NCBI GenBank assembly: GCA_965220975.1
Contig: OZ244855.1
Span: forward strand, 912,954-976,953
Direction: 5' to 3'
Length of the DNA: 64,000 bases
From: Candidatus Poriferihabitans sp.
GTDB lineage: Bacteria; Pseudomonadota; Gammaproteobacteria; Arenicellales; Poriferihabitantaceae
Positions 1 to 64,000 of this stretch are shown in pieces (position 1 is the first letter of the stretch; every line of letters begins with the position of its first letter). The notes under the pieces were generated by a model, which made no database searches, had not been told where the DNA came from, and saw only the letters and a program-made list of their open reading frames with translations. A program made the translations under genes and the position numbers.

Positions 1-1
1 C

Positions 2-79
2 TCACGGGACAGAATAGACTTGCCAATTGAAGGCTTCCTTTCCCTGGTCTTCTACCAAACCATTACTACGCGGTCATGA
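2..79 (+). CDS. tgt: Possible 3' end of queuine tRNA-ribosyltransferase (partial, runs off the window start)
   Basis: Frame-2 translation SRDRIDLPIEGFLSLVFYQTITTRS* loosely matches the Tgt C-terminus (...IEEG...F...FYQ). tgt-yajC-secDF is a conserved gene order. Only 25 codons are visible. Confidence 0.35.
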   Translation, partial: SRDRIDLPIEGFLSLVFYQTITTRS

Positions 80-183
80 TTTACAGTCCTGGCCATTCAA
101 AATATGGCATAAACTCACCTATAGCCCGCAAGTGCTTTCTAACGAGTAAATGACGGATAACTCATTCGAATTAAATGAATCCG

Positions 184-208
184 AAAAAGGAGGCTTAGCC
201 TCTTTTTT
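184..208 (+). terminator. Rho-independent terminator upstream of yajC
   Basis: AAAAAG GAGGC TTA GCCTC TTTTTT: a 5-bp GC stem, a 3-nt loop and a T6 run, preceded by an A-tract. Confidence 0.55.
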
Positions 209-342
209 CGTTCAACCAATTAAATACCCAGTATCAGCCTCGATATGAGTGATCTCATCATCCAAGATCTGAAAAATTGTGGCATAATCCACAATCAAAA
301 ATTGCCATACAGAAGATATTCAACGTGGAGTTCGTCTGATAA

Positions 343-711
343 ATGACTGATTTATTGATTTCAAATGCTTGGGCCCAATCTGGGGGTGCTGGAGGAGGAT
401 TGATCGGTATTCTGCCCATGATCTTAATATTCGTAGTGTTCTATTTTCTGTTGATCCGCCCGCAACAAAAAAGAGCGAAACAGCATCGGGAAATGATTTC
501 TTCACTAGAGATTGGGGATGAGATCGTAACAAATGGTGGTGCACTAGGTGTTGTTAAGGCCATCGATGACGACTTTCTTACTGTCCAAGTTGCATCAGAG
601 GTTGAATTAAAAATACAGCGAAATGCAATCGCGCAAATGATGCCTATGGGTACGGTTCAATTCAATAATTCCTCATCGGGTAAAAAGAAAAAGCTATCCA
701 AGCCTGAATAG
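343..711 (+). CDS. yajC: Preprotein translocase subunit YajC
   Basis: 122 aa with one N-terminal TM segment and the motifs LLIRPQQKRAKQH and GDEIVTNGGALGVV typical of YajC. Sits directly upstream of secDF. Confidence 0.9.
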   Translation: MTDLLISNAWAQSGGAGGGLIGILPMILIFVVFYFLLIRPQQKRAKQHREMISSLEIGDEIVTNGGALGVVKAIDDDFLTVQVASEVELKIQRNAIAQMMPMGTVQFNNSSSGKKKKLSKPE

Positions 712-770
712 TTTTTTATCCCGACGCCTATATTGAACCTGAACCCCAAACTACTGATTTTGATCATCAT

Positions 771-2651
771 ATGTTGAATCAAACTGAATGGTGGAGATAT
801 TTAATCGTAACTGTAGTTGTTGTGGTTGGAATCTTTTATGCAATTCCAAATTTGTTTGGTAGCGACCCGGGCATTCAGATACGCGGAGCTCGAGGGCTAT
901 CTCTCGATAGCAATGTACTAGGACGTGTTGAAACCGTACTGACAGAAAACAGTATTGAATATAAATCCTTATCTCAAGATCAAAACAACTTGAGAATTCA
1001 TTTTCCTGAGACAACAACCCAGCTCAGAGCTAAGAAAGTATTGGAGTCAGAACTTGGAAATGCGTATTCGCTTGCTCTGACTCTACTTCCGAACGCCCCC
1101 GACTGGATGTCAGATATAGGGGCTTTACCGATGTATCTCGGTCTTGATCTGCGTGGTGGCGTGCATTTTCTATTGCAGGTAGATATGGATAGCGCCATTC
1201 AAAGACAGATTCAGAACGCAGTAGATGGGATTCGCTCGACATTGCGAGAAGAACGGATTCGATATCGCCGGATTGTAGCAAACGAGGATGGCACGATACA
1301 TGCCGACATTCGTAATCCAGAGCAACGAGAAGAAGCTTCTGAGATTCTGGAACGGGATTTTCAAGAATTGCAAATTCTTAATTCTTCTGATGATGAAGGT
1401 GCATTAATTCTATCATTGCGTACCGAACGGATTGATGAGATCCGAGAAGCTGCGCTTGAACAGAATCGGGTCGCTCTTCGAAATCGAGTTGACCAACTCG
1501 GAGTAGCAGAACCGATTGTTCAGCAACAAGGTGCTGACCGCATTATCGTACAATTACCCGGGGTGCAGGACACTGCTCGGGCTAAAGAAATATTGGGCAG
1601 AGCTGCTACACTTGAAATGCGGATGGTTGACGAAGAAAATAATGCTGCTGCACTTGAAGCGGGTCAATCACCCCCCGGTTCCCGGCTGTATCGTTTTCGG
1701 GATGGTCGACGCATACTTCTCGAAAAGCGGGTGATCTATTCGGGAGATAACATTATTGATGCCGCTGCTAGTCTAGATCAATCTGGCGGCCCCATAGTTA
1801 GTATCACTCTGGACTCGACAGCAGCAACAATCAACAGCCGAATAACCGGAGAAAATATCGGTAATCGTATGGCAGTGGTCTACCAAGAAATTGTATCTAG
1901 AACTCGCACTGATGATGACGGAAACCCAATTCTCAATGCCCAGGGATTACCCGAAAGAATCACCGATCGGATTGAAGAGGTGCTAACTGCACCTGTGATA
2001 CGTGCACAACTAGGCAAACGCTATCAGATTGAAGGCATCGGTTCGATCAATGAGGCAAGAGACTTAGCGTTAATGTTGCGTGCTGGGGCACTGGCCGCAC
2101 CTGTAGAAATTATTGAAGAGCGCACAGTTGGTCCGAGTCTCGGGCAGGCAAATATTGATCAGGGAATGCTATCGGTTATTGTCGGCCTGATTTTGGTAAT
2201 GGTTTTTATGATCATCTATTATCGAATATTTGGTGTGGTTGCACTAATTTCTCTAAGCATGAATCTTGTACTGATCATATCTGTTCTTTCGCTTTTACAA
2301 GCCACCCTAACTTTGCCAGGAGTCGCTGGTATTGTGTTAACCGTGGGTATGGCAGTAGATGCGAATGTTTTGATTTTTGAGCGTATCAGGGAGGAGATTA
2401 GAAATGGTAATACGCCACAGGCGAGCATTCATCTCGGATATGACCGTGCACTTTCTACCATTGTAGATGCAAATATAACCACTCTGATTGCTGCTTTGGT
2501 GTTGTTTAATTTTGGAACGGGTCCGATTAAAGGTTTCGCAGTAACGCTGAGTATTGGTATCCTCACATCAATGTTTACGGCAATTTTGCTAAGTCGGGTT
2601 ATTGTCAACGGGATCTATGGAGGAAAAATCGTCAAGCGATTGTCGATTTAG
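771..2651 (+). CDS. secD: Protein translocase subunit SecD
   Basis: 626 aa with an N-terminal TM segment, a large periplasmic domain (LGLDLRGGVHFLLQVD) and a C-terminal 5-TM bundle (AGIVLTVGMAVDANVLIFERIREE). Confidence 0.95.
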   Translation: MLNQTEWWRYLIVTVVVVVGIFYAIPNLFGSDPGIQIRGARGLSLDSNVLGRVETVLTENSIEYKSLSQDQNNLRIHFPETTTQLRAKKVLESELGNAYSLALTLLPNAPDWMSDIGALPMYLGLDLRGGVHFLLQVDMDSAIQRQIQNAVDGIRSTLREERIRYRRIVANEDGTIHADIRNPEQREEASEILERDFQELQILNSSDDEGALILSLRTERIDEIREAALEQNRVALRNRVDQLGVAEPIVQQQGADRIIVQLPGVQDTARAKEILGRAATLEMRMVDEENNAAALEAGQSPPGSRLYRFRDGRRILLEKRVIYSGDNIIDAAASLDQSGGPIVSITLDSTAATINSRITGENIGNRMAVVYQEIVSRTRTDDDGNPILNAQGLPERITDRIEEVLTAPVIRAQLGKRYQIEGIGSINEARDLALMLRAGALAAPVEIIEERTVGPSLGQANIDQGMLSVIVGLILVMVFMIIYYRIFGVVALISLSMNLVLIISVLSLLQATLTLPGVAGIVLTVGMAVDANVLIFERIREEIRNGNTPQASIHLGYDRALSTIVDANITTLIAALVLFNFGTGPIKGFAVTLSIGILTSMFTAILLSRVIVNGIYGGKIVKRLSI

Positions 2652-2655
2652 AACC

Positions 2656-3663
2656 ATGCAACTCTTTCGCAAAACTACGACGTTTGATTTTCTGGGAAGG
2701 CGCAAGTTTGCTTTAATCATCTCTGGATGCCTGATTACAGTGAGCATCATTGCCTTGTTTGCCCGAGGATTGAATTTTGGTATCGATTTCACCGGCGGAA
2801 CGCTGGTTGAGGTTGGGTATCCGAATGCTGTTCAAATCGAAGAGGCCAGAAATCTGCTAGTTGTAAGCGGCTTTTCCGACTCAGTTGTTCAGCATTTTGG
2901 TACTCCGCAGGATATTTTGGTTCGGTTGCCATCTACAGCCCTGAGCGAGGATAGCAGTGCAGCAGAATTAAGTAGCCAGGTTATGGAAGTTTTACGGCAA
3001 CCCTATGGCGAATCTCTGATTGATTCAACCAACCTTTCGACCCAACAGTGTGTTTCTGGTGGTGTTGTATCCGATTGTCAGATACAAATGCGACGAGTTG
3101 AGTTTGTAGGACCACAAATTGGCGATGAATTAGCGAATCAAGGCGGATTAGCCATGTTATATGCCTTACTTGGCATTTTGATCTATGTGACATTTCGTTT
3201 TGAATGGAGATTTGCGGTTGGTTCAATTGTGGCACTCGTACATGATGTGGTAATTACGATTGGTATGTTTGCATTATTTCAACTCGAATTTTCACTTCCG
3301 GTATTGGCCGCTGTACTTGCGGTTATCGGTTATTCACTAAACGATACAATTGTGGTATGTGATCGAATCCGTGAAAATTTTCGTAAAATGCGAAAGAGTG
3401 ATGTGATCGAAATTATGAACCGGGCAATCAATCAAACACTACCAAGAACCTTGCTAACCTCGCTCACCACGTTGCTTGTAGTTTGCACTTTGTTAATTTT
3501 GGGTGGAGAGGTCATTAGAGGATTTTCGGTCGCTCTGTTAATTGGTGTCCTGATTGGTACCTATTCATCGATCTTCGTAGCCAGTCCAACCATACTCGTA
3601 CTTGGGATCAAACGGGAAGACATGTTGCCAGTCCAAAAAGAGGGCAAACCGGCTGAATCCTGA
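2656..3663 (+). CDS. secF: Protein translocase subunit SecF
   Basis: Start chosen at ATG 2656 (MQLFRKTTTFDFLGRRK), just after the secD stop. Contains GIDFTGGT and SLNDTIVVCDRIREN. The track ORF start at 2602 overlaps secD and is unlikely. Confidence 0.92.
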   Translation: MQLFRKTTTFDFLGRRKFALIISGCLITVSIIALFARGLNFGIDFTGGTLVEVGYPNAVQIEEARNLLVVSGFSDSVVQHFGTPQDILVRLPSTALSEDSSAAELSSQVMEVLRQPYGESLIDSTNLSTQQCVSGGVVSDCQIQMRRVEFVGPQIGDELANQGGLAMLYALLGILIYVTFRFEWRFAVGSIVALVHDVVITIGMFALFQLEFSLPVLAAVLAVIGYSLNDTIVVCDRIRENFRKMRKSDVIEIMNRAINQTLPRTLLTSLTTLLVVCTLLILGGEVIRGFSVALLIGVLIGTYSSIFVASPTILVLGIKREDMLPVQKEGKPAES

Positions 3664-3712
3664 AAAATTGCAACTTCCGCTGATCGCGGGAGACTTCCAG
3701 GCAATCGAAAAC

Positions 3713-4816
3713 ATGACCAGTTCAGACCACGAGCGATTCATGTCACTGGCTCTCAATTTGGCTAAACAAGGCCAGTATACTGTGCATCCTAACCCCGCGG
3801 TTGGTTGTGTTGTGGTCAAGAATAACGAGATTGTTGGTCAGGGATGGCATGAACGGGCTGGTGAAGCACATGCTGAAATTCAAGCACTTGCAGATGCTGG
3901 AAAACGATCACGGGGAGCGACCTTGTATGTTACGTTGGAGCCATGCAATCACACCGGTCGCACACCGCCTTGCACCGATGCTGTGATTCGTTCAGGCATC
4001 AGCCGAGTTGTGGTTGCGAGTAAAGATCCGAATCCGCTTGTTCAAGGCCGAGGTTTGCAGGCACTCGAGGAAGCGGGCATAGAGGTAGTAACGGGCATAT
4101 GTACCGAAACGGCAACATGCATGAATCGAGGTTTTTTCAAGCGCATGACTACCAACATGCCATTCGTAATCTTGAAGATTGCGTCCAGTCTCGATGGGCG
4201 AATCGCCATGGCCAATGGCGAGAGTCGATGGATTACCAGTGAGGAATCACGTTGCGATGTTCATCGGTTGCGAGCGCTTTCCTCTGCTGTATTGACGGGG
4301 ATCGGCACTGTCCAGAAAGACGATCCCTTGTTAACTGTTCGGCATCTTGAAAATTCACGACAACCGGATCGAGTGGTTTTGGACAGTCAATTGTCAATAT
4401 CGCCTAAAGCAAGAATTCTAGAGGATTCAGCTAAGGTATATCTGTTTACTACGAAGAATAATGAAAGGAGTAAGCAGCTTGCTAGTAGAACGAATCTCGA
4501 AATCATATCCAGCCAAAGTAATGATGATCAAGTAGAGTTGGTTGGGATGCTCAAGGAGTGTGGAAAGAGGCAAATGAATATCGTCCTGGTCGAAGCCGGT
4601 CCACGTCTCGCTGGGAATTTTTTGAAGCAGGGGTTAGTCGATGAACTGGTTCTGTATCTTGCACCGAGTTTTTTAGGGAATGATGCGCTTGCAATGATCA
4701 ATCTTCCGGGGATTGGTCAACTGACCGAAAAAATCCAGATGCGCATAAGTTGCTCGGAGTGTTTGGGACCTGATCTCAAGATGGTTTTGGTGCCGGTAGA
4801 TCATGATAATATCTAA
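3713..4816 (+). CDS. ribD: Bifunctional riboflavin biosynthesis protein RibD (pyrimidine deaminase/uracil reductase)
   Basis: Start chosen at ATG 3713 (MTSSDHERFMSLAL). Has the deaminase zinc motif HAEIQAL...PCNHTGRTPPC and a C-terminal reductase domain (ASSLDGRIA). Confidence 0.9.
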   Translation: MTSSDHERFMSLALNLAKQGQYTVHPNPAVGCVVVKNNEIVGQGWHERAGEAHAEIQALADAGKRSRGATLYVTLEPCNHTGRTPPCTDAVIRSGISRVVVASKDPNPLVQGRGLQALEEAGIEVVTGICTETATCMNRGFFKRMTTNMPFVILKIASSLDGRIAMANGESRWITSEESRCDVHRLRALSSAVLTGIGTVQKDDPLLTVRHLENSRQPDRVVLDSQLSISPKARILEDSAKVYLFTTKNNERSKQLASRTNLEIISSQSNDDQVELVGMLKECGKRQMNIVLVEAGPRLAGNFLKQGLVDELVLYLAPSFLGNDALAMINLPGIGQLTEKIQMRISCSECLGPDLKMVLVPVDHDNI

Positions 4817-4897
4817 GCCATGAACTGCATGAATGTAATATATGCAACAGAAGGGGATTAAATATTCAATATAACTACTGATCCCTACCATGTTAAG

Positions 4898-6235
4898 TTG
4901 ATCGCATTGCAAATGAGTGGATTTAATTCAACAGCGTTAGAAAAATACATACGTCGAGGAGAAAAAGAAGACCCGCCCGTGTTCGTGGGAAGAGATCATA
5001 TCCTTGATGATATTCTGACTATTTCAACTGAGTCGTGGAAACCCGGCGCGGACTCTTTTTCTGAAAATCATGGGATACAAGGAAATACGCGTATTGTTCA
5101 TGGTGCGCCGGGGGCTGGCAAAAGTTCAATCCTGAGAAAAATCAGGCACTGGCAAATGACTTCTGACATGGCCTCGGGGCTACCGATGGTCAGGCCAGAG
5201 GTTTTGTTGCTTAACTCAGCCAATATTGTCAGCCCGGCAGGCATACTGGAACCCTTGGCGGAGGTTGTATGCAAGAAAAGAGCGTCGGAATTTGTTGAAC
5301 AATATGAACGAAAAGTTTCTCTCGGCATCAGTCTTGGAGGGGTAGGAGTCAATCTTGAGAAACAGTCTAAATCGAAGAGCCAAGATCACTCCTATACGGG
5401 TATCGAAGAGTTCGGCAAATGGCTGAAATCCCTGCCAAAGCGCAATCGGCCAAAAAGCCCGGTCATTGTTGCAATTGATGAAGCGCAGCGATTTGATGAA
5501 GATGTTGGCTCTCCAATAGCCAAGATTCTACAGGCTTTGCATGACAATGTATGGCATATGCCATTCACCTTGGTTCTGGCAGGTCTCGGGGATACACCCG
5601 AAAAATCACGTAAAATGCAATTGACACGCGGTTCCAGGCTTCATGAAGTTGGCTGCTTGTCAGAACAGGAAACACAACTTGTTATGGATGGATTTTGCCA
5701 AACGTTCGGGGTTAGTTCAGCTGGATATGAAGAACGCTTGTCGACTTATGCAAAACCGAGCGAGGGCTGGCCGCGACATCTTTATTTCGCGCAGACTGTT
5801 CTGGGAGAGCAATTGCTCAAAACACAAGGAGAGATGCAGTCTCTGGACTGGAATCGTCTGGATGCTGAATTTCGAGACAGCCGTGTTGACTACTACAGAG
5901 CTCAGCAAAGCCGTGAAATGCAATTAATGGATCGCTTGACAGCAACTGTCATGGCGCAATTTCAGCAAGGCATGAAACTCTCTGATATTGTAAAACTGAT
6001 CAAGAAAAACCGCCAGGACGAGATCAGTTCGGTATTTCTCAAACACCACTTGGATGTTACAGATCCTGTGTTGGACTATATCTCACATCTTGTGCATCAA
6101 GGTGTAATTCAAAAAAGAACGGATGGGACTTATTACACCCCGATCCCCTCGTTTCGCAGTTTCCTTGTTGAACAAGGCATGCTTGAATCGAATGCCGAAA
6201 TTTCGAAAGCCGAGCATATTCGCTCCAGGCCGTAA
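4898..6235 (+). CDS. P-loop NTPase of AAA_16/ORC-Cdc6/STAND-like type with a C-terminal winged-helix-like tail
   Basis: FVGRDHILDDI precedes Walker A GAPGAGKSS. Walker B is PVIVAIDEAQRF. A SEGWPRHL string resembles the GxP/LAL motif of STAND proteins. The C-terminus HLVHQGVIQKRTDGTYYTP looks like a wHTH. No effector domain is recognisable. The start could be the inner ATG (MSGFNS). Confidence 0.6.
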   Translation: MIALQMSGFNSTALEKYIRRGEKEDPPVFVGRDHILDDILTISTESWKPGADSFSENHGIQGNTRIVHGAPGAGKSSILRKIRHWQMTSDMASGLPMVRPEVLLLNSANIVSPAGILEPLAEVVCKKRASEFVEQYERKVSLGISLGGVGVNLEKQSKSKSQDHSYTGIEEFGKWLKSLPKRNRPKSPVIVAIDEAQRFDEDVGSPIAKILQALHDNVWHMPFTLVLAGLGDTPEKSRKMQLTRGSRLHEVGCLSEQETQLVMDGFCQTFGVSSAGYEERLSTYAKPSEGWPRHLYFAQTVLGEQLLKTQGEMQSLDWNRLDAEFRDSRVDYYRAQQSREMQLMDRLTATVMAQFQQGMKLSDIVKLIKKNRQDEISSVFLKHHLDVTDPVLDYISHLVHQGVIQKRTDGTYYTPIPSFRSFLVEQGMLESNAEISKAEHIRSRP

Positions 6236-6443
6236 CATGCTGTTTTTCGCCTTAACATCCGTATTTCTTTGGGGCAAGTTTGTGTTCCAGAAAATTGCTG
6301 ACTCTTCAATAACTGCTGCAATGCAAATCGGGGGTTTGGAATTCGATCGGATTTTAGTTCGCCTCTTAGGATATTGTCCATCTCTTCATTGACATACAAC
6401 TACTTGATCACAAAAGAGACGAGTCGTTACGATAGTAATTCGC

Positions 6444-7055
6444 ATGTTTACTGGCATAGTTCAAACCCAAGCAACCATTACCTCTTGTGATTGTCATGAA
6501 CTCGGCAGAAGATTGGTCATTGACATCGCCGAAATGCCATCGCCCATTCCGGAAATTGGTGATAGTGTAGCGGTTAATGGTGCCTGTCTCACAGTGGTTG
6601 AGATCAATCGCGCCAAATACAGTTTTGATGTATCCTCGGAAACACTCAGTCGAACATTGGTTGGCAAATGGGTGTCCGGTGATCGGGTAAACATCGAAAA
6701 AGCGCTAACTCTCACTGCGCCGCTTGGCGGTCATTTGGTGTCTGGTCATGTTGATGGGGTCGGAACCTTGGTTTTTTCGGAAGAAACCGGTTCATATCGA
6801 ACCATGCGATTCCGAATCGCCAGGGAGCTTGCAATCTTTCTGTCCGAAAAGGGTTCAATTGCGATTGATGGAGTGAGTTTGACGATCAACAGCATTGCTG
6901 ATGACCGGAAATGGACCGAGTTCAATTTGATGTTGGTTCCCCACACCTTGATGCAAACGACATTGGGGGAATTAGCCATTGGTGATTCAGTTCATATTGA
7001 AGTCGATCAAATTGCCCGCTATATCCATCGCATGAATAATTTCAATGCCGATTGA
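6444..7055 (+). CDS. ribE: Riboflavin synthase (alpha chain)
   Basis: 203 aa beginning MFTGIVQ, with the internally duplicated lumazine-binding repeat (GDSVAVNGACLTV / GSIAIDGVSLTI). Confidence 0.92.
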   Translation: MFTGIVQTQATITSCDCHELGRRLVIDIAEMPSPIPEIGDSVAVNGACLTVVEINRAKYSFDVSSETLSRTLVGKWVSGDRVNIEKALTLTAPLGGHLVSGHVDGVGTLVFSEETGSYRTMRFRIARELAIFLSEKGSIAIDGVSLTINSIADDRKWTEFNLMLVPHTLMQTTLGELAIGDSVHIEVDQIARYIHRMNNFNAD

Positions 7056-7331
7056 ACAAGCGACCGAGTTTAGCCTCATGAGCAACAAGCAACATGAGGG
7101 AGATTTGTCTTGCTGCTGAGAAATATCCCAGATTGTCATTGCATTGTCTGGTTACCCCGCTTATTATTCAGGAAAACGAGCATTGCAACATTTGAAAGGA
7201 AAAATGAATGCCTTGCATCCCTGATCATGTGCTTTTCTGTCACGAGTTCCCAATGATCTCAGTTCATAAACCGAGAATTTGGAAATTGTCGCAATTGAGA
7301 ATGGAATTGGAATACGCAAAAAGAAAAAACA

Positions 7332-8489
7332 GTGTCTGATTTGCAAGTAGATCCGATTGAAGAAGTCCTTGAAGAGTTCGGCAAGGGCAATACAATCATT
7401 ATGGTTGATGACCAGGATCGGGAAAACGAGGGAGATCTTTTTGTTGCCGCAGAAGTCGTCAATGATCAGCACATCAACTTCATGGCCTCAAAAGCTAGAG
7501 GTCTGATTTGTCTAGCCCTTACAGAAGAGCGGTGTAATCAGCTGGAATTACCATTGATGGTTAGTCGTAACAATGCCCGCTTCTCAACCAACTTTACGGT
7601 CTCGATTGAAGCAGCCCGTGATGTAACAACAGGTATATCGGCTCAGGATCGAGCCAGGACCATCCGGGCGGCAGTTGCACCACACGCATCCCCAAAGGAT
7701 ATCGTAACCCCTGGACATGTGTTTCCGATCAAGGCTCAACCGGGTGGTGTCTTGACCAGAGCTGGTCATACCGAGGCTGGCGTGGATATGGCAAGACTGA
7801 GTGGATTTGAACCGGCAACGGTGATTTGCGAAATCCTGAAAGAGGATGGTACGATGGCAAGATTGCCGGATTTGATGAACTATGCGAGGGAGCATCAACT
7901 CAAAATTGGAACGATCGCAGACCTAATTCGCTATCGCCTTGATCATGACCCGACACTGGTTCGAATTTCCGAGCATTATCTATCACTGGAGCATGGCAAG
8001 TTTCGGGGTTTTGTCTTTCGAGATGAAGTTGAAGGAGGTACCCATTTTGCCTTGGTCAAAGGGGAATTATCAAGTGATGAGGTAGTGCCAGTACGGGTCC
8101 ATGTACATCGAGGCGCGTTGGACGTGGTCCTGAATCCTCACTCACCCTGGAGTTGGACACTGGAGAATGCAACTGCATCGATTGCGGCTCAAGAAGTCGG
8201 CGTGGTCGTGATACTTTCGTATAATGAAACTGCTGACGAGCTCGTTAAGCGCATTCGAACCAAGTCCGAATTAACGGATCGTCCAGTTGGAGTGGATCAA
8301 GCTAGCGAGCCACAAGACTTGCGAATGTTGGGTGCTGGAAGTCAAATCCTGGCCGATTTGGGAGTCCGCAGAATTCTTGCATTGGGCCGATCCAAGCGCA
8401 CTCATGGGTTATCGGGTTTCGGGCTGGAAATTGTCGGTTACGTTGAAACCCCGAGACAACTTCAGGAATGGAAGCATGCCAATCAATGA
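7332..8489 (+). CDS. ribB: 3,4-dihydroxy-2-butanone-4-phosphate synthase fused to a degenerate GTP cyclohydrolase II-like domain (RibBX type)
   Basis: The N-terminal half has DDQDRENEGDL and GHTEA. The C-terminal half aligns in position with RibA but contains no cysteine where the Zn ligands (VHSECLTGD...CDCG) should be: VRVHVHRGALDVVLNPHSPWSW. Confidence 0.85.
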   Translation: MSDLQVDPIEEVLEEFGKGNTIIMVDDQDRENEGDLFVAAEVVNDQHINFMASKARGLICLALTEERCNQLELPLMVSRNNARFSTNFTVSIEAARDVTTGISAQDRARTIRAAVAPHASPKDIVTPGHVFPIKAQPGGVLTRAGHTEAGVDMARLSGFEPATVICEILKEDGTMARLPDLMNYAREHQLKIGTIADLIRYRLDHDPTLVRISEHYLSLEHGKFRGFVFRDEVEGGTHFALVKGELSSDEVVPVRVHVHRGALDVVLNPHSPWSWTLENATASIAAQEVGVVVILSYNETADELVKRIRTKSELTDRPVGVDQASEPQDLRMLGAGSQILADLGVRRILALGRSKRTHGLSGFGLEIVGYVETPRQLQEWKHANQ

Positions 8490-8949
8490 AATTCATGCTG
8501 ATTTGACAAGTTGTAAAGGACGATACGCGATTGTTGCGGCAAAATTCAATCAGTTCATCACAGACCGTCTCATAAGCGGTGCAGTTTCTACCCTGAGGAC
8601 TTATGGTATTCCAGAAACCGATATTGACTGTATCTGGGTACCCGGTGCTTTTGAAATCCCCTTGATCGCCAGGGTGCTGGCCGAATCTGGTCTGTACCAG
8701 GCAATTATTACGCTAGGGGCAGTAATCCGAGGAGGAACTCCACACTTTGATTATGTCGCAGGGGAGTGCGCTGCAGGTATTACACGTATCAATGACAGTT
8801 CGAATACTCCAGTCATCTTTGGCGTATTGACAACCGACACAACCGAGCAGGCTATAGAACGAGCTGGACTTGATACCAACAAGGGTTGCGAAGCGGCATT
8901 GGCTGCATTGGAAATGGCAAGCACAATGAGCCAGATTGTGAGAACTTGA
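8476..8949 (+). CDS. ribH: 6,7-dimethyl-8-ribityllumazine synthase
   Basis: Start chosen at ATG 8476 (MPINEIHADL...RYAIVAAKFNQFI), overlapping the ribB stop by 14 nt. Motifs VPGAFEIP and GTPHFDYV are present. Confidence 0.92.
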   Translation: MPINEIHADLTSCKGRYAIVAAKFNQFITDRLISGAVSTLRTYGIPETDIDCIWVPGAFEIPLIARVLAESGLYQAIITLGAVIRGGTPHFDYVAGECAAGITRINDSSNTPVIFGVLTTDTTEQAIERAGLDTNKGCEAALAALEMASTMSQIVRT

Positions 8950-9018
8950 CGGCAATTTTTGATTTTCAGGAATTTTCTCAAGTTAGGTTAATCCGGTAAA
9001 TAACCAATAAGTCACAAG

Positions 9019-9447
9019 TTGAACAACGTCACTAACAGTCAGCATCTGGCCAGACAGAGTGCTGTTCAGGCTCTCTATCAATACAGCTTGACTGGGCAAT
9101 CACCTACCGATATTGAAGACAAATTCATTTTCAATGAAAAGTTATCGGGAAAATATCTGCAATTTTTTTTGCATTTGGTAAGAGGCATCGCACCCAATAC
9201 AGAGGAGATTGATAAACTGTTCGACCAGCATCTTGATCGTGCCAAGCATCAATTGGATTTGGTGACCTTGGCAGTACTTCGGATTGGAGCATTTGAACTG
9301 GCGCATCAACCGAATACCCCCATGAAAGTTGTTATCAACGAAGCGGTTGATCTAGCCAAGGAATTCGGTTCTGATCAGGGATATAAATACATCAATGGGG
9401 TATTAGATAAAGTGGCCAGGGAGGTGCGAGGCAATCAAACAGCCTGA
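9019..9447 (+). CDS. nusB: Transcription antitermination factor NusB
   Basis: 142 aa with a TTG start. ARQSAVQALYQ and VINEAVDLAKEFG...YINGVLDK are typical of NusB. Follows ribH as in many Proteobacteria. Confidence 0.9.
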   Translation: MNNVTNSQHLARQSAVQALYQYSLTGQSPTDIEDKFIFNEKLSGKYLQFFLHLVRGIAPNTEEIDKLFDQHLDRAKHQLDLVTLAVLRIGAFELAHQPNTPMKVVINEAVDLAKEFGSDQGYKYINGVLDKVAREVRGNQTA

Positions 9448-9448
9448 T

Positions 9449-9910
9449 TTGTCTGATTTGTTCGCTTCACTGGAAAACTTTCTAGCTTTTGGATTTGGTT
9501 CTGGTCTGATTCCAAAAGCGCCAGGGACAGCGGGCAGTTTGTGTGCCATGCCAATAGTGTGGTTGATGGGGCAGATCGAACCGATATTTTTGTATGGTGT
9601 TATCTGTGCAACTTGTATCTTGGTCGGGATACGGGTTTGTGAAAGGGCAGGACAACAATTAGGCAAACATGATCATCCAGCGATTGTGTGGGATGAAATT
9701 GTCGGCATGCAAATCACTCTGATCCTCGTTCCCGCTACAATTATGAATCTAGTGATTGGGTTTTTATTGTTTCGATTTCTGGATATAGTCAAGCCATGGC
9801 CCGTCAGTTGGTTCGATAAAAACCTTAGAGGCGGTGTTGGAGTAATGTTGGACGATATAGTAGCTGGAGCAATTGCAGCTGCGGCGTTGTATGGAATCTC
9901 TACCCTTTAA
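9449..9910 (+). CDS. pgpA: Phosphatidylglycerophosphatase A
   Basis: 153 aa membrane protein with GFGSGLIPKAPGTAGS and DIVKPWP motifs. Confidence 0.88.
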   Translation: MSDLFASLENFLAFGFGSGLIPKAPGTAGSLCAMPIVWLMGQIEPIFLYGVICATCILVGIRVCERAGQQLGKHDHPAIVWDEIVGMQITLILVPATIMNLVIGFLLFRFLDIVKPWPVSWFDKNLRGGVGVMLDDIVAGAIAAAALYGISTL

Positions 9911-10028
9911 AAGGGAATTACATACGAAAGTAACGAAACAGCTGTCCGCCAGTCCGGTTGGGCAGGCGAGCTATTCCGGATCGGGGTACTGGATTTTGAC
10001 GGGCTGAAGGATGGCCTTGCGGAATTCT

Positions 10029-10052
10029 GGCAGTGGGTCAGTTTGAAAATCA
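10029..10052 (+). repeat. Solo terminal inverted repeat of the GGYAGTGGCTCRGTTTGAAAATC element family
   Basis: GGCAGTGGGTCAGTTTGAAAATCA matches the TIRs at 30715, 31713(rc), 59522 and 60503(rc). The next about 40 nt (GGGAAAAGGGCGGCCCGC) resemble the terminator-side end of the 59522 cassette. No partner TIR was found. Confidence 0.6.
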
Positions 10053-10194
10053 CCGAGCGAAGCCGGGAAAAGGGCGGCCCGCAGACTGTCCTCCAAGGTG
10101 TCCGGTCGGGAAGCGGTCGGCGGATGCGCACCCCGTTCTCGTACACGTGCCCGTGCGGCTAGTTGTAGTCGGAGGGGAGACTGCGGCCTGCCTA

Positions 10195-10400
10195 TTAGCC
10201 ACAAGTTTTATCTGAACGTAAATTCGGATACAGGTATTCCGGGTCCAGGCGCTTGAACAATGCATAAGCCCGGCCGTAGGCGCCGAGTTCGAGATAGCCG
10301 GTTCAGATCTCCCTGTGTCCGGGCGGCGGGTCGTTTTTCCGAGCCAGATAGCCGCCGAGCATGGCCATGGTCAATACCGTCGGATCCTGACCCAAGGGGC
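10195..10400 (-). pseudogene. C-terminal fragment of an IS4-family (Tn5-like) transposase
   Basis: The translation ...TVLTMAMLGGYLARKNDPPPGHREI*TGYLELGAYGRAYALFK resembles the Tn5-type dimerisation C-terminus (LGGF/YLxRKxDxxPG...W.G). It has an in-frame TGA and no N-terminal part. Confidence 0.5.
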
Positions 10401-10422
10401 CAGGGAACTGCCGGACTTGCCC

Positions 10423-10746
10423 GCCCGCAAAGGGCAACGGGGCAAGCCTCCGAAAACCGATGCGCATGACCTCCACCAGGCATTCCAGAACTTCGAGAAC
10501 GAAATCCTGCGATTTGCTCGTAACCCGTTCTGTCCCTACACCAATAATTCGGCTGAGCGCTTCCACAGGACGAGCAAAGTGAAACAAAAAATGTCCGGAA
10601 CCTTCCGATCCTTCAACATGGCACAAGCCTGTTGTCGAGTCACCAGCTATCTCCAAACCATGAACATGCCCGGATACAATCCTCTCACTGCAATCGAACG
10701 GGTACTCAAAGGAGAAGCAGTCGATATACTCAAGAAAAAATTGTAA
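10423..10746 (+). pseudogene. C-terminal fragment of an IS66-family transposase
   Basis: GKPPKTDAHDL...ILRFARNPFCPYTNNSAERFHRTSKVKQKMSGTFRSFNMAQACCRVTSYLQTMNMPGYNP matches the IS66 C-terminal pattern (PFTNNxAE...KVxQKISGxFRSxxGA...SYLxT). The catalytic upstream part is absent. Confidence 0.6.
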
Positions 10747-10799
10747 GATACTGCAACGTTCCTAATGGAACGAATAAACACCCATTCACTCACTGCTTC

Positions 10800-11125
10800 G
10801 TTTGATGGGGCGAGTAGTTACGGAGATTTCAAACGGGACGCTACCGAAATTCCCCAGCTTCTTTTTAACGGTCGGCGGGGGAAAGGTCTGCAAGGCACCT
10901 GCCGGTAGATCCACTACCGGCCCACCGTCTCCTCGACCAGAAGCTTCAGGCGACCCTCAATCTACTCCGGACCCCAGCCCTGCCCCAACAGGGCACGGAT
11001 GCGACGCCACCACGCATCGGTCAGCTTGCGGGGCACGCCCGACACCTCGTTACGGCGGGTGGCGACCTTCTCCTGGGCCTGCCGGCCGTTTGCAACACCA
11101 CAGACCCCCGGAGTGTTGCACTTCA
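10800..11125 (-). pseudogene. Internal fragment of an IS30-family transposase with in-frame stops
   Basis: PRKLTDAWWRRIRALLGQGWGPE*IEGRLKLLVEETVGR*WIYRQV resembles the IS30 segment ...GWSPEQIAGRL...ETIYRxIY. Two TAG stops lie in frame. Confidence 0.45.
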
Positions 11126-11268
11126 TAGTGGAATGGGGGCAAGAGATCTTAATGAATACGGTATCATGCAAAAATCCAGGTAAACTGCGATCTAACTGTC
11201 ATACAGTTGCTTAAAAATGTGTTAGATTTGCAACGGTTTCATAATTGATACTTATAATTCGAAATACC

Positions 11269-11856
11269 ATGTTCGATTTTCAACAACCCGTCCTCAGGAC
11301 TGATATATCTGGCATGCCGCTTGAATGGATTGATTATAGGCGTGCAGTAACCCTGATAACGCTTGATCAGGTAGCCTATACATGTGGTGATTTTGAGTTG
11401 TCGATTACTGGTGGACGAAATCGAATCACTGGTAAACGCAGTATTGTTGAAATTAACTCGATCATCGCAACTCAAGGACACTTCCGATCAACTTCCAACG
11501 ATGAATTTCTTTATTCACCACCTTTACACAACCTTCCATTATTTCAGAGAGATGGATACCTGTGCTTGTATTGTGGTGATCCGTTTCACTATAATGAACT
11601 ATCACGAGATCATGTTACACCATTTAGTCAAGGTGGTCGGGATGCATGGACAAATGTTGTAACTGCCCGTGTTCGGTGCAATAACTACAAGGCTGGGAGA
11701 ACACCGGAACAGGCCGGCATGAAGTTGCTTGCTATACCGTTTACTCCTACCCGTGCAGAATATATATATTTGCAGGGCAAACGAATTCTTGCCGATCAAA
11801 TGGAATTTTTAAAATCTCATTTTCCGCGAACTAGTCCGTTGCGTGATCGAACGTAA
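11269..11856 (+). CDS. HNH endonuclease family protein
   Basis: CLYCGDPFHYNELSRDHVTPFSQGGRDAWTNVVTARVRCNNYKAGRTPEQ is a CxxC...HxxP...N...CNxxK HNH core. Start chosen at ATG 11269; the track ORF begins at TTG 11245. Confidence 0.8.
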   Translation: MFDFQQPVLRTDISGMPLEWIDYRRAVTLITLDQVAYTCGDFELSITGGRNRITGKRSIVEINSIIATQGHFRSTSNDEFLYSPPLHNLPLFQRDGYLCLYCGDPFHYNELSRDHVTPFSQGGRDAWTNVVTARVRCNNYKAGRTPEQAGMKLLAIPFTPTRAEYIYLQGKRILADQMEFLKSHFPRTSPLRDRT

Positions 11857-11886
11857 TCAAACAATCAAAACAAAGGGGATAATTTC

Positions 11887-12882
11887 ATGACGAAATTTCG
11901 AGCATTCCGAATTCGCAAGGTCGAAAAGGAAATAAAGTCGGGCTTTGAAGAAATCACCATTGATAACTTGACCGAAGGAGAGGTGGTCGTTCAGGTTGAA
12001 TGGACAGGGATCAATTACAAGGATGTGCTTGCGGCAACTGGAAAAGGCGCAATACTCCGTAAATTTCCTCTAAACGGGGGCATTGACTTAAGCGGAACCG
12101 TTACTGAATCTTCAGTGACAGAGTTCAAATCTGGAGACAAGGTATTGGTTTGTGGTTGTGGTTTATCGGAAACGGCAGATGGCGGCTATTCCGAATTTGC
12201 GCGCGTTAAATCCAGTTGTCTTGTTCCATTACCGGATGGCATGACTACTCGGGAGGCCATGGCCATAGGTACTGCCGGGTTCACTGCTGCCATGGCAATT
12301 GTACGAATGCAGGAAAACCGGCAAACGCCCGGGATGGGACCAATTGTCGTTACTGGTGCTACTGGAGGCGTTGGCTGTTTGGCAATTGATATGCTGGCAT
12401 CAAACGGTTATGAAGTAGTGGCTTTCACAGGTAAGTCTGATCAGCAATCTTTCCTGAAGGAATTGGGAGCGAGCGAATTAATTGATCGCCACAAGATTGA
12501 AATGGGTGAAAAGCCGCTTGAGAAAGCAACATGGGGAGGAGCTGTTGATAATGCAGGTGGCAATACTCTGGCTTGGCTTGCTCGAACAACCAGACCATGG
12601 GGCAACATTGCATCAATTGGTCTGGTTGATGATTTTCGATTGAATACCACAGTGATGCCATTTATCTTGCGTGGCGTATCACTTCTCGGAATCAATTCAA
12701 TCGAAATGTCCAACGACTATCGCGCCTTGATTTGGTCACGCATTAGTGAAGATCTGAAACCACGCCATCTCGATAAAATCGTTACTCGGACTATTCGTTT
12801 CGATCAATTGACAGATACCTTTCAGGATTATCTTTCTGGTCATAACATTGGTCGAACTATCGTAAAAATACAGCCCGACTAG
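11887..12882 (+). CDS. acuI: YhdH/AcuI-type NADPH-dependent acrylyl-CoA reductase (MDR superfamily)
   Basis: 331 aa. The N-terminus FRAFRI...GEVVVQVEWTGINYKDVLAATGKG and the GATGGVG nucleotide motif are characteristic of the YhdH/AcuI subgroup. Lies directly upstream of the dddP-like gene. Confidence 0.75.
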   Translation: MTKFRAFRIRKVEKEIKSGFEEITIDNLTEGEVVVQVEWTGINYKDVLAATGKGAILRKFPLNGGIDLSGTVTESSVTEFKSGDKVLVCGCGLSETADGGYSEFARVKSSCLVPLPDGMTTREAMAIGTAGFTAAMAIVRMQENRQTPGMGPIVVTGATGGVGCLAIDMLASNGYEVVAFTGKSDQQSFLKELGASELIDRHKIEMGEKPLEKATWGGAVDNAGGNTLAWLARTTRPWGNIASIGLVDDFRLNTTVMPFILRGVSLLGINSIEMSNDYRALIWSRISEDLKPRHLDKIVTRTIRFDQLTDTFQDYLSGHNIGRTIVKIQPD

Positions 12883-12889
12883 AGCGGCA

Positions 12890-14206
12890 ATGCGCGATTC
12901 TTCTGCAAGCGTTCTGAAAAGGAGTTTCCAGCTCAAGCCCGATCGAACCCCTGATGACAATGATCGAATCGAGATTGGTCCAAGTCCGCTAAGCTATGAG
13001 GAATGGGCAAATTTGGGTCTTGAATGTCCAAACATGCCTGCCCTCCGTGAATATCGCTTATCTCGAGTCCAGGAGCAACTCAAGCTTCATGATTGCGCTG
13101 GCATTTTGCTTTTTGATCCTCTTAACGTTCGATATGCGACTGACAGCACGAACATGGTACTCTGGATTATGCACAACTCGGCAAGAGCATGCTATATCGC
13201 GACCGAAGGGCCAGTTATATTATTCGACTTCCACAATTGCCAGCACTTGAGTAACCATTTGGAACTGGTAGATGAAATTCGTGACATGACATCGTTTTTC
13301 TATTTCGCCGGCGGTGATCGATGTGAAGAAAAGGCCGGACTATTTGCAGCAGAAATAGATGATCTGTTAGGTCAGCATGGAGGCGGAAATAAACGAGTAG
13401 CAATCGATAGAATTGAGATCGTTGGCCTACGTGCAATCGAGAAACAAGGCATTGAAGTACTCGATTACGGCATGGAAATGATGGAGACAGCCCGAGAAAT
13501 CAAGAGCGGAAATGAGCTGAAAGCCATGCGTTGCGCAGTTGCTTCCTGTGAGGCATCGGTTAAGGAACTTGAACAAGCTCTAATTCCGGGAATCAGTGAA
13601 AACGAATTGTGGGCCTATTTGCATTTTGGGAATATTCGTCGAGGCGGGGAATGGATTGAAACGCGTATACTGTCGTCTGGACCCAGGACCAACCCGTGGA
13701 TGGCCGAATGTGGACCGCGGATCATTCAGGATGGTGATCTGGTCGGACTCGACACGGATCTGGTCGGAGTCTACGGATATTGCGTTGATATGTCTCGAAC
13801 TTGGTTGGCTGGTGATAAAAGGGCAACCAGAAAACAACGCGAACTTTACGCCATGGCTTATGAGCACATCATGGAGAATATGGAACGGTTACGCCCCGGT
13901 CTAAGCTTTCATGATTTGTCGTTCGGTGGGCATCAGCTACCGGAGAAGTATCGAAAAGAACAGTATTCCGTCAGGTATCATGGGGTTGGCTTGTGTGATG
14001 AGTATCCGATAATCCCTTATCCAGATCATTGGGCAAAATCGGGATACGATGGTATCTTGAAGCCGGGGATGTGTCTATGTGTTGAGGCTTATATTGGTGA
14101 GCATGGCGGTCATGAGGGAGTAAAGCTCGAGGAACAAGTCGTGATAACGGAGAATGGGTACGAACAATTGACAACCTATCCACATGATTCAAAATTTGCA
14201 CCTTGA
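12890..14206 (+). CDS. dddP: M24-fold DMSP lyase DddP-like protein
   Basis: 438 aa creatinase/prolidase-fold protein. Strings IEIGPSPLSYEEW, FDPLNVRYATDSTNM, RRGGEWIETR, SGPRTNPW, DTDLVG and HGVGLCDEYP match what I recall of DddP sequences along the whole length. Confidence 0.7.
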   Translation: MRDSSASVLKRSFQLKPDRTPDDNDRIEIGPSPLSYEEWANLGLECPNMPALREYRLSRVQEQLKLHDCAGILLFDPLNVRYATDSTNMVLWIMHNSARACYIATEGPVILFDFHNCQHLSNHLELVDEIRDMTSFFYFAGGDRCEEKAGLFAAEIDDLLGQHGGGNKRVAIDRIEIVGLRAIEKQGIEVLDYGMEMMETAREIKSGNELKAMRCAVASCEASVKELEQALIPGISENELWAYLHFGNIRRGGEWIETRILSSGPRTNPWMAECGPRIIQDGDLVGLDTDLVGVYGYCVDMSRTWLAGDKRATRKQRELYAMAYEHIMENMERLRPGLSFHDLSFGGHQLPEKYRKEQYSVRYHGVGLCDEYPIIPYPDHWAKSGYDGILKPGMCLCVEAYIGEHGGHEGVKLEEQVVITENGYEQLTTYPHDSKFAP

Positions 14207-14259
14207 AAATAGGTAGCGATAAGCAGACCTGTACGGACTCGTAGCTGTTCGAAATGAAA

Positions 14260-15705
14260 TTAAAACCCAGCGCGCCTCCACTCATGATATTTTTGCAGGA
14301 ATTTTAGCGCCCATTCTGGGGCATGCGCCTTTTTCCAATTGCCTGCCGCAAATTTATTCGCTTCCATCCAGGTTGGATAGGAATGAATGGTTCCGAGTAT
14401 CTTGTTCAGACCTAAACCGTGCCGCATGGCTAAAACAAATTCTGCGATCAGATCCCCTGCGTGTTTACTAATAATCGTTACTCCAAGAATTCGGTCTTTG
14501 TTGGGTACTGTGAGCACTTTTATCCAGCCCTCTGCATGACCATCAGCCTTGGCGCGATCAAGCTCGGCCAAGGAGTATGTTGTCACCTCATAAGGGATAT
14601 GTTTTTCGTTAGCTTCCAGCTCATTCAAGCCAACTCGAGCAACTTCAGGATCAGTATATGTAGCCCAGGGTAATACGCTGTAATCGGCTTTGAATTTCTT
14701 GAATGGACTGAACAAGGCGTTCACTGAAGCATACCAGGCTTGATGAGCGGCGGCATGCGTAAACTGATAAGGGCCTGTTACGTCTCCAACTGCGTAGATA
14801 TTGCTGTAACCAGCCTGTAGATACTCGTTGACCTCTACTCTGCGTTGTGGAGTGATTGGGATTTTCATCTGATTCAAACCATACCCGTCAATACGTGCGG
14901 CTCGACCGAGCGCTAACAGCAACGTATCAAATTCGATTTCTTCAGCTTTGCCGGGCCCTTCACAGATCAGAAATTTCGAACCTTCACGGTTGGTTGCTTT
15001 AACCGCCTTATGAGATGTTAGAACTCGAATGCCTTCGGTCGCAAATCTTTTCAAAATATGATTCGAGAATTCAGGATCTTCACGAATCAGGATTCGATTG
15101 ACCATTTCAACCAGGGTTACTTGACTGCCAAATCGAGCAAAACACTGTGCCAGTTCACACCCAATGGGACCACCGCCCAAAACCACCATTTTCTTTGGCA
15201 ATTCCGTGATATTCCAGAGTGTGTCCGAGGTGAAGTAACCGGTTTCATCAAGTCCTTCAATTGGCGGAACCAGTGGCTCTGCACCTGCTGCGATAACGAT
15301 CGCCTTGGCAGTCAAAGTAGCACCGTTCACTTGAACCTTGTTTCGAGAGAGGATAGTTGCCTCGCCTTTGATAACATCAACTCCCAACGATGTATAACGT
15401 TCTACGGAATCATGCGGCCGAATTGAATCAATGATCGAATGAACACGTTTCATGATGTCCGCAAAATCGAATTCACACTCGGCTTTGCGAATTCCAAAAT
15501 TCTCCGAATGTTTGATGTCGTGGATGTACTTTGCCGAGGCAATTAATGACTTTGACGGCACGCATCCGGTGTTCAGGCAGTCTCCACCCATTTCACCTTT
15601 TTCGATCAGGAAAACTTTTGCCTTGATGGCCGCGGCAATATAAGCTGTTACCAGTCCTCCACTGCCGGCGCCAATAACAATCAAATTCGCATCATGCTTC
15701 TTCAT
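14260..15705 (-). CDS. Class I pyridine nucleotide-disulfide FAD oxidoreductase (dihydrolipoamide dehydrogenase/mercuric reductase-like)
   Basis: GAGSGG FAD motif, redox-active CLNTGCVPSK, a second GGGPIGCE Rossmann motif and a C-terminal dimerisation domain (HSYPTWMEA). Confidence 0.85.
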   Translation of the reverse strand: MKKHDANLIVIGAGSGGLVTAYIAAAIKAKVFLIEKGEMGGDCLNTGCVPSKSLIASAKYIHDIKHSENFGIRKAECEFDFADIMKRVHSIIDSIRPHDSVERYTSLGVDVIKGEATILSRNKVQVNGATLTAKAIVIAAGAEPLVPPIEGLDETGYFTSDTLWNITELPKKMVVLGGGPIGCELAQCFARFGSQVTLVEMVNRILIREDPEFSNHILKRFATEGIRVLTSHKAVKATNREGSKFLICEGPGKAEEIEFDTLLLALGRAARIDGYGLNQMKIPITPQRRVEVNEYLQAGYSNIYAVGDVTGPYQFTHAAAHQAWYASVNALFSPFKKFKADYSVLPWATYTDPEVARVGLNELEANEKHIPYEVTTYSLAELDRAKADGHAEGWIKVLTVPNKDRILGVTIISKHAGDLIAEFVLAMRHGLGLNKILGTIHSYPTWMEANKFAAGNWKKAHAPEWALKFLQKYHEWRRAGF

Positions 15706-16387
15706 TTCCTACCCACCTCTTTCGAATCGCCTTCAAAGCAAATTTTGCAATATAGGGAAATACTGCCAATAGTACGAACGACGCAATCAGTGTTGGTGAC
15801 AACAGGCCTTGAACCGAATCCAGTTTTGCAAGTTGGGTGCCAGCATTGACAAATACCATGGTACCTGGTGCCATGCCAATCAGGGATGCTATGAAAAACA
15901 CGGTAGTACGAATGGAAGTTAATCCCATCAACAAATTGATCGCGAAAAAAGGGATAACCGGCACGAGACGCATCGAAAACAGGTACAATGCACCTTCTTT
16001 CTTGAAGCTTTCCCTGATTTTTGCAACACGTTCTCCCATTTTGTTGGCGACCAGATCTTCGAACAGATAACGTGCTACCAGAAATGCAATTGTCGCTCCA
16101 ATGGTTGCGGATACTAAAACGACTGCGCTGCCCACCGCAAACCCAAATATGGCCCCACCTAGTAGCGTCAACACCAGTGCGCCGGGTATTGAGGCCGCCG
16201 TACAAGAAATGTAGATACCTGCATAGATCAAGATGGTCAGCAATGGATTTGCTTCCCGATACTCAACCAGCGTATCTAGTTGGGACTTGATAAATTCAAG
16301 ATTCAGGTATTTCTCAGGGCCTACATAAATCAGAAGACCGGCTAGAACAAGAATAAAGACGATCAGGATTATTTTGCCTTTTGTCAT
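15692..16387 (-). CDS. TVP38/TMEM64 (DedA-related) family membrane protein
   Basis: 231 aa polytopic membrane protein. Its 3' end overlaps the start of the oxidoreductase by 14 nt. In many bacteria these two genes occur as a single fusion. Confidence 0.75.
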   Translation of the reverse strand: MTKGKIILIVFILVLAGLLIYVGPEKYLNLEFIKSQLDTLVEYREANPLLTILIYAGIYISCTAASIPGALVLTLLGGAIFGFAVGSAVVLVSATIGATIAFLVARYLFEDLVANKMGERVAKIRESFKKEGALYLFSMRLVPVIPFFAINLLMGLTSIRTTVFFIASLIGMAPGTMVFVNAGTQLAKLDSVQGLLSPTLIASFVLLAVFPYIAKFALKAIRKRWVGNEEA

Positions 16388-16419
16388 GAATACATCCGCG
16401 TATATTTGTATGTTAAGTG

Positions 16420-17673
16420 TTACAGATTGTTGATTTTATCAATGAGTGCGTCAGCAAATTGACTGGTTGACAGCGTGGTAGCGTTTTCCATCAATCGAGC
16501 AAAATCATAGGTCACTGTGCGATCGCTCATGACTTGAGGGAAAGCTTTGTTGATCAAATCGGCGGCTTCAGTCCAGCCAATGTATTGCAGCATCATTACG
16601 CCTGAAAACATCAGGGACGAGGGATTTACTTTGTCCTGATTTGCATATTTTGGCGCTGTACCGTGGGTCGCTTCGAATACCGCTACATGGTCTGCCATAT
16701 TTGCTCCTGGTGCAATTCCAATGCCACCAACTTCAGCTGCCAGCGCATCTGACAAATAATCACCATTCAGATTCATGGTTGCCAGTACATCAAACTCCCC
16801 CGGGCGCAGTTGTAACAACTGGAACATGATATCGGCAATTCGGTCATTGACTAGAATCTTGTTGTCTGGCATCACTCCACCATGGTCATCCCACAGCTCC
16901 TGCTCAGTGATGACTTGATCTCGGAATTCATCTTTGGCAAGTTCGTACCCCCACCTCATGAAAGCGCCCTCCGTGAATTTCATGATGTTTCCCTTGTGAA
17001 CCAGCGTAACACTTTTTCGATGATTGTCGATGGCGTACTGGATAGCCTTGCGAACAAGTCGGCGAGTACCATGAGGGCTAATCGGTTTTATTGCAAGACC
17101 CGCATCTGAAAAAAAATCGACTCCCATTTCGTCCCTCAGAAAACCCGCAAGCTTCTCATTTGCTTCAGTACCGCTCTCAAATTCAATGCCGGAATAAACA
17201 TCTTCGGTATTTTCCCGAAAAATCACCACATCAACTTCTTCGGGTTTCTTTAGCGGCGAAGGCACGCCCGTATAGTATTTCACTGGTCTTACACAGGCAT
17301 ACAGGTCCATCTCCTGACGCAAGGAGACATTTAGTGAGCGGAAACCCCCGCCAACGGGGGTAGTCAACGGGCCTTTGATCGATACGATGAGTTCCCGGAT
17401 TGCATTAAGTGTTTCTAGCGGAAAAAAATCACCACTATAAATTCCAGCAGCCTTCTCTCCCATATACAGTTCGCACCAATGTACCCGTCGCTTTCCTTGA
17501 TATGCTTTTTCGATGGCCGCATCCCATACCCGTAGCGATGCACTTGTAATGTCAGCTCCGATGCCATCTCCCTCGATATATCCTAAAATTGGGTTATTGG
17601 GCACATTTAATCTATTGTCTTCAATAGAGATTTTCCTTCCGTTTTCGGGGATTTGTATTTGCTGGTACGCCAT
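16420..17673 (-). CDS. icd: NADP-dependent isocitrate dehydrogenase
   Basis: 417 aa with [29 protein letters not shown] and [13 protein letters not shown] motifs. Confidence 0.95.
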
Positions 17674-18419
17674 GATTGAATAATAATTTTTTATCAGAGA
17701 ATAATTTTTTTGATTTTATCATCCTATGGCTAACATGGTTGAAAAATAACTAGTGAATACCAAGTAAATTCGTTTTGGTTCTTTTGATCGTAAATGGCCA
17801 TCCTAGACTTGTTCTGTCAAATTTCCGTGATCACATGATCTCAAGCATTATTCATGATCCACTCACTTTGTAAAATCAAGTTCAGAAATAACATTTCCAA
17901 TCGAATTGCCAGTGATGTTTTGCAATGCGAAACAGCTCGCAAAACCTTGTGAGGACAGATGGTTTAAAGTGCGCGTTACAGTACGAGGAATGTTCAGTCT
18001 CAAAATTGATCCGCTAAGGAAGGCTTGAGCATGCCTTAACCAAAAATTGGGCTATCGCCATCTTATCTGGTCATGAGCGGTTGCAAGAAATGTCCGGTCA
18101 TTTGATGAACCGAGACCGGTATGGCCGAGGTAAGCGCTCGGAAAACCAACGCGTTTCGAACGGTTATTGTTGAATGTTTCAAATTCGACACTTTGCCGGG
18201 ACCGATGCATTTCAACAGCGGCAAGAAACCAGAAAGGCATGCCAATTTCGTCAAGCTCTAGAACGGTCTGCTTTATCGTTGCAGTTTCACCAACTTTTTT
18301 TTTCGATTATGTCGGGGCATGACCAACGCAAATTTGATTGAGGCGTTTTGAGATAAGGATTCGTTCTTGTTGGTCTTTCGTTGCCCGTGTTTCTCCCACC
18401 TGGTGCATGGACTTTCGGT

Positions 18420-19658
18420 TCAGCGTAGAACCTGTTGAAGAGCACTGATTATTTTCTGCATTTCTTTCTGACTGTTGTAGTGGACAAGTGAGACTCTCAC
18501 AAAGCCATCTTCAGGATTAACCCCAAGGCCCTCAACCAGATGGTAGGCGTAAAAGTTTCCTGATTCACAACCAATACCGCGCTGTTGAAGCTCTGCGCAA
18601 ATCTCCGATGCAGATCGCCGTTGGTGTCGGAAGGCCACGGTAGAGACGCGGTCACCAGCTTCTATGTTCTGCTTGCCCAAAACCCGAACCTCCGGAAACT
18701 CAGACAAACAGTTGAGAATTGCCTTAGTAAGCTGATTCTCATGTGCATGGGTAAGTTGATACAAATCATCGAGTTTACCCCGCAGATTTCGACTGGATGA
18801 TCCAAAATGGTGCTCGTGCAAGGTAGAAAAATAATCGAGAACACCAGCAGATGCCGCTACTTCAGCATGTAAGGGGCCAGCCGGATTAAAGTGTTTTGAG
18901 ATGGTGCCAACATTAAAATCATGGCATTGAGCCTCCATGGCTTCAGCAGCCCGCAGGTCAAGATACATCACGCCTTGATGTGGTCCAAATACCTTGTAGA
19001 GACTGAATGCATATCCATCAACCCCTAAACTTTTCGGGGCCTGAATATGGTGAGGTGCATATGAGACCGCATCAACAAAGACACGAGCATCCGAGAAATT
19101 CTTGATCATTTGCACGTATGACTGAACAGGATTAACCGTCCCTACTAGATTTGAGCAATGTGTAAGGAATACCCACCGAGTTTTATCAGTGAGCAGATTC
19201 TCTAGAGATGTTTTTTCAAGCAGGCCTAGTTCAGGTTCCACATCCCAGTGTTTTACCTCTATGCCCCTTTGTCGTGCCATGCGCAACCAGACTCCTCGAT
19301 TTGATTCGTGATCCTGATTCGTAACAATGATTTCATCACCTGACTGCAATGTAGCACCAATCGCCTGTGCGAGTACATAAGTGTTCATCGAAGTTGAAGG
19401 GCCGAATGTCAATTCGTCGTGCGTGATTTCAAGCGCCTCCACCCAAAGTGAGCGTGCACGATCCATTGCCTCCCCTGCTTCATTCGACGGAGAATAACCG
19501 GAATAGGGTTGAACACGCAAGTGACGATTGTAGTTTTCGAAGACTTGATGGACTTGTTTGGCTATATAACTTCCCCCTGCATTGGCGCAAAAGACAAGAT
19601 CGGGATTGTCTGTTAATTGCGGAAACTGGCATCTTGCGAAATTGCTATCAAAATCCAT
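18420..19658 (-). CDS. Class V aminotransferase / cysteine desulfurase-like PLP enzyme
   Basis: 412 aa. Fold-type I pattern with SLYKVFGPHQG (PLP-lysine region) and an overall SufS/CsdA-like layout. The specific function is not assignable. Confidence 0.7.
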   Translation of the reverse strand: MDFDSNFARCQFPQLTDNPDLVFCANAGGSYIAKQVHQVFENYNRHLRVQPYSGYSPSNEAGEAMDRARSLWVEALEITHDELTFGPSTSMNTYVLAQAIGATLQSGDEIIVTNQDHESNRGVWLRMARQRGIEVKHWDVEPELGLLEKTSLENLLTDKTRWVFLTHCSNLVGTVNPVQSYVQMIKNFSDARVFVDAVSYAPHHIQAPKSLGVDGYAFSLYKVFGPHQGVMYLDLRAAEAMEAQCHDFNVGTISKHFNPAGPLHAEVAASAGVLDYFSTLHEHHFGSSSRNLRGKLDDLYQLTHAHENQLTKAILNCLSEFPEVRVLGKQNIEAGDRVSTVAFRHQRRSASEICAELQQRGIGCESGNFYAYHLVEGLGVNPEDGFVRVSLVHYNSQKEMQKIISALQQVLR

Positions 19659-20120
19659 GGATGATCCTCAAATGATATATGTATGTTATGAAATGACAAG
19701 TGCGACAGTATAGAATTTTCTGATCAGCTCGTTTCCCAAAAAAACTGTAACGAACGACGGATTGCTCGATTGAACAGTTCCGGTGCAGGCCGATATCCAG
19801 ATTTCGAGACTGCGGCTCATTGCCATCAAGCAACTTATTCCGACACGACGCGGACCGGGGAGGAAGTAAGCCAACCCTACTCAATGGGAATTATAGTTAA
19901 ATGACATGTCTTTTTATGACTCAATAGTAGAGCTAAACGGCAACGCCCTCCACTTGCGGATTCCCCAATCTCGTAGACCATTCAATGGCGGGCCTGCTTG
20001 CGATAGTGACAACTGACATGATTCGCATGGGTGTAACGATCTCTTGAAATTTTTACAGATTGCCCTAATAATAGATGCAGGCCTCAATCCTTTTAGCAAA
20101 TTTCACGTCCGGCTTCCTGC

Positions 20121-20453
20121 ATGCAATCTGACTTAACTATTTCAACCGAAGCAGTCCAGCGCATCAACCAACTTCTTGAAGCTCGCAATAATCCTGATTT
20201 GCGATTGAGAGTTTATATCGAAGGTGGTGGTTGCTCTGGGTTCCAGTATGGTTTTCAATTTGATGAAACAACCGAAGAAGATGACCTGCTAATGGAATAT
20301 CAAGGCATCAAGGTAGTCGTCGACATGTTGAGCCTGCAATATCTTTCCGGTGCAGAAGTTGATTTCAAAGATGACATCATGGGTAGCCGTTTCCTAATTA
20401 ATAATCCAAATGCTTCTGCGACTTGTGGTTGCGGATCAAGCTTCTCGATTTAA
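20121..20453 (+). CDS. erpA: Iron-sulfur cluster insertion protein ErpA (HesB/IscA family)
   Basis: 110 aa with GGGCSGFQY and the C-terminal CGCGSSF cluster ligands. Confidence 0.88.
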   Translation: MQSDLTISTEAVQRINQLLEARNNPDLRLRVYIEGGGCSGFQYGFQFDETTEEDDLLMEYQGIKVVVDMLSLQYLSGAEVDFKDDIMGSRFLINNPNASATCGCGSSFSI

Positions 20454-20739
20454 AGCGCGGAATTAGTTTTTTAGTCGCTCCACAGCTTGACAATACACGA
20501 AACTGGTCGAAGAATCTCGCGCATTGTGCTTGTCGACCGAGACATCGGTTGTGAAAATGCCCTGCTTGCTGAACTTGGCTCTTGGCTTACGCAGTTGCAG
20601 CTATAAATCGAAACCTTGGAATCTCCCTAACAGTGCCTGGTTGTCGATTCGACTGCAAGCGATGCGACATGAAGCGACTGGATTCGGCTAAATTTACAAG
20701 GTGTTCCTCAACAACCAAGAAACCCCCCGATTTTCTGGT

Positions 20740-20767
20740 CTTGACCTTTTCCTGAAAACCCCCATAT
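20740..20767 (+). promoter_or_regulatory. Sigma-32 (heat shock) type promoter for grpE-dnaK-dnaJ
   Basis: CTTGAC, then 13 nt, then CCCCATATT, compared with the consensus CTTGAA-N13-17-CCCCATNT. Lies about 25 nt upstream of the grpE start region. Confidence 0.6.
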
Positions 20768-20792
20768 TCTAGGCGTTTCAAAATTTATAGGA

Positions 20793-21494
20793 TTGATGCT
20801 GAACATGAGCAACTCAACCAACAAGAACGAACAAACTGCTACGGAAGAAGCACAGGCTGAATTTCAAGATCCTGACCATCCGCAGACGGAGTTACCTGAT
20901 GTGGAAGAGGATGAGTCGCAAGATGATGTGAATAATCAAGGCGAGGAGGAAAGTTCCAGTGAAAATTCAACTATGGAGCATGATGAACGGAACACTCCTC
21001 AAGAAATGGAGCTGATGAGTCCAGACCAGCTTCTTGTTGAATTGACCACAACGCGTGCAGAAGCGAAAAAGCTGAAGGATGGATATCTCCGTGCCAAGGC
21101 AGATGCAGAGAATATTCAAAGGCGAAGTCAAATTGAGATTTCTTCGGCTCGAAAGTACGCGATTGAGGGTTTTGCAAAGGAGTTGTTGAGTGTCGCTGAC
21201 AGTCTCGACCAAGCCATAAAGGTGGAGATCGATGAATCGGCCAGCGAAGCCGTAGAAAAAATGCATGAAGGATTGGAGCTCACATTGAAACAACTCGAAT
21301 CGGTGTTTGACAGGTTTCATGTTTTGCCGGTTGAAGCAGATCAGGGTGTTCCATTTGATCCAGAGTACCACCAGGCGATTTCCATGGTCGATAGTAACGA
21401 TGTTCAATCCGGTGAGATCGTCTCCGTGATGCAGAAGGGTTTCGTTCTTAATGATCGTCTGTTGCGGCCTGCAATGGTGGTTATCGCAAACTGA
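20793..21494 (+). CDS. grpE: Nucleotide exchange factor GrpE (long acidic N-terminal extension)
   Basis: The C-terminal two thirds are typical of GrpE (YLRAKADAENIQRR, GFVLNDRLLRPAMV). The exact start is uncertain (TTG 20793, ATG 20796 or ATG 20805). Confidence 0.9.
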   Translation: MMLNMSNSTNKNEQTATEEAQAEFQDPDHPQTELPDVEEDESQDDVNNQGEEESSSENSTMEHDERNTPQEMELMSPDQLLVELTTTRAEAKKLKDGYLRAKADAENIQRRSQIEISSARKYAIEGFAKELLSVADSLDQAIKVEIDESASEAVEKMHEGLELTLKQLESVFDRFHVLPVEADQGVPFDPEYHQAISMVDSNDVQSGEIVSVMQKGFVLNDRLLRPAMVVIAN

Positions 21495-21576
21495 GCGGCT
21501 TGTTATTTCTGATTCAAGCACTATATCCTGAACAAGAATCATTTATCAATTTTGTTGAATATTAGAGGTTTCCAAT

Positions 21577-23487
21577 ATGTCCAAAATCATAGGCATTGAC
21601 TTAGGCACTACCAATTCCTGCGTCGCAGTAATGGAAGGTTCGTCGCCAAAGGTCATCGAAAATAGTGAGGGTGATCGCACAACTCCGTCAATCGTTGCAT
21701 TTGCTAAAGATGGTGAAGTGTTAGTTGGCCAGTCTGCCAAACGGCAGTCTGTGACCAATCCCGATAACACGATCTTTGCCGTGAAACGCTTGATTGGAAG
21801 AAAGTTCGATGAAGATGTTGTACAACGCGACATTGACCTCATGCCCTACAAGATTACCAAGGCCAAGAATGGTGATGCCTGGGTAGAAGCGGGCAGCAAA
21901 AGTATGGCGCCACCAGAAATATCAGCTCGCATACTCCAGAAGATGAAGCAAACCGCTGAAGACTACTTTGGTGACAAAATCACGGAAGCAGTCATTACGG
22001 TACCCGCCTACTTCAATGATTCTCAACGTCAGGCAACGAAAGATGCCGGCAAGATTGCCGGTCTTGAAGTCAAGCGGATCATCAATGAGCCGACAGCAGC
22101 TGCATTGGCATATGGCATGGATAAGTCCAAAGGTGATCGCAAGATTGTTGTCTATGATCTTGGCGGCGGAACGTTTGACGTCTCGATAATCGAAATTGCA
22201 GAAATTGAAGGTGAGCATCAGTTTGAAGTACTGTCTACCAATGGCGATACATTCCTGGGCGGTGAAGATTTCGATCGTCGCTTGATTGATTACCTGGCGG
22301 ACGAATTCAAAAAGGATCAGGGCATGGATCTGCGCGGCGATCCATTGGCCATGCAACGTCTCAAGGAAGGTGCTGAAAAAGCCAAAATCGAATTGTCATC
22401 CAGCAGTCAGACGGAAATCAATCTTCCTTACATCACTGCAGATTCGAGCGGCCCGAAGCATCTGAACATGAAATTGACCCGTGCCAAACTGGAGAATCTG
22501 GTTGATGACTTGATCAAACAGACGCTTGAGCCATGTCGAACCGCCTTGAAGGATGCAGGTCTCAAACCTTCTGAGATAAACGATGTGATTCTGGTGGGCG
22601 GACAGACTCGCATGCCAAAGGTTCACGAGGTTGTCGAGAATTTCTTTGGAAAGGAACCACGTCGTGATGTCAACCCCGATGAGGCCGTTGCTGTTGGGGC
22701 AGCTATCCAGGGGGGAGTGCTGGGTGGAGACGTCAAAGATGTTCTGTTGCTCGATGTTACTCCGCTGTCGCTGGGCATTGAAACACTTGGTGGCGTCATG
22801 ACCAAGCTGGTCGAAAAGAACACGACCATACCCACCAATGCCAGTCAGGTTTTTTCGACAGCAGAGGACAATCAATCCGCTGTAACTGTTCATGTTCTGC
22901 AAGGCGAGCGGGAGATGGCCAGCGGAAACAAGTCATTGGGGCGTTTTGATCTTACGGAAATCAAGCCCGCTCCACGAGGCGTACCGCAAATCGACGTATC
23001 TTTTGACATTGATGCCAATGGGATATTGAATGTTTCTGCGAAAGACAAGGCTACCGGCAAGGAAAACCGAATTGTAATTAAGTCAAGTTCCGGGCTGTCC
23101 GATGACGAGATAGAAAGGATGGTTCGAGATGCAGAGGAGCATGCTGAAGAAGACAGGAAAGCAAGGGATCTTGCCGATACTCGCAACCAGGCCGAGGCCA
23201 TTGCTCATTCAACTCGCAAGCAGCTATCTGAAGTTGGAGATCAGATCAGCGAGGAAGAGAAATCCAAGGTCGAAGGCGCTTTGTCTGCTCTGGAAACTTC
23301 AATTAAAGGTGAAGACATTGATGATATTCAGTCGAAGATTCAAACTTTGACAGAGGTCTCCGGACCATTGTTTTCGCAAGCTGCACAACAGGATAGTGAA
23401 CCGCCCAGTGACTCGGAAAAGTCAAGTGCTGATGATGTTGTTGATGCAGAATTTGAAGAAGTTGACGACAACAACAAGAAACCGTAA
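21577..23487 (+). CDS. dnaK: Molecular chaperone DnaK (Hsp70)
   Basis: 636 aa with [17 protein letters not shown] and [10 protein letters not shown]-type tail. Confidence 0.98.
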
Positions 23488-23567
23488 TGTCATTCTCATT
23501 CTAATCTGGAAGTTTTTCCATGTCAAAGCGGAGATTTCTCCGCTTTGACGTTTCAATTTGAGCGTCA

Positions 23568-24689
23568 ATGTCGAAACGAGATTATTACGAAATCCTTGAG
23601 ATAGATCGCAGTGCCAGCGATAAGGAAATTAAGCAGGCATATCGGCGCTTGGCGATGAAATACCATCCTGACCGGAATGAGAACAGCAAGGAAGCAGAAC
23701 GCCAGTTCAAGGAAGTGCAGGAAGCGTATAACATTCTCAGCAATGAACAGAAACGGTCAGTTTATGACCAATTTGGTCACGCTGGAATTTCACAGGAAGC
23801 GGGTGGATCAGGGCCAGCAAGCGGTTTCGGTGATATTTTTGGTGATATTTTCGGTGATATTTTTGGCGGATCGACTGGAGGCGGTTCACGTCAATCCCGT
23901 GGTGCTGATCTCCAGTACCAGATAAACCTGAACCTTGAGGAAGCGGTTTCTGGAGTTGAAAAACAGATTCGGGTACTTAAAAACTCGGTCTGTCAGGAAT
24001 GTAATGGAACTGGGGCTCGGTCGGGAACACGCCCCGAGACCTGTGAAACTTGTGGAGGCCATGGTCAAGTCCGCATGCAACAGGGCTTCTTCTCTGTTCA
24101 GAGAACCTGTCCAGACTGTCATGGAAAAGGTACTGTCATCAAGGACCCATGCCCAGCATGCCATGGAGCTGGTGTGGTTCGGAAAGAAAAAACCTTATCG
24201 GTCAAAATACCAGCCGGCGTAGACAATGGCGACAATATTCGGCTATCTGGCGAAGGCGATATTGGTCGACCGGGGAGCAATCCCGGGGACCTGTATGTTC
24301 AAATCCGCCTGACTCGGCATAGTATTTTTGAACGTGATGGCGATGATTTGTATTGTGAAATACCCATTTCATTTGTAACTTTGGCACTTGGTGGAGAAAT
24401 CCAGATACCAACTCTCGAAGGCCGAGCAAATTTGAAAATCCCGCCTGAGAGCCAATCAGAAAAGACATTTCGCTTAAGAGGCAAAGGTGTTCGTAGCGTT
24501 CGAAGTGGGACACAGGGAGATTTGCATTGCAAGGTTGTAGTGGAGACGCCGGTGAACCTCAATGAAGAACAGAAGCAACTGCTCCGAAAGTTTGAGGAGA
24601 GTCTCACCAAAGGGGGAGAATCACATGTTCCAAAGAGCCGTTCCTGGTCTGAACGGATCAAGTCATTTTTTGATGAAATCGTTTCTTGA
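23568..24689 (+). CDS. dnaJ: Molecular chaperone DnaJ
   Basis: J-domain with HPD, a G/F region ([14 protein letters not shown]) and four CxxCxGxG zinc-finger repeats. Confidence 0.97.
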
Positions 24690-24737
24690 TGACTCACTGT
24701 TCTCAAACGGACTGGAAATCCTAAGATCGATCAATCC

Positions 24738-26669
24738 TTGCAGGATTCTGCTATCAAAATGATGGATCAGATGTTCAGGCAGAATGGACTTTTGCATCAA
24801 AAATTAGAAGGATTCATCCCCCGCAAGTCGCAACAAGAAATGGCTGAAGCAGTCTTCGATGCAATTAGTCATTCTGGAAACCTTGTTTGCGAATCGGGAA
24901 CTGGAACTGGCAAAACATATGCCTATCTGGTACCTGCCATTCTCTCAGAAAAGCGGACTGTAATAACGACGGCAACACGCGCATTACAGGAACAGGTGTT
25001 TTTTCGAGATCTGCCAAACTTGCTGCAAGTGCTAAATGCAGACATGACAACTTGCATGCTCAAGGGACGTGCAAACTACCTATGTCGTCATAGACTGAAA
25101 CAGGCGCAACTGCAGACCGACCTGGCCAGTGTTCGAGTCCGGCAACCTCTGTCAAAGCTTAACGAATGGGCAAATAAAACCCAAACTGGCGATATATCTG
25201 AGGTGAAAGATATACCCGAGAACTCGCCGATCTGGCGAATGGTTACCTCAACCAGCGAAAACTGCCTCGGTGGGCAATGTCCGGATTTCAACAAATGTCA
25301 TGTACATGCAGCGAGAAAAAAAGCCATTGACAGTGATTTGGTTGTTGCCAACCATCATGTGTATTTTTCTGATCTATCGGTCAAGGAGAGCGGTTTCGGT
25401 GGAGTACTGCCCAGTCATGAAATCGTCATTTTTGATGAAGCACATAGCCTTCCAGAGATTGCCGCAAACTTCTTTGGGTTCACTTTCTCAAGTACACAAG
25501 TCAAATATCTAGTTGAGGATATACAAACTGCTGAGCTGGAAGAAAATAGCAGTATCGATTTTCATCCTGTTTTCCGGGATCTGGAGGGAGCTGTCAATGA
25601 CTTGACTTCACTGGCCAACCAGAATTATCAAGGACCCAAAATCTATAGTGAGGTCAAAAATCATGATTGGGAAGAAAAAACGACCAAATTGAAACTGGTG
25701 TTCTGCGATCTTGTTCGTGCGCTTGAAAATTCCGCAGTAGCCGGTGCTGGATTAACTCGATGTCGAGATCAGGCGAGGTGGATGTCTGACAATCTCTATA
25801 CATGGTGTGAAGATCGAGATCAGAACTCGGCTCGCTGGTTTGCAGCCCGCAAGAACGGATTCAACCTGAACTCAACTCCATTGGATGTGGGGCAAATCTT
25901 GCGAGAACACATGAATGAAACTGGCAAGAGCAGAATTTTTACTTCAGCGACATTATCCGTTGATCGAAGTTTTTCTCCATTTATAAGCAAGGTCGGATTG
26001 TCTGAACCGGATACAGATACAGGATTTTGGGAGAGCCCTTATGATTATCAAAACAACTCCAGATTGTTAATTGATGAGAGTATGCCAGAGCCGAATGATT
26101 CTCGCTTTCCAGACGAAATCAAGCAGCTGATCATCGAAATTGGCACAGCAAGTAAAGGACGGGCATTTTGTCTGTTTACAAGTTTTGCAATGTTGAATCG
26201 TGTCTATGATCTTGTTCGGGCAGAGGTTGATTGGCCTCTCTACCGACAAGGTGACACCTCCAAGCAAGACTTGATAGACAACTTCATCAAGAATGAACAT
26301 GCCGTATTGTTCGGAACTTCTACCTTCTGGCAAGGTGTCGATATCAAAGGTGATGCATTAAGTTGCGTCATCATTGACAGATTACCATTTGGTTCTCCGG
26401 AAGATCCCGTAATGAAAAGCCGAATTCAGCATTCTCGCGAGCATGGAGAAAATGCATTCATGCAAATCCAGATACCTGAAGCAGTGGTTATTCTCAAACA
26501 AGGAGCAGGGCGATTGATTCGATCTGAAACAGACCGAGGTGTTCTGGTGATCTGTGATTCGAGAATCCTGAAAAAGCCCTATGGCAAGATATTTCTCGAC
26601 AGTTTGCCCCAGATGCCGATCGTCGACAATATTCATGAGATAAAGGAATTTTATGGTTCGATTTCATGA
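24738..26669 (+). CDS. DinG/YoaA-family ATP-dependent DNA helicase (Fe-S, XPD-like)
   Basis: Walker A GTGTGKT, DEAH box FDEAHS, a Cys cluster (C...CLGGQCPDFNKC) and C-terminal helicase motifs (QGAGRLIRSETDRG). The start is probably ATG 24759. Confidence 0.85.
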   Translation: MQDSAIKMMDQMFRQNGLLHQKLEGFIPRKSQQEMAEAVFDAISHSGNLVCESGTGTGKTYAYLVPAILSEKRTVITTATRALQEQVFFRDLPNLLQVLNADMTTCMLKGRANYLCRHRLKQAQLQTDLASVRVRQPLSKLNEWANKTQTGDISEVKDIPENSPIWRMVTSTSENCLGGQCPDFNKCHVHAARKKAIDSDLVVANHHVYFSDLSVKESGFGGVLPSHEIVIFDEAHSLPEIAANFFGFTFSSTQVKYLVEDIQTAELEENSSIDFHPVFRDLEGAVNDLTSLANQNYQGPKIYSEVKNHDWEEKTTKLKLVFCDLVRALENSAVAGAGLTRCRDQARWMSDNLYTWCEDRDQNSARWFAARKNGFNLNSTPLDVGQILREHMNETGKSRIFTSATLSVDRSFSPFISKVGLSEPDTDTGFWESPYDYQNNSRLLIDESMPEPNDSRFPDEIKQLIIEIGTASKGRAFCLFTSFAMLNRVYDLVRAEVDWPLYRQGDTSKQDLIDNFIKNEHAVLFGTSTFWQGVDIKGDALSCVIIDRLPFGSPEDPVMKSRIQHSREHGENAFMQIQIPEAVVILKQGAGRLIRSETDRGVLVICDSRILKKPYGKIFLDSLPQMPIVDNIHEIKEFYGSIS

Positions 26670-27352
26670 ATGAGATCAATATATTGGCAATCGATACTGC
26701 TACAAAATATTGCAGTGTTGCGGTTTATTCAAGGAATGAACTATCAACGATCTCTCGGGAATCCCCGAAGCATTCTTCAAGCCTCATCGGACAGATTCAG
26801 AGTGCGCTGGTTGATCGAAATCTTAAACTCGATGATCTGCAAATGGTGATTGTCAATACTGGGCCGGGTTCGTTCACGGGGGTTAGAATTGGTATTGGTG
26901 TTGCGCAAGGTATTGCATACGGTCTCAGTATTCCTGTGTGCGGAATTGATTCGTTATCCATGTTGGCAACCGGATCTGGGAAAAAGGGAGTAATTGTCCC
27001 GATTATGGACGCTAGAATGAAACAGGTCTATGGGGGTGTTTACGATGTCGACGAATATATTCGTGTTTTGCTTTCGCCATACGTCTGCAATCCTGATGAG
27101 ATTCAAACAATGAATCAGCAGGAATTTACCGTGTTAGGGGACGGCTGGCAGTTATGCCAAGAACATTTCCAGTCGACTTTTGGGAAAGGAGTAGAATTTC
27201 AGCAATCCCCAGTCTACCCAGATGCGGCATTAGCGATTGAAGCGTATCTTCATTATGGACTAGGAAAGCCTGTCAGCCCGCTCGAGATAACTGCTACATA
27301 CATCAGGGATAATGTTGTGCAAGACAAACCCGGACAACAAGCGAAAGCTTAG
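26666..27352 (+). CDS. tsaB: tRNA t6A37 biosynthesis protein TsaB (YeaZ)
   Basis: 228 aa with ILAIDTAT and GPGSFTGVRIG motifs. Confidence 0.88.
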   Translation: MNEINILAIDTATKYCSVAVYSRNELSTISRESPKHSSSLIGQIQSALVDRNLKLDDLQMVIVNTGPGSFTGVRIGIGVAQGIAYGLSIPVCGIDSLSMLATGSGKKGVIVPIMDARMKQVYGGVYDVDEYIRVLLSPYVCNPDEIQTMNQQEFTVLGDGWQLCQEHFQSTFGKGVEFQQSPVYPDAALAIEAYLHYGLGKPVSPLEITATYIRDNVVQDKPGQQAKA

Positions 27353-27369
27353 CGGAAGTTGGCGTTTGG

Positions 27370-28164
27370 TCAGCTCAGGATTAATTCATTTGCAAACCGG
27401 GTGCCGAAGTAGGCAATAAAGAGCAGTGAAAAGGCAATCATGGTCCACTTTGCAGCGAGTTCTCCTCGCCAACCGATGACATATCTGCCCGCGATGGTCA
27501 TCGCAAATATGATCCAGGCTGCAATTGAGAAAACCACATGATGGTTGAAAGACAAAATCCTCCCTGATTCGGCCTGATATGCGAACATTCCAAAGATTAG
27601 ATTGATCGTCATCAGAACGAATCCTGTAATGATAAGCATGAACAAATAGGTCTCCATTGACTGGATAGGAGGCAGGTTTGAAATAATGCCTCCAGTTCCC
27701 CTTCGCATATTCCGATCTTGTGCTCGAAGCAAGCATGCCTGAGCAAACGCCATGAATAATACTCCATAAGCTGGAATTGCAATCAAAATATGGAGCCGTG
27801 CAGATTCCGAAAAGTGAGACATTGGCAAACCGTTCTGAGGTTGGATCAATCCTGCCAACACGGCAACGATAGAAAGTGGATAGACAACCAACCCAAGTTC
27901 CGTTATCTTCAGTTTTATTGACAATAGAAGATAGATGACCGCTGAAATCCATCCCGCCATCGAAATGGCACTCCCTATTGAAATAATGATCTCCCGATGT
28001 GAATACATAATTTGATAGAGCGTGATCAGATGCATACAAACCGCAATGGCCGCAATCAGATAAATTTTGCAAGAAAAAGTTTGCTGTTCTGAAACTTTGA
28101 TATTGCGCCAGAGTGAAATCAAGCAAATGGCATATGAGCCGATAGTGATAATTTCAAAAATCAT
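27370..28164 (-). CDS. ypjD: YpjD/CcsA-like inner membrane protein
   Basis: 264 aa polytopic membrane protein, divergent from ffh as in E. coli (ypjD-ffh). The overlapping 246-aa ORF in another frame is a shadow. Confidence 0.7.
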   Translation of the reverse strand: MIFEIITIGSYAICLISLWRNIKVSEQQTFSCKIYLIAAIAVCMHLITLYQIMYSHREIIISIGSAISMAGWISAVIYLLLSIKLKITELGLVVYPLSIVAVLAGLIQPQNGLPMSHFSESARLHILIAIPAYGVLFMAFAQACLLRAQDRNMRRGTGGIISNLPPIQSMETYLFMLIITGFVLMTINLIFGMFAYQAESGRILSFNHHVVFSIAAWIIFAMTIAGRYVIGWRGELAAKWTMIAFSLLFIAYFGTRFANELILS

Positions 28165-28430
28165 TTCCCTTTCGATTTTGGATTAATGGCGACGCTACAC
28201 ACCGTTGAGTCTTTGCACAGTAAGTTCTTTGATGTGCGAATCATATCATTAGCCGGAGACCATGATTGTAATTTTTGATTTTGAGTAAACGGGGTTGTTG
28301 CCTGGTTCAGCCTGCTCGGTCAGTTTGATTTTTGTTGTCAATTTGGTTTGCAGGAAATTGGATATAATTCAACAAGTTTTCAGATTATTCAATCTGCCGA
28401 ATTTTTTCGTTTATCAGGTAAGTGATTTCG

Positions 28431-29786
28431 ATGTTTAATCAATTGGGAGACCGGCTTCGCTCGGCGGTCAAAACCTTAACAGGCAAGGGACGTCTAACTG
28501 AGTCCAATATCTCTGAAGCATTGCGAGAGGTCAGGATTGCGATGCTGGAAGCGGATGTATCGCTTGAAGCAGTACAAAGTTTCCTAAGTTCGATACGTGA
28601 ACGGGCTATTGGCACAGAGGTGATCGGTAGCCTGAATCCTGGTGAAGCTGTAATCAAACTGGTGCATGAAGAGCTTGTGCATCTGATGGGGGATAGCAAT
28701 AACGTTCTTAATCTGTCAGTACGTCCCCCTGCGGTAATATTCTTGGCGGGTTTGCAAGGTGCAGGCAAAACCACGACTGTGGGCAAATTAGGCGGATTTC
28801 TCAAGGAACGTGAGAATAAATCAGTACTGTTGGTGAGTACTGATGTTCGTCGCCCAGCTGCTATTGATCAGCTTTCAGTCATTGCACGCGATCTGTCTCT
28901 TGAATTTTTTCCTTGTACATCATCACAGTCTCCTGTGCACATCGCTCAAAGCGCAGTCGATCATGCTCGAAAAAATCAGTATGATGTTGTTATTGTAGAT
29001 ACCGCTGGACGACTGCATGTAGATACTGAAATGATGTCAGAGATTCAGCAACTGCATACTGCAGTCCAACCAGTCGAGACGTTGTTTGTTGTCGATAGCA
29101 TGACTGGACAGGATGCGGTAAACAGTGCTCGCTCGTTTGATGATTCATTACCTCTAACCGGTATTATCCTGACCAAAACTGATGGTGATGCACGTGGCGG
29201 CGCGGCACTTTCCATCCGGCATATTACTGGCAAGCCGATTAAATTTCTGGGAACTGGGGAGTCCATGGATGCGCTTGAGGCATTTCATCCGGATCGAGTC
29301 GCTTCTCGTATTCTGGGCATGGGCGATGTTCTAACTCTTATCGAAGAAGCAAAACGCAAAGTTGACAAGAAAACAGCGGATAAATTTGCCAAAAAGATAC
29401 GAAGTGGAGCGAAGTTCAATTTGGATGACTATCGCAAGCAAATGTTGCAAACCGAAAAGCTCGGTGGTGTGAGTTCCATGATGGAAAAGTTGCCGGGCAT
29501 GGACCAAGTCCCCAAACAAGCACTTGAATATGCTCGCAAGATGAACATTCCACAAAAAGTTGCCATTATCAATTCCATGACAGAGCAAGAGAGAAGTTTC
29601 CCTGCCATCATCCGTGCACAAAGGATCAAGCGCATTGCTTCAGGATCAGGCACAAAAACACAAGATGTAAATAAGTTATTGAAGGAATTTCAGCAAGTCC
29701 AAAAGATGACGTCGAAGTTAAAGAGCAAGTCCGGCATGCAACGAATGGCAAGCAAGTTTGAACGTATCGGCCGTCAGTTTAACTAG
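28431..29786 (+). CDS. ffh: Signal recognition particle protein Ffh
   Basis: GLQGAGKTTT, DTAGR and TKTDGDARGG GTPase motifs, plus a Met-rich M domain. Start chosen at ATG 28431 (MFNQLGD). Confidence 0.96.
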   Translation: MFNQLGDRLRSAVKTLTGKGRLTESNISEALREVRIAMLEADVSLEAVQSFLSSIRERAIGTEVIGSLNPGEAVIKLVHEELVHLMGDSNNVLNLSVRPPAVIFLAGLQGAGKTTTVGKLGGFLKERENKSVLLVSTDVRRPAAIDQLSVIARDLSLEFFPCTSSQSPVHIAQSAVDHARKNQYDVVIVDTAGRLHVDTEMMSEIQQLHTAVQPVETLFVVDSMTGQDAVNSARSFDDSLPLTGIILTKTDGDARGGAALSIRHITGKPIKFLGTGESMDALEAFHPDRVASRILGMGDVLTLIEEAKRKVDKKTADKFAKKIRSGAKFNLDDYRKQMLQTEKLGGVSSMMEKLPGMDQVPKQALEYARKMNIPQKVAIINSMTEQERSFPAIIRAQRIKRIASGSGTKTQDVNKLLKEFQQVQKMTSKLKSKSGMQRMASKFERIGRQFN

Positions 29787-30012
29787 TCGAATATGTTCAT
29801 GCATGATCGTGCGGTTGATTCGCTTGATCCGTAGAAAAGTTACGAACCGCAGCGAGTTTTTTCCAGTAATGAACCATGAAAAATCGGTATCTACTTCTCG
29901 ATTTCTATCTGTTCATGATTATCTTTAGAATAGTTGGTCAATTTACTCTATCTGTCTTATGTACAGAACGCTTGTCAAAATTTAAATATCAAGTACTCAC
30001 CGAGAATCGAAT

Positions 30013-30282
30013 ATGAAAAAAAAAGAATATGAAAGACTAGAAGCTGGCAAATTAATGGAGCAGCGAATCATTGCTGTTTTAACTAGCTATTTGACTTCTA
30101 GCCTAGCAGGCAAGGATGACATTCAGGGTCAGGCCGGAGCTGAATTAATTGACAACATGATGGACATAGCGATGGCTGTAATCCGTTGTGAAATCAAGGC
30201 GGCAGTCAAAGATGCCCTAATCGAAATGGCTGAAGAGCAAACATTATCCTTTCATGTCGATTCGGAAGACACGAAGCATTAG
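30013..30282 (+). CDS. Hypothetical protein (89 aa)
   Basis: Isolated ORF of host-like low GC between ffh and the GC-rich island. No motif recognised. Confidence 0.35.
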   Translation: MKKKEYERLEAGKLMEQRIIAVLTSYLTSSLAGKDDIQGQAGAELIDNMMDIAMAVIRCEIKAAVKDALIEMAEEQTLSFHVDSEDTKH

Positions 30283-30853
30283 CCTGGATAAAAGTTTGTT
30301 CGAGACAAGTGCGGATTAAGGGTTGGCGCAAAGCAGTATTGATCAGTATATTAATATGGGAATTATATACTGAAGCAACAATTCCCCAATGATTGCGGAA
30401 ATCTGCACTGGATTGTCCTGTTTCACGATTGATATCCTGAAAAGGACGGGCGGCGCGTACCCATGGTGCCGCTTCGGTCCTGCACTGAAGTCCGTAAGAT
30501 ACCCGCAGTCGTGGATTTTTGCAATGCCGAACGTGGTTTTCCGGCGGTTCCCCGGATCATGGAGTAACACCGGTACCGTTTCCGGACTCCCCACCGGCTT
30601 CATCGACCGCCGGTGTTCCCTCCGTGGCAGGCTGGGAGGCGGGGACAGCGCTATCCGATGCAGCCCCTGCCTCTTTCAGGCAACCGGTCGCTGACGATTG
30701 TTTCCGCATTGTCCGGTAGTGGCTCAGTTTGAAAATCCGTCCTTTTCCGGTTGAAACGACTACAATGAATGGAAACTCATTCACCGAGGGGTGCGTCATG
30801 TTTCTGGGCGAAGATCATTTTTGGCAGGGATCAGGGATTGCTGTTTTTTCGTA

Positions 30854-31111
30854 TCAGTAGTCATCCAGCCGGTTGATAATGATGAATGATCGAAGCAAGG
30901 CCATTCTGTTTGCTCCATTCCTGCTCCAGTACATGCCATCCCGTTTCAGTCGGGTACCGATGACATTTTTGCAGTCGATCTTTACGGCTCCGCTGGATAC
31001 ACATGGGCCTTGTTCTCGGAACGGTTGATAGCCCATTCGTTCCCGGTTGCGTACGAAATGACCAATGGTGTTCCTGATCTCATCTTGGGAGGGGGCTGTT
31101 GTTTCCCACAT
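30854..31111 (-). pseudogene. C-terminal fragment of an ISKra4-like DDE transposase
   Basis: IGHFVRNRERMGYQPFREQGPCVSSGAVKIDCKNVIGTRLKRDGMYWSRNGANRMALLRSF matches the remembered ISKra4 C-terminus (YFxNNxxRMxYPxFRxxGLxIGSGxVESxCKxVVGxRLKxxGMRWSxxGAxA). A TGA stop lies immediately upstream of the M, and the upstream pieces are in other frames. Confidence 0.55.
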
Positions 31112-31614
31112 TCATGTCCTTCCATCCACCGAGGGAGGCCTCGGAAGTGCATGGCAAATCCGAATCCAACCGGCCGCCATGCTTGATCAGGCCGATGCCC
31201 AGTCGACAGCCTGTTCATGGAGCTCTGACAGCGTCTGAAGCCTCATCCCTGCTGTCCCTGGCCAGCATTACGAAGAGTAGCGGGGATCAACATCATCACA
31301 TAGGAGCATTCCGGAACCGCATGCTGCAACTTGACCCCGAGTCAATCTAAAGTCCGAAACTTGAAGAAGGCAATCAAGGGGATCAGAAGCATTTGAAGGA
31401 TCGAGTTTGGTTATGACGCTCGATCCGCTCAAAAGACCTGTATTACTGGCGGATATGACTGACATGTGTAATTAGTAGTGCCACATGTAAAAGCATAGGC
31501 ACTACTTTCGTCGGGGTTAGTACTTGGCGGTAATCCAGCATGGGTGTTCTGAACGAGGACTTCCGTTATTTTTGGAGCAACCTATGGCTTCCTAATCCTG
31601 TCTCGTTCCTGAGT

Positions 31615-31627
31615 GGGGGGGGGGGGG
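31615..31627. repeat. Homopolymeric G13 tract (C13 on the minus strand) inside the decayed element
   Basis: Counted directly. On the minus strand it follows ATG AAA CAT TTA CAT GCG GCT A. This is the same layout (TIR, about 85 nt with a TATAAT, ATG, a few codons, poly-C) as in the 59522-60526 cassette. All three downstream frames stop within 16 codons. Confidence 0.9.
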
Positions 31628-32100
31628 TAGCCGCATGTAAATGTTTCATGGTTTCTCACCGAAGTAAATGGACATCTTGACCATTATACCCAATTCAAGC
31701 GACAAGTTGGATGGATTTTCAAACTGAGCTACTGCCCATTGTCCGCAGGCCTTCCGATGTGATGTTGCGGCCTGCGGGAAACCAGCAGCAGGAGCACGGT
31801 CCCCGTCCGTCTCTCGTTCCTCCTCGTTCCAACGCTTTAAAACCCTCGATAACAGTGATATACTATGATCTTGAGCATTAACATGGTATGCATCGCATCC
31901 GGGTCCTAGGAGGTTGACTGCCACGTGATCCGGGACGCGACCTGTCTTTTGGCATGACGCTGAGCGTGCAGTAATGTCTGGGCTTGGAACCGGAAGGAAT
32001 ATCCCGGATTCGCATGCCCGTTCGCAACAGGACGGCAACCGAAGCTGGCTGGCAGGACAGTCGCCAAATTACAACTTGAAATCAATGCAGGAGTAGTCAA

Positions 32101-32838
32101 ATGAAATTCAGAATACCCCCCCCCTCACTGGCACTCGCTATCGTCCTGATCGCATTCGGGGCGCATTCGCAGTCGCAGGAGGTCACCATCTTCCATACAT
32201 CAGGCGGCACCGGATGGAGCAACCCGAAAGCAAGCCTGAGAATCTTTGAACTAGGTGACGTTGAGACTCGTGATCTGGTTATCGAGGAACGGAACTGGCC
32301 AGCGACGGTGGCCTTCGGCGTGGGATCCGAATCCCGATGTGCATATGGCAGTGGAGATGCAACGCGGCTGGTCGGCTTCCACAACGCGAGTGGCCGCTAT
32401 ACCGGCGGCCAGCCCATCGCCACAGCCTGCACGTATTGGGGTCAGCCAAAATGCTCGAGAACATTGACCCATGATGGAAGAACATATACGGCCAATCGTG
32501 GAAGACCTCCCTGCCCACCTAATCCGCAGCAGGATACGAACAATGAGCCCACTAGCACCCATATCCCCCATACCGGCATGTTCACGGTCCGGATTTACAG
32601 CAAGGTCTGCCTGAACGGGACCGTGGGCGGAGCGGAGCGGTGCTCACAGTTTGGCCCCGGCGGACAGCGGGTTACTGCTGGCCAGTGGCTCAGCCACATC
32701 AACCAGAACGGCTACCGTGCCACCTTCGCGCCCGGGCTGAATTGCGGGCCGGCTCGCTGGCCCACGCCGGAAATGCAGACTCGAGGCCGTCCTGCCTACG
32801 CCGAGTGGTGCGACTTCACAATTAATGTTAGCCACTGA
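32101..32838 (+). CDS. Secreted 8-cysteine protein of unknown function (paralog 1, in frame)
   Basis: A GGAG sits 7 nt upstream of the ATG. The signal peptide is MKFRIPPPSLALAIVLIAFGAHS. The 245-aa protein aligns with the 59608-60436 product (FGVG..(R/K)C, FHNA(S/T)G.Y, KCSR, GRT(Y/F)TAN, (V/I)RI(Y/W)..VC, CGP.RWP, E(W/Y)CD.T(I/V).V) with all 8 Cys conserved. Confidence 0.8.
   Translation: MKFRIPPPSLALAIVLIAFGAHSQSQEVTIFHTSGGTGWSNPKASLRIFELGDVETRDLVIEERNWPATVAFGVGSESRCAYGSGDATRLVGFHNASGRYTGGQPIATACTYWGQPKCSRTLTHDGRTYTANRGRPPCPPNPQQDTNNEPTSTHIPHTGMFTVRIYSKVCLNGTVGGAERCSQFGPGGQRVTAGQWLSHINQNGYRATFAPGLNCGPARWPTPEMQTRGRPAYAEWCDFTINVSH
32116..32124 (+). repeat. Homopolymeric C9 tract at codons 6-8 of the secreted-protein gene
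   Basis: Counted directly: ATG AAA TTC AGA ATA CCC CCC CCC TCA. It encodes PPP between the start and the signal-peptide h-region and keeps the gene in frame. Confidence 0.9.
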
Positions 32839-33223
32839 TGACCTCAATTCGTCAACGGCGTACGGGAGGCGGTTTCGGTTACCTCCTTCCCCTTGTCGGC
32901 TGAATGCCGGCAGACCGTTTCCCGGATCAGGGGGAAGGGGCATGCTGTCGACATGATAACAGCACTCTTCACGGAGGGTGGAAAATGTCTGGATACCGGT
33001 TGGCAGGGGACAGTGTTCTGACTGAATGTTGCCATTCGATGATGCGATCATCCTGACATGCGAGTGGTTGCTTATTTGTTTATCAGACGTTTTGCTGAAA
33101 AACAGGTGAAAATATTTTTCACTTCAGGTACATAACACCCCTATTAATATTGGCTTCCGCGAATCCAGGAGAAGATGTTTTTTCGGCAAGCAAAGCCGAC
33201 CTGAAGAATTCTGCACGGCAGCT

Positions 33224-33600
33224 CTAGCTCTCTTCAGCTGTCCTGTCCAGTAATCCGACGCAACCCACATAATTCCCATCGCAATGCGTAAAATTGTCAA
33301 GGTCCGGATCGCATGGACTGTTGTCCCAGACAACGACGCAACTCTCCAGAGGTGGATTGGCGACAGGGCAATCGGCGGGAGTATCGAACCGGATGATGAC
33401 ATTGTTATTAGTGATTCTATCTGGACTCCCATTGAGCAAAATCTTGGTCATCTTGACATTGCTGAGCGTGTACCGGGCTTCCGCCGTTCCGGTAGCCAAG
33501 GTCAAAGCTGCCACTGCAATGGCGATCAGTACTGTTAATTGGCGGGGGAAGGGATCTTGAAACAGGCCACCACCTGTTTGTGTTTAAACGAACGCAACAT
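33224..33600 (-). pseudogene. Candidate small secreted Cys-rich protein with a frameshifted start
   Basis: The open frame encodes ...QLTVLIAIAVAALTLATGTAEA (signal-peptide-like) followed by an 83-aa tail with 5 Cys. It has no ATG in that frame. ATG 33600 (MLRSFKHKQVVACFKIPSP) is one nt out of phase, and the frames meet at a C5 run (G5 at 33544-33548 on the plus strand). Confidence 0.35.
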
Positions 33601-33897
33601 GCAAACGGCAATCCGGGCAAAGTCAGAATTGCTGTTGGCTCAGCGGTCATCGTGCTAGCGCGAGTTTAATTGCTTGATTGATCAAGGATTCAAGAGAAGT
33701 AGCTTCTTATTCGCATCAATCCTGATCCATCCCTGTTTCGAGATCTGGGCGAATAATCCTAAAATGTTTTTCACTACAGGTAAATCTGGACAAATTTTTG
33801 CATTCTTGTTTTATTCAAAAGAAAGTGAACTGCCCGTTAGTACTTGCAGAACAAGATCCAAGCGAGCAAATCTGTCGATCGGATTGAGCTAGACTAG

Positions 33898-34749
33898 GGC
33901 GTGTTAACACAATTTTCCATGAGATGTGGTATACTTGCCACCCTTGTTTTCAGTAGAAGCAATGCGGAGGAACAGGCAAGTGGAACTCACCCGGATACAG
34001 TACGAGCTCATTGCGCCGCTGCTGCCGAGGCAGCGGGGCAATGTCAGCCTCTCGAACCTGCAGGTACTCAACGCCATTCTGTAGGTGGCCGAGCACGGCT
34101 GCAAGTGGCGTGGCCTGCCGGAGCACTTCGGAAACTGGCACGCTGTCTACACGCGCATGAACCGGTGGTCGAAGAACGGCGTTCTGGACCGCGTGTTCGA
34201 GGCCCTGCAGCGGGAGCAGATGATCCGGGTCCGGGTCGAGGCCCTGAGCCTCGACAGCACCGGCATGAAGGTACATCCCGACGGTACAGGGGCTCGAAAA
34301 AAAAACGGCCCGCAGTGCATCGGCAAGTCCCGGGGCGGATGGAACACCAAACTTCATATGGTTGCCGCGGATGCCCGGACAGCCGTCGCCTTCGCGCGCT
34401 CTCCCGGCAATGCCCATGATGCCCCACAGGGACGGCAACTCCTGAAGCGGCTGGGCCGGCCGTCGAACCGGCCGGCCCTGATCATGGACCGGGCCTGCGA
34501 GGATGACGAAACCCGACAACTGGCGGTCGATCTCGGCTTCACCCCCGTGGTGCCTCCGAAGAGCAACCGCACGGCTCCCTGGAAATACGACCGGGAACTG
34601 TACAAGAGGCGCAACGAGGTCGAGCGCCTGTTCCGGCGGCTCAAGGGCTTCCGACGGGTGTTCTCGCGCTTCGAGAAACTCGATGTCATGTTCCTCGGAT
34701 TCATAGTCTTCGCACTCATCATCGATGCACTGATTAGCGTTAACACGCC
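33898..34749 (+). mobile_element. IS5-family (IS427/IS1031-like) insertion sequence, about 852 bp
   Basis: Perfect terminal inverted repeats GGCGTGTTAAC at 33898-33908 and 34739-34749. CTAG lies on both flanks (33894-33897 and 34750-34753). GC-rich relative to the surroundings. Confidence 0.85.
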
Positions 34750-34753
34750 CTAG
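33962..34753 (+). pseudogene. IS5-family DDE transposase interrupted by one in-frame TAG
   Basis: MRRNRQVELTRIQYELIAPLLP...NAIL[TAG at 34082-34084]VAEHGCKWRGLP...YKRRNEVERLFRRLKGFRRVFSRFEKLD. The stop replaces the conserved Tyr of the ILY motif. The rest of the frame is open. Confidence 0.85.
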
Positions 34754-36405
34754 TCCAAGAAGTCTTCTCTCTTTCCGAGATCTTTCTTAATCCTTTGTCT
34801 AAGCTCGAACTTTCGAATTTTACCAGTAGAGGTTTTGGGCAATTCACCAAAGATTACATATCGCGGACATTTGAATCCAGCTAAGTGTTCACGACAAAAC
34901 TCAATGATATCTTCTTCATCACATAGTTCATCTGGTTTGAGCTCAACAAATGCACAGGGAGTTTCACCCCACTTGTCGTCGGGTTTGGCAATTACTGCTA
35001 CAGCTGCAACTTTCGGATGTTTGTAAATGGCAGATTCCACTTCAATTGATGAGATATTCTCACCGCCCGAAATGATTATATCCTTTAGTCGATCCTTAAT
35101 TTCCAGATAGCCATCCGGGTGGACCACTGCCAGGTCTCCGCTATGGAAACTGCCGCCTTTGAATGCCTCATTGGTCGCATCAGGGTTTTTGTAATATCCC
35201 TTCATCACTGGATTTCCACAGAAAACCACTTCTCCCAGTGACTTTCCATCTTGGACAACATCCTGACCTGTTTCAGTATTAACTACACGTACTGATTCCA
35301 TCATTGGAAAACGCACACCTTGTCTGACCTTGATTTCTGCCTGTTTATCGATATCAAGATTTGTCCATTCACTTTTCCAGTCGCAAAAGACTACATGTCC
35401 AAAAGTTTCGGTTAGACCATAGACATGGGTGACATGAAATCCGAGCTTCTGGACTTGTTCAAGGATTTTACTTGGTGGTGGTGCGCCGGCTGTCATGATC
35501 TCAACCGTATAGTCTGGAGCACAAAGTGATGATTTGCGTGAGTTCGCCAACATTGCGAGGACGATCGGTGCTGCACCAAGGTGTGTAACTTTATGCTGTT
35601 GAATTGCCTGAAAAATAGTTTCGACATTAACAGCACGAGTACAGATCAGAGTTCCACCCATGAGAGTCATGGTCCAAACATGCCCCCATCCATTGCAGTG
35701 GAACATGGGTACTGTATACAAGTATCGGGGGTTCTTTTTTATATTCCAGGCAGCGACAGTTCCCATGGACATGAGATATGCTCCTCGATGATGATAAACC
35801 ACGCCTTTTGGACGTCCACTGGTTCCAGAGGTGTAATTTAGGGTCAAGGCATCCCATTCGGATTCGGGGTACCCCCAATCTACTGTTATTCCCGCAGAGT
35901 CCAATAACTCTTCATAGGTCATAATTCCAAGCAGTTCGCCAGATTCTTCCTGCAGTTCCTGGTCAAGAATGTCAATGACGATGGGTTTGACCTTTAGTTT
36001 GGAAAGGGCTTTTGAGATAACGCTGGAAAATTGGGTATCTGTAATTAGAATTTCTGCATCACTATGCTCCAGAATATAGGCAATCGTATCTGGGTCAAGA
36101 CGTGTATTTACGGAATTCAAAACCCCCTTTGCCATAACAACCCCAAAATGAGCCTCGGCAAGTTCTGGAGTGTTGGTTGCCATCATGGCTACGGTACTAC
36201 CTTCAGAAATACCAAGTTTGCGAAGCCCTCCTGCGAGCTTCAAACAGCGTTTGGATGTTTCATCCCAAGTATATGATCGACTTCCGTAAATTATGGATTG
36301 TTGATCAGCATACACCTCACTGGCCCTCTGCAAGAAGGAGATCGGGGTCAATTGCACAAAATTCAGTCCATTGATCTTGGGCAGTTCGTCGTAGTATTTC
36401 TTCAT
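34750..36405 (-). CDS. AMP-dependent acyl-CoA synthetase/ligase (medium-chain type; candidate MMPA- or acrylate-CoA ligase)
   Basis: 551 aa with the AMP-binding motif LNYTSGTSGRPKGV, YGLTE, and a GEL/PKTSTGKIRK C-terminus. Substrate is not assignable from sequence. Its TAG stop is part of the CTAG flanking the IS5 element. Confidence 0.85.
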   Translation of the reverse strand: MKKYYDELPKINGLNFVQLTPISFLQRASEVYADQQSIIYGSRSYTWDETSKRCLKLAGGLRKLGISEGSTVAMMATNTPELAEAHFGVVMAKGVLNSVNTRLDPDTIAYILEHSDAEILITDTQFSSVISKALSKLKVKPIVIDILDQELQEESGELLGIMTYEELLDSAGITVDWGYPESEWDALTLNYTSGTSGRPKGVVYHHRGAYLMSMGTVAAWNIKKNPRYLYTVPMFHCNGWGHVWTMTLMGGTLICTRAVNVETIFQAIQQHKVTHLGAAPIVLAMLANSRKSSLCAPDYTVEIMTAGAPPPSKILEQVQKLGFHVTHVYGLTETFGHVVFCDWKSEWTNLDIDKQAEIKVRQGVRFPMMESVRVVNTETGQDVVQDGKSLGEVVFCGNPVMKGYYKNPDATNEAFKGGSFHSGDLAVVHPDGYLEIKDRLKDIIISGGENISSIEVESAIYKHPKVAAVAVIAKPDDKWGETPCAFVELKPDELCDEEDIIEFCREHLAGFKCPRYVIFGELPKTSTGKIRKFELRQRIKKDLGKREDFLD

Positions 36406-36851
36406 CGTTCTGTTGATTTTACCGAGTATTTACATGGTAAGGATATGATAACACCCACATCCTGAACAGAAATTGACCGCTGATGATCAGTTGCAATATT
36501 TCTTCAGATTTCGCCAGTAGAGCAAGGTTAAATCAGCTTTACGTCAAACGCGTTCCAACACCGAAAGGTTATGGTCTTCATACACCAATCCAGGTTGGAC
36601 AATCCGATTTATGATGATGGGAGCGAAGAAAACGCTGAGAATCTGGAATTGGTGATGTAAGCGATGGTGGATGTGTTGTTCAATGTATGGTTTAAGCATG
36701 TTCAGTGCGATGAATTAAGTTGTGCCCACCAATTGACATTATTCTTGTGTCGCTCGGTCAATAATAGTCATGCCGACTCACCTGAGCATGTTTCAAATCG
36801 CAGACATAACTGTCAACGCAATCGGCAATCTTGTCTCAGTAACTTCCGTTT

Positions 36852-38251
36852 GAGTTATGGTCGAAAGTAGTGCGTGGGCGGAAAGGGGGGTTGAAAAAAG
36901 CGGCGTAACCGGATTAACTAACAAATTTCAAAAACCGTTAACCAAGAGGTACGCCACCATGAGAGATGATAACATTATTGACTATTCAAAAATCGGCAAG
37001 TTCAAGGATGAATTGACCGCGATTCTGCGCGAGGGTGCCCGTCGGCTGCTGCAGGTGGCAGTGGAAGCCGAGCTGGGCGAATTCCTGAAGCAGTATGAAG
37101 ACCGCCGCACCGAACAGAACCTCCGGCTGGTGGTGCGCAGTGGCCATCATCCGGAGCGCTCGATCCAGACCGGGATCGGCTCGGTCCCGGTGCGGATTCC
37201 GAAGGTTCGTTCCAACGACGGCAAGCCGGTGACCTTCCGCTCGTCGGTGGTTCCGCCGTATGTGCGCAAGAGTCGCACGCTGGAGGCCTGGGTGCCCTGG
37301 CTGTACCTGAAGGGGGTCAGCACCGGCGAGATGGCCGGCGTGCTGTCCGGGCTGCTGGGGAAGCAGGCGAAGGGGTTCTCGCCGTCAGTGGTCAAGCGTC
37401 TCAAGCGGGTCTGGCTGGACGAGAGGAAGGAGTGGACGCAGCGTGACCTGAGCCAGGACCGGTGGGTGTACGTCTGGGCGGACGGGGTGTACAGCGGTCT
37501 CCGCAACGAGGAGACGAAGCTCTGCTGCCTGGTGGTGATCGGCGTGGACGACCAGGGCCGGAAGTCGATTCTGGCCATCGAGGACGGGGTGCGCGAGTCC
37601 ACCCTCAGCTGGCAGGACGTGCTGCTGGACCTGAAGAGCCGGGGCATGAACGCTCCGAAACTGGCGATCGGGGACGGTGCCATGGGGTTCTGGTCGGCAC
37701 TCGACCGGGTCTATCCGGAGGCCCGGCACCAGCGCTGCTGGGTGCACAAGACCGCCAACGTGCTGGCCGCCATGCCGAAGGCCATCCATCCCAAGGTGAA
37801 GTCGGCACTGCAGCAGATCTGGATGGCGGAGACCCGGAACCATGCCGACCGGGCCTTCGACCGTTTCCTGGCCCGCTACCAGGACAAGTATCCCAAGGCC
37901 GCAGTGAAGCTGATCGAGGATCGCAAGGAGCTGATGAACTTCTTCGACTTCCCGGCCGAGCACTGGCAGAGCATTCGTACCACCAACCCGATCGAGTCGA
38001 CCTTTGCCACGATCCGCCACCGGACCCGGACGACCCGGGGCTGCCTGAGCCGCGACACCATGCTCGACATGATGTTCAAGCTCGGCCAGTGCGCGGAATC
38101 CCGCTGGCGAAGGCTGCGCGGGTTCCGCAGGCTCGGACAGGTCATCGAGGGAGTGCAGTTCCAGGATGGAATTGAGGTACAATCAGACCAGAAAACGGTA
38201 GCCGCTGGATGAACCCCTTTCCGCCCCGCGCACTACTTTCGACCATAACTC
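36852..38251 (+). mobile_element. IS256-family insertion sequence (1,400 bp) with a 9-bp target duplication
   Basis: Imperfect IRs of about 40 bp, both starting GAGTTATGGTCGAAAGTAGTGCG (36852... and rc of ...38251). The direct repeat CTTCCGTTT lies at 36843-36851 and 38252-38260. Confidence 0.9.
36959..38212 (+). CDS. IS256-family (Mutator-like) transposase, apparently intact
   Basis: 417 aa from ATG 36959. Typical strings LREGARRLLQ, VYVWADGVY, AIGDGAMGFW, QRCWVHKTANVL and TTNPIESTFATIR. The long antisense and alternate-frame ORFs here are GC-rich shadows. Confidence 0.92.
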   Translation: MRDDNIIDYSKIGKFKDELTAILREGARRLLQVAVEAELGEFLKQYEDRRTEQNLRLVVRSGHHPERSIQTGIGSVPVRIPKVRSNDGKPVTFRSSVVPPYVRKSRTLEAWVPWLYLKGVSTGEMAGVLSGLLGKQAKGFSPSVVKRLKRVWLDERKEWTQRDLSQDRWVYVWADGVYSGLRNEETKLCCLVVIGVDDQGRKSILAIEDGVRESTLSWQDVLLDLKSRGMNAPKLAIGDGAMGFWSALDRVYPEARHQRCWVHKTANVLAAMPKAIHPKVKSALQQIWMAETRNHADRAFDRFLARYQDKYPKAAVKLIEDRKELMNFFDFPAEHWQSIRTTNPIESTFATIRHRTRTTRGCLSRDTMLDMMFKLGQCAESRWRRLRGFRRLGQVIEGVQFQDGIEVQSDQKTVAAG

Positions 38252-38547
38252 CTTCCGTTTTTCTCGCAAGGACATTCATCCATTTTTTTCGCTGTCTCAA
38301 CCCGGTTATTACATGTCCATGAATCTGTATCTATATTTTCCGAGATCGTTATGTAACCCTCGGCGTGTTCCTCAACATCCACCATGATGTGTTGAGCATG
38401 AACAGCTTGTACCAATCGTTCAAAACCATAAGAGGCATGATAGTCGCTCACCAAATCCTGCCTGACCTGTTCTAAGTCATGCTCATCATTGTAAAGTCCT
38501 TTCAGGAAGGCAATAACTTCTTGCGGCATGTGTGTTTCATGATTCAT
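38233..38547 (-). CDS. Hypothetical protein whose last codons were replaced by the IS256 insertion
   Basis: 104-aa ORF running into the IS256 right IR. Removing the IS and one TSD copy gives ...CPCEKNGSY* instead of ...CPCEKNGRSYGRK*. Confidence 0.45.
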   Translation of the reverse strand: MNHETHMPQEVIAFLKGLYNDEHDLEQVRQDLVSDYHASYGFERLVQAVHAQHIMVDVEEHAEGYITISENIDTDSWTCNNRVETAKKMDECPCEKNGRSYGRK

Positions 38548-38692
38548 GGCATTTTCTCCTTGTTTTGAATTTTACGGGATTCTCCCCAATCAACGAACGT
38601 AACCTTTCAAACAGTAATATGCTTTCTGACTGATATTCCAAAATTGCCTGGAAATCATCATAATACGAGCACTGTCCATATTCCAATGTCAA

Positions 38693-39826
38693 ATGATGAA
38701 ATCTACAACACATTCACCCCCGACTCTTTCACTCTCTCGTCGAATTCGCCGAACCCCATATGAACAGAGAGTGATGGAACAAGGGCCAAAATCCATGACA
38801 GTCTACAACAATACTCCATTAGCTACAGTATTTCGTTCGGCACAGCAAGATTATGAACATCTGTGTGAACATGTGCAGATCTGGGATGTGTCATGCCAAC
38901 GTCAGGTTCAGATTGACGGTCGAGATGCCTTGGAATTGATTGAACTCATTACACCAAGAGATATTTCAAGGTGTCAAATTGGGCAATGCATGTATATTCC
39001 ATTGGTTGATGAGAACGGATTGATAATTAACGACCCGGTACTGTTACGCACTAATACAGACTGTTTTTGGCTATCAACTGCAGATTCGGATGTTATGCTT
39101 TGGATTAATGGTATTGTATATGGCAAGGAATACTCAGTTAGGGTTTTTAGCCCAGACATCAATCCACTCGCCATTCAAGGACCTAAATCGGATGACTTGA
39201 TGGCTAGCTTGCTCGGAGACAAGATCCGTGAATTGCCATTTTTTCGTTTCGTACGTTCCGAATTGGCGGACACTCAATTCTATATCGCTCGGTCGGGATG
39301 GAGTGGTCAAGGCGGATTTGAAATTTATCTGGAAGAACATTGCAAAGGACTCGATTTGTGGGATTGTATCTGGGAGGCCGGTCAAAAATACAACATCCGT
39401 GCCGGTTGCCCCAATTCGATAGATCGAATACAGGCTGGGTTGTTATCCTATGGAAACGATATCACAATCAATGAGGATCCGTTCGAATGCGGACTCGGTC
39501 GCTTTGTCGATCAGTACAAGGAAGCAAATTGCATGTCAACTGACGCATTGAATGAGAGACTTGAGCAAGGCAAGGTATACAAGCTGGTTCAACTGCTGAT
39601 CAAGGGGGATCCCTTGCCACCTCCGCGTGACGTATGGTACTTGAATGATGAATCGGACACTGAGCGCGGCATCATAACAAGTATGGCACATTCAATTCGG
39701 TCTGGCGGCAATATTGCGTTTGCCATGGTAGAGGTACTGTGCTCGAATCCAGGCCAGACATTCTTTGTTGACATGGGTACAGAGGATCTGATTAAAGCGA
39801 CCATCATGATTCAACTCGCGGATTGA
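38693..39826 (+). CDS. GcvT-family aminomethyltransferase, DmdA-like (candidate DMSP demethylase)
   Basis: 377 aa. LSRRIRRTPY...VYNNTPLATVF...VQIWDVSCQRQVQIDG...ARSGWSGQGGFEIY resembles remembered DmdA sequences more than canonical GcvT. Family-level placement needs a phylogeny. Confidence 0.6.
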   Translation: MMKSTTHSPPTLSLSRRIRRTPYEQRVMEQGPKSMTVYNNTPLATVFRSAQQDYEHLCEHVQIWDVSCQRQVQIDGRDALELIELITPRDISRCQIGQCMYIPLVDENGLIINDPVLLRTNTDCFWLSTADSDVMLWINGIVYGKEYSVRVFSPDINPLAIQGPKSDDLMASLLGDKIRELPFFRFVRSELADTQFYIARSGWSGQGGFEIYLEEHCKGLDLWDCIWEAGQKYNIRAGCPNSIDRIQAGLLSYGNDITINEDPFECGLGRFVDQYKEANCMSTDALNERLEQGKVYKLVQLLIKGDPLPPPRDVWYLNDESDTERGIITSMAHSIRSGGNIAFAMVEVLCSNPGQTFFVDMGTEDLIKATIMIQLAD

Positions 39827-39959
39827 ACCATGATGCCTCTGATCGAGTCGAAAATGCTTGATCAGATTTTGGGTTGCTCCTTGTCCACTCGCCATAAACC
39901 CGGATAGAAATTAATCAACGCCAAGTAACGCGGACAAGAAACAAGTAGTACTCGGCCTG

Positions 39960-40436
39960 CTATGAAGTGATGTTCATGTTTGGCTTTGATTCTTCAAACA
40001 TGCGATAGGCAGTTTGATGCATGCCATACTTTCGATAAGCTTTCTGGGCAACGACATTATCTCGCTCTACGTATAGTCGAAAACCACAAACATTGCCTTC
40101 CTGTTGGGCAAGCTCCTTGACCTTCGAATAAAGTCTCCCATAAAGTCCCTGCTTGCGAAAATCCGATAAAACATAAACACTCTGGATCCACCAGAATTGA
40201 CCGCATCGCCAGTCGCTCCATTCAGTAGTGATCATGAGCGAACCGATGATTTGATCATCAGATGCGGCTACCAAATAAAATCCGAGATTCGGGTTGCTGA
40301 TGAGTTTCTCTACCCCCGATTCAACGACTCTCGGATTGAGATTCAGATTTTCAGTCTCCTTTGCAATGTTAATGTTAAACTGGGTTATCTGAGCAATATC
40401 CGCTAGGGTTGCACGCCGTATAACGATTCGATACAT
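39960..40436 (-). CDS. GNAT-family N-acetyltransferase
   Basis: 158 aa. Acetyl-CoA binding region VLSDFRKQGLYGRLY (Q/RxxGxG/A-like) within a GNAT-sized protein. Confidence 0.75.
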   Translation of the reverse strand: MYRIVIRRATLADIAQITQFNINIAKETENLNLNPRVVESGVEKLISNPNLGFYLVAASDDQIIGSLMITTEWSDWRCGQFWWIQSVYVLSDFRKQGLYGRLYSKVKELAQQEGNVCGFRLYVERDNVVAQKAYRKYGMHQTAYRMFEESKPNMNITS

Positions 40437-40524
40437 AACGATCCGCCGACTACAAGCGGGGCAGAAATGGAAGGGTAAACTGACAGATCCGAAGCCGATT
40501 CGGATCTGTCAGCTTGTCGATGAA

Positions 40525-40980
40525 TCAGTTCAATACACTAGGCCAATTCTCGTCAGCCTTCTGAATAAATCCAACCTTGTCTTTCAGCCACTTTTTCTGG
40601 ATTTTTGAATTGTAATTCAGATACAGTTTTCCATCGGTAATGTTCCACTGTTTCGGATCAGCGGAAGCTGTATCGCCGTTGGCAACGGCCCATGCACAGT
40701 ACCCGCCATACTGAGGCTCATACATGTCCGGATTTTCCTTGAACTTGTCAAGATTTTCCTGGCTTGCGAAATGCCACTCTGCACCCTTGTGCTCAAGCTT
40801 GAATTTCTTGTTGCCTTTGGTGGGTTCGCCGGCTGTGAAATAGGCTACAACGTCGTAGCCGCTGGCCGCGGTATTGCCAAACCGTTTGGTATAAATCTCA
40901 TCCTTGGCGGCATGAGCAAGTGGAATCATTGCAACCGCTAGAATGAAACTGGTGAGATAGGTTATAACTCGACTAGACAT
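40525..40980 (-). CDS. YHS-domain-containing periplasmic protein
   Basis: Signal peptide followed by GYDVVAYF...KGAEWHFASQENLDKFKENPDMYEPQYGGYCAWAV, typical of the YHS/TRASH-like family. Confidence 0.7.
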   Translation of the reverse strand: MSSRVITYLTSFILAVAMIPLAHAAKDEIYTKRFGNTAASGYDVVAYFTAGEPTKGNKKFKLEHKGAEWHFASQENLDKFKENPDMYEPQYGGYCAWAVANGDTASADPKQWNITDGKLYLNYNSKIQKKWLKDKVGFIQKADENWPSVLN

Positions 40981-41306
40981 TAAAAAAGCCTCTTGTTTGA
41001 AAGTAGATTCGACATGGATTCATGGCTGCCTGATATAATGGAAATGAGGGAGCCTGGCTGTGGAAATTAGCATATTTTACGAATGCTGATTGATTTGGCT
41101 ATTATCTGTCTATCAGACTTGCAAATGCAAGGCAATATTTTCCGAAAAGCAGAACTGGTTAATCATGTGTTCAGTTATACTCGCCATGCATTTTTCGTTT
41201 GAACAAGTTGTTTCATTCGGATCATTGAGGTCGTACCCGATTCCTTAACGAGGGATACATAAAAAGACAGTTTTGTCCTTTTTGATTTACGTTAGAGGTT
41301 TTCAAT

Positions 41307-42896
41307 ATGAGTCGAAGAGCCGGTGGACGGGCAGCCCGCCATGCCTTGCGATCTGCGCCGCTTGCAGAAGATAGCAAACCAGTACAGCCAGGACAAATCG
41401 GGGGTCGGTATAAGCCGTTAACCGATGAGGCGCTAGCCAGCATCTATGATGCGATGTTGGACTTGCTGGAAAATGTCGGATTTTCCAGAGCAATACCGAG
41501 TATCATCGAGTTGGTTACCAAGGCTGGCGGAAAACTCACCAAAGATGGTCGCTTGACCTTTCCTCGAGAATTGATTGAATGGACGCTTGCAGTTTGCGCA
41601 AGGGACATTACCTTATATGGGCAAAAGCCGGAACATGACTTGTTGCTAAGCGGTAACAAAGTTTATTTTGGCACGGCGGGGGCGGCTGTCCATGTAGTTG
41701 ATGATTGGAAAACCCATCAAGAGTATCCGAATCAAGGTGCCTATCGGGAATCCACGTTGCAGGATTTGTATGATGCAGCGCGCTTGGTGGATCAACTCGA
41801 GCATGTTCATTTTTTCCAGCGTTGCATGGTTGCTCGTGATATCGAGGACCCTTGTGCAATGGATTTAAATACCACCTATGTCTCGGTCACGGGTACAACC
41901 AAACATTGTGGCTTAAGTTATGTCGATCCTGGACATGCTGTAGCTGGCCTGAAATTGCTACACTCGATAGCAGGCAGTGAAAAACAGTGGCGCGAACGTC
42001 CTTTTGCTAGCCTGTCTTGTTGTTTTGTGGTTCCGCCGATGCGATTTGCAGAAGATGCTTGCCGGGTCATGGAGGTCTGTATACGTGGAGGAATGCCGGT
42101 TTTGTTGCTGGCAGCAGGGCAGGCTGGTGCAACCAGTCCTGCATCTCTTGCTGGCGCAGTTGTCCAGGAGTGTGCAGAGTGTCTTGCTGCACTCTCAATT
42201 GTGAATCTGATGGTAGAAGGGCATCCCGCTATTTTCGGTCCTTGGCCATTTGTCTCTGACTTGCGAACTGGAGCCATGAGCGGTGGCAGTGGAGAACAAG
42301 CCGTATTGATGGCTGCCTGTGGACAGGTCGGCCGCTATCTGGATTTGCCAACCGGAATAGCGGCTGGAATGGCGGATTCCAAAACCGCAGACGCACAGTC
42401 TGGTTTCGAAAAAGCATATACGGTCACCTTGGCCGGGCACAGCGGAGCAAACCTCGTATATGAATCCGCAGGCATGCAAGCTAGCTTGCTCGGATTCGGG
42501 TTTGAAAGCATCGTGATTGACAATGACATGCTCGGGGCAATCAATCGTAGTGTTCGAGGAATCGAGGTTGATAGTGACAATCTGGCTTTGGAGACGATTG
42601 CTGATGTCTGTTTGAATGGCCCGGAACACTTTCTCGGACATCAAGCCACTCTCTCTCGGATGCAGTCCGATTATGTCTATCCGGAGATAGGGAATCGCCT
42701 AACCCCTGCTGAGTGGATGGAACTGGGTTCAAAAAATGTCAATGAGCCGGCGAGAGAAAGAGTTAAGGAAATACTGAACACTCATTTTCCCGAGCACATA
42801 TCAGAGCAACTGGATAACCATTTGCGGGCGAATTTTGAAATTCTGTTGCCAAGAGATCAAATGCGTCCGAAATGCAAACACAATATACCGGAGTGA
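41307..42896 (+). CDS. MttB-family (non-pyrrolysine) methyltransferase, candidate glycine betaine/quaternary amine:corrinoid methyltransferase
   Basis: 529 aa. The N-terminus RRAGGRAARHALRSAPL...GGRYKPLTDEAL is characteristic of the MttB superfamily. No in-frame TAG is present. Confidence 0.75.
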   Translation: MSRRAGGRAARHALRSAPLAEDSKPVQPGQIGGRYKPLTDEALASIYDAMLDLLENVGFSRAIPSIIELVTKAGGKLTKDGRLTFPRELIEWTLAVCARDITLYGQKPEHDLLLSGNKVYFGTAGAAVHVVDDWKTHQEYPNQGAYRESTLQDLYDAARLVDQLEHVHFFQRCMVARDIEDPCAMDLNTTYVSVTGTTKHCGLSYVDPGHAVAGLKLLHSIAGSEKQWRERPFASLSCCFVVPPMRFAEDACRVMEVCIRGGMPVLLLAAGQAGATSPASLAGAVVQECAECLAALSIVNLMVEGHPAIFGPWPFVSDLRTGAMSGGSGEQAVLMAACGQVGRYLDLPTGIAAGMADSKTADAQSGFEKAYTVTLAGHSGANLVYESAGMQASLLGFGFESIVIDNDMLGAINRSVRGIEVDSDNLALETIADVCLNGPEHFLGHQATLSRMQSDYVYPEIGNRLTPAEWMELGSKNVNEPARERVKEILNTHFPEHISEQLDNHLRANFEILLPRDQMRPKCKHNIPE

Positions 42897-42900
42897 GCCA

Positions 42901-45339
42901 ATGAGCGAACAAAATTTTCCATCACTGGCAAAGGTCGTGATTGTCGGTGGCGGCGTGATGGGGGCTGGACTTGCATACCATCTATCGATGGAAGGATGGA
43001 CAGATTGTCTTTTGATTGAAAAGGGGGAATTGACTTCAGGATCAACCTGGCATGCCGCCGGGCAATGCCCCAACTTCATTGCTGATTACAATATGGCGAA
43101 AATTCATGATTATGGAGTAAATTTATATCCAAAACTTGAAGAATTGACCGGCCAGTATGTGAGCTGGCATGGCTGCGGCGGTATTCGGTTTGCTTATCAT
43201 CCAGCTGAAGTAGAGTGGTTTCACCGCGTGGCCGGGGTCGGCAAGTTGATCGGTTATGACTGTGAAATCATCGATCGGGAAAAAATCAAGTCTCTGGTAC
43301 CTTATGTCAACATTGAAGGAGTAATCGCGGGAGCCTGGACTCATGCTGACGGGCATGTTGATCCGGCCGGAGTTTGCAATGCCATGGCGAAAGGCGCACG
43401 CACGCATGGAGCAAAGATATCCACCCAAAACCGAGTGCTCGATATTCACCTTCGTTCATCAGGAGAATGGGAAGTGCTAACCGAAAAAGGTACGGTTATT
43501 GCAGAACATGTGGTGAATGCTGCAGGCTGTTACGCACGTGAAATTTCAAAGATGGTCGGTACTGATCTACCCCTGATCAACATGAAACACACCTATCTTG
43601 TCACCGAGAGCGTGCAGGAGTTTTTGGATGCAGATCACGAAATGCCGGTCATTCGTGATCCCTATCCCTCATCCTATTATCGTCAGGAACAAAAGTCTGC
43701 GTTGATCGGAATTTATGAAACACGGAATTCCGAAGAATGCTGGTCTCATCGTGGCGGCTGGCCAGAATGGGAGTCAGAAAATGAATTGTTTGATCCAGAA
43801 ATGGACAACATCATGCCTTTCATTGAAAGAGTCATGGAACGGGTTCCGATGTGGCAGCAACTCGGAATTAAGCGCATAGTTTGCGGGGCTATCCCTCACA
43901 CTCCAGATAGCAATCCTTTCATTGGACCGGCGGCTGGAACTCGAAATTTCTGGCATTGCAACGGAGCATCCATTGGAATCGCTTCGGGCGCTGGATGTGG
44001 TAAGTATCTGGCCCAATGGATGATCTATGGCGACGCAGAAATCAATATGTCCGGTGTTGATCCTCGACGTTTTAGCGGATTCGCGCCGGGGAGGTACGCC
44101 AAGGAAAAATCTCATGAAGATTACGAACATATGTACAAACTCCACCTGCCTGGTGAAGAGAGACCAGCTGGACGCAAGTTTCGAGCTACTCCCCTGTATG
44201 ACAAAATGAAACAAAAAGGTGCTGTATATACTGAAGTCAATGGCTGGGAAAGAGCCAAATGGTTTTCACTTGACGGACGAGAAGAAGAGATTGGATTCCG
44301 TCATAACAATACATTCAGCGTGGTCTCGAGAGAATGTACGGCAGTTCGTGAGCGTGCTGGAATCATGGAATTATCTACATTTGCCAAATACGAGGTTTCT
44401 GGTAGAGATGCCGAAGCGATGTTGAATCGGATCAGCGCTAACAAAATGCCGGCATTATCAGGAATTGTGCTCACGCATTACCTTGCTGATAATGGACGAT
44501 TAAACGGTGAGTCAACCATTACTCGACTGGATGACAATTTTTATTATGTACTCTCGGGAGCTGCGAGTGAAGAACGTGATTTGGCGATTTTGAATCAGGG
44601 CATAGGCAAGAATGAAGATGTGTACATCTCCAATGTCACAAACGGCTGGGGAGTCCTGCTCCTGGCAGGTCCACAGTCTCGTAAAATCCTGTCTGCTGTG
44701 ACTGATGAGAACTTGTGCAATTCTTCATTCCCATGGTTATCGGGCAAGACGATTGATATCCAGGGAATGCAAGTCAGGGCCTTGCGAGTGAGCTACACCG
44801 GTGATCTGGGTTGGGAACTGCATTGCAGGAATGCTGATCTTGTAGAAGTGTATACGACGGTCTTTGCGGCAGGTGAAGAGTTTGGTATTGCGGATTTTGG
44901 CAGTTATGCGTTGAATTCCCTGAGAATGGAAAAAGCTTATAAAGGGTGGGGCGCTGAAATGACCAATGAAATATCAATGGTAGAAGCAGGATTGATGCGA
45001 TTCTTTCGCCGCAACAAAAATGATTTTCGTGGAAAACAGAGTACGTTGGATATAGAAAGAGACGGAGCTTCCACCTCTTTGGTATATTTTGAAGTTGAAG
45101 AGGGAGATAACGATGTCATTGGAGGTGAAGCGGTGCTTGTTGAGGGACAAACTATCGGAGTTACCACTTCAGGAGGATATGGCCATGTTACAGGAAAAAG
45201 TCTCGGTTTTGCCTATGTTGACGCAGAATACAGCAAACCCGGCAGTGAGTTTCAAGTGCTGCTGATCGGGGATTTAAGAAAGGCCACGGTGTTGGCTGAG
45301 CCAGTTTGGGATCCTGAGAATTTTCGACCTCGTGCCTGA
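42901..45339 (+). CDS. FAD-dependent oxidoreductase with a C-terminal GcvT-like domain (dimethylglycine/sarcosine dehydrogenase family)
   Basis: Start chosen at ATG 42901, 5 nt after the mttB-like stop. VVIVGGGVMGAGLAYHL FAD motif. About 812 aa with a folate-binding aminomethyltransferase-like C-terminal half. Confidence 0.8.
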   Translation: MSEQNFPSLAKVVIVGGGVMGAGLAYHLSMEGWTDCLLIEKGELTSGSTWHAAGQCPNFIADYNMAKIHDYGVNLYPKLEELTGQYVSWHGCGGIRFAYHPAEVEWFHRVAGVGKLIGYDCEIIDREKIKSLVPYVNIEGVIAGAWTHADGHVDPAGVCNAMAKGARTHGAKISTQNRVLDIHLRSSGEWEVLTEKGTVIAEHVVNAAGCYAREISKMVGTDLPLINMKHTYLVTESVQEFLDADHEMPVIRDPYPSSYYRQEQKSALIGIYETRNSEECWSHRGGWPEWESENELFDPEMDNIMPFIERVMERVPMWQQLGIKRIVCGAIPHTPDSNPFIGPAAGTRNFWHCNGASIGIASGAGCGKYLAQWMIYGDAEINMSGVDPRRFSGFAPGRYAKEKSHEDYEHMYKLHLPGEERPAGRKFRATPLYDKMKQKGAVYTEVNGWERAKWFSLDGREEEIGFRHNNTFSVVSRECTAVRERAGIMELSTFAKYEVSGRDAEAMLNRISANKMPALSGIVLTHYLADNGRLNGESTITRLDDNFYYVLSGAASEERDLAILNQGIGKNEDVYISNVTNGWGVLLLAGPQSRKILSAVTDENLCNSSFPWLSGKTIDIQGMQVRALRVSYTGDLGWELHCRNADLVEVYTTVFAAGEEFGIADFGSYALNSLRMEKAYKGWGAEMTNEISMVEAGLMRFFRRNKNDFRGKQSTLDIERDGASTSLVYFEVEEGDNDVIGGEAVLVEGQTIGVTTSGGYGHVTGKSLGFAYVDAEYSKPGSEFQVLLIGDLRKATVLAEPVWDPENFRPRA

Positions 45340-45416
45340 CCAATGAATACGATACATGTATCCTGCGCCGATCGTATTTTTCAATAAATTCTCACTCCCT
45401 CACTATACGCTTCACA

Positions 45417-46664
45417 ATGTCAGATGCCGATTCTAAACTTGAGTGGGTCAAATCTGAAGATCTTGGAGAGACAGGGAATAACCGTTTTCTGCTCGGCACT
45501 CTTGCAACCGGTCATTTGATCAATGATTGGGTAGCCGGCACGATCTGGCTTGTTGCGCCAGCCATAGCTGCGGGCATGGGTCTTGGGCCTGCCGAAGTAG
45601 GACTGATTATAGCCATTAATGGCATTGCAGCTGGTCTCACCTATATACCAGCTGGAATAATCGCAGATCGGACCCGTAATAGCGGGCTACTCATGCTGAT
45701 TTCGTTTTGGTGGGTTGCTATTGGTTATTTTCTGTCTACCTTTATGCCGGGATTCTGGTTAATCACCCTATTTTTGGCAATTGGAGTCATGGGGGATGCA
45801 TTCTGGCATCCAGTTGCAACGGGGGTTCTGGTCAAGACGATTCCCAAGCGAAGGGCCCAAGTATTGGGCATTCATGCAATGGGGGGCAGTGTTGGAGCTG
45901 AAATTCTTGCGCCAATATCGATCGGAATATTGTTAACCTACTTTGACTGGCAAAGTTCCTTGCAGATTGTAACTGTTCCAGCTTTCTTGATGGGACTGCT
46001 GTTTTTCATCATTGGCCCGAGAATCTCATCTGTATCTCGACAATCAATACAGCGTGGAAAACTGTCACAGGTCCTTCGGGTTTGGGGGACCAATCGCGGC
46101 TTGTTGATGATCGGCATGATGGTACTTTACAACATGTCTTTATTCGCGATGTTGTCGATGACTCCACTGACACTGCAGCAACGTTACGAGATGAGTGTCT
46201 TCAACTCTTCTGTCTTGTTTGCATCAATGCTGGTTATCGGAACCCTGTTTCAACCATTTATAGGCAAGTTGTCAGATCGAGTTGGCCGATCTCAGCCGAT
46301 CATTATTGTTCTTCTGTTGGCCACCATATTTGCAGCAAGTGCGGCCTGGTTTGAGTCGTTTCTTGCGTTCATGCTTGCACTGATCTGTGCAGTTTCACTG
46401 TTAACAGCAGTCAGGCCAATTATTTTGGCAACAGCGGTCGAATTATCGAAACAATCTGAATCAACAACGCTGGGTATTGTATTTGCGGTTCTCGATGGTG
46501 TTGGAGCTGTGGGAGCATTGGTTGCTGGGTTGGTCGGAGAAATCGATCTTGCTCTCGCTTTCCTGATGGCTGCGATATTTTCGATTGTGTCAATCGGACT
46601 TTACCTTGCCTCGCATGCATTATCGGGAGGGGAGGCCAGTCATAGGTCTCTCGATCATCAATAG
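45417..46664 (+). CDS. MFS transporter
   Basis: 415 aa with about 12 predicted TM segments. The GIIADRTR loop resembles the MFS motif A. Confidence 0.75.
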   Translation: MSDADSKLEWVKSEDLGETGNNRFLLGTLATGHLINDWVAGTIWLVAPAIAAGMGLGPAEVGLIIAINGIAAGLTYIPAGIIADRTRNSGLLMLISFWWVAIGYFLSTFMPGFWLITLFLAIGVMGDAFWHPVATGVLVKTIPKRRAQVLGIHAMGGSVGAEILAPISIGILLTYFDWQSSLQIVTVPAFLMGLLFFIIGPRISSVSRQSIQRGKLSQVLRVWGTNRGLLMIGMMVLYNMSLFAMLSMTPLTLQQRYEMSVFNSSVLFASMLVIGTLFQPFIGKLSDRVGRSQPIIIVLLLATIFAASAAWFESFLAFMLALICAVSLLTAVRPIILATAVELSKQSESTTLGIVFAVLDGVGAVGALVAGLVGEIDLALAFLMAAIFSIVSIGLYLASHALSGGEASHRSLDHQ

Positions 46665-46673
46665 GTGACAAAA

Positions 46674-49600
46674 TCAGGCTTCAGCCAGTTTTGTTGTCGC
46701 AAGACGCCGAGTGCGACGGGATTCGAGAGGAGCGACCAGGAGTGACATCATTGGTGGTACGAGTAGCAGAGTGATGATGGCTGACAAGGAGAGACCGCCG
46801 ACCACTACCGATCCCAAGCCGCGGTAGAGTTCTGAACCCGCGCCCGGAAAAAATACCAGTGGAAGCATCCCAAAGACGGATGTCAAAGTTGACATGAATA
46901 TCGGTCGAATGCGATTTTGCGTAGCTATTGGAATCGCTTGCTCCGGTGTCAGACCTTCGACACGAGTCAAATGCAGAGTCTGGTGAACGAGTAGTATCGC
47001 GTTATTGACTACGATACCAACCAGAATCACAAAACCAAGCATCGTCAACATGTCCAATGCCTGATAGGTAAACAGATTGAGCAATGCCAAGCCGGCAACG
47101 CCGCCTGCAGCCGCAATGGGAACCGAAATCATGATGATCAGTGGATAAATGAAACTCTCAAACAGGACCGCCATAACCAAAAATACAATAATCAGGGCAA
47201 GGGTAAGATTGACCGCCATCGCGGCACGAGTTTGATCGAGTTTATCGGCAGTTCCCGAAATTCGAAGACGGACATCTGGCGGAAGACCTTCTGCAACCAA
47301 AGCGTCAATAACATCGGTACGTATCGTGTCTATTGCTGCTTCTAGCGGTAACTCAGCCTGTGGCCGAACCTCAAGCGTGACCGTACGCAGGCGCTCTCGA
47401 TGCCGGATTTGAGTGGGTCCTGCGGTGAGGATCACATCCGCGACCGAACTGACCGGTATAACCCGTCCAGCAGCCGTTACGATTGGTAGATTGCCAATTC
47501 CTTGAGTGGTATCGACGCCCTGTGTTCCTCCCTTTATGAGAATGTCCGTCATCTGACCATCTACTGTTGACTGTGTAGCCCGAAGACCATCATTAAAGGT
47601 GTCTATGGTCAGTGCAAGATCCTGGGCGGTGATTCCGCTCTCGTTCAATCGAATGCGATCGGGAATTACTCTAACTTCAGGAGCACCGAGTTCGAGGCCT
47701 GGCACAGGTCTCCATTCATGTCCCTGATCTCTGGGAAATAATTGAATGATCTTGAAAAATGCACGATTTGCCACTTCCAGTGCGGTTTCAAGGCTATTGC
47801 CTGAAATATCGAGATCAATTTTTCTTCCACCACCAATGCCGCGCCCAAATATTGAAGGTTGGGTAATAAATCCGAAAGTACCGGGTTCTCGAAATACGGG
47901 TGCGCTCAAAATGGGTTTCAATTCGGCAACTCTTGAAGGATCTTCGGCTATCGCACCAATAAATGTGCGAGATTGAGTAGCAACAAAGAAAAATCGGTCG
48001 ATCAATGCTGGATCGTCTTCGCCAGATGCCTGCTCTGATTGGTCATCACCTGTGAGACTGTTCCAGGCATCACTAACGAACCAGGCAAGTTGTCCCCATG
48101 CCGATGGCTTTTCCGTGTTTGCATCAGCAGACTGTTCATTATTGATCACCCAAAGGTGGCTAATTTCCTGCTCAATGCCATTGGCAATTTCGGTCGTTGT
48201 ATCCAGGTTGTATCCGGGAGGTGGAATCACGATCCCAAATAGCAAATTTCGATTGCCTTCCGGCAAATATTCAAGTTTCGGCAGAAACTGATAGCTGAAG
48301 TAAACAGCACCTGAGGTAACGCTGATAGCAATAAGCAACGCAACAACCTGACTCTTTACGACAAGATTCGCAAATGCGATGATCGCCGACGAAAACAGTC
48401 CAGCCAGTGAATCAACCAGAAACAGCCGTAACCGTTTGGGTTTTCCGTCCTCACTAACTTTATTTGACAGCAATTTGCTTGACAGGGCGGGGATAACGGT
48501 AATCGACACAACTAGAGAAAGAACCACGGCAACTGAAATGGCAACAGCGATATCCCGAAACAATTGACCTGCTTCCAGCTCCATGACCAAAATTGGAATG
48601 AAGACCATCACGGTAGTCAATGCTGATACAAGTACTGCTCCCCAGACCTGACTTGCGCCACGATATGCTGATTCACTGTTGCTGTACCCTTCTTCCTTGT
48701 GACGATAGATGTTTTCCAGGACTACAATTGCCGCATCTACAACCATGCCAACCGCAAATGCGATTCCGGCGAGGGAAATCACGTTCAACGATCGTCCCAT
48801 GGCAGCCATGGCAACGAATGCGCCGATGACAGAGACCGGTATTGCCAGGGAAACAATCAGAGTCGCACGGAACGAGCGTAGAAAAATTAGCAGGATAACA
48901 ACCGCAAGCACCCCACCTACCCAAATATTTTGTCTGACCAGGTCGATCGCAGAATTGATGTAAATCGTTTCATCATAGACTTGTTGTAGTTGAAGTCCTG
49001 CTTCTGGTATGACGGTTTTATTCAATTCCGCTACAGCTTCACGAATGCCTGCCATGGTTTCGATCACATTTGAACCGGTTTGTCGTGTTGCATTCATTGC
49101 GAGTGCAGCCTGGCCGAGTTGTCGGATGGAAGCTGTCGGTTCCTGATACCCGAATTGAATTGTGGCAATATCTCCTAGAGCAGTGCGCACATTCACATCA
49201 TCTCCGGCCTTGTTGATCAAGACACGGCCAACTGCATCGAGGGATTGAAGTTCTCCTTCGGTGCGAACCACATAACGTCGTTTTCCCTCATTGATATCAC
49301 CGGCTCCCAGCGAGATATTTGACAACAGCAAGGAACGGCGAATATCCGCAATGGTTAGCCCATAACTCGCCAGTGTCGAGGGATCTATGATGACATGAAT
49401 TTGGCGTTCAGTTGAACCAAAAAAATTGACACGTCCAATGCCGGGTACGCGTTCGAGTCTCTCCTTGACATTATCTCTTATGTAATCACCATATTCGTGT
49501 ATCGGCCGGTCATTTCCTGGTTGTCGAGTAAAAATGAGCCATGCGATTGCATTGTCTTCACTGCCGGCAGTGTCAAGAGTCGGTTGATCTGCCTCATCTG

Positions 49601-49955
49601 GATATTCGGGAACACGGTCAAGTCGATTCGAAACCAGTAACAGAGCGCGATCCATGTTTGTTCCAATCTTGAACTCCAGGGTAATTTGAGCTTCACCTGA
49701 ATTGGCTCTACCCGTCATGTCGGTGAGTCCTTCGATTCCAGCAAGTTCATCTTGTTGAGGAATGAGTATTTCCCGTTCTACCTCAGCTGGAGCTGCTCCA
49801 AACCAGTTTGTTGTGACGGTAATTACCGGACGATTCACGTCTGGCGCCAGCTGTATCGGTATTGTGGTCAGTGCGACCAGCCCAAACAGAACGACCAGCA
49901 GGACAGCAGCGATTACCGCGATGGGTCTCTTGATTGATCCTTGAATGAGTTGCAT
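46674..49955 (-). CDS. RND efflux transporter, inner membrane permease (AcrB/HAE1-like)
   Basis: 1093 aa with 12-TM, two-large-loop architecture and typical strings AFAVGMVVDAAIVVLENI and VGIVVNNAILLV. Confidence 0.92.
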   Translation of the reverse strand: MQLIQGSIKRPIAVIAAVLLVVLFGLVALTTIPIQLAPDVNRPVITVTTNWFGAAPAEVEREILIPQQDELAGIEGLTDMTGRANSGEAQITLEFKIGTNMDRALLLVSNRLDRVPEYPDEADQPTLDTAGSEDNAIAWLIFTRQPGNDRPIHEYGDYIRDNVKERLERVPGIGRVNFFGSTERQIHVIIDPSTLASYGLTIADIRRSLLLSNISLGAGDINEGKRRYVVRTEGELQSLDAVGRVLINKAGDDVNVRTALGDIATIQFGYQEPTASIRQLGQAALAMNATRQTGSNVIETMAGIREAVAELNKTVIPEAGLQLQQVYDETIYINSAIDLVRQNIWVGGVLAVVILLIFLRSFRATLIVSLAIPVSVIGAFVAMAAMGRSLNVISLAGIAFAVGMVVDAAIVVLENIYRHKEEGYSNSESAYRGASQVWGAVLVSALTTVMVFIPILVMELEAGQLFRDIAVAISVAVVLSLVVSITVIPALSSKLLSNKVSEDGKPKRLRLFLVDSLAGLFSSAIIAFANLVVKSQVVALLIAISVTSGAVYFSYQFLPKLEYLPEGNRNLLFGIVIPPPGYNLDTTTEIANGIEQEISHLWVINNEQSADANTEKPSAWGQLAWFVSDAWNSLTGDDQSEQASGEDDPALIDRFFFVATQSRTFIGAIAEDPSRVAELKPILSAPVFREPGTFGFITQPSIFGRGIGGGRKIDLDISGNSLETALEVANRAFFKIIQLFPRDQGHEWRPVPGLELGAPEVRVIPDRIRLNESGITAQDLALTIDTFNDGLRATQSTVDGQMTDILIKGGTQGVDTTQGIGNLPIVTAAGRVIPVSSVADVILTAGPTQIRHRERLRTVTLEVRPQAELPLEAAIDTIRTDVIDALVAEGLPPDVRLRISGTADKLDQTRAAMAVNLTLALIIVFLVMAVLFESFIYPLIIMISVPIAAAGGVAGLALLNLFTYQALDMLTMLGFVILVGIVVNNAILLVHQTLHLTRVEGLTPEQAIPIATQNRIRPIFMSTLTSVFGMLPLVFFPGAGSELYRGLGSVVVGGLSLSAIITLLLVPPMMSLLVAPLESRRTRRLATTKLAEA

Positions 49956-49974
49956 CGGAGACTAGAGAAAGAGA

Positions 49975-51120
49975 TCAGGAAGGATTCTCAGCCAATGAAA
50001 CGGGCTGATCTGGTCGCAGACGCTCATTGCCGCGTATCACGACCAGATCCCCTTCAGCCAACCCTCGGAGAACTTCCAATCGATTACCGATCGGTGATCC
50101 CAGTTGAACAGGGCGTAGCTTGGCGAATCCTTCCTCAACCACATATACGATACTACCTTGTCCACCATGAATCACGGCATCCTTGTGCACAGAACGGATT
50201 TCGCGTTCGGCTCCTGCAGGGATCAGCACTGTAACTCCCTGATCGACTGCTAACGCCATTTCATTGTCTGCCAAATCCAGTGAGAAGCGAACTCTCCTGG
50301 TCCGGGTTCTTGGATCTTCTTCCGGTACGATTGCCCTGACACTGGCTTGGTGCTGGCTACCGTCATCGAAAGATATTTGTACCATACGTCCATCAGTCAA
50401 GCCATCTAGACGATCAGCTGGCACATCAGCTTCGATTTCCAGATCGCCATCAGCAACTAGTCGAATTACTGGTTGTCCTTGCTGGAGATAACTTCCTACT
50501 TCGGTAAATTTTTCGATAACGGTTCCGTTGTAGGGAGCAATAACTCGGGTATAGAACAACTCCAAATCGATCAGGCTAATCTGTGCATCGGCACTGTTCA
50601 AGGCTGCTTTAGCTTCCAATACACGTGCAGCAACGATGTTTTGCTGTTGAATCGCATCATCGATCTGTGATTGGCTAATGGCTGCAGAAGGAGCCAGTTT
50701 GCTGAGTCGATTCACCTCCTGTTTTGCCAGTTTCAGTTGTGCTTCAACGACAGCAATTCTGGCTTCTACCTCCTTGCGCTGGACTTCGAGCAATTGTTTA
50801 CGAAGACGTGCAGAGCGGTCGCTGATCGTTACTACGGTTTGTCGTTGTTTAACTCGATCACCAACACGGACATGAATTTCCTTGACAGCTCCTGCGATCT
50901 GTGCAGCTACTGAGCCGGCTTGAACAGTCACCAGCCTACCTAGTATTGGAATGGTATTGGTATAGTTTTGCCGCATGACAGGATCAACGGTTACGAGCGT
51001 CTGTTGAGCATGGATAACCGGTATGCCTGTCGCGAGAAACAATAGGAATGCACATCCAGATGCCGTTGTGAATCTGGACATTTTATTTTGAAGTATTTTC
51101 ATGCGCGTGTTATCTTGCAA
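49975..51120 (-). CDS. RND efflux periplasmic adaptor (membrane fusion protein, HlyD family)
   Basis: Signal/anchor segment, coiled-coil hairpin and lipoyl and beta-barrel segments. Immediately upstream of the RND pump. Start uncertain (several Met in the first 14 codons). Confidence 0.88.
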   Translation of the reverse strand: MQDNTRMKILQNKMSRFTTASGCAFLLFLATGIPVIHAQQTLVTVDPVMRQNYTNTIPILGRLVTVQAGSVAAQIAGAVKEIHVRVGDRVKQRQTVVTISDRSARLRKQLLEVQRKEVEARIAVVEAQLKLAKQEVNRLSKLAPSAAISQSQIDDAIQQQNIVAARVLEAKAALNSADAQISLIDLELFYTRVIAPYNGTVIEKFTEVGSYLQQGQPVIRLVADGDLEIEADVPADRLDGLTDGRMVQISFDDGSQHQASVRAIVPEEDPRTRTRRVRFSLDLADNEMALAVDQGVTVLIPAGAEREIRSVHKDAVIHGGQGSIVYVVEEGFAKLRPVQLGSPIGNRLEVLRGLAEGDLVVIRGNERLRPDQPVSLAENPS

Positions 51121-51246
51121 AATAGCGTAAGTTCTACGTCTGGCTTTCCCAGCTTTCCTGTTGGATATGGGACAATTGGCAATTAATTACTTGAATGGCC
51201 TTATCATGAATGGGCTATTTAACCATGTTCCATGAGTTTAGCAGAA

Positions 51247-51590
51247 TGCGTGATATGGGATGAGGAATCCCATATCCAAATCAATCAATACCCGTGATCA
51301 GGTTAAACCATATGAGTGATTCTACAACATATCGGAACATCCATTACCGTCAATTATCTGGTTCAGCGAAGGCTTGCATGCTTTCAGGTCAGGCCGACAC
51401 CTGTCGATTCTTATGGAATCACTTCATTGCCTGGAACATGGAACATCTTCCGAAGTCGCCAACTTCCTTCTTTTTGCTTGTTTGTTGAGTTGCCAAATGT
51501 TCGAATAGCAATGAGTAGCGGATGGCGATCAGTTTGCATGTCTGAATTCATAATGCAAACATCCAAACATGGCGGGGCATGAAATTGCGA
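51247..51590 (+). pseudogene. Relic of a second TnpB element (left-end hairpin plus about 60 N-terminal codons, then decay)
   Basis: ATGCGTGATATGGGAT-GAGGA-ATCCCATATCCAAATCAA (perfect 10-bp hairpin, 51252-51276) and MSDSTTYRNIHYRQLSGSAKACMLSGQADTCRFLWNHF parallel the 5' region and the N-terminus MSDCTAYRNITYRLIPGSESKARKLAGQAGACRFVWNHF of the intact copy at 60868-62097. Confidence 0.7.
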
Positions 51591-51692
51591 TAAAATTATC
51601 GGGTAAAACTTTGATAGACTTGTTCAACAATACGACAATTCGCCTTTTGAGCAAGTGCCAAGTACGCCCAAGAACAGATTATATGTGAGACA

Positions 51693-52196
51693 ATGAGCAA
51701 ACTGCTGCTGCTTTTACGCCATGCCAAATCAGACTGGTACAGTGGAGCGTACAACGATCATGTGCGGCCCTTGAATGAACGTGGCAGAAGAGATGCCCCG
51801 AGGATCGGCGCATGGATAGCGAGTTCCGGATATCTTCCAGATCGAATATTCTGCTCCGACGCAAAAAGAACAAGCGAAACATTGGAGCTGATTTTAGCTA
51901 CACGCGAATGGCAAAATCATGAACCGGAGATCTCCCACTTGCATCAACTCTACACGGCTTCTACAAAGTCTGTTTTGGGAATGATTCAGTCCAACTGGCA
52001 AAATGACGATACACTTTTGGTAGTTGGGCACAATCCGACCATGGATCAGCTCCTCATGCATTACTGTCCAGAAGCCCGCGCCAATCAGTCGGGTAAGTTG
52101 ATGACCACTGCAACAGTGGCAGTAATCGAAATTGCAAATGCAGAGTATTCTCGTTTGTTACATTTGATGCGCCCGTCTGAGCTGGAAAAAGGATAG
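51693..52196 (+). CDS. sixA: Phosphohistidine phosphatase SixA (histidine phosphatase superfamily)
   Basis: 167 aa with the LLRHAKS catalytic RHG-type motif and a later GHNP. Confidence 0.8.
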   Translation: MSKLLLLLRHAKSDWYSGAYNDHVRPLNERGRRDAPRIGAWIASSGYLPDRIFCSDAKRTSETLELILATREWQNHEPEISHLHQLYTASTKSVLGMIQSNWQNDDTLLVVGHNPTMDQLLMHYCPEARANQSGKLMTTATVAVIEIANAEYSRLLHLMRPSELEKG

Positions 52197-52556
52197 CCTT
52201 TGACGGGATGGCGATTTTTTCGCGTAATTTCAAGACTCACTTTTCCAGTTGAGCTCGATTTCGTATTATAATTTCCACTGGTTTGATAAGGGGCTGACTC
52301 AAAACTCCGCAATGGAAACTCGGATCCCTGCTTGGCTGCTGGAGGAAACTGTTTTGCAAACAGGTTGAAGATGCCGAATTTGCATGGCAAAAACCAATAG
52401 CTTGCAGAATAAAAAATCGATTGCTTCCAAGTGAGTCTTCGATTTCAATCGAGACCATGATTTCGAGTAAATAAACACTGCCTTTAATTTTTTTTGCCAA
52501 TCATGGTTCTTGAAGTGAACAGGGTTGGATTTGACTAGTTTTTCGAGAATGGATTA

Positions 52557-53579
52557 ATGGATGCAGATAAACAAAAAGCATTAGAAAATGCCATCGGTCA
52601 AATCGACCGTCAATTTGGCAAGGGCTCGCTGATGCGACTGGGTGATTCCGAAGTCGGCGAGGATATTCAAAGCTATTCTACCGGTTCAATCGGACTGGAT
52701 ATTGCTTTGGGAATAGGGGGGTTACCGCGAGGGCGGGTTGTTGAAATCTTTGGTCCTGAAGCCTCTGGAAAAACCACGCTTACCCTCTCGCTAATTGCCC
52801 AAGCTCAGAAAGCCGGTGGCACCGCTGCATTCATTGATGCGGAACATGCCCTGGATCCGGCATATGCTGAAAAAGTTGGTGTCAACCTGGACGAATTGCT
52901 GGTCTCGCAACCTGATACGGGTGAACAGGCTCTGGAAATCGCGGATATGCTTGTTCGGTCTGGTGCTGTAGATGTGATTGTTATCGACTCCGTTGCTGCA
53001 TTGACACCCAAGGCAGAAATCGAAGGGGACATGGGAGACAGCCATATGGGGCTCCAGGCAAGGTTGATGTCCCAAGCCTTACGCAAGTTGACTGGAATCA
53101 TGAAGCGCTCAAATACAATGGTGATTTTCATTAACCAGATTCGCATGAAGATCGGTGTAATGTTTGGAAATCCGGAGACGACTACTGGTGGAAATGCCTT
53201 GAAGTTCTACTCTTCAGTCCGGCTCGATATTCGCAGGATAGGCACGATCAAGAAAGGTGATGATGTCTATGGTAATCACACACGGGTAAAAGTTGTGAAA
53301 AACAAGGTTGCTCCACCTTTCAAGGAAGCTCAATTCGATATTCTGTATGCAGTAGGGATATCGCGAGAAGGGGAGTTGATTGATATTGGTGTTGACGAAG
53401 GCATTGTTGAAAAATCAGGGGCTTGGTATAGCTATGGCTCCGATCGAATTGGCCAAGGACGGGACAATGTCAGAGACTTTCTGCGCGAGAATCCAAAAAT
53501 TTCCTCAGAAATTGAAGAGGCTATAAGAAAAGCCAAAGGTATTGAACGTTCTCCAGTTGCAGAATCGGAAGGAAAATGA
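52557..53579 (+). CDS. recA: Recombinase RecA
   Basis: 340 aa with [18 protein letters not shown] and [28 protein letters not shown]. Confidence 0.98.
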
Positions 53580-53657
53580 CTTGCAGGAAGTCCGTATATT
53601 CTCGTGATCACTGTCATGCGATCGAGCAACTTTACCCGAACCAATTCATAGCCGGTT

Positions 53658-54107
53658 GTGTCTGAACAGGCTGTAAATTCGCTTGTTCAGAAAGCGTATA
53701 AACTTCTCGCAAAACGTGAGTACAGTTATCATGAACTGTTGCAACGGTTCTTGAAACAGTCATCACAGGAAATTTGTGAAGAGGCCATGCTTCAGTTGGT
53801 CAGTGAAGGCGCTCAATCGGACGATCGGTATGCAGAATCTTTATGCAGATCGCGTTATAGTGCTGGTAAAGGACCGGTGTTGGTTCGTTATGAGCTTCGC
53901 AGCCAACAGATAGATGATGAGTTGATTGAAAAGGCAATGGAACCCTATTTGAATGAATGGTCAGCCCTCGCTGAACAGGTTCGACGCAAGAAATTTGGAG
54001 AAGAGTTGCCAAAAGAATATTCCAACTTAACCAGGCAATTGCGTTTTCTTCAACAGCGAGGATTTGGACGGGATGAACTCGCTCAATATTCTGCTGGCAG
54101 TTTCTAG
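53658..54107 (+). CDS. recX: RecA regulator RecX
   Basis: 149 aa helical-repeat protein immediately after recA. YSYHELLQRF and DDRYAESL are typical. Confidence 0.85.
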   Translation: MSEQAVNSLVQKAYKLLAKREYSYHELLQRFLKQSSQEICEEAMLQLVSEGAQSDDRYAESLCRSRYSAGKGPVLVRYELRSQQIDDELIEKAMEPYLNEWSALAEQVRRKKFGEELPKEYSNLTRQLRFLQQRGFGRDELAQYSAGSF

Positions 54108-54120
54108 TTGACTGAACCAA

Positions 54121-56721
54121 ATGAAAACCACCCAAATTCGAAGACTCTTTCTTGATTTCTTTGCCCGTAACGGTCATGAAATTGTAGAGAGCAGTTCCCT
54201 GGTACCTGGCAATGACCCAACTTTGCTGTTTACCAATTCCGGCATGGTTCAATTCAAGGATGTATTCCTGGGTGTTGAAAAACGTCCATACAAACGCGCG
54301 GTAACGGCTCAACGCTGTGTACGGGCAGGGGGGAAACACAATGATCTTGAAAATGTGGGTTTTACAGCTCGTCATCATACATTTTTCGAGATGCTTGGAA
54401 ACTTCAGTTTCGGTGATTATTTCAAGGATGAGGCCATCCGACTTGCCTGGGAACTCTTGACCGTCGACTTTGCGCTACCCGCGGAACGATTATCGGTTAC
54501 TGTTTTCGATAAGGACGATGAAGCCGAATCAATCTGGGCCAATCAAATCGGACTTCCATCGGAACGGATTACCCGCATTGGAAGCAAAGACAATTTCTGG
54601 CAAATGGGTGATACCGGACCTTGTGGCCCCTGTTCGGAAATATTTTACGATCATGGCCCGGAAATTCCTGGTGGACCACCCGGAACGCCGGATGAGGAAG
54701 GTGATCGATTTATCGAAATCTGGAATCTGGTATTCATGCAATACAACCGACAATCGGACGGAACTCTTGTGCCGCTTCCTGCACCTTCGGTAGATACCGG
54801 AATGGGTCTTGAACGGATCGCTGCTGTACTCCAACATGTCCACAGCAATTATGAAATTGACCTGTTTGCCAACCTGATTCAGAAAACCGCAAGGATTATC
54901 GGCATTGACAATCTCGACAGCAAATCCTTGCGAGTAATCGTCGACCATATTCGTTCAACTGCATGCCTTGTTGCTGACGGTGTATTACCGTCAAACGAAG
55001 GGAGAGGATATGTCTTGCGCCGGATTATTCGTCGTGCCGTCCGACATGGCCATCAGGCGGGATGCAAAGAGCCATTTCTGCATTTGCTTGTATCACCATT
55101 AATTGAGTATATGGATGGCGCTGTTCCTGATCTCGAGTCTTCCCAGGGACATATAGAAAAAGTGCTAAGACAGGAAAACGAAAAATTCAATGAGACGCTC
55201 GAACAGGGTCTTGGAATACTGGACAGGGTGATTGAACAGAATCCCGGGCAATCGATTCCGGGCGAAATCGCCTTTCGTCTCTATGACACATATGGCTTCC
55301 CGATTGATCTGACAGCGGATGTTGTTCGAGAACATGGCATTGAAGTAGACATGGAGGGATTTCATCAGCAAATGGAACAGCAGAGAACCCGGGCTAGAGA
55401 AGCCAACCGGTTTGTTCAGAATGAATCCATTGCGATTCAAACTACAGAGCCTACGGAATTCGTTGGATATGAGACGTTAGATGGGAGTGTAAAAATCCAG
55501 GAGATATTGGTGAATGATGGGCCCGCCGAACAAATCACTGAGAGCCAAACTGGAATCTTGATACTCGACCGCACTCCGTTTTATGCAGAGAGCGGAGGTC
55601 AGGTAGGAGATTCCGGTGAAATCATGACCGAGAGCGGAAAGTTTGAAGTCGTGGATACTCGTTATCTCGGGTACAAGACAATTGGGCATTTTGGTCAACT
55701 GAAATCCGGATCGATTTTACTGGGACAAGACGGCCGAGCGCAAGTTCGGGATCTCGAACGTCAATCTAGTGCGAACAATCACTCAGCAACTCACCTCCTT
55801 CATGCGGCTCTTAAATCGGTGTTGGGTGAACATGTAGAGCAGAAAGGTTCGTTGGTTGAACCAGGCCGCTTGCGATTTGACTTTTCTCATTATGAATCAA
55901 TCAATCCCGAACAATTGGGCCAAATTGAATCCTTGGTCAATGACAATATCCGCGCCAATCATAGCGTATCCGTTCGAGTCATGGATCTGGACAGAGCGAA
56001 GGAAGCAGGAGCAGAAGCCTTGTTCGGTGAAAAATATGATGAGCAAGTAAGAACCATTCGGATGGGAGAGTTTTCTTTTGAGCTGTGTGGCGGAACGCAT
56101 GTTCAGAGAACCGGTGATATTGGATATTTCAAAATTGTTTCTGAATCTGCAATCGCGGCAGGAATTCGACGAATTGAAGCTGTGACAGGTGAGGCAGCTG
56201 TAACACACAGTGAACAGCAATCAACCCTAATTCAGTCCTTGGCTGGGTTGTTGAACAGTAGCCAGGAAAATCTTGTAGATCGTATTCGATCGATGCATGA
56301 TCTTAATCGACGTCAGCAAAAACAGATTCAGGAGCTACAGGCGCAACTGGCCTCAGGTGGGGCAGGACAAACCATTCATGAAATTGGCAATGCAAAGCTG
56401 GTAGTCGTCAGGATGGATGACTCAGACATCAAATCCATGCGGATGGCCGTTGACCAATGGAGAAATCGATTGGGCAGTGGTATTGCAGTAGTAGGCGGAA
56501 TTACGGAGGGCAAAGCTACATTTATTGCTGGAACTAGCAAAGACCTGGCCAAACAAATCTCTGCGTCAGAGTTGATCTCACACGTAGCATCGAAAGTTGG
56601 TGGAAGGGGGGGAGGTCGACCGGATATGGCGCAAGGTGGCGGACCAAATACCGACCAGCTTGAAGATGCTCTGAAAGGGGTTCAGTCCTGGATTCAGGAT
56701 AATCTCCGTGAGATCAGTTGA
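54121..56721 (+). CDS. alaS: Alanine--tRNA ligase
   Basis: 866 aa with FTNSGMVQFKD, class II motifs, the editing-domain HSATHLLH and a C-terminal DHHA1-like GGGRPDMAQGGG. Confidence 0.98.
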   Translation: MKTTQIRRLFLDFFARNGHEIVESSSLVPGNDPTLLFTNSGMVQFKDVFLGVEKRPYKRAVTAQRCVRAGGKHNDLENVGFTARHHTFFEMLGNFSFGDYFKDEAIRLAWELLTVDFALPAERLSVTVFDKDDEAESIWANQIGLPSERITRIGSKDNFWQMGDTGPCGPCSEIFYDHGPEIPGGPPGTPDEEGDRFIEIWNLVFMQYNRQSDGTLVPLPAPSVDTGMGLERIAAVLQHVHSNYEIDLFANLIQKTARIIGIDNLDSKSLRVIVDHIRSTACLVADGVLPSNEGRGYVLRRIIRRAVRHGHQAGCKEPFLHLLVSPLIEYMDGAVPDLESSQGHIEKVLRQENEKFNETLEQGLGILDRVIEQNPGQSIPGEIAFRLYDTYGFPIDLTADVVREHGIEVDMEGFHQQMEQQRTRAREANRFVQNESIAIQTTEPTEFVGYETLDGSVKIQEILVNDGPAEQITESQTGILILDRTPFYAESGGQVGDSGEIMTESGKFEVVDTRYLGYKTIGHFGQLKSGSILLGQDGRAQVRDLERQSSANNHSATHLLHAALKSVLGEHVEQKGSLVEPGRLRFDFSHYESINPEQLGQIESLVNDNIRANHSVSVRVMDLDRAKEAGAEALFGEKYDEQVRTIRMGEFSFELCGGTHVQRTGDIGYFKIVSESAIAAGIRRIEAVTGEAAVTHSEQQSTLIQSLAGLLNSSQENLVDRIRSMHDLNRRQQKQIQELQAQLASGGAGQTIHEIGNAKLVVVRMDDSDIKSMRMAVDQWRNRLGSGIAVVGGITEGKATFIAGTSKDLAKQISASELISHVASKVGGRGGGRPDMAQGGGPNTDQLEDALKGVQSWIQDNLREIS

Positions 56722-56745
56722 GTCCCATCATGATTAGAGTTATCC

Positions 56746-57978
56746 TTGTCAATTATTGTTGAAAAATATGGAGGGACTTCGGTCGGTTCAATCGAACGTA
56801 TCCAGTCCGTTTCGAAAATCATAGCCGAACAAGTTCGCCATGGCTACAAACCTGTGGTGGTCGTTTCAGCCATGAGCGGTGAGACCAATCGACTGGTTAA
56901 ACTTGCGAAATCAATGACCGCCCGACCATCTAGCCGGGAGATGGATACATTGCTGTCAACAGGCGAACAAGTGACGATTGCCCTGTTGGCATTTGCATTA
57001 CAGGATTTGGAGATTCCAGCTCAATCATTTACAGGTTTTCAGGTTCCAATTGTTACCGACTCGGTTCATGGTCGAGCGCGTATTACCAATATTGAAGTAG
57101 AGTCGATCAATGCTGTGCTGGATGCTGGGAAAGTCGCTGTAGTTGCCGGTTTTCAGGGGTTAAGCCCCAGCAATGAGATAACCACGCTCGGTCGAGGTGG
57201 ATCTGATACTACTGCTGTTGCTCTGGCAGTAGCATTGAAAGCGAAAGAATGTCGCATATATACCGACGTTGATGGGGTCTATACAGCGGATCCGCGCGTG
57301 GTCGAGGGTGCGGCACGAATACCAAGAATTACATATGAAGAAATGCTCGAGATGTCGGGGTCTGGAGCCAAGGTCATGCAAATTCGCGCGGTGGAGTTTG
57401 CAAGTAAATATGAGATACCCTTGCGAGTCCTGTCGTCATTTGAACCAAATGAAGGAACTATAATCACCAAAGAGGAGGACATTATGGAACAGCCAAAAAT
57501 CTCTGGCATCACTTCGGTAGATGGTGAAGCCAAAGTTACAGTTCGTGGCGTACCGGATAGGCCGGGTATCGCTTACAGTATTCTTGGTCCAATTTCTGAC
57601 GCACATATTAATGTAGACATGATTGTTCAGAATATCGGCACTGATGACACCACCGACCTGACATTTACGGTCAATCAGGATGATTTGAATACTGCTTTGA
57701 AGGTTCTGGCTCCGGTGGTTAAGAAACTTGATGCAGAAACTGTGGTCGGGGATAAAAATCTTGCCAAAATATCCGTGATCGGAGTGGGCATGCGCTCACA
57801 TGCCGGAATTGCAACTACCATGTTCAAGGCTCTGGCAGAGAAGGGGATCAATATTCAGATCATTTCGACCTCGGAAATCAAAATATCCGTCACGATAGAT
57901 CGCGAGTATCGAGAGCTGGCAGTTCGAACTCTGCATAATGCATTTCGACTTGAAGAAAGAGGTAAAAAAGAGCGATAA
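56746..57978 (+). CDS. lysC: Aspartate kinase
   Basis: 410 aa with a TTG start. VEKYGGTSVG, GRGGSDTTA and two C-terminal ACT domains. Confidence 0.93.
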   Translation: MSIIVEKYGGTSVGSIERIQSVSKIIAEQVRHGYKPVVVVSAMSGETNRLVKLAKSMTARPSSREMDTLLSTGEQVTIALLAFALQDLEIPAQSFTGFQVPIVTDSVHGRARITNIEVESINAVLDAGKVAVVAGFQGLSPSNEITTLGRGGSDTTAVALAVALKAKECRIYTDVDGVYTADPRVVEGAARIPRITYEEMLEMSGSGAKVMQIRAVEFASKYEIPLRVLSSFEPNEGTIITKEEDIMEQPKISGITSVDGEAKVTVRGVPDRPGIAYSILGPISDAHINVDMIVQNIGTDDTTDLTFTVNQDDLNTALKVLAPVVKKLDAETVVGDKNLAKISVIGVGMRSHAGIATTMFKALAEKGINIQIISTSEIKISVTIDREYRELAVRTLHNAFRLEERGKKER

Positions 57979-58110
57979 TCGCAACTATGAGTTGCTGAGA
58001 GTCTGGATGCAGGACGCTACACATAAAAAGGTTCGCAGGTGAGCGACTGAACGAAATCCTGGTTCAAGCATATATTATTAGACCCAAGTAAAAATATCGG
58101 GGGTAAAAAC

Positions 58111-58353
58111 ATGTTAATCTTAACTCGACGCATAGGAGAATCTGTATACATTGGAGATGACATACGATTGACGATTCTCGGGGTAAGAGGGACGCAGGTA
58201 CGGATTGGAATCAATGCTCCAAAAGAGGTTCCGGTTCATCGAGAGGAGATTTATCACCGCATAAAGAATGAGCCGGAGAGTGGGGACAATTTCGAGGATG
58301 AATCAGAGATCGATGTTGATTCCGAAGAGTTAGGCAAGGATCATGAAACTTAA
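58111..58353 (+). CDS. csrA: Carbon storage regulator CsrA with an acidic C-terminal extension
   Basis: [48 protein letters not shown], followed by about 25 extra mostly acidic residues. Confidence 0.93.
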
Positions 58354-58455
58354 TTGATTTAGACGCAAGCCTCGATTGCGAATCATGGTCTGATTTGAGT
58401 ACCGATAGCAACCACACTTGAAAACCTGGTTGCTATAATGAATTTTTCAAAATCT

Positions 58456-58545
58456 GGAGAGGTGGCCGAGCGGCTGAAGGCGCTCCCCTGCTAAGGGAGT
58501 ATACGTTAACGCGTATCGAGGGTTCGAATCCCTCTCTCTCCGCCA
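58456..58545 (+). tRNA. tRNA-Ser (anticodon GCU)
   Basis: Cloverleaf read by eye: acceptor GGAGAGG/TCTCTCC, anticodon loop CUGCUAA, long variable arm, T-arm GAGGGTTCGAATCCCTC, encoded CCA. Follows csrA as in enterobacteria. Confidence 0.9.
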
Positions 58546-58771
58546 CCGATGTTAGAGGCTTTGCCCCTATCCGCGTATTCATATTTGAACGCAAAGGGTT
58601 CAACTTGACCTATTCGACGTGTAGTTCAAAACATGCATTTGCATGGAACTGCAAGTCAGACGAGTTCTGCAGACGTGATTCAAAACTTTGTTCGCTGCCA
58701 AGTTCAAGCCCGAAGTGCAACACTGCAGTTAGTTGAACAATACTGCCCATCCTTGGAACACTGATCAAGAA

Positions 58772-59161
58772 ATGAGCCAAACCAAACAACAGGATTGTAT
58801 TTTCTGCAATAAGCCAGAATCCAAGATGGTGTTTAAAAACGAGTTCGCTTATGCAGTCCGTGACGGGCATCCCGTAACTGAACTTCATACCCTGATCATC
58901 CCTAGACGATGTGTGCCAACCTACTTTGATCTGACCGAAAACGAAATTCGTGATTGCCAAAAGCTGTTGAAGCTAGCTCGTCGAGATATCCTTAATATTG
59001 ACAAATCGGTCACCGGGTTCAATATCGGAATAAATGTTGGAAAAGACGCTGGACAAAGCATATTCCATTGTCATATTCATCTCATTCCGAGAAGAAAAGG
59101 AGATGTCGAGGAGCCTCGTGGGGGAGTGCGTGGTGTCATACCGCATAAACAGAAATACTAA
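58772..59161 (+). CDS. HIT-family (histidine triad) nucleotide hydrolase/transferase
   Basis: N-terminal CIFC and the histidine triad HCHIHLIPR. Start chosen at ATG 58772. Confidence 0.82.
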   Translation: MSQTKQQDCIFCNKPESKMVFKNEFAYAVRDGHPVTELHTLIIPRRCVPTYFDLTENEIRDCQKLLKLARRDILNIDKSVTGFNIGINVGKDAGQSIFHCHIHLIPRRKGDVEEPRGGVRGVIPHKQKY

Positions 59162-59563
59162 CTGCTGGTCGGTTTGATGAACGACCCTGAGGGATTGCTA
59201 AAACTTATGCCGAGATGACAGTTTTATCGGGATTGACTAGCCTTGCGGCCAGCTCCAGTGCATCTTGCGGCCAAAAACATTCCGGCCTGGGTTTGGCTAC
59301 TCCATCTACACCTGCCTCTGGACGACAATTGAACACCCGTTCAGCCCAGTCAGTTACCTTCTTTAGCGGATAGTTGGCGCCAAATATTCCAAGAGGGCTA
59401 ACACGCATCAAGGCTCCATTGGCTTGGCTTTCAAAATCTAGATTATCTTGCAGTACATTGCAGATCGGTCAATCACAATCAGATGGACCGGAATCGAGCC
59501 AGTATTGGTATTGCAGGAATGGGCAGTGTCTCGGTTTGAAAATCATGCTTGCATGGGAAAAGG

Positions 59564-59590
59564 GCGGCCTGCGGGCCGCCCCTCGAATGC
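59564..59590 (-). terminator. Rho-independent terminator of the cassette gene
   Basis: On the minus strand: GGGCGGCC-CGCA-GGCCGCCC followed by TTTTCCC, 18 nt after the stop codon and next to the left TIR. Confidence 0.7.
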
Positions 59591-59607
59591 GCGTTGCCGG
59601 ACGGAAG

Positions 59608-60436
59608 TCAGAAGCGCACATCGACGGTGACATCGCAGTATTCGACATACCCGGGACCGCCGCGTTGCCGCCATGCCTCGGAGGGCCAGCGCCGCGGGCC
59701 GCAATGGCGGGCATGCTGAAAGGTGGCTCCATAGCCGAATAGATGTAAAATCTCTGGATTACGTATCAAGTTTCTGCCTGCGCCATCCTTGAATGAGCGA
59801 CATACCCGGCCGCCGCTAATGCAGACATTGCCCCAGATCCGGATGTTGAAGATGCCGTTGCTCGGGGTCCGGGCGATCGAGTCAGGAACAGCAGTCTGCT
59901 GTTTACGCGTCTTCCCAGTGTACTGGCCATCGCTAGGCAGGTTCTCGTCCGTCTCTTCATTGCACGTCGGATACCCGTGGTTGGCGGTGAAGGTCCTGCC
60001 CATGAAGGTCACGCTCCGCGAGCACTTGCGGGCTGTCCAGGTGGGGCAGGCGCGGGCGATGGCCCCGCCGCGGGAATAGGTGCCGGTCGCGTTGTGGAAT
60101 TCGACCGGTTGCCCCGGGCCCGGAGTGTGGGCGCACTTGAAGTCGTCTCCCACGCCGAAGGTCGTGGTCGAGCCCGCAGGACCGGGCAGGACCTCGATCT
60201 TCAGGTTCCGGACCAGGCCAGTCCAGGTTCTGCCTTGAACTGTTGGAGCGGACCGGACCAGGTCCTGATTCAGTCCGGTGACGTAAGTGGGGGCGGCCTG
60301 CAGAACCCGTGAATGGGTGATCGCGGCCTGCTGGATTTGTTGTGCCGATGCGGGCAGGGAAAGGGCCGTGCTCAGCAGAATGGCGGCGAAAGCCTTGAGA
60401 AAGGGCGGGGGGGGGGGGGGGGGTAAAGTGTGTCAT
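59608..60436 (-). CDS. Secreted 8-cysteine protein (paralog 2), out of frame at a 5' poly-C tract (phase-OFF as sequenced)
   Basis: ATG 60436, then ACA CAC TTT A, then C17. The frame encoding FLKAFAAILLSTALSLPASAQQ...GVGDDFKC...EYCDVTVDVRF* is open from 60432 to 59608 but is +1 relative to the ATG. 16 or 19 C would join them (about 275 aa). Confidence 0.7.
60407..60423. repeat. Homopolymeric G17 tract (C17 on the coding strand)
   Basis: Counted directly: 4+10+3 G across the line breaks. Lies between the start codon and the signal-peptide-coding part of the cassette gene. Confidence 0.9.
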
Positions 60437-60469
60437 GGTATGTAACCGTCTAAGTTTGCCTATGGCATT

Positions 60470-60498
60470 ATTCTATCACTTTCCTAATCCGAAAGCAA
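60470..60498 (-). promoter_or_regulatory. Sigma-70-like promoter inside the cassette
   Basis: On the minus strand: TTGCTT (60498-60493), a 17-nt spacer ending in TG-A, then TAGAAT (60475-60470). Lies about 34 nt upstream of ATG 60436. Confidence 0.5.
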
Positions 60499-60867
60499 AG
60501 ATTGATTTTCAAACCGAGCCACTACCCAGGAATGCCATATCTGGGTCGTATTTACGGGCCTCAGCAAGCATTCGAGCTAATAACAATGCCATTTCAGAAT
60601 CGTCCGTCGGCTGTCCGGCAAGTGTTTTCCATATTGGACTACCATTGACTTCCCGAAGCCCGTCAGGGTAGTTATTTCGAATACTTTCAGGAGTCTCGAA
60701 CTCCACTTGACTGCCGAGAGCTTCCCAACCAACAACCCAACCAAACAACCTTGTGCTTTATTCAAAACTTCAGGATTGATGGTCATTGCTTCATTTTCCC
60801 AGGGCATATTCTCTTTTTCAATTGAAGTATCATAAAAAACATAAGGGAATTATATACAAAAGTCACA

Positions 60868-62097
60868 TCAAGCCACTTCACATATCTTTTCACGGATCAA
60901 AGGGGTATCCAACGATAACGCCCCTCCCCGTGCAGATGCCCCAATCCCGGAGGCCAGTATGTTGCGGGCCGCGTTCAGGTCCGCGTTTTCGGCATGGCCA
61001 CAGACCACGCACCTGAACACCGCTTGCGATGTTCGATTCTCCTTGCTGACATGACCGCAGGCACTGCACGCCTGCGACGTGTAGGCCGGGTTGATCCTGA
61101 TGACCTCTGCCTTGTATTCCAGTTTCTGCTCCAGTCCGTACCAGCCGGTCTTCAGGATTTCGCGATTCAGTCCCGACCTGGCCTTTACGTTCTTGCCCGG
61201 ATTGTCGATAGTTCCCTTCGCCGATTTGGTCATGCCTTGCGTGTTCAGGTCTTCCAGCACCACCAGTCCTGCATTGTCGGCAATCTCGCGGCTGACCTGA
61301 TGCTGCCAGTTGTCCCTGGTTTTTTTTAGATGCCGGAAGCATTTCTGCAACTTGAGCCTGGTCCTGTATCTGCGTCTTGAACCCTTGACCTGTCGGGCAA
61401 GCTTTCGTTGATACCTCTTTCTCCTCGCTTCCTTTTTCGCCATATCTGGCATATGGTATAGATTGCTATTGTTATCCGTATCGACCACTGCAATTTGCCG
61501 TACATTGCGGTCAACCCCTGCCGTGTTCGGATTGTCGTTGAAGGAAACCTCAACCTCATAACAGACAACCGCATACCATTTACCCGCTTTCTTGGTGATG
61601 ACTGCTTTTACTGGCTTTCCAGTTGGATAAGGATTGCCACCCTTTCTTTGAATACGCAGCCAGCCGATCTTTGGGACATGCAGTTTGCCGTCCTGTATCT
61701 TGATCTTTTCAGGAATCGTGAACGAAGGATCATTACCATGTCTGGACTTGAACTTCGGAAAGCCCTTGCCCGACTGGAAACAGGCCTTCCACGCGTCAGA
61801 TTGATACTTGAGAACAGATCGAGTGATCGCATATGAATACTCGTCAAGCCAGTCAATCTCCTTGCGCAATTTCGTAAACTGAACACCCAGCGAAAAGAAG
61901 GATGTCTTCGGCTTGGCGGCCAACTCCGGATAACGCTTCCACAACTCCATCATTTCCTTGTTTCGCCCCAGGAAGTGATTCCAGACAAAACGGCAAGCAC
62001 CTGCCTGACCTGCAAGCTTGCGAGCTTTCGATTCCGAACCCGGAATCAGGCGGTAGGTGATGTTGCGGTATGCGGTACAATCGCTCATGCGGTTCAA
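60868..62097 (-). CDS. tnpB: TnpB (IS200/IS605-family OrfB, RuvC-like RNA-guided endonuclease family), apparently intact
   Basis: 409 aa with the RuvC triad candidates GVDRN, VLEDL and ADLNAARNI and a zinc ribbon CSACGH...CVVCGH. No tnpA lies nearby. Confidence 0.88.
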   Translation of the reverse strand: MNRMSDCTAYRNITYRLIPGSESKARKLAGQAGACRFVWNHFLGRNKEMMELWKRYPELAAKPKTSFFSLGVQFTKLRKEIDWLDEYSYAITRSVLKYQSDAWKACFQSGKGFPKFKSRHGNDPSFTIPEKIKIQDGKLHVPKIGWLRIQRKGGNPYPTGKPVKAVITKKAGKWYAVVCYEVEVSFNDNPNTAGVDRNVRQIAVVDTDNNSNLYHMPDMAKKEARRKRYQRKLARQVKGSRRRYRTRLKLQKCFRHLKKTRDNWQHQVSREIADNAGLVVLEDLNTQGMTKSAKGTIDNPGKNVKARSGLNREILKTGWYGLEQKLEYKAEVIRINPAYTSQACSACGHVSKENRTSQAVFRCVVCGHAENADLNAARNILASGIGASARGGALSLDTPLIREKICEVA

Positions 62098-62193
62098 CCT
62101 TACTCTCTTAAGTGTTGATTTGGATATAGGAGCGTTAATCCCATATCACGCATCATATGCAATTTTACAGGCATGGTCAAATGTTACTTATGT

Positions 62194-62358
62194 CCCTAAT
62201 CCTTAAATAGAAATTGCTTTATTTGGCGCAAGGCATGATGGACTGTGGATTTTGGGCTGGAATCAGAATCATCCATTGGGTGAAAAGCCAACCCGTTCGA
62301 AAACCACACCACACAAGGCGTTGGAAGTACTTTCAAATTTTCTATTTAAGGATTAGGG
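62194..62358. mobile_element. 165-bp MITE with about 22-bp TIRs and a 5-bp TSD, inserted in the right TIR of the TnpB element
   Basis: CCCTAATCCTTAAATAGAAATT (62194...) matches the rc of ...AATTTTCTATTTAAGGATTAGGG (to 62358). TATGT lies at 62189-62193 and 62359-62363. No coding capacity. Confidence 0.75.
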
Positions 62359-62696
62359 TATGTATATAATTCCCAAACATAACCTCTGGACTTGCCGAAC
62401 TATCCGTATTGCAAGATTGGTTCAAGAACAATATCTGCGAGATTCTTCGTGAGACTGCAATTCATCAGAAGGATCTGAAGCAATGCGATTACCCGCCCCC
62501 ATAAGACTAAAACGACTGTTATTTCAGTATTCTCCTGCTTCAATTCGTTGGCAATAAGGGTGTTAGCTACGTCTTGGTTGATGCTGGAACATTTCAATCT
62601 TGTTTTTCAAGCAAGCAATTGTCGCTTCACCTGCGCAAGAGGGGCAAGATGGTTATCGAAATACAAAACAGGCCAAGACCAGGTTTGAAAACGAGA

Positions 62697-63062
62697 CTAC
62701 CGCTTGACGGCAACATGCTTCACGATCAAATCGGCAAAAGAGGTATTTGCGCCAATGTGAGCGGTCATACTAAAGCGACTCTTGGGATAAGAATTTTTTA
62801 ATTCATCCAGAATAGCAGGCATGTCTCTTTCAACGTGATTCCCGCTCGCCAGAAAAAGTGGTACCAAGGTAATCGAATCAACTCCTCTGTTGATTAGACC
62901 TGCAGTAGCAGCTGGTATGTTTGGCTCTGCTAACTCAAGGTAGGCATGCTCTACAATCTCATAATCCAGTTCACGTCCCCGGACTGCCTCTGTTAATGCT
63001 TCAGTCTCCCGATTGCTATTCGGATTCCGGCTTCCGTGTGCTACGATCAATAATGCTTTCAT
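62697..63062 (-). CDS. CbiX/SirB-type (small) sirohydrochlorin chelatase
   Basis: 121 aa. MKALLIVAHGSRNPNSN and PLFLASGNHV are typical of CbiX(S). Overlaps the hemH stop by 4 nt. Confidence 0.75.
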   Translation of the reverse strand: MKALLIVAHGSRNPNSNRETEALTEAVRGRELDYEIVEHAYLELAEPNIPAATAGLINRGVDSITLVPLFLASGNHVERDMPAILDELKNSYPKSRFSMTAHIGANTSFADLIVKHVAVKR

Positions 63063-64000
63063 TCGAGTTTTCCGTTAATCAGTTCCACCATCATCTTGAT
63101 ATGGGGTTTGCTACTGTTCAAACAAGGGATATAGGAAAAGTTGTCACCTCCAGATTCTCGAAAAACAAGGCTATTTTCCATCGCGATCTCTTCCAGCGTC
63201 TCAAGACAATCAACGCTAAAGCCCGGACAAACAACCTGTATGGATTTCACCCCTTCTTTGCCCCATTTCTCGAGAGTTTCATCGGTATATGGCCTTAGCC
63301 ATTCGGTTGGCCCCAGCCTTGATTGAAAGGATAAGCCCCATTCATCCTCATTCAACCGGAGACGGTCGGCGATCAGTCTCGCCGTTTTGTGACATTGTTC
63401 GGGATAGGGATCGCCATCCTCTGCATACTTCTTTGGAATTCCATGAAATGACATCAGAAGCCGATCTGCGTGACCATGTTTTTTTTGATATCCTCGAATT
63501 GAATCGCTGACTGCATCAATATAGGAATCATGATCATGATAATCGCATATCATCTGGAAACTGCAAGACGAATGCCCTGCCTCAATAAAGCGAAGAACTT
63601 CATCCTTTACGGATGAAATGGTGGTGTACGAAAACTGTGGATACAGTCCAAGCACTACGAAGTGATCTACCCCTTGTTCAAGCAATTTTTCTAAAGCAGA
63701 GTGAATCGATGGGTTACCATACCGCATGCCTAATTCGACAGGAATGGATGGCATGCTCTCGCGTAGCAAAGCAAGTTGCCGTTGCGATTCAACCAGCAGG
63801 GGAGAACCTTCTTCAGTCCAGATCTTGCTGTAGGCATGGGCCGATCTAGCGGGCCGTGTTCTCAAGATAATGCAATTCAAAATGATCCACCATAACGGTT
63901 TCCACATTTTAATTACTCTCGTATCTGACAGAAACTGTTTGAGATAGCGACGAACATCTTCAGCCTGGGGTGAATCTGGTGTTCCAAGATTAGACAATAG
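63059..64000 (-). CDS. hemH: Ferrochelatase (5' end beyond the window)
   Basis: NLGTPDSP...VRRYLKQFLSDTRVI, LYPQFSYTT and HGIP motifs. The frame stays open to the window edge, so the TTG at 63997 is probably not the start. Confidence 0.9.
   Translation of the reverse strand, partial: LLSNLGTPDSPQAEDVRRYLKQFLSDTRVIKMWKPLWWIILNCIILRTRPARSAHAYSKIWTEEGSPLLVESQRQLALLRESMPSIPVELGMRYGNPSIHSALEKLLEQGVDHFVVLGLYPQFSYTTISSVKDEVLRFIEAGHSSCSFQMICDYHDHDSYIDAVSDSIRGYQKKHGHADRLLMSFHGIPKKYAEDGDPYPEQCHKTARLIADRLRLNEDEWGLSFQSRLGPTEWLRPYTDETLEKWGKEGVKSIQVVCPGFSVDCLETLEEIAMENSLVFRESGGDNFSYIPCLNSSKPHIKMMVELINGKLE

Follow-up and report, generated by a model that had tools for sequence, protein, structure and literature searches.

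TnpB, from which Cas12 descends and which is itself a compact nuclease for genome editing, is known so far from the biology of IS605/IS607 transposons, which are excised without a scar beside a fixed TAM. In the 64-kb stretch of DNA analysed here (the window), a tnpB gene lies between terminal inverted repeats (TIRs) flanked by a perfect 8-bp duplication, while IS200/IS605 elements possess neither inverted repeats nor a duplication and insert beside a fixed 4-5-nt motif (PMC13565253). The question is thus what kind of element carries this gene, and what part its ends play in the guide RNA. The account we favour, with a probability of roughly 80%, is that of a tnpB-bearing non-autonomous IS1595 transposon that would be moved in trans and whose omega-RNA would run through the right end.

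The tnpB element and its ends

The 406-aa TnpB can be aligned over its full length with the solved ISDra2 TnpB structures, and contains the HTH_OrfB_IS605, OrfB_IS605 and Cas12f1-like_TNB domains (Pfam). In the alignment of 21 sequences, the RuvC residues D193, E279 and D370 do not vary, hence the nuclease site is intact; the same is true for the zinc-finger cysteines C341, C344, C360 and C363 (CxxC...CxxC). The alignment and the Pfam domains agree with the first-pass annotation of this DNA, which had considered the gene intact by its RuvC D/E/D residues and zinc ribbon. The protein is under selection, dN/dS among five tnpB paralogues being 0.15-0.24. The stop codon is close to the element end, as had been noted, at a distance of 23 nt and not 22 nt (Table 1).

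Table 1. Features of the element and related sequences in the window; left and right ends are given in the orientation of tnpB
Feature	Position	Strand	Description
Element bounded by the repeats	60845-62374		tnpB is the sole gene; at the hemH-cbiX locus
tnpB coding sequence	60868-62088	minus	406 aa counted from ATG
Target-site duplication, right-end copy	60837-60844		AAACATAA; abuts the inverted repeat; identical to 62375-62382
Target-site duplication, left-end copy	62375-62382		AAACATAA
Right-end TIR	60845-60868	+	GGGAATTATATACAAAAGTCACAT read inward; inner end touches the stop codon
Left-end TIR, outer 16 nt	62359-62374	minus	
Left-end TIR, inner part	62181-62193	minus	AGTAACAT plus one copy of the 5-bp duplication of the MITE
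Nested MITE	62194-62358		165 bp; perfect 20-nt inverted repeats; 5-bp duplication TATGT
Predicted sigma-70-like promoter	62152-62180	minus	TTGACC-17 nt-TATGAT; directed into tnpB
Hairpin with conserved 9-bp stem	62123-62147	minus	GAUAUGGGA-UUAACGC-UCCUAUAUC
Putative omega-RNA scaffold	60845-60950	minus	inferred
Nested stem-loop in the putative omega-RNA	60891-60932	minus	
Candidate pseudoknot	60943-60948 with 60845-60850	minus	GGGAUU with the last 6 nt of the TIR
Predicted guide segment	60825-60844	minus	target duplication plus flanking DNA
Decayed 5' fragment (second copy)	51217-51480	+	promoter region, hairpin, first ~67 codons; TIR degenerate
Decayed 3' fragment (third copy)	19886-20011	minus	omega-like region plus end sequence
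Solo IS1595-type end	9913-9934	+	GGGAATTACATACGAAAGTAAC; borders a patch of IS fragments rich in G+C
Solo IS1595-type end	30358-30379	+	GGGAATTATATACTGAAGCAAC; start of a G+C-rich island

The outermost sequence, GGGAATTATATACA, is found at 60845-60858 (+) and 62361-62374 (-) with 14 of 14 positions complementary. The left-end TIR is interrupted after nucleotide 16 by a nested MITE, and when the MITE is taken out, the 24-nt ends GGGAATTATATACATAAGTAACAT and GGGAATTATATACAAAAGTCACAT match in 22 positions. The inverted ends of about 24 bp (22/24 without the MITE) and the perfect direct repeat at both of them, all proposed by the first-pass annotation, were found again at the same coordinates, and its interpretation as a footprint of DDE-type transposition holds, with the vehicle now named as the IS1595 family. 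Since its left TIR is split, the copy in the window has probably lost its mobility, while its gene is intact. Another copy of the nested MITE is present ~60 nt upstream of the left end of L115, one of the related elements described below.

It might be argued that an ordinary solo tnpB in AT-rich intergenic DNA simply happens to be surrounded by matching inverted ends and by AAACATAA. The flanks are indeed AT-rich, and a 14-nt inverted repeat or a repeated 8-mer is each possible by chance if taken in isolation. However, the 14-mer with at most 2 mismatches has 5 matches, with 0.3 expected, and, moreover, five further close copies from the same or the sister genome bear the same ends, which therefore are not due to chance. 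The duplications around these copies all differ in sequence, being perfect (8/8) in L004 (AAAGTATT), L115 (ATTAAATA) and L200 (AAAATAAT), and imperfect in L002 (7/8) and L003 (6/8); with three of five perfect, the suspicion that AAACATAA itself is a chance match, which was to be checked on the flanks of other copies, can be dropped. Such independent copies with the same ends and different duplications already refute coincidence, and the 23/24 match to ends around IS1595 transposase genes from other phyla (see below) speaks against it as well, so that its probability is negligible.

Other parts of the window retain traces of the same family. The decayed 5' fragment shows 70% identity over 201 nt and 49% over 67 aa (E 5e-12), confirming the previously noticed copy near 51.25 kb that has retained the hairpin. 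The 3' fragment was matched by R1, our covariance model of the omega region, with 27.1 bits (E 2e-6), and the match ends in ...UAUAAUUCCC at 19886. The two solo ends match all conserved positions of the end consensus, for which an estimated ~4e-6 chance occurrences are expected in the window; thus, the end sequence noted earlier at 30358 is a genuine solo end. A candidate partner for it at 33266-33277 (10 matching nucleotides, no duplication) was dismissed as a chance match.

IS1595-type packaging of the TnpB clade

A collection-wide scan recovered the end sequence from over 110 stretches of GTDB genomes (MAGs from many phyla). In particular, the end from the window agrees in 23 of 24 positions with the ends around the IS1595-transposase elements L059 and L096. 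Proteins encoded within such end pairs are 311-355 aa long and contain the DDE_Tnp_IS1595 domain (PF12762), with PF12760 also present in four of the five scanned; methylases and other cargo genes occur beside the transposase. Most of the listed end pairs are flanked by perfect AT-rich 8-bp duplications, and the duplications of the tnpB elements (n=20) are AT-rich too, chiefly in positions 1-3.

These features are those of the IS1595 family, in which some subgroups also carry passenger genes (Siguier, Gagnevin and Chandler 2009, cited after PMC8101967). The TIRs of the family start with GGG and its target duplication is 8 bp long and AT-rich (PMC8101967); for ISEc69, a member of the family, 8-bp AT-rich duplications have been shown experimentally (PMC7835479). 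As in IS1595, the TIRs here, of 24-26 nt, start with GGG and the duplication is 8 bp long and AT-rich, and the ends are shared with elements carrying an IS1595 transposase. Given these shared ends and the same duplication length, the element is, by its sequence, a non-autonomous IS1595-type transposon with tnpB as its sole cargo. Unlike insertion sequences of the IS1595 family, it has no DDE_Tnp_IS1595 gene, and for this reason it is assigned to the non-autonomous class rather than to the IS proper.

The transposase is presumably supplied in trans. No IS1595 transposase gene was found inside the element or elsewhere in the 64-kb window, and none was found near the tnpB loci of the source and sister genomes. 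In the clade members examined there is no transposase within 3 kb, the only exception being L104 from an Arenicellales MAG, a decayed chimera in which an IS1595 transposase gene is fused to the 3' half of a tnpB of this lineage and its right end. It is the only physical link between the IS1595 transposase and these tnpB genes; near the truncated TnpBs P0081 and P0089, where similar chimeras were sought, no transposase was found. A protein search with the full transposase of L057 yielded ~8000 matches, and the source (3,368,333 bp) and sister (3,218,294 bp) contigs are absent among the 120 listed, which is uninformative about a partner in the source genome. The same applies to a protein search for which the 80 aa left of the L104 transposase served as the query, and which returned short fragments alone.

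Two other families were considered as partners. The solo end at 9913 is followed by the decayed remnant of an IS66-type transposase (10315-10746), but a GTAA-type end near 10826 seems to belong to this remnant, and the adjacency is explained by nesting among IS remnants. The IS256 family also makes 8-9-bp duplications; the 38-nt ends of the IS256 copy at 36852-38251 are, however, unrelated to those of the element.

The packaging is old and clade-wide. Nearly all relatives of this TnpB down to ~38% identity are packaged in IS1595-type ends, and the packaged genes form one clade in the tree, while a scan of homologues with at most 36% identity for TIRs and target-site duplications revealed no such packaging. 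Among 20 curated elements (38-100% TnpB identity, length 1266-1931 bp), the duplication is perfect (8/8) in 13 and matches in 7/8 positions in four. Most clade members have left ends of only 42-90 nt, comprising the inverted repeat, promoter-like sequence and the start codon, and the elements of 1.27-1.45 kb have no room for another gene. Moreover, a separate TnpB lineage in Nitrosopumilus lies inside the same ends. Many of the other hosts are probably sponge-associated marine microbes; sponge microbiomes are probably the shared habitat, as far as can be judged from MAG names only.

The region upstream of tnpB has to be considered separately, since it bears on whether an IS605-type unit is still hidden inside the repeats. 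The predicted promoter (10/12 matches) is the sole promoter-like site found by the scan of 60800-62400, and equivalent -35/-10 pairs were identified by eye in L002-L004 and L115. Just downstream of its -10 box starts a hairpin, whose stem in L118 (60% identical) differs in sequence and retains complementarity (GTGACGGGAA/TTCCCGTCAC), and which is missing in most clade members. Each end of an IS200/IS605 element bears a subterminal imperfect hairpin that a Y1 TnpA recognises. The first-pass annotation had described an IS605-like subterminal hairpin here, and the hairpin does exist, but its location past the -10 box, the diverged and still complementary stem in L118 and its absence from most of the clade speak against a recognition role of the IS605 type. 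As it follows immediately after the predicted promoter, it more probably belongs to the 5'-UTR, at the start of the tnpB mRNA.

A tnpB-only IS605/IS1341 unit nested in an IS1595-type MITE, with its own ends served by a Y1 TnpA in trans and the repeats being a bystander shell, would account for the conserved hairpin as its left end, and for the phage relative L116/L117 (66% identical), in which the hairpin and the gene are present and the inverted repeats are not recognisable; some such original capture must also have occurred. Nevertheless, the right-end TIR begins at the stop codon, which leaves no space for an IS605-type right end, the left ends of most clade members are short and hairpin-free, the hairpin sits downstream of the -10 box, and the smaller elements cannot fit another gene. 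Moreover, the repeats stay tight against tnpB down to ~38% identity, with fresh duplications elsewhere, so it is the repeat-bounded unit that moves. We consider a nested unit very improbable. The capture of an IS605-type unit by a TIR transposon or MITE, one of two scenarios suggested earlier, was essentially right, and only a recent nesting is contradicted by the clade-wide packaging.

The right end as a putative omega-RNA

Any omega-RNA would have to be accommodated at the right end of the element, and several lines of evidence concern this region. Synonymous divergence is reduced in the last 76 codons of tnpB in 9 of 10 pairs. In the helices proposed for the omega region, 87% of cells are paired and 10 of 19 pairs show compensatory change, with none of 500 shuffles reaching as high a value. 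Finally, MITEs of 277 bp that share these ends and are flanked by perfect 8-bp duplications have kept the last ~110 nt of the tnpB region, and R1 (model positions ~40-158) finds in them the omega stretch together with the end sequence. The synonymous constraint, the compensatory changes and the MITEs point to a putative omega-RNA that ends in the inverted repeat; they also fit the earlier expectation that such an RNA would be situated mostly within the 3' coding region. The covariance search recommended for it had a mixed outcome: Rfam omega-RNA families gave no match at either gathering or permissive thresholds, while R1 recovered the stretch in the MITEs and at 19886-20011.

Other observations on the RNA are less favourable. 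The candidate pseudoknot contains a U-U mismatch in the subgroup of the window, and the covariation there comes from few independent events; the fold of the single 3' sequence is no more stable than shuffles (z = -0.09). In the logos of 20 elements, neither the duplication nor the 12 nt preceding it contains a conserved TAM-like motif, the sole flank signal being G in position -1 in 13 of the 20. As reRNAs of IS605/IS607 TnpB and of Fanzor read through the transposon end (PMC10711439), the predicted guide segment is assigned by analogy with these.

One could regard TnpB as a passenger of the IS1595 vehicle, possibly exapted, with no omega-RNA at the right end and of no use to the transposon, which either serves the host (regulation or defence) or hitch-hikes. 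The missing TAM signal and the unexceptional 3' fold are consistent with this, as is the unrelated cargo, such as methylases, of IS1595 elements with the same ends; moreover, a break left by DDE cut-and-paste is already repairable by recombination, which makes the benefit of TnpB unclear (PMC13565253). On the other hand, the synonymous constraint falls exactly on the would-be omega-RNA and its paired regions covary, the MITEs that retain the RNA region and the ends still transpose, the association is old and clade-wide, and the unrelated Nitrosopumilus lineage is packaged in the same way. The exapted TnpB lineages on record have dead nucleases, in contrast to the unvarying catalytic residues here. 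Such a passenger, exapted or not, seems unlikely, albeit somewhat less so than a nested IS605-type unit.

With an omega-RNA at the right end, the element could function as follows. A DDE transposase of the IS1595 family, acting in trans, would recognise these ends and move the element, and tnpB would be transcribed from the promoter just within the left end. An omega-RNA of ~105 nt would be derived from the last third of tnpB through the right-end TIR, the last 6 nt of which may provide the pseudoknot with its 3' strand, and would continue into the target duplication and the flank, these serving as the guide. TnpB with this RNA might then cut empty or rejoined insertion sites, the element being restored by recombination. 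Cutting of vacated sites and restoration of the element by recombination have been shown for IS605/IS607 TnpB; for the present element this step is speculative, since the flank logos revealed no TAM.

Relation to known systems and wider significance

The element resembles the IS1341 group in having a single tnpB with homology to the ISDra2 TnpB and, probably, an omega-RNA overlapping the 3' end of the gene. Unlike IS200/IS605 elements, it has TIRs (22/24) and a perfect duplication, as do, with the duplication frequencies given above, the 19 further elements; no fixed motif was found at the left end in the 20 elements, there is one hairpin, downstream of the predicted promoter, and the inverted repeat itself makes up the right end. 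The 277-bp MITEs can be compared with PATEs, end-only MITE derivatives of IS605-type elements in Haloquadratum (PMC3119063). In both cases the derivatives are short and non-coding and have preserved their termini along with some of the 3' region of tnpB, but the MITEs here are bounded by IS1595 inverted repeats with 8-bp duplications rather than by palindromic IS605-type ends.

TnpBs associated with DDE transposases are similar in arrangement. Altae-Tran et al. 2023 (PMC10691335) describe branches DDE-1 to DDE-6, for instance IS630-linked ones, with symmetrical ends, as well as some solo TnpBs whose ends also occur on elements with a transposase gene, and for which mobilisation in trans is presumed; the partners named there or in the review PMC13565253 are IS630, ISL2 and IS1031. 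The present elements likewise contain a prokaryotic TnpB bounded by symmetrical inverted repeats, one of which lies near the 3' end of the gene. The presumed partner here is IS1595 rather than one of the families named in those sources, and the clade may overlap one of the six branches; also unlike the DDE-associated branches as described there, the present clade practically never encodes the transposase alongside tnpB, the L104 chimera aside. The second scenario suggested earlier, an undescribed TnpB vehicle, hence stands in part: DDE-linked TnpB was already published in 2023 (PMC10691335), while no report of an IS1595 element carrying TnpB was found in the searchable literature.

TnpB-family nucleases known as Fanzor1 and Fanzor2* occur in cut-and-paste transposons of eukaryotes and viruses (Bao and Jurka 2013, PMC3627910; Yoon et al. 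2023, PMC10711439). As in the case of Fanzor, the nuclease here is inside inverted repeats with a duplication, in elements that are often non-autonomous, and the predicted guide RNA would contain an inverted repeat in its scaffold and read past the duplication. Unlike Fanzor, the element is prokaryotic, with a protein of TnpB size and an 8-bp duplication of variable sequence, which, being variable, cannot be a fixed element of the scaffold.

Judging from the ends, the duplications and the protein, an RNA-guided nuclease of IS605-type elements has changed its vehicle to an IS1595-type transposon. The occurrence of one end sequence across many bacterial phyla and one archaeal genus points to horizontal spread, and since the transposase is encoded elsewhere, surveys of gene neighbourhoods would misfile this clade as solo TnpB. 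A broader proposal, which we put forward tentatively and rate below even odds, is that a large old TnpB clade has permanently moved from the IS605 to the IS1595 vehicle, with the TIR recruited as the 3' end and pseudoknot strand of the omega-RNA, the variable duplication and flank as the guide, MITEs retaining only the omega-RNA, and an unrelated TnpB acquired independently by these ends in Nitrosopumilus. If so, the variable 8-bp duplication in the guide would point to TAM rules that are unusual or relaxed, the vehicle with IS1595 ends would cross the boundary between bacteria and archaea, and the clade would parallel, in prokaryotes, the arrangement of Fanzor.

The element thus raises the questions of how RNA-guided homing could operate when the insertion site provides no fixed TAM, and how one transposon end could serve both the transposase and the guide RNA, and the clade offers a natural prokaryotic model for the eukaryotic Fanzor arrangement.

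The tnpB element of the window and its copies

The claim of an intact tnpB gene made in the first-pass annotation is borne out by the open reading frame, by the Pfam domains of its product (HTH_OrfB_IS605, OrfB_IS605 and Cas12f1-like_TNB), and by the RuvC residues D193, E279 and D370 and four zinc-finger cysteines, all invariant when the protein is aligned with 20 homologues. The product is a genuine TnpB and aligns over its full length with the solved ISDra2 TnpB structures; dN/dS among five tnpB paralogues is 0.15-0.24.

On re-measurement, the ends agree at 22 of 24 positions once the nested MITE is removed, and the perfect 8-bp direct repeat abuts both of them, as had been noticed at first pass. 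The MITE, with inverted repeats CCCTAATCCTTAAATAGAAA, splits the left inverted repeat (in tnpB orientation) between nucleotides 16 and 17, and because of this interruption the window element is probably immobile. A second copy of the MITE lies in the same genome beside the tnpB element of locus L115, ending ~60 nt upstream of its left end (2385).

The proposed search for further copies, made via exact-protein look-ups, yielded five paralogous loci (L002, L003 and L115 in the source genome, ENA ERZ25072152; L004 and L200 in a sister genome, ERZ25070844), in all five of which window-type ends adjoin tnpB directly. The 8-mers that flank them vary, three pairs being perfect and different from each other. 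In L003, both ends have the identical variant AAAGGTTGACA in their inner part, as would be expected if a transposase-binding site is held symmetrical. Judging from these sequences, a chance origin of the window ends and duplication is ruled out, and the mobile unit is the repeat-bounded one. A large Cas9-like gene of the sister genome (L004:6735-7221; 1660 aa; Pfam Csx12 / Cas9_C_2) starts ~2.5 kb downstream of the tnpB element.

Evidently, the source genome has been colonised repeatedly by the family with tnpB or IS1595-type ends: the decayed copy noted earlier at 51.25 kb is a 5' fragment, and the third end copy, at 30358, is a solo end. Two G+C-rich ORFs, 32101-32838 (+) and 59608-60153 (-), are paralogues (36% identity, E 3e-32) with no Pfam match, the longer one apparently starting with a signal peptide, by eye. 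Each sits in a G+C-rich island of foreign appearance, given the ~46% G+C of the host, and the second is separated from the tnpB element by ~700 bp. The PYLIS_3 match suggests an MttB-family methyltransferase gene at that place.

Features of the window and of related loci (coordinates without a locus label are window positions)
Feature	Coordinates or locus	Strand	Remarks
tnpB	60868-62088	minus	codes for a 406-aa protein
Inverted end GGGAATTATATACA	60845-60858 and 62361-62374	+ and -	
8-bp duplication AAACATAA	60837-60844 and 62375-62382		adjoins both GGGAATTATATACA copies directly
Nested MITE, 165 bp	62194-62358		inside left end; perfect 20-nt inverted repeats, 5-bp duplication TATGT
Sigma-70-like site TTGACC-17-TATGAT	62180-62152	minus	sole such site found in the region
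Hairpin upstream of tnpB	62147-62123	minus	starts 4 nt past the -10 box
Decayed 5' fragment of tnpB element	51217-51480		
Decayed 3' fragment including end	19886-20011		
Solo ends	9913 and 30358		
C-terminal IS66 transposase fragment	10315-10746		G+C-rich
Free-standing HNH endonuclease ORF	11245-11856	+	203 aa; just past the IS-fragment patch after solo end 9913
IS4/IS5-type DDE_Tnp_1 transposase ORF	34085-34753		G+C-rich
IS256-type (Transposase_mut) element	36852-38251		complete, G+C-rich; 38-nt inverted repeats
PYLIS_3 (pyrrolysine insertion sequence of mttB)	42369-42468	+	Rfam, 48.9 bits, above gathering score
Flanking 8-mers AAAGTATT	L004		8/8
Flanking 8-mers ATTAAATA	L115		8/8
Flanking 8-mers AAAATAAT	L200		8/8
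Flanking 8-mers AAAATGTG / AAAATGTA	L002		7/8
Flanking 8-mers AAAAAAAG / AAAAACAA	L003		6/8
Nitrosopumilus loci with archaeal TnpB lineage	L070, L020, L027, L015, L045		MAG OZ244137.1
Nitrosopumilus locus with archaeal TnpB lineage	L031		MAG OZ244651.1

IS1595-type ends and the link to a transposase

The end pattern GGGAATTAYATAYNNAAGYNACAT, scanned in one genome per GTDB species, matched at least >110 stretches, against ~2 expected by chance according to our own estimate. The MAGs with matches are labelled Ruegeria, Paracoccaceae, Poribacteria, Entotheonella, Binatia, Chloroflexi, Dadabacteria, Pseudohongiella, Arenicellales and the archaeon Nitrosopumilus, a set that we take to resemble a marine sponge-microbiome assemblage, the records being silent on habitat. 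Elements between paired ends range from 0.28 to 5.9 kb, most with perfect 8-bp duplications, and the majority of the larger ones carry a 311-355-aa protein adjoining one end. All five scanned versions of this protein contain PF12762 (DDE_Tnp_IS1595), and four of the five PF12760 (IS1595 zinc ribbon); N6/N4 DNA methylases and methylase-HNH fusions are among the other cargo. The consensus end of these elements, GGGAATTATATACYWAAGTMACATTT, has one mismatch to the window right end over the first 24 positions. AT-rich 8-bp duplications have been demonstrated experimentally for ISEc69 of the IS1595 family (PMC7835479), and those of the tnpB elements are AT-rich as well, positions 1-3 above all. The shared ends, the DDE_Tnp_IS1595 proteins inside them and the 8-bp AT-rich duplications together argue that the window element is an IS1595-type transposon lacking a transposase, with tnpB as its sole gene.

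No IS1595 transposase was found anywhere in the 64-kb window, near any of the source-genome tnpB loci, or within 3 kb of any locus with such ends from a scan of JGI metagenomes. The sole physical link between transposase and tnpB among the loci examined is a decayed chimera, L104:1-853, in Arenicellales MAG OZ241374.1, whose TnpB shares 79% identity with that of the window; in the chimera, an IS1595 transposase frame (~residues 200-290) joins tnpB codons 217-406 directly, followed by the right inverted repeat. It may have arisen by deletion, either within an element that formerly had both genes or within a nested pair of elements. Because the ends are identical in type, we infer that the tnpB element would be mobilised in trans by an IS1595 transposase.

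In the left-end flanks of 20 elements, no TAM-like motif precedes the duplication. G stands at position -1 of the left-end duplication in 13 of 20 tnpB elements (binomial p ~2e-4, uncorrected for positions examined), and autonomous IS1595 elements sharing these ends lack this bias; it may reflect a TAM-like preference for a single base, or noise. Since the predicted guide would start in the variable 8-bp duplication and there is no fixed TAM, the usual role of TnpB, cutting the empty site so that recombination restores the element, is not obviously available here, and the functional part is the weakest of the whole model.

The putative omega-RNA and the upstream hairpin

In 9/10 paralogue pairs, the last 76 codons show less synonymous divergence than the first 330, the four comparisons with the window copy giving 0.09-0.35 vs 0.43-0.88; the extra constraint on synonymous sites coincides exactly with the stretch that encodes guide RNAs in TnpB systems. 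A hand-drawn structure for the last 150-200 nt, evaluated on 20 aligned sequences, pairs 87% of cells and shows compensatory changes in 10 of 19 pairs, the covariation being mostly carried by nested helices; none of 500 shuffles reached it, and it dropped sharply in slid controls. A candidate pseudoknot would join GGGAUU (60943-60948) to the 6 nt that finish the inverted repeat (60845-60850); it is 86% paired and two of its pairs covary, though with a U-U mismatch in the window's subgroup and few independent events behind the covariation. A pseudoknot using nucleotides directly 5' of the guide (positions -130 and -3) is documented for ISXfa1 TnpB, and the Fanzor guide-RNA scaffold has been proposed to include inverted repeat and duplication (PMC10711439).

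A covariance model of the 3' region also detects this region, accompanied by the end sequence, in loci without tnpB, and most matches retain model positions ~40-158, approximately from the 5' strand of the candidate pseudoknot to the element end. In particular, 277-bp MITEs with the same inverted repeats, found at five of L007, L010, L049, L085, L093 and L103 (Paracoccaceae and Silicimonas MAGs), retain IS1595-type ends and, of the tnpB region, the final ~110 nt, which correspond to the putative omega-RNA scaffold. Three have perfect 8-bp duplications (AATAGAAT, TTGTGTTG, AAAGGAAA); duplications are missing in L007 and L093, where copies may have recombined with each other; in L010, the model match is at the contig start, and hence the left end is outside view. 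The single-sequence fold of the predicted 3' RNA is not more stable than shuffled sequence, and there is no match to an omega-RNA family in Rfam. Synonymous constraint, covariation and MITE retention are the evidence for a putative omega-RNA ending in the right inverted repeat.

The hairpin upstream of tnpB had been described as an IS605-like subterminal one, a reading that its position and its distribution in the clade speak against. In L002-L004 and L115, the sequence between inverted repeat and hairpin differs, and a -35/-10 pair is readable by eye at the same place in each. In L118, the stem is altered on both sides (GTGACGGGAA/TTCCCGTCAC) with pairing kept. Most other clade members have a left end of only 42-90 nt and no hairpin, the inner inverted repeat often being itself TTGACA. 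Because the hairpin follows the -10 box, covaries in L118 and is absent in most of the clade, it is most plausibly a 5'-UTR structure belonging to one subclade rather than a hairpin recognised by an IS605-type transposase.

Reach of the packaging and relation to known systems

The scan of JGI metagenomes with a TnpB alignment gave 80 loci, to which a custom detector of inverted repeats and 8-bp duplications around tnpB was applied. Homologues at ~38% to 60% identity have ends of GGGAATTATAT, GGGACTTATAT or GGGGCTTATAT type with 8-mers, and nothing comparable was detected in ~44 loci at <=36% identity. Among 20 curated elements (1266-1931 bp), 13 have perfect 8-mers and four 7/8 matches; the packaged genes form one clade in a neighbour-joining tree. 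L118, from a different 4.9-Mb genome (TnpB 60% identical), has ends that diverge but are plainly related, and its duplication, TACCTAAA, is perfect. On a phage-like contig (L116/L117, 2422-3748), a 66%-identical tnpB lies between the gene for the large terminase and that for the portal; it has the 5' hairpin and no recognisable inverted repeats or duplication.

The TnpBs of Nitrosopumilus loci L070 and L031 are ~26% identical to that of the window and fall outside the entire clade, as an outgroup in the tree. These elements are bounded by the same IS1595-type ends, GGGAATTA..., and their duplications are TCATGTGG (8/8) and CTGCATGT/CTGCATGC (7/8). Such distant TnpBs within these ends indicate that the IS1595-type vehicle acquired TnpB at least two times, and imply that the captures were independent and that the vehicle has spread across domains.

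Inverted repeats and duplications are both absent from IS200/IS605 and IS607 elements (PMC13565253; PMC6188088); therefore, the window element, which has the TnpB protein in common with IS200/IS605 but departs from three defining features of the family, lies outside it. The main text of the 2023 survey (Altae-Tran et al., PMC10691335) describes TnpBs inside DDE transposons with symmetrical ends in six branches, naming IS630, and some solo TnpBs whose ends are shared with transposase-bearing elements; ISL2 and IS1031 are named as further DDE partners in a later review (PMC13565253). The present clade may be one of the six branches. A full-text literature search for TnpB and IS1595, covering the survey in its main text, found no paper linking them. 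The finding is well supported structurally, wider than could be seen at first pass, and relevant to research on OMEGA systems.
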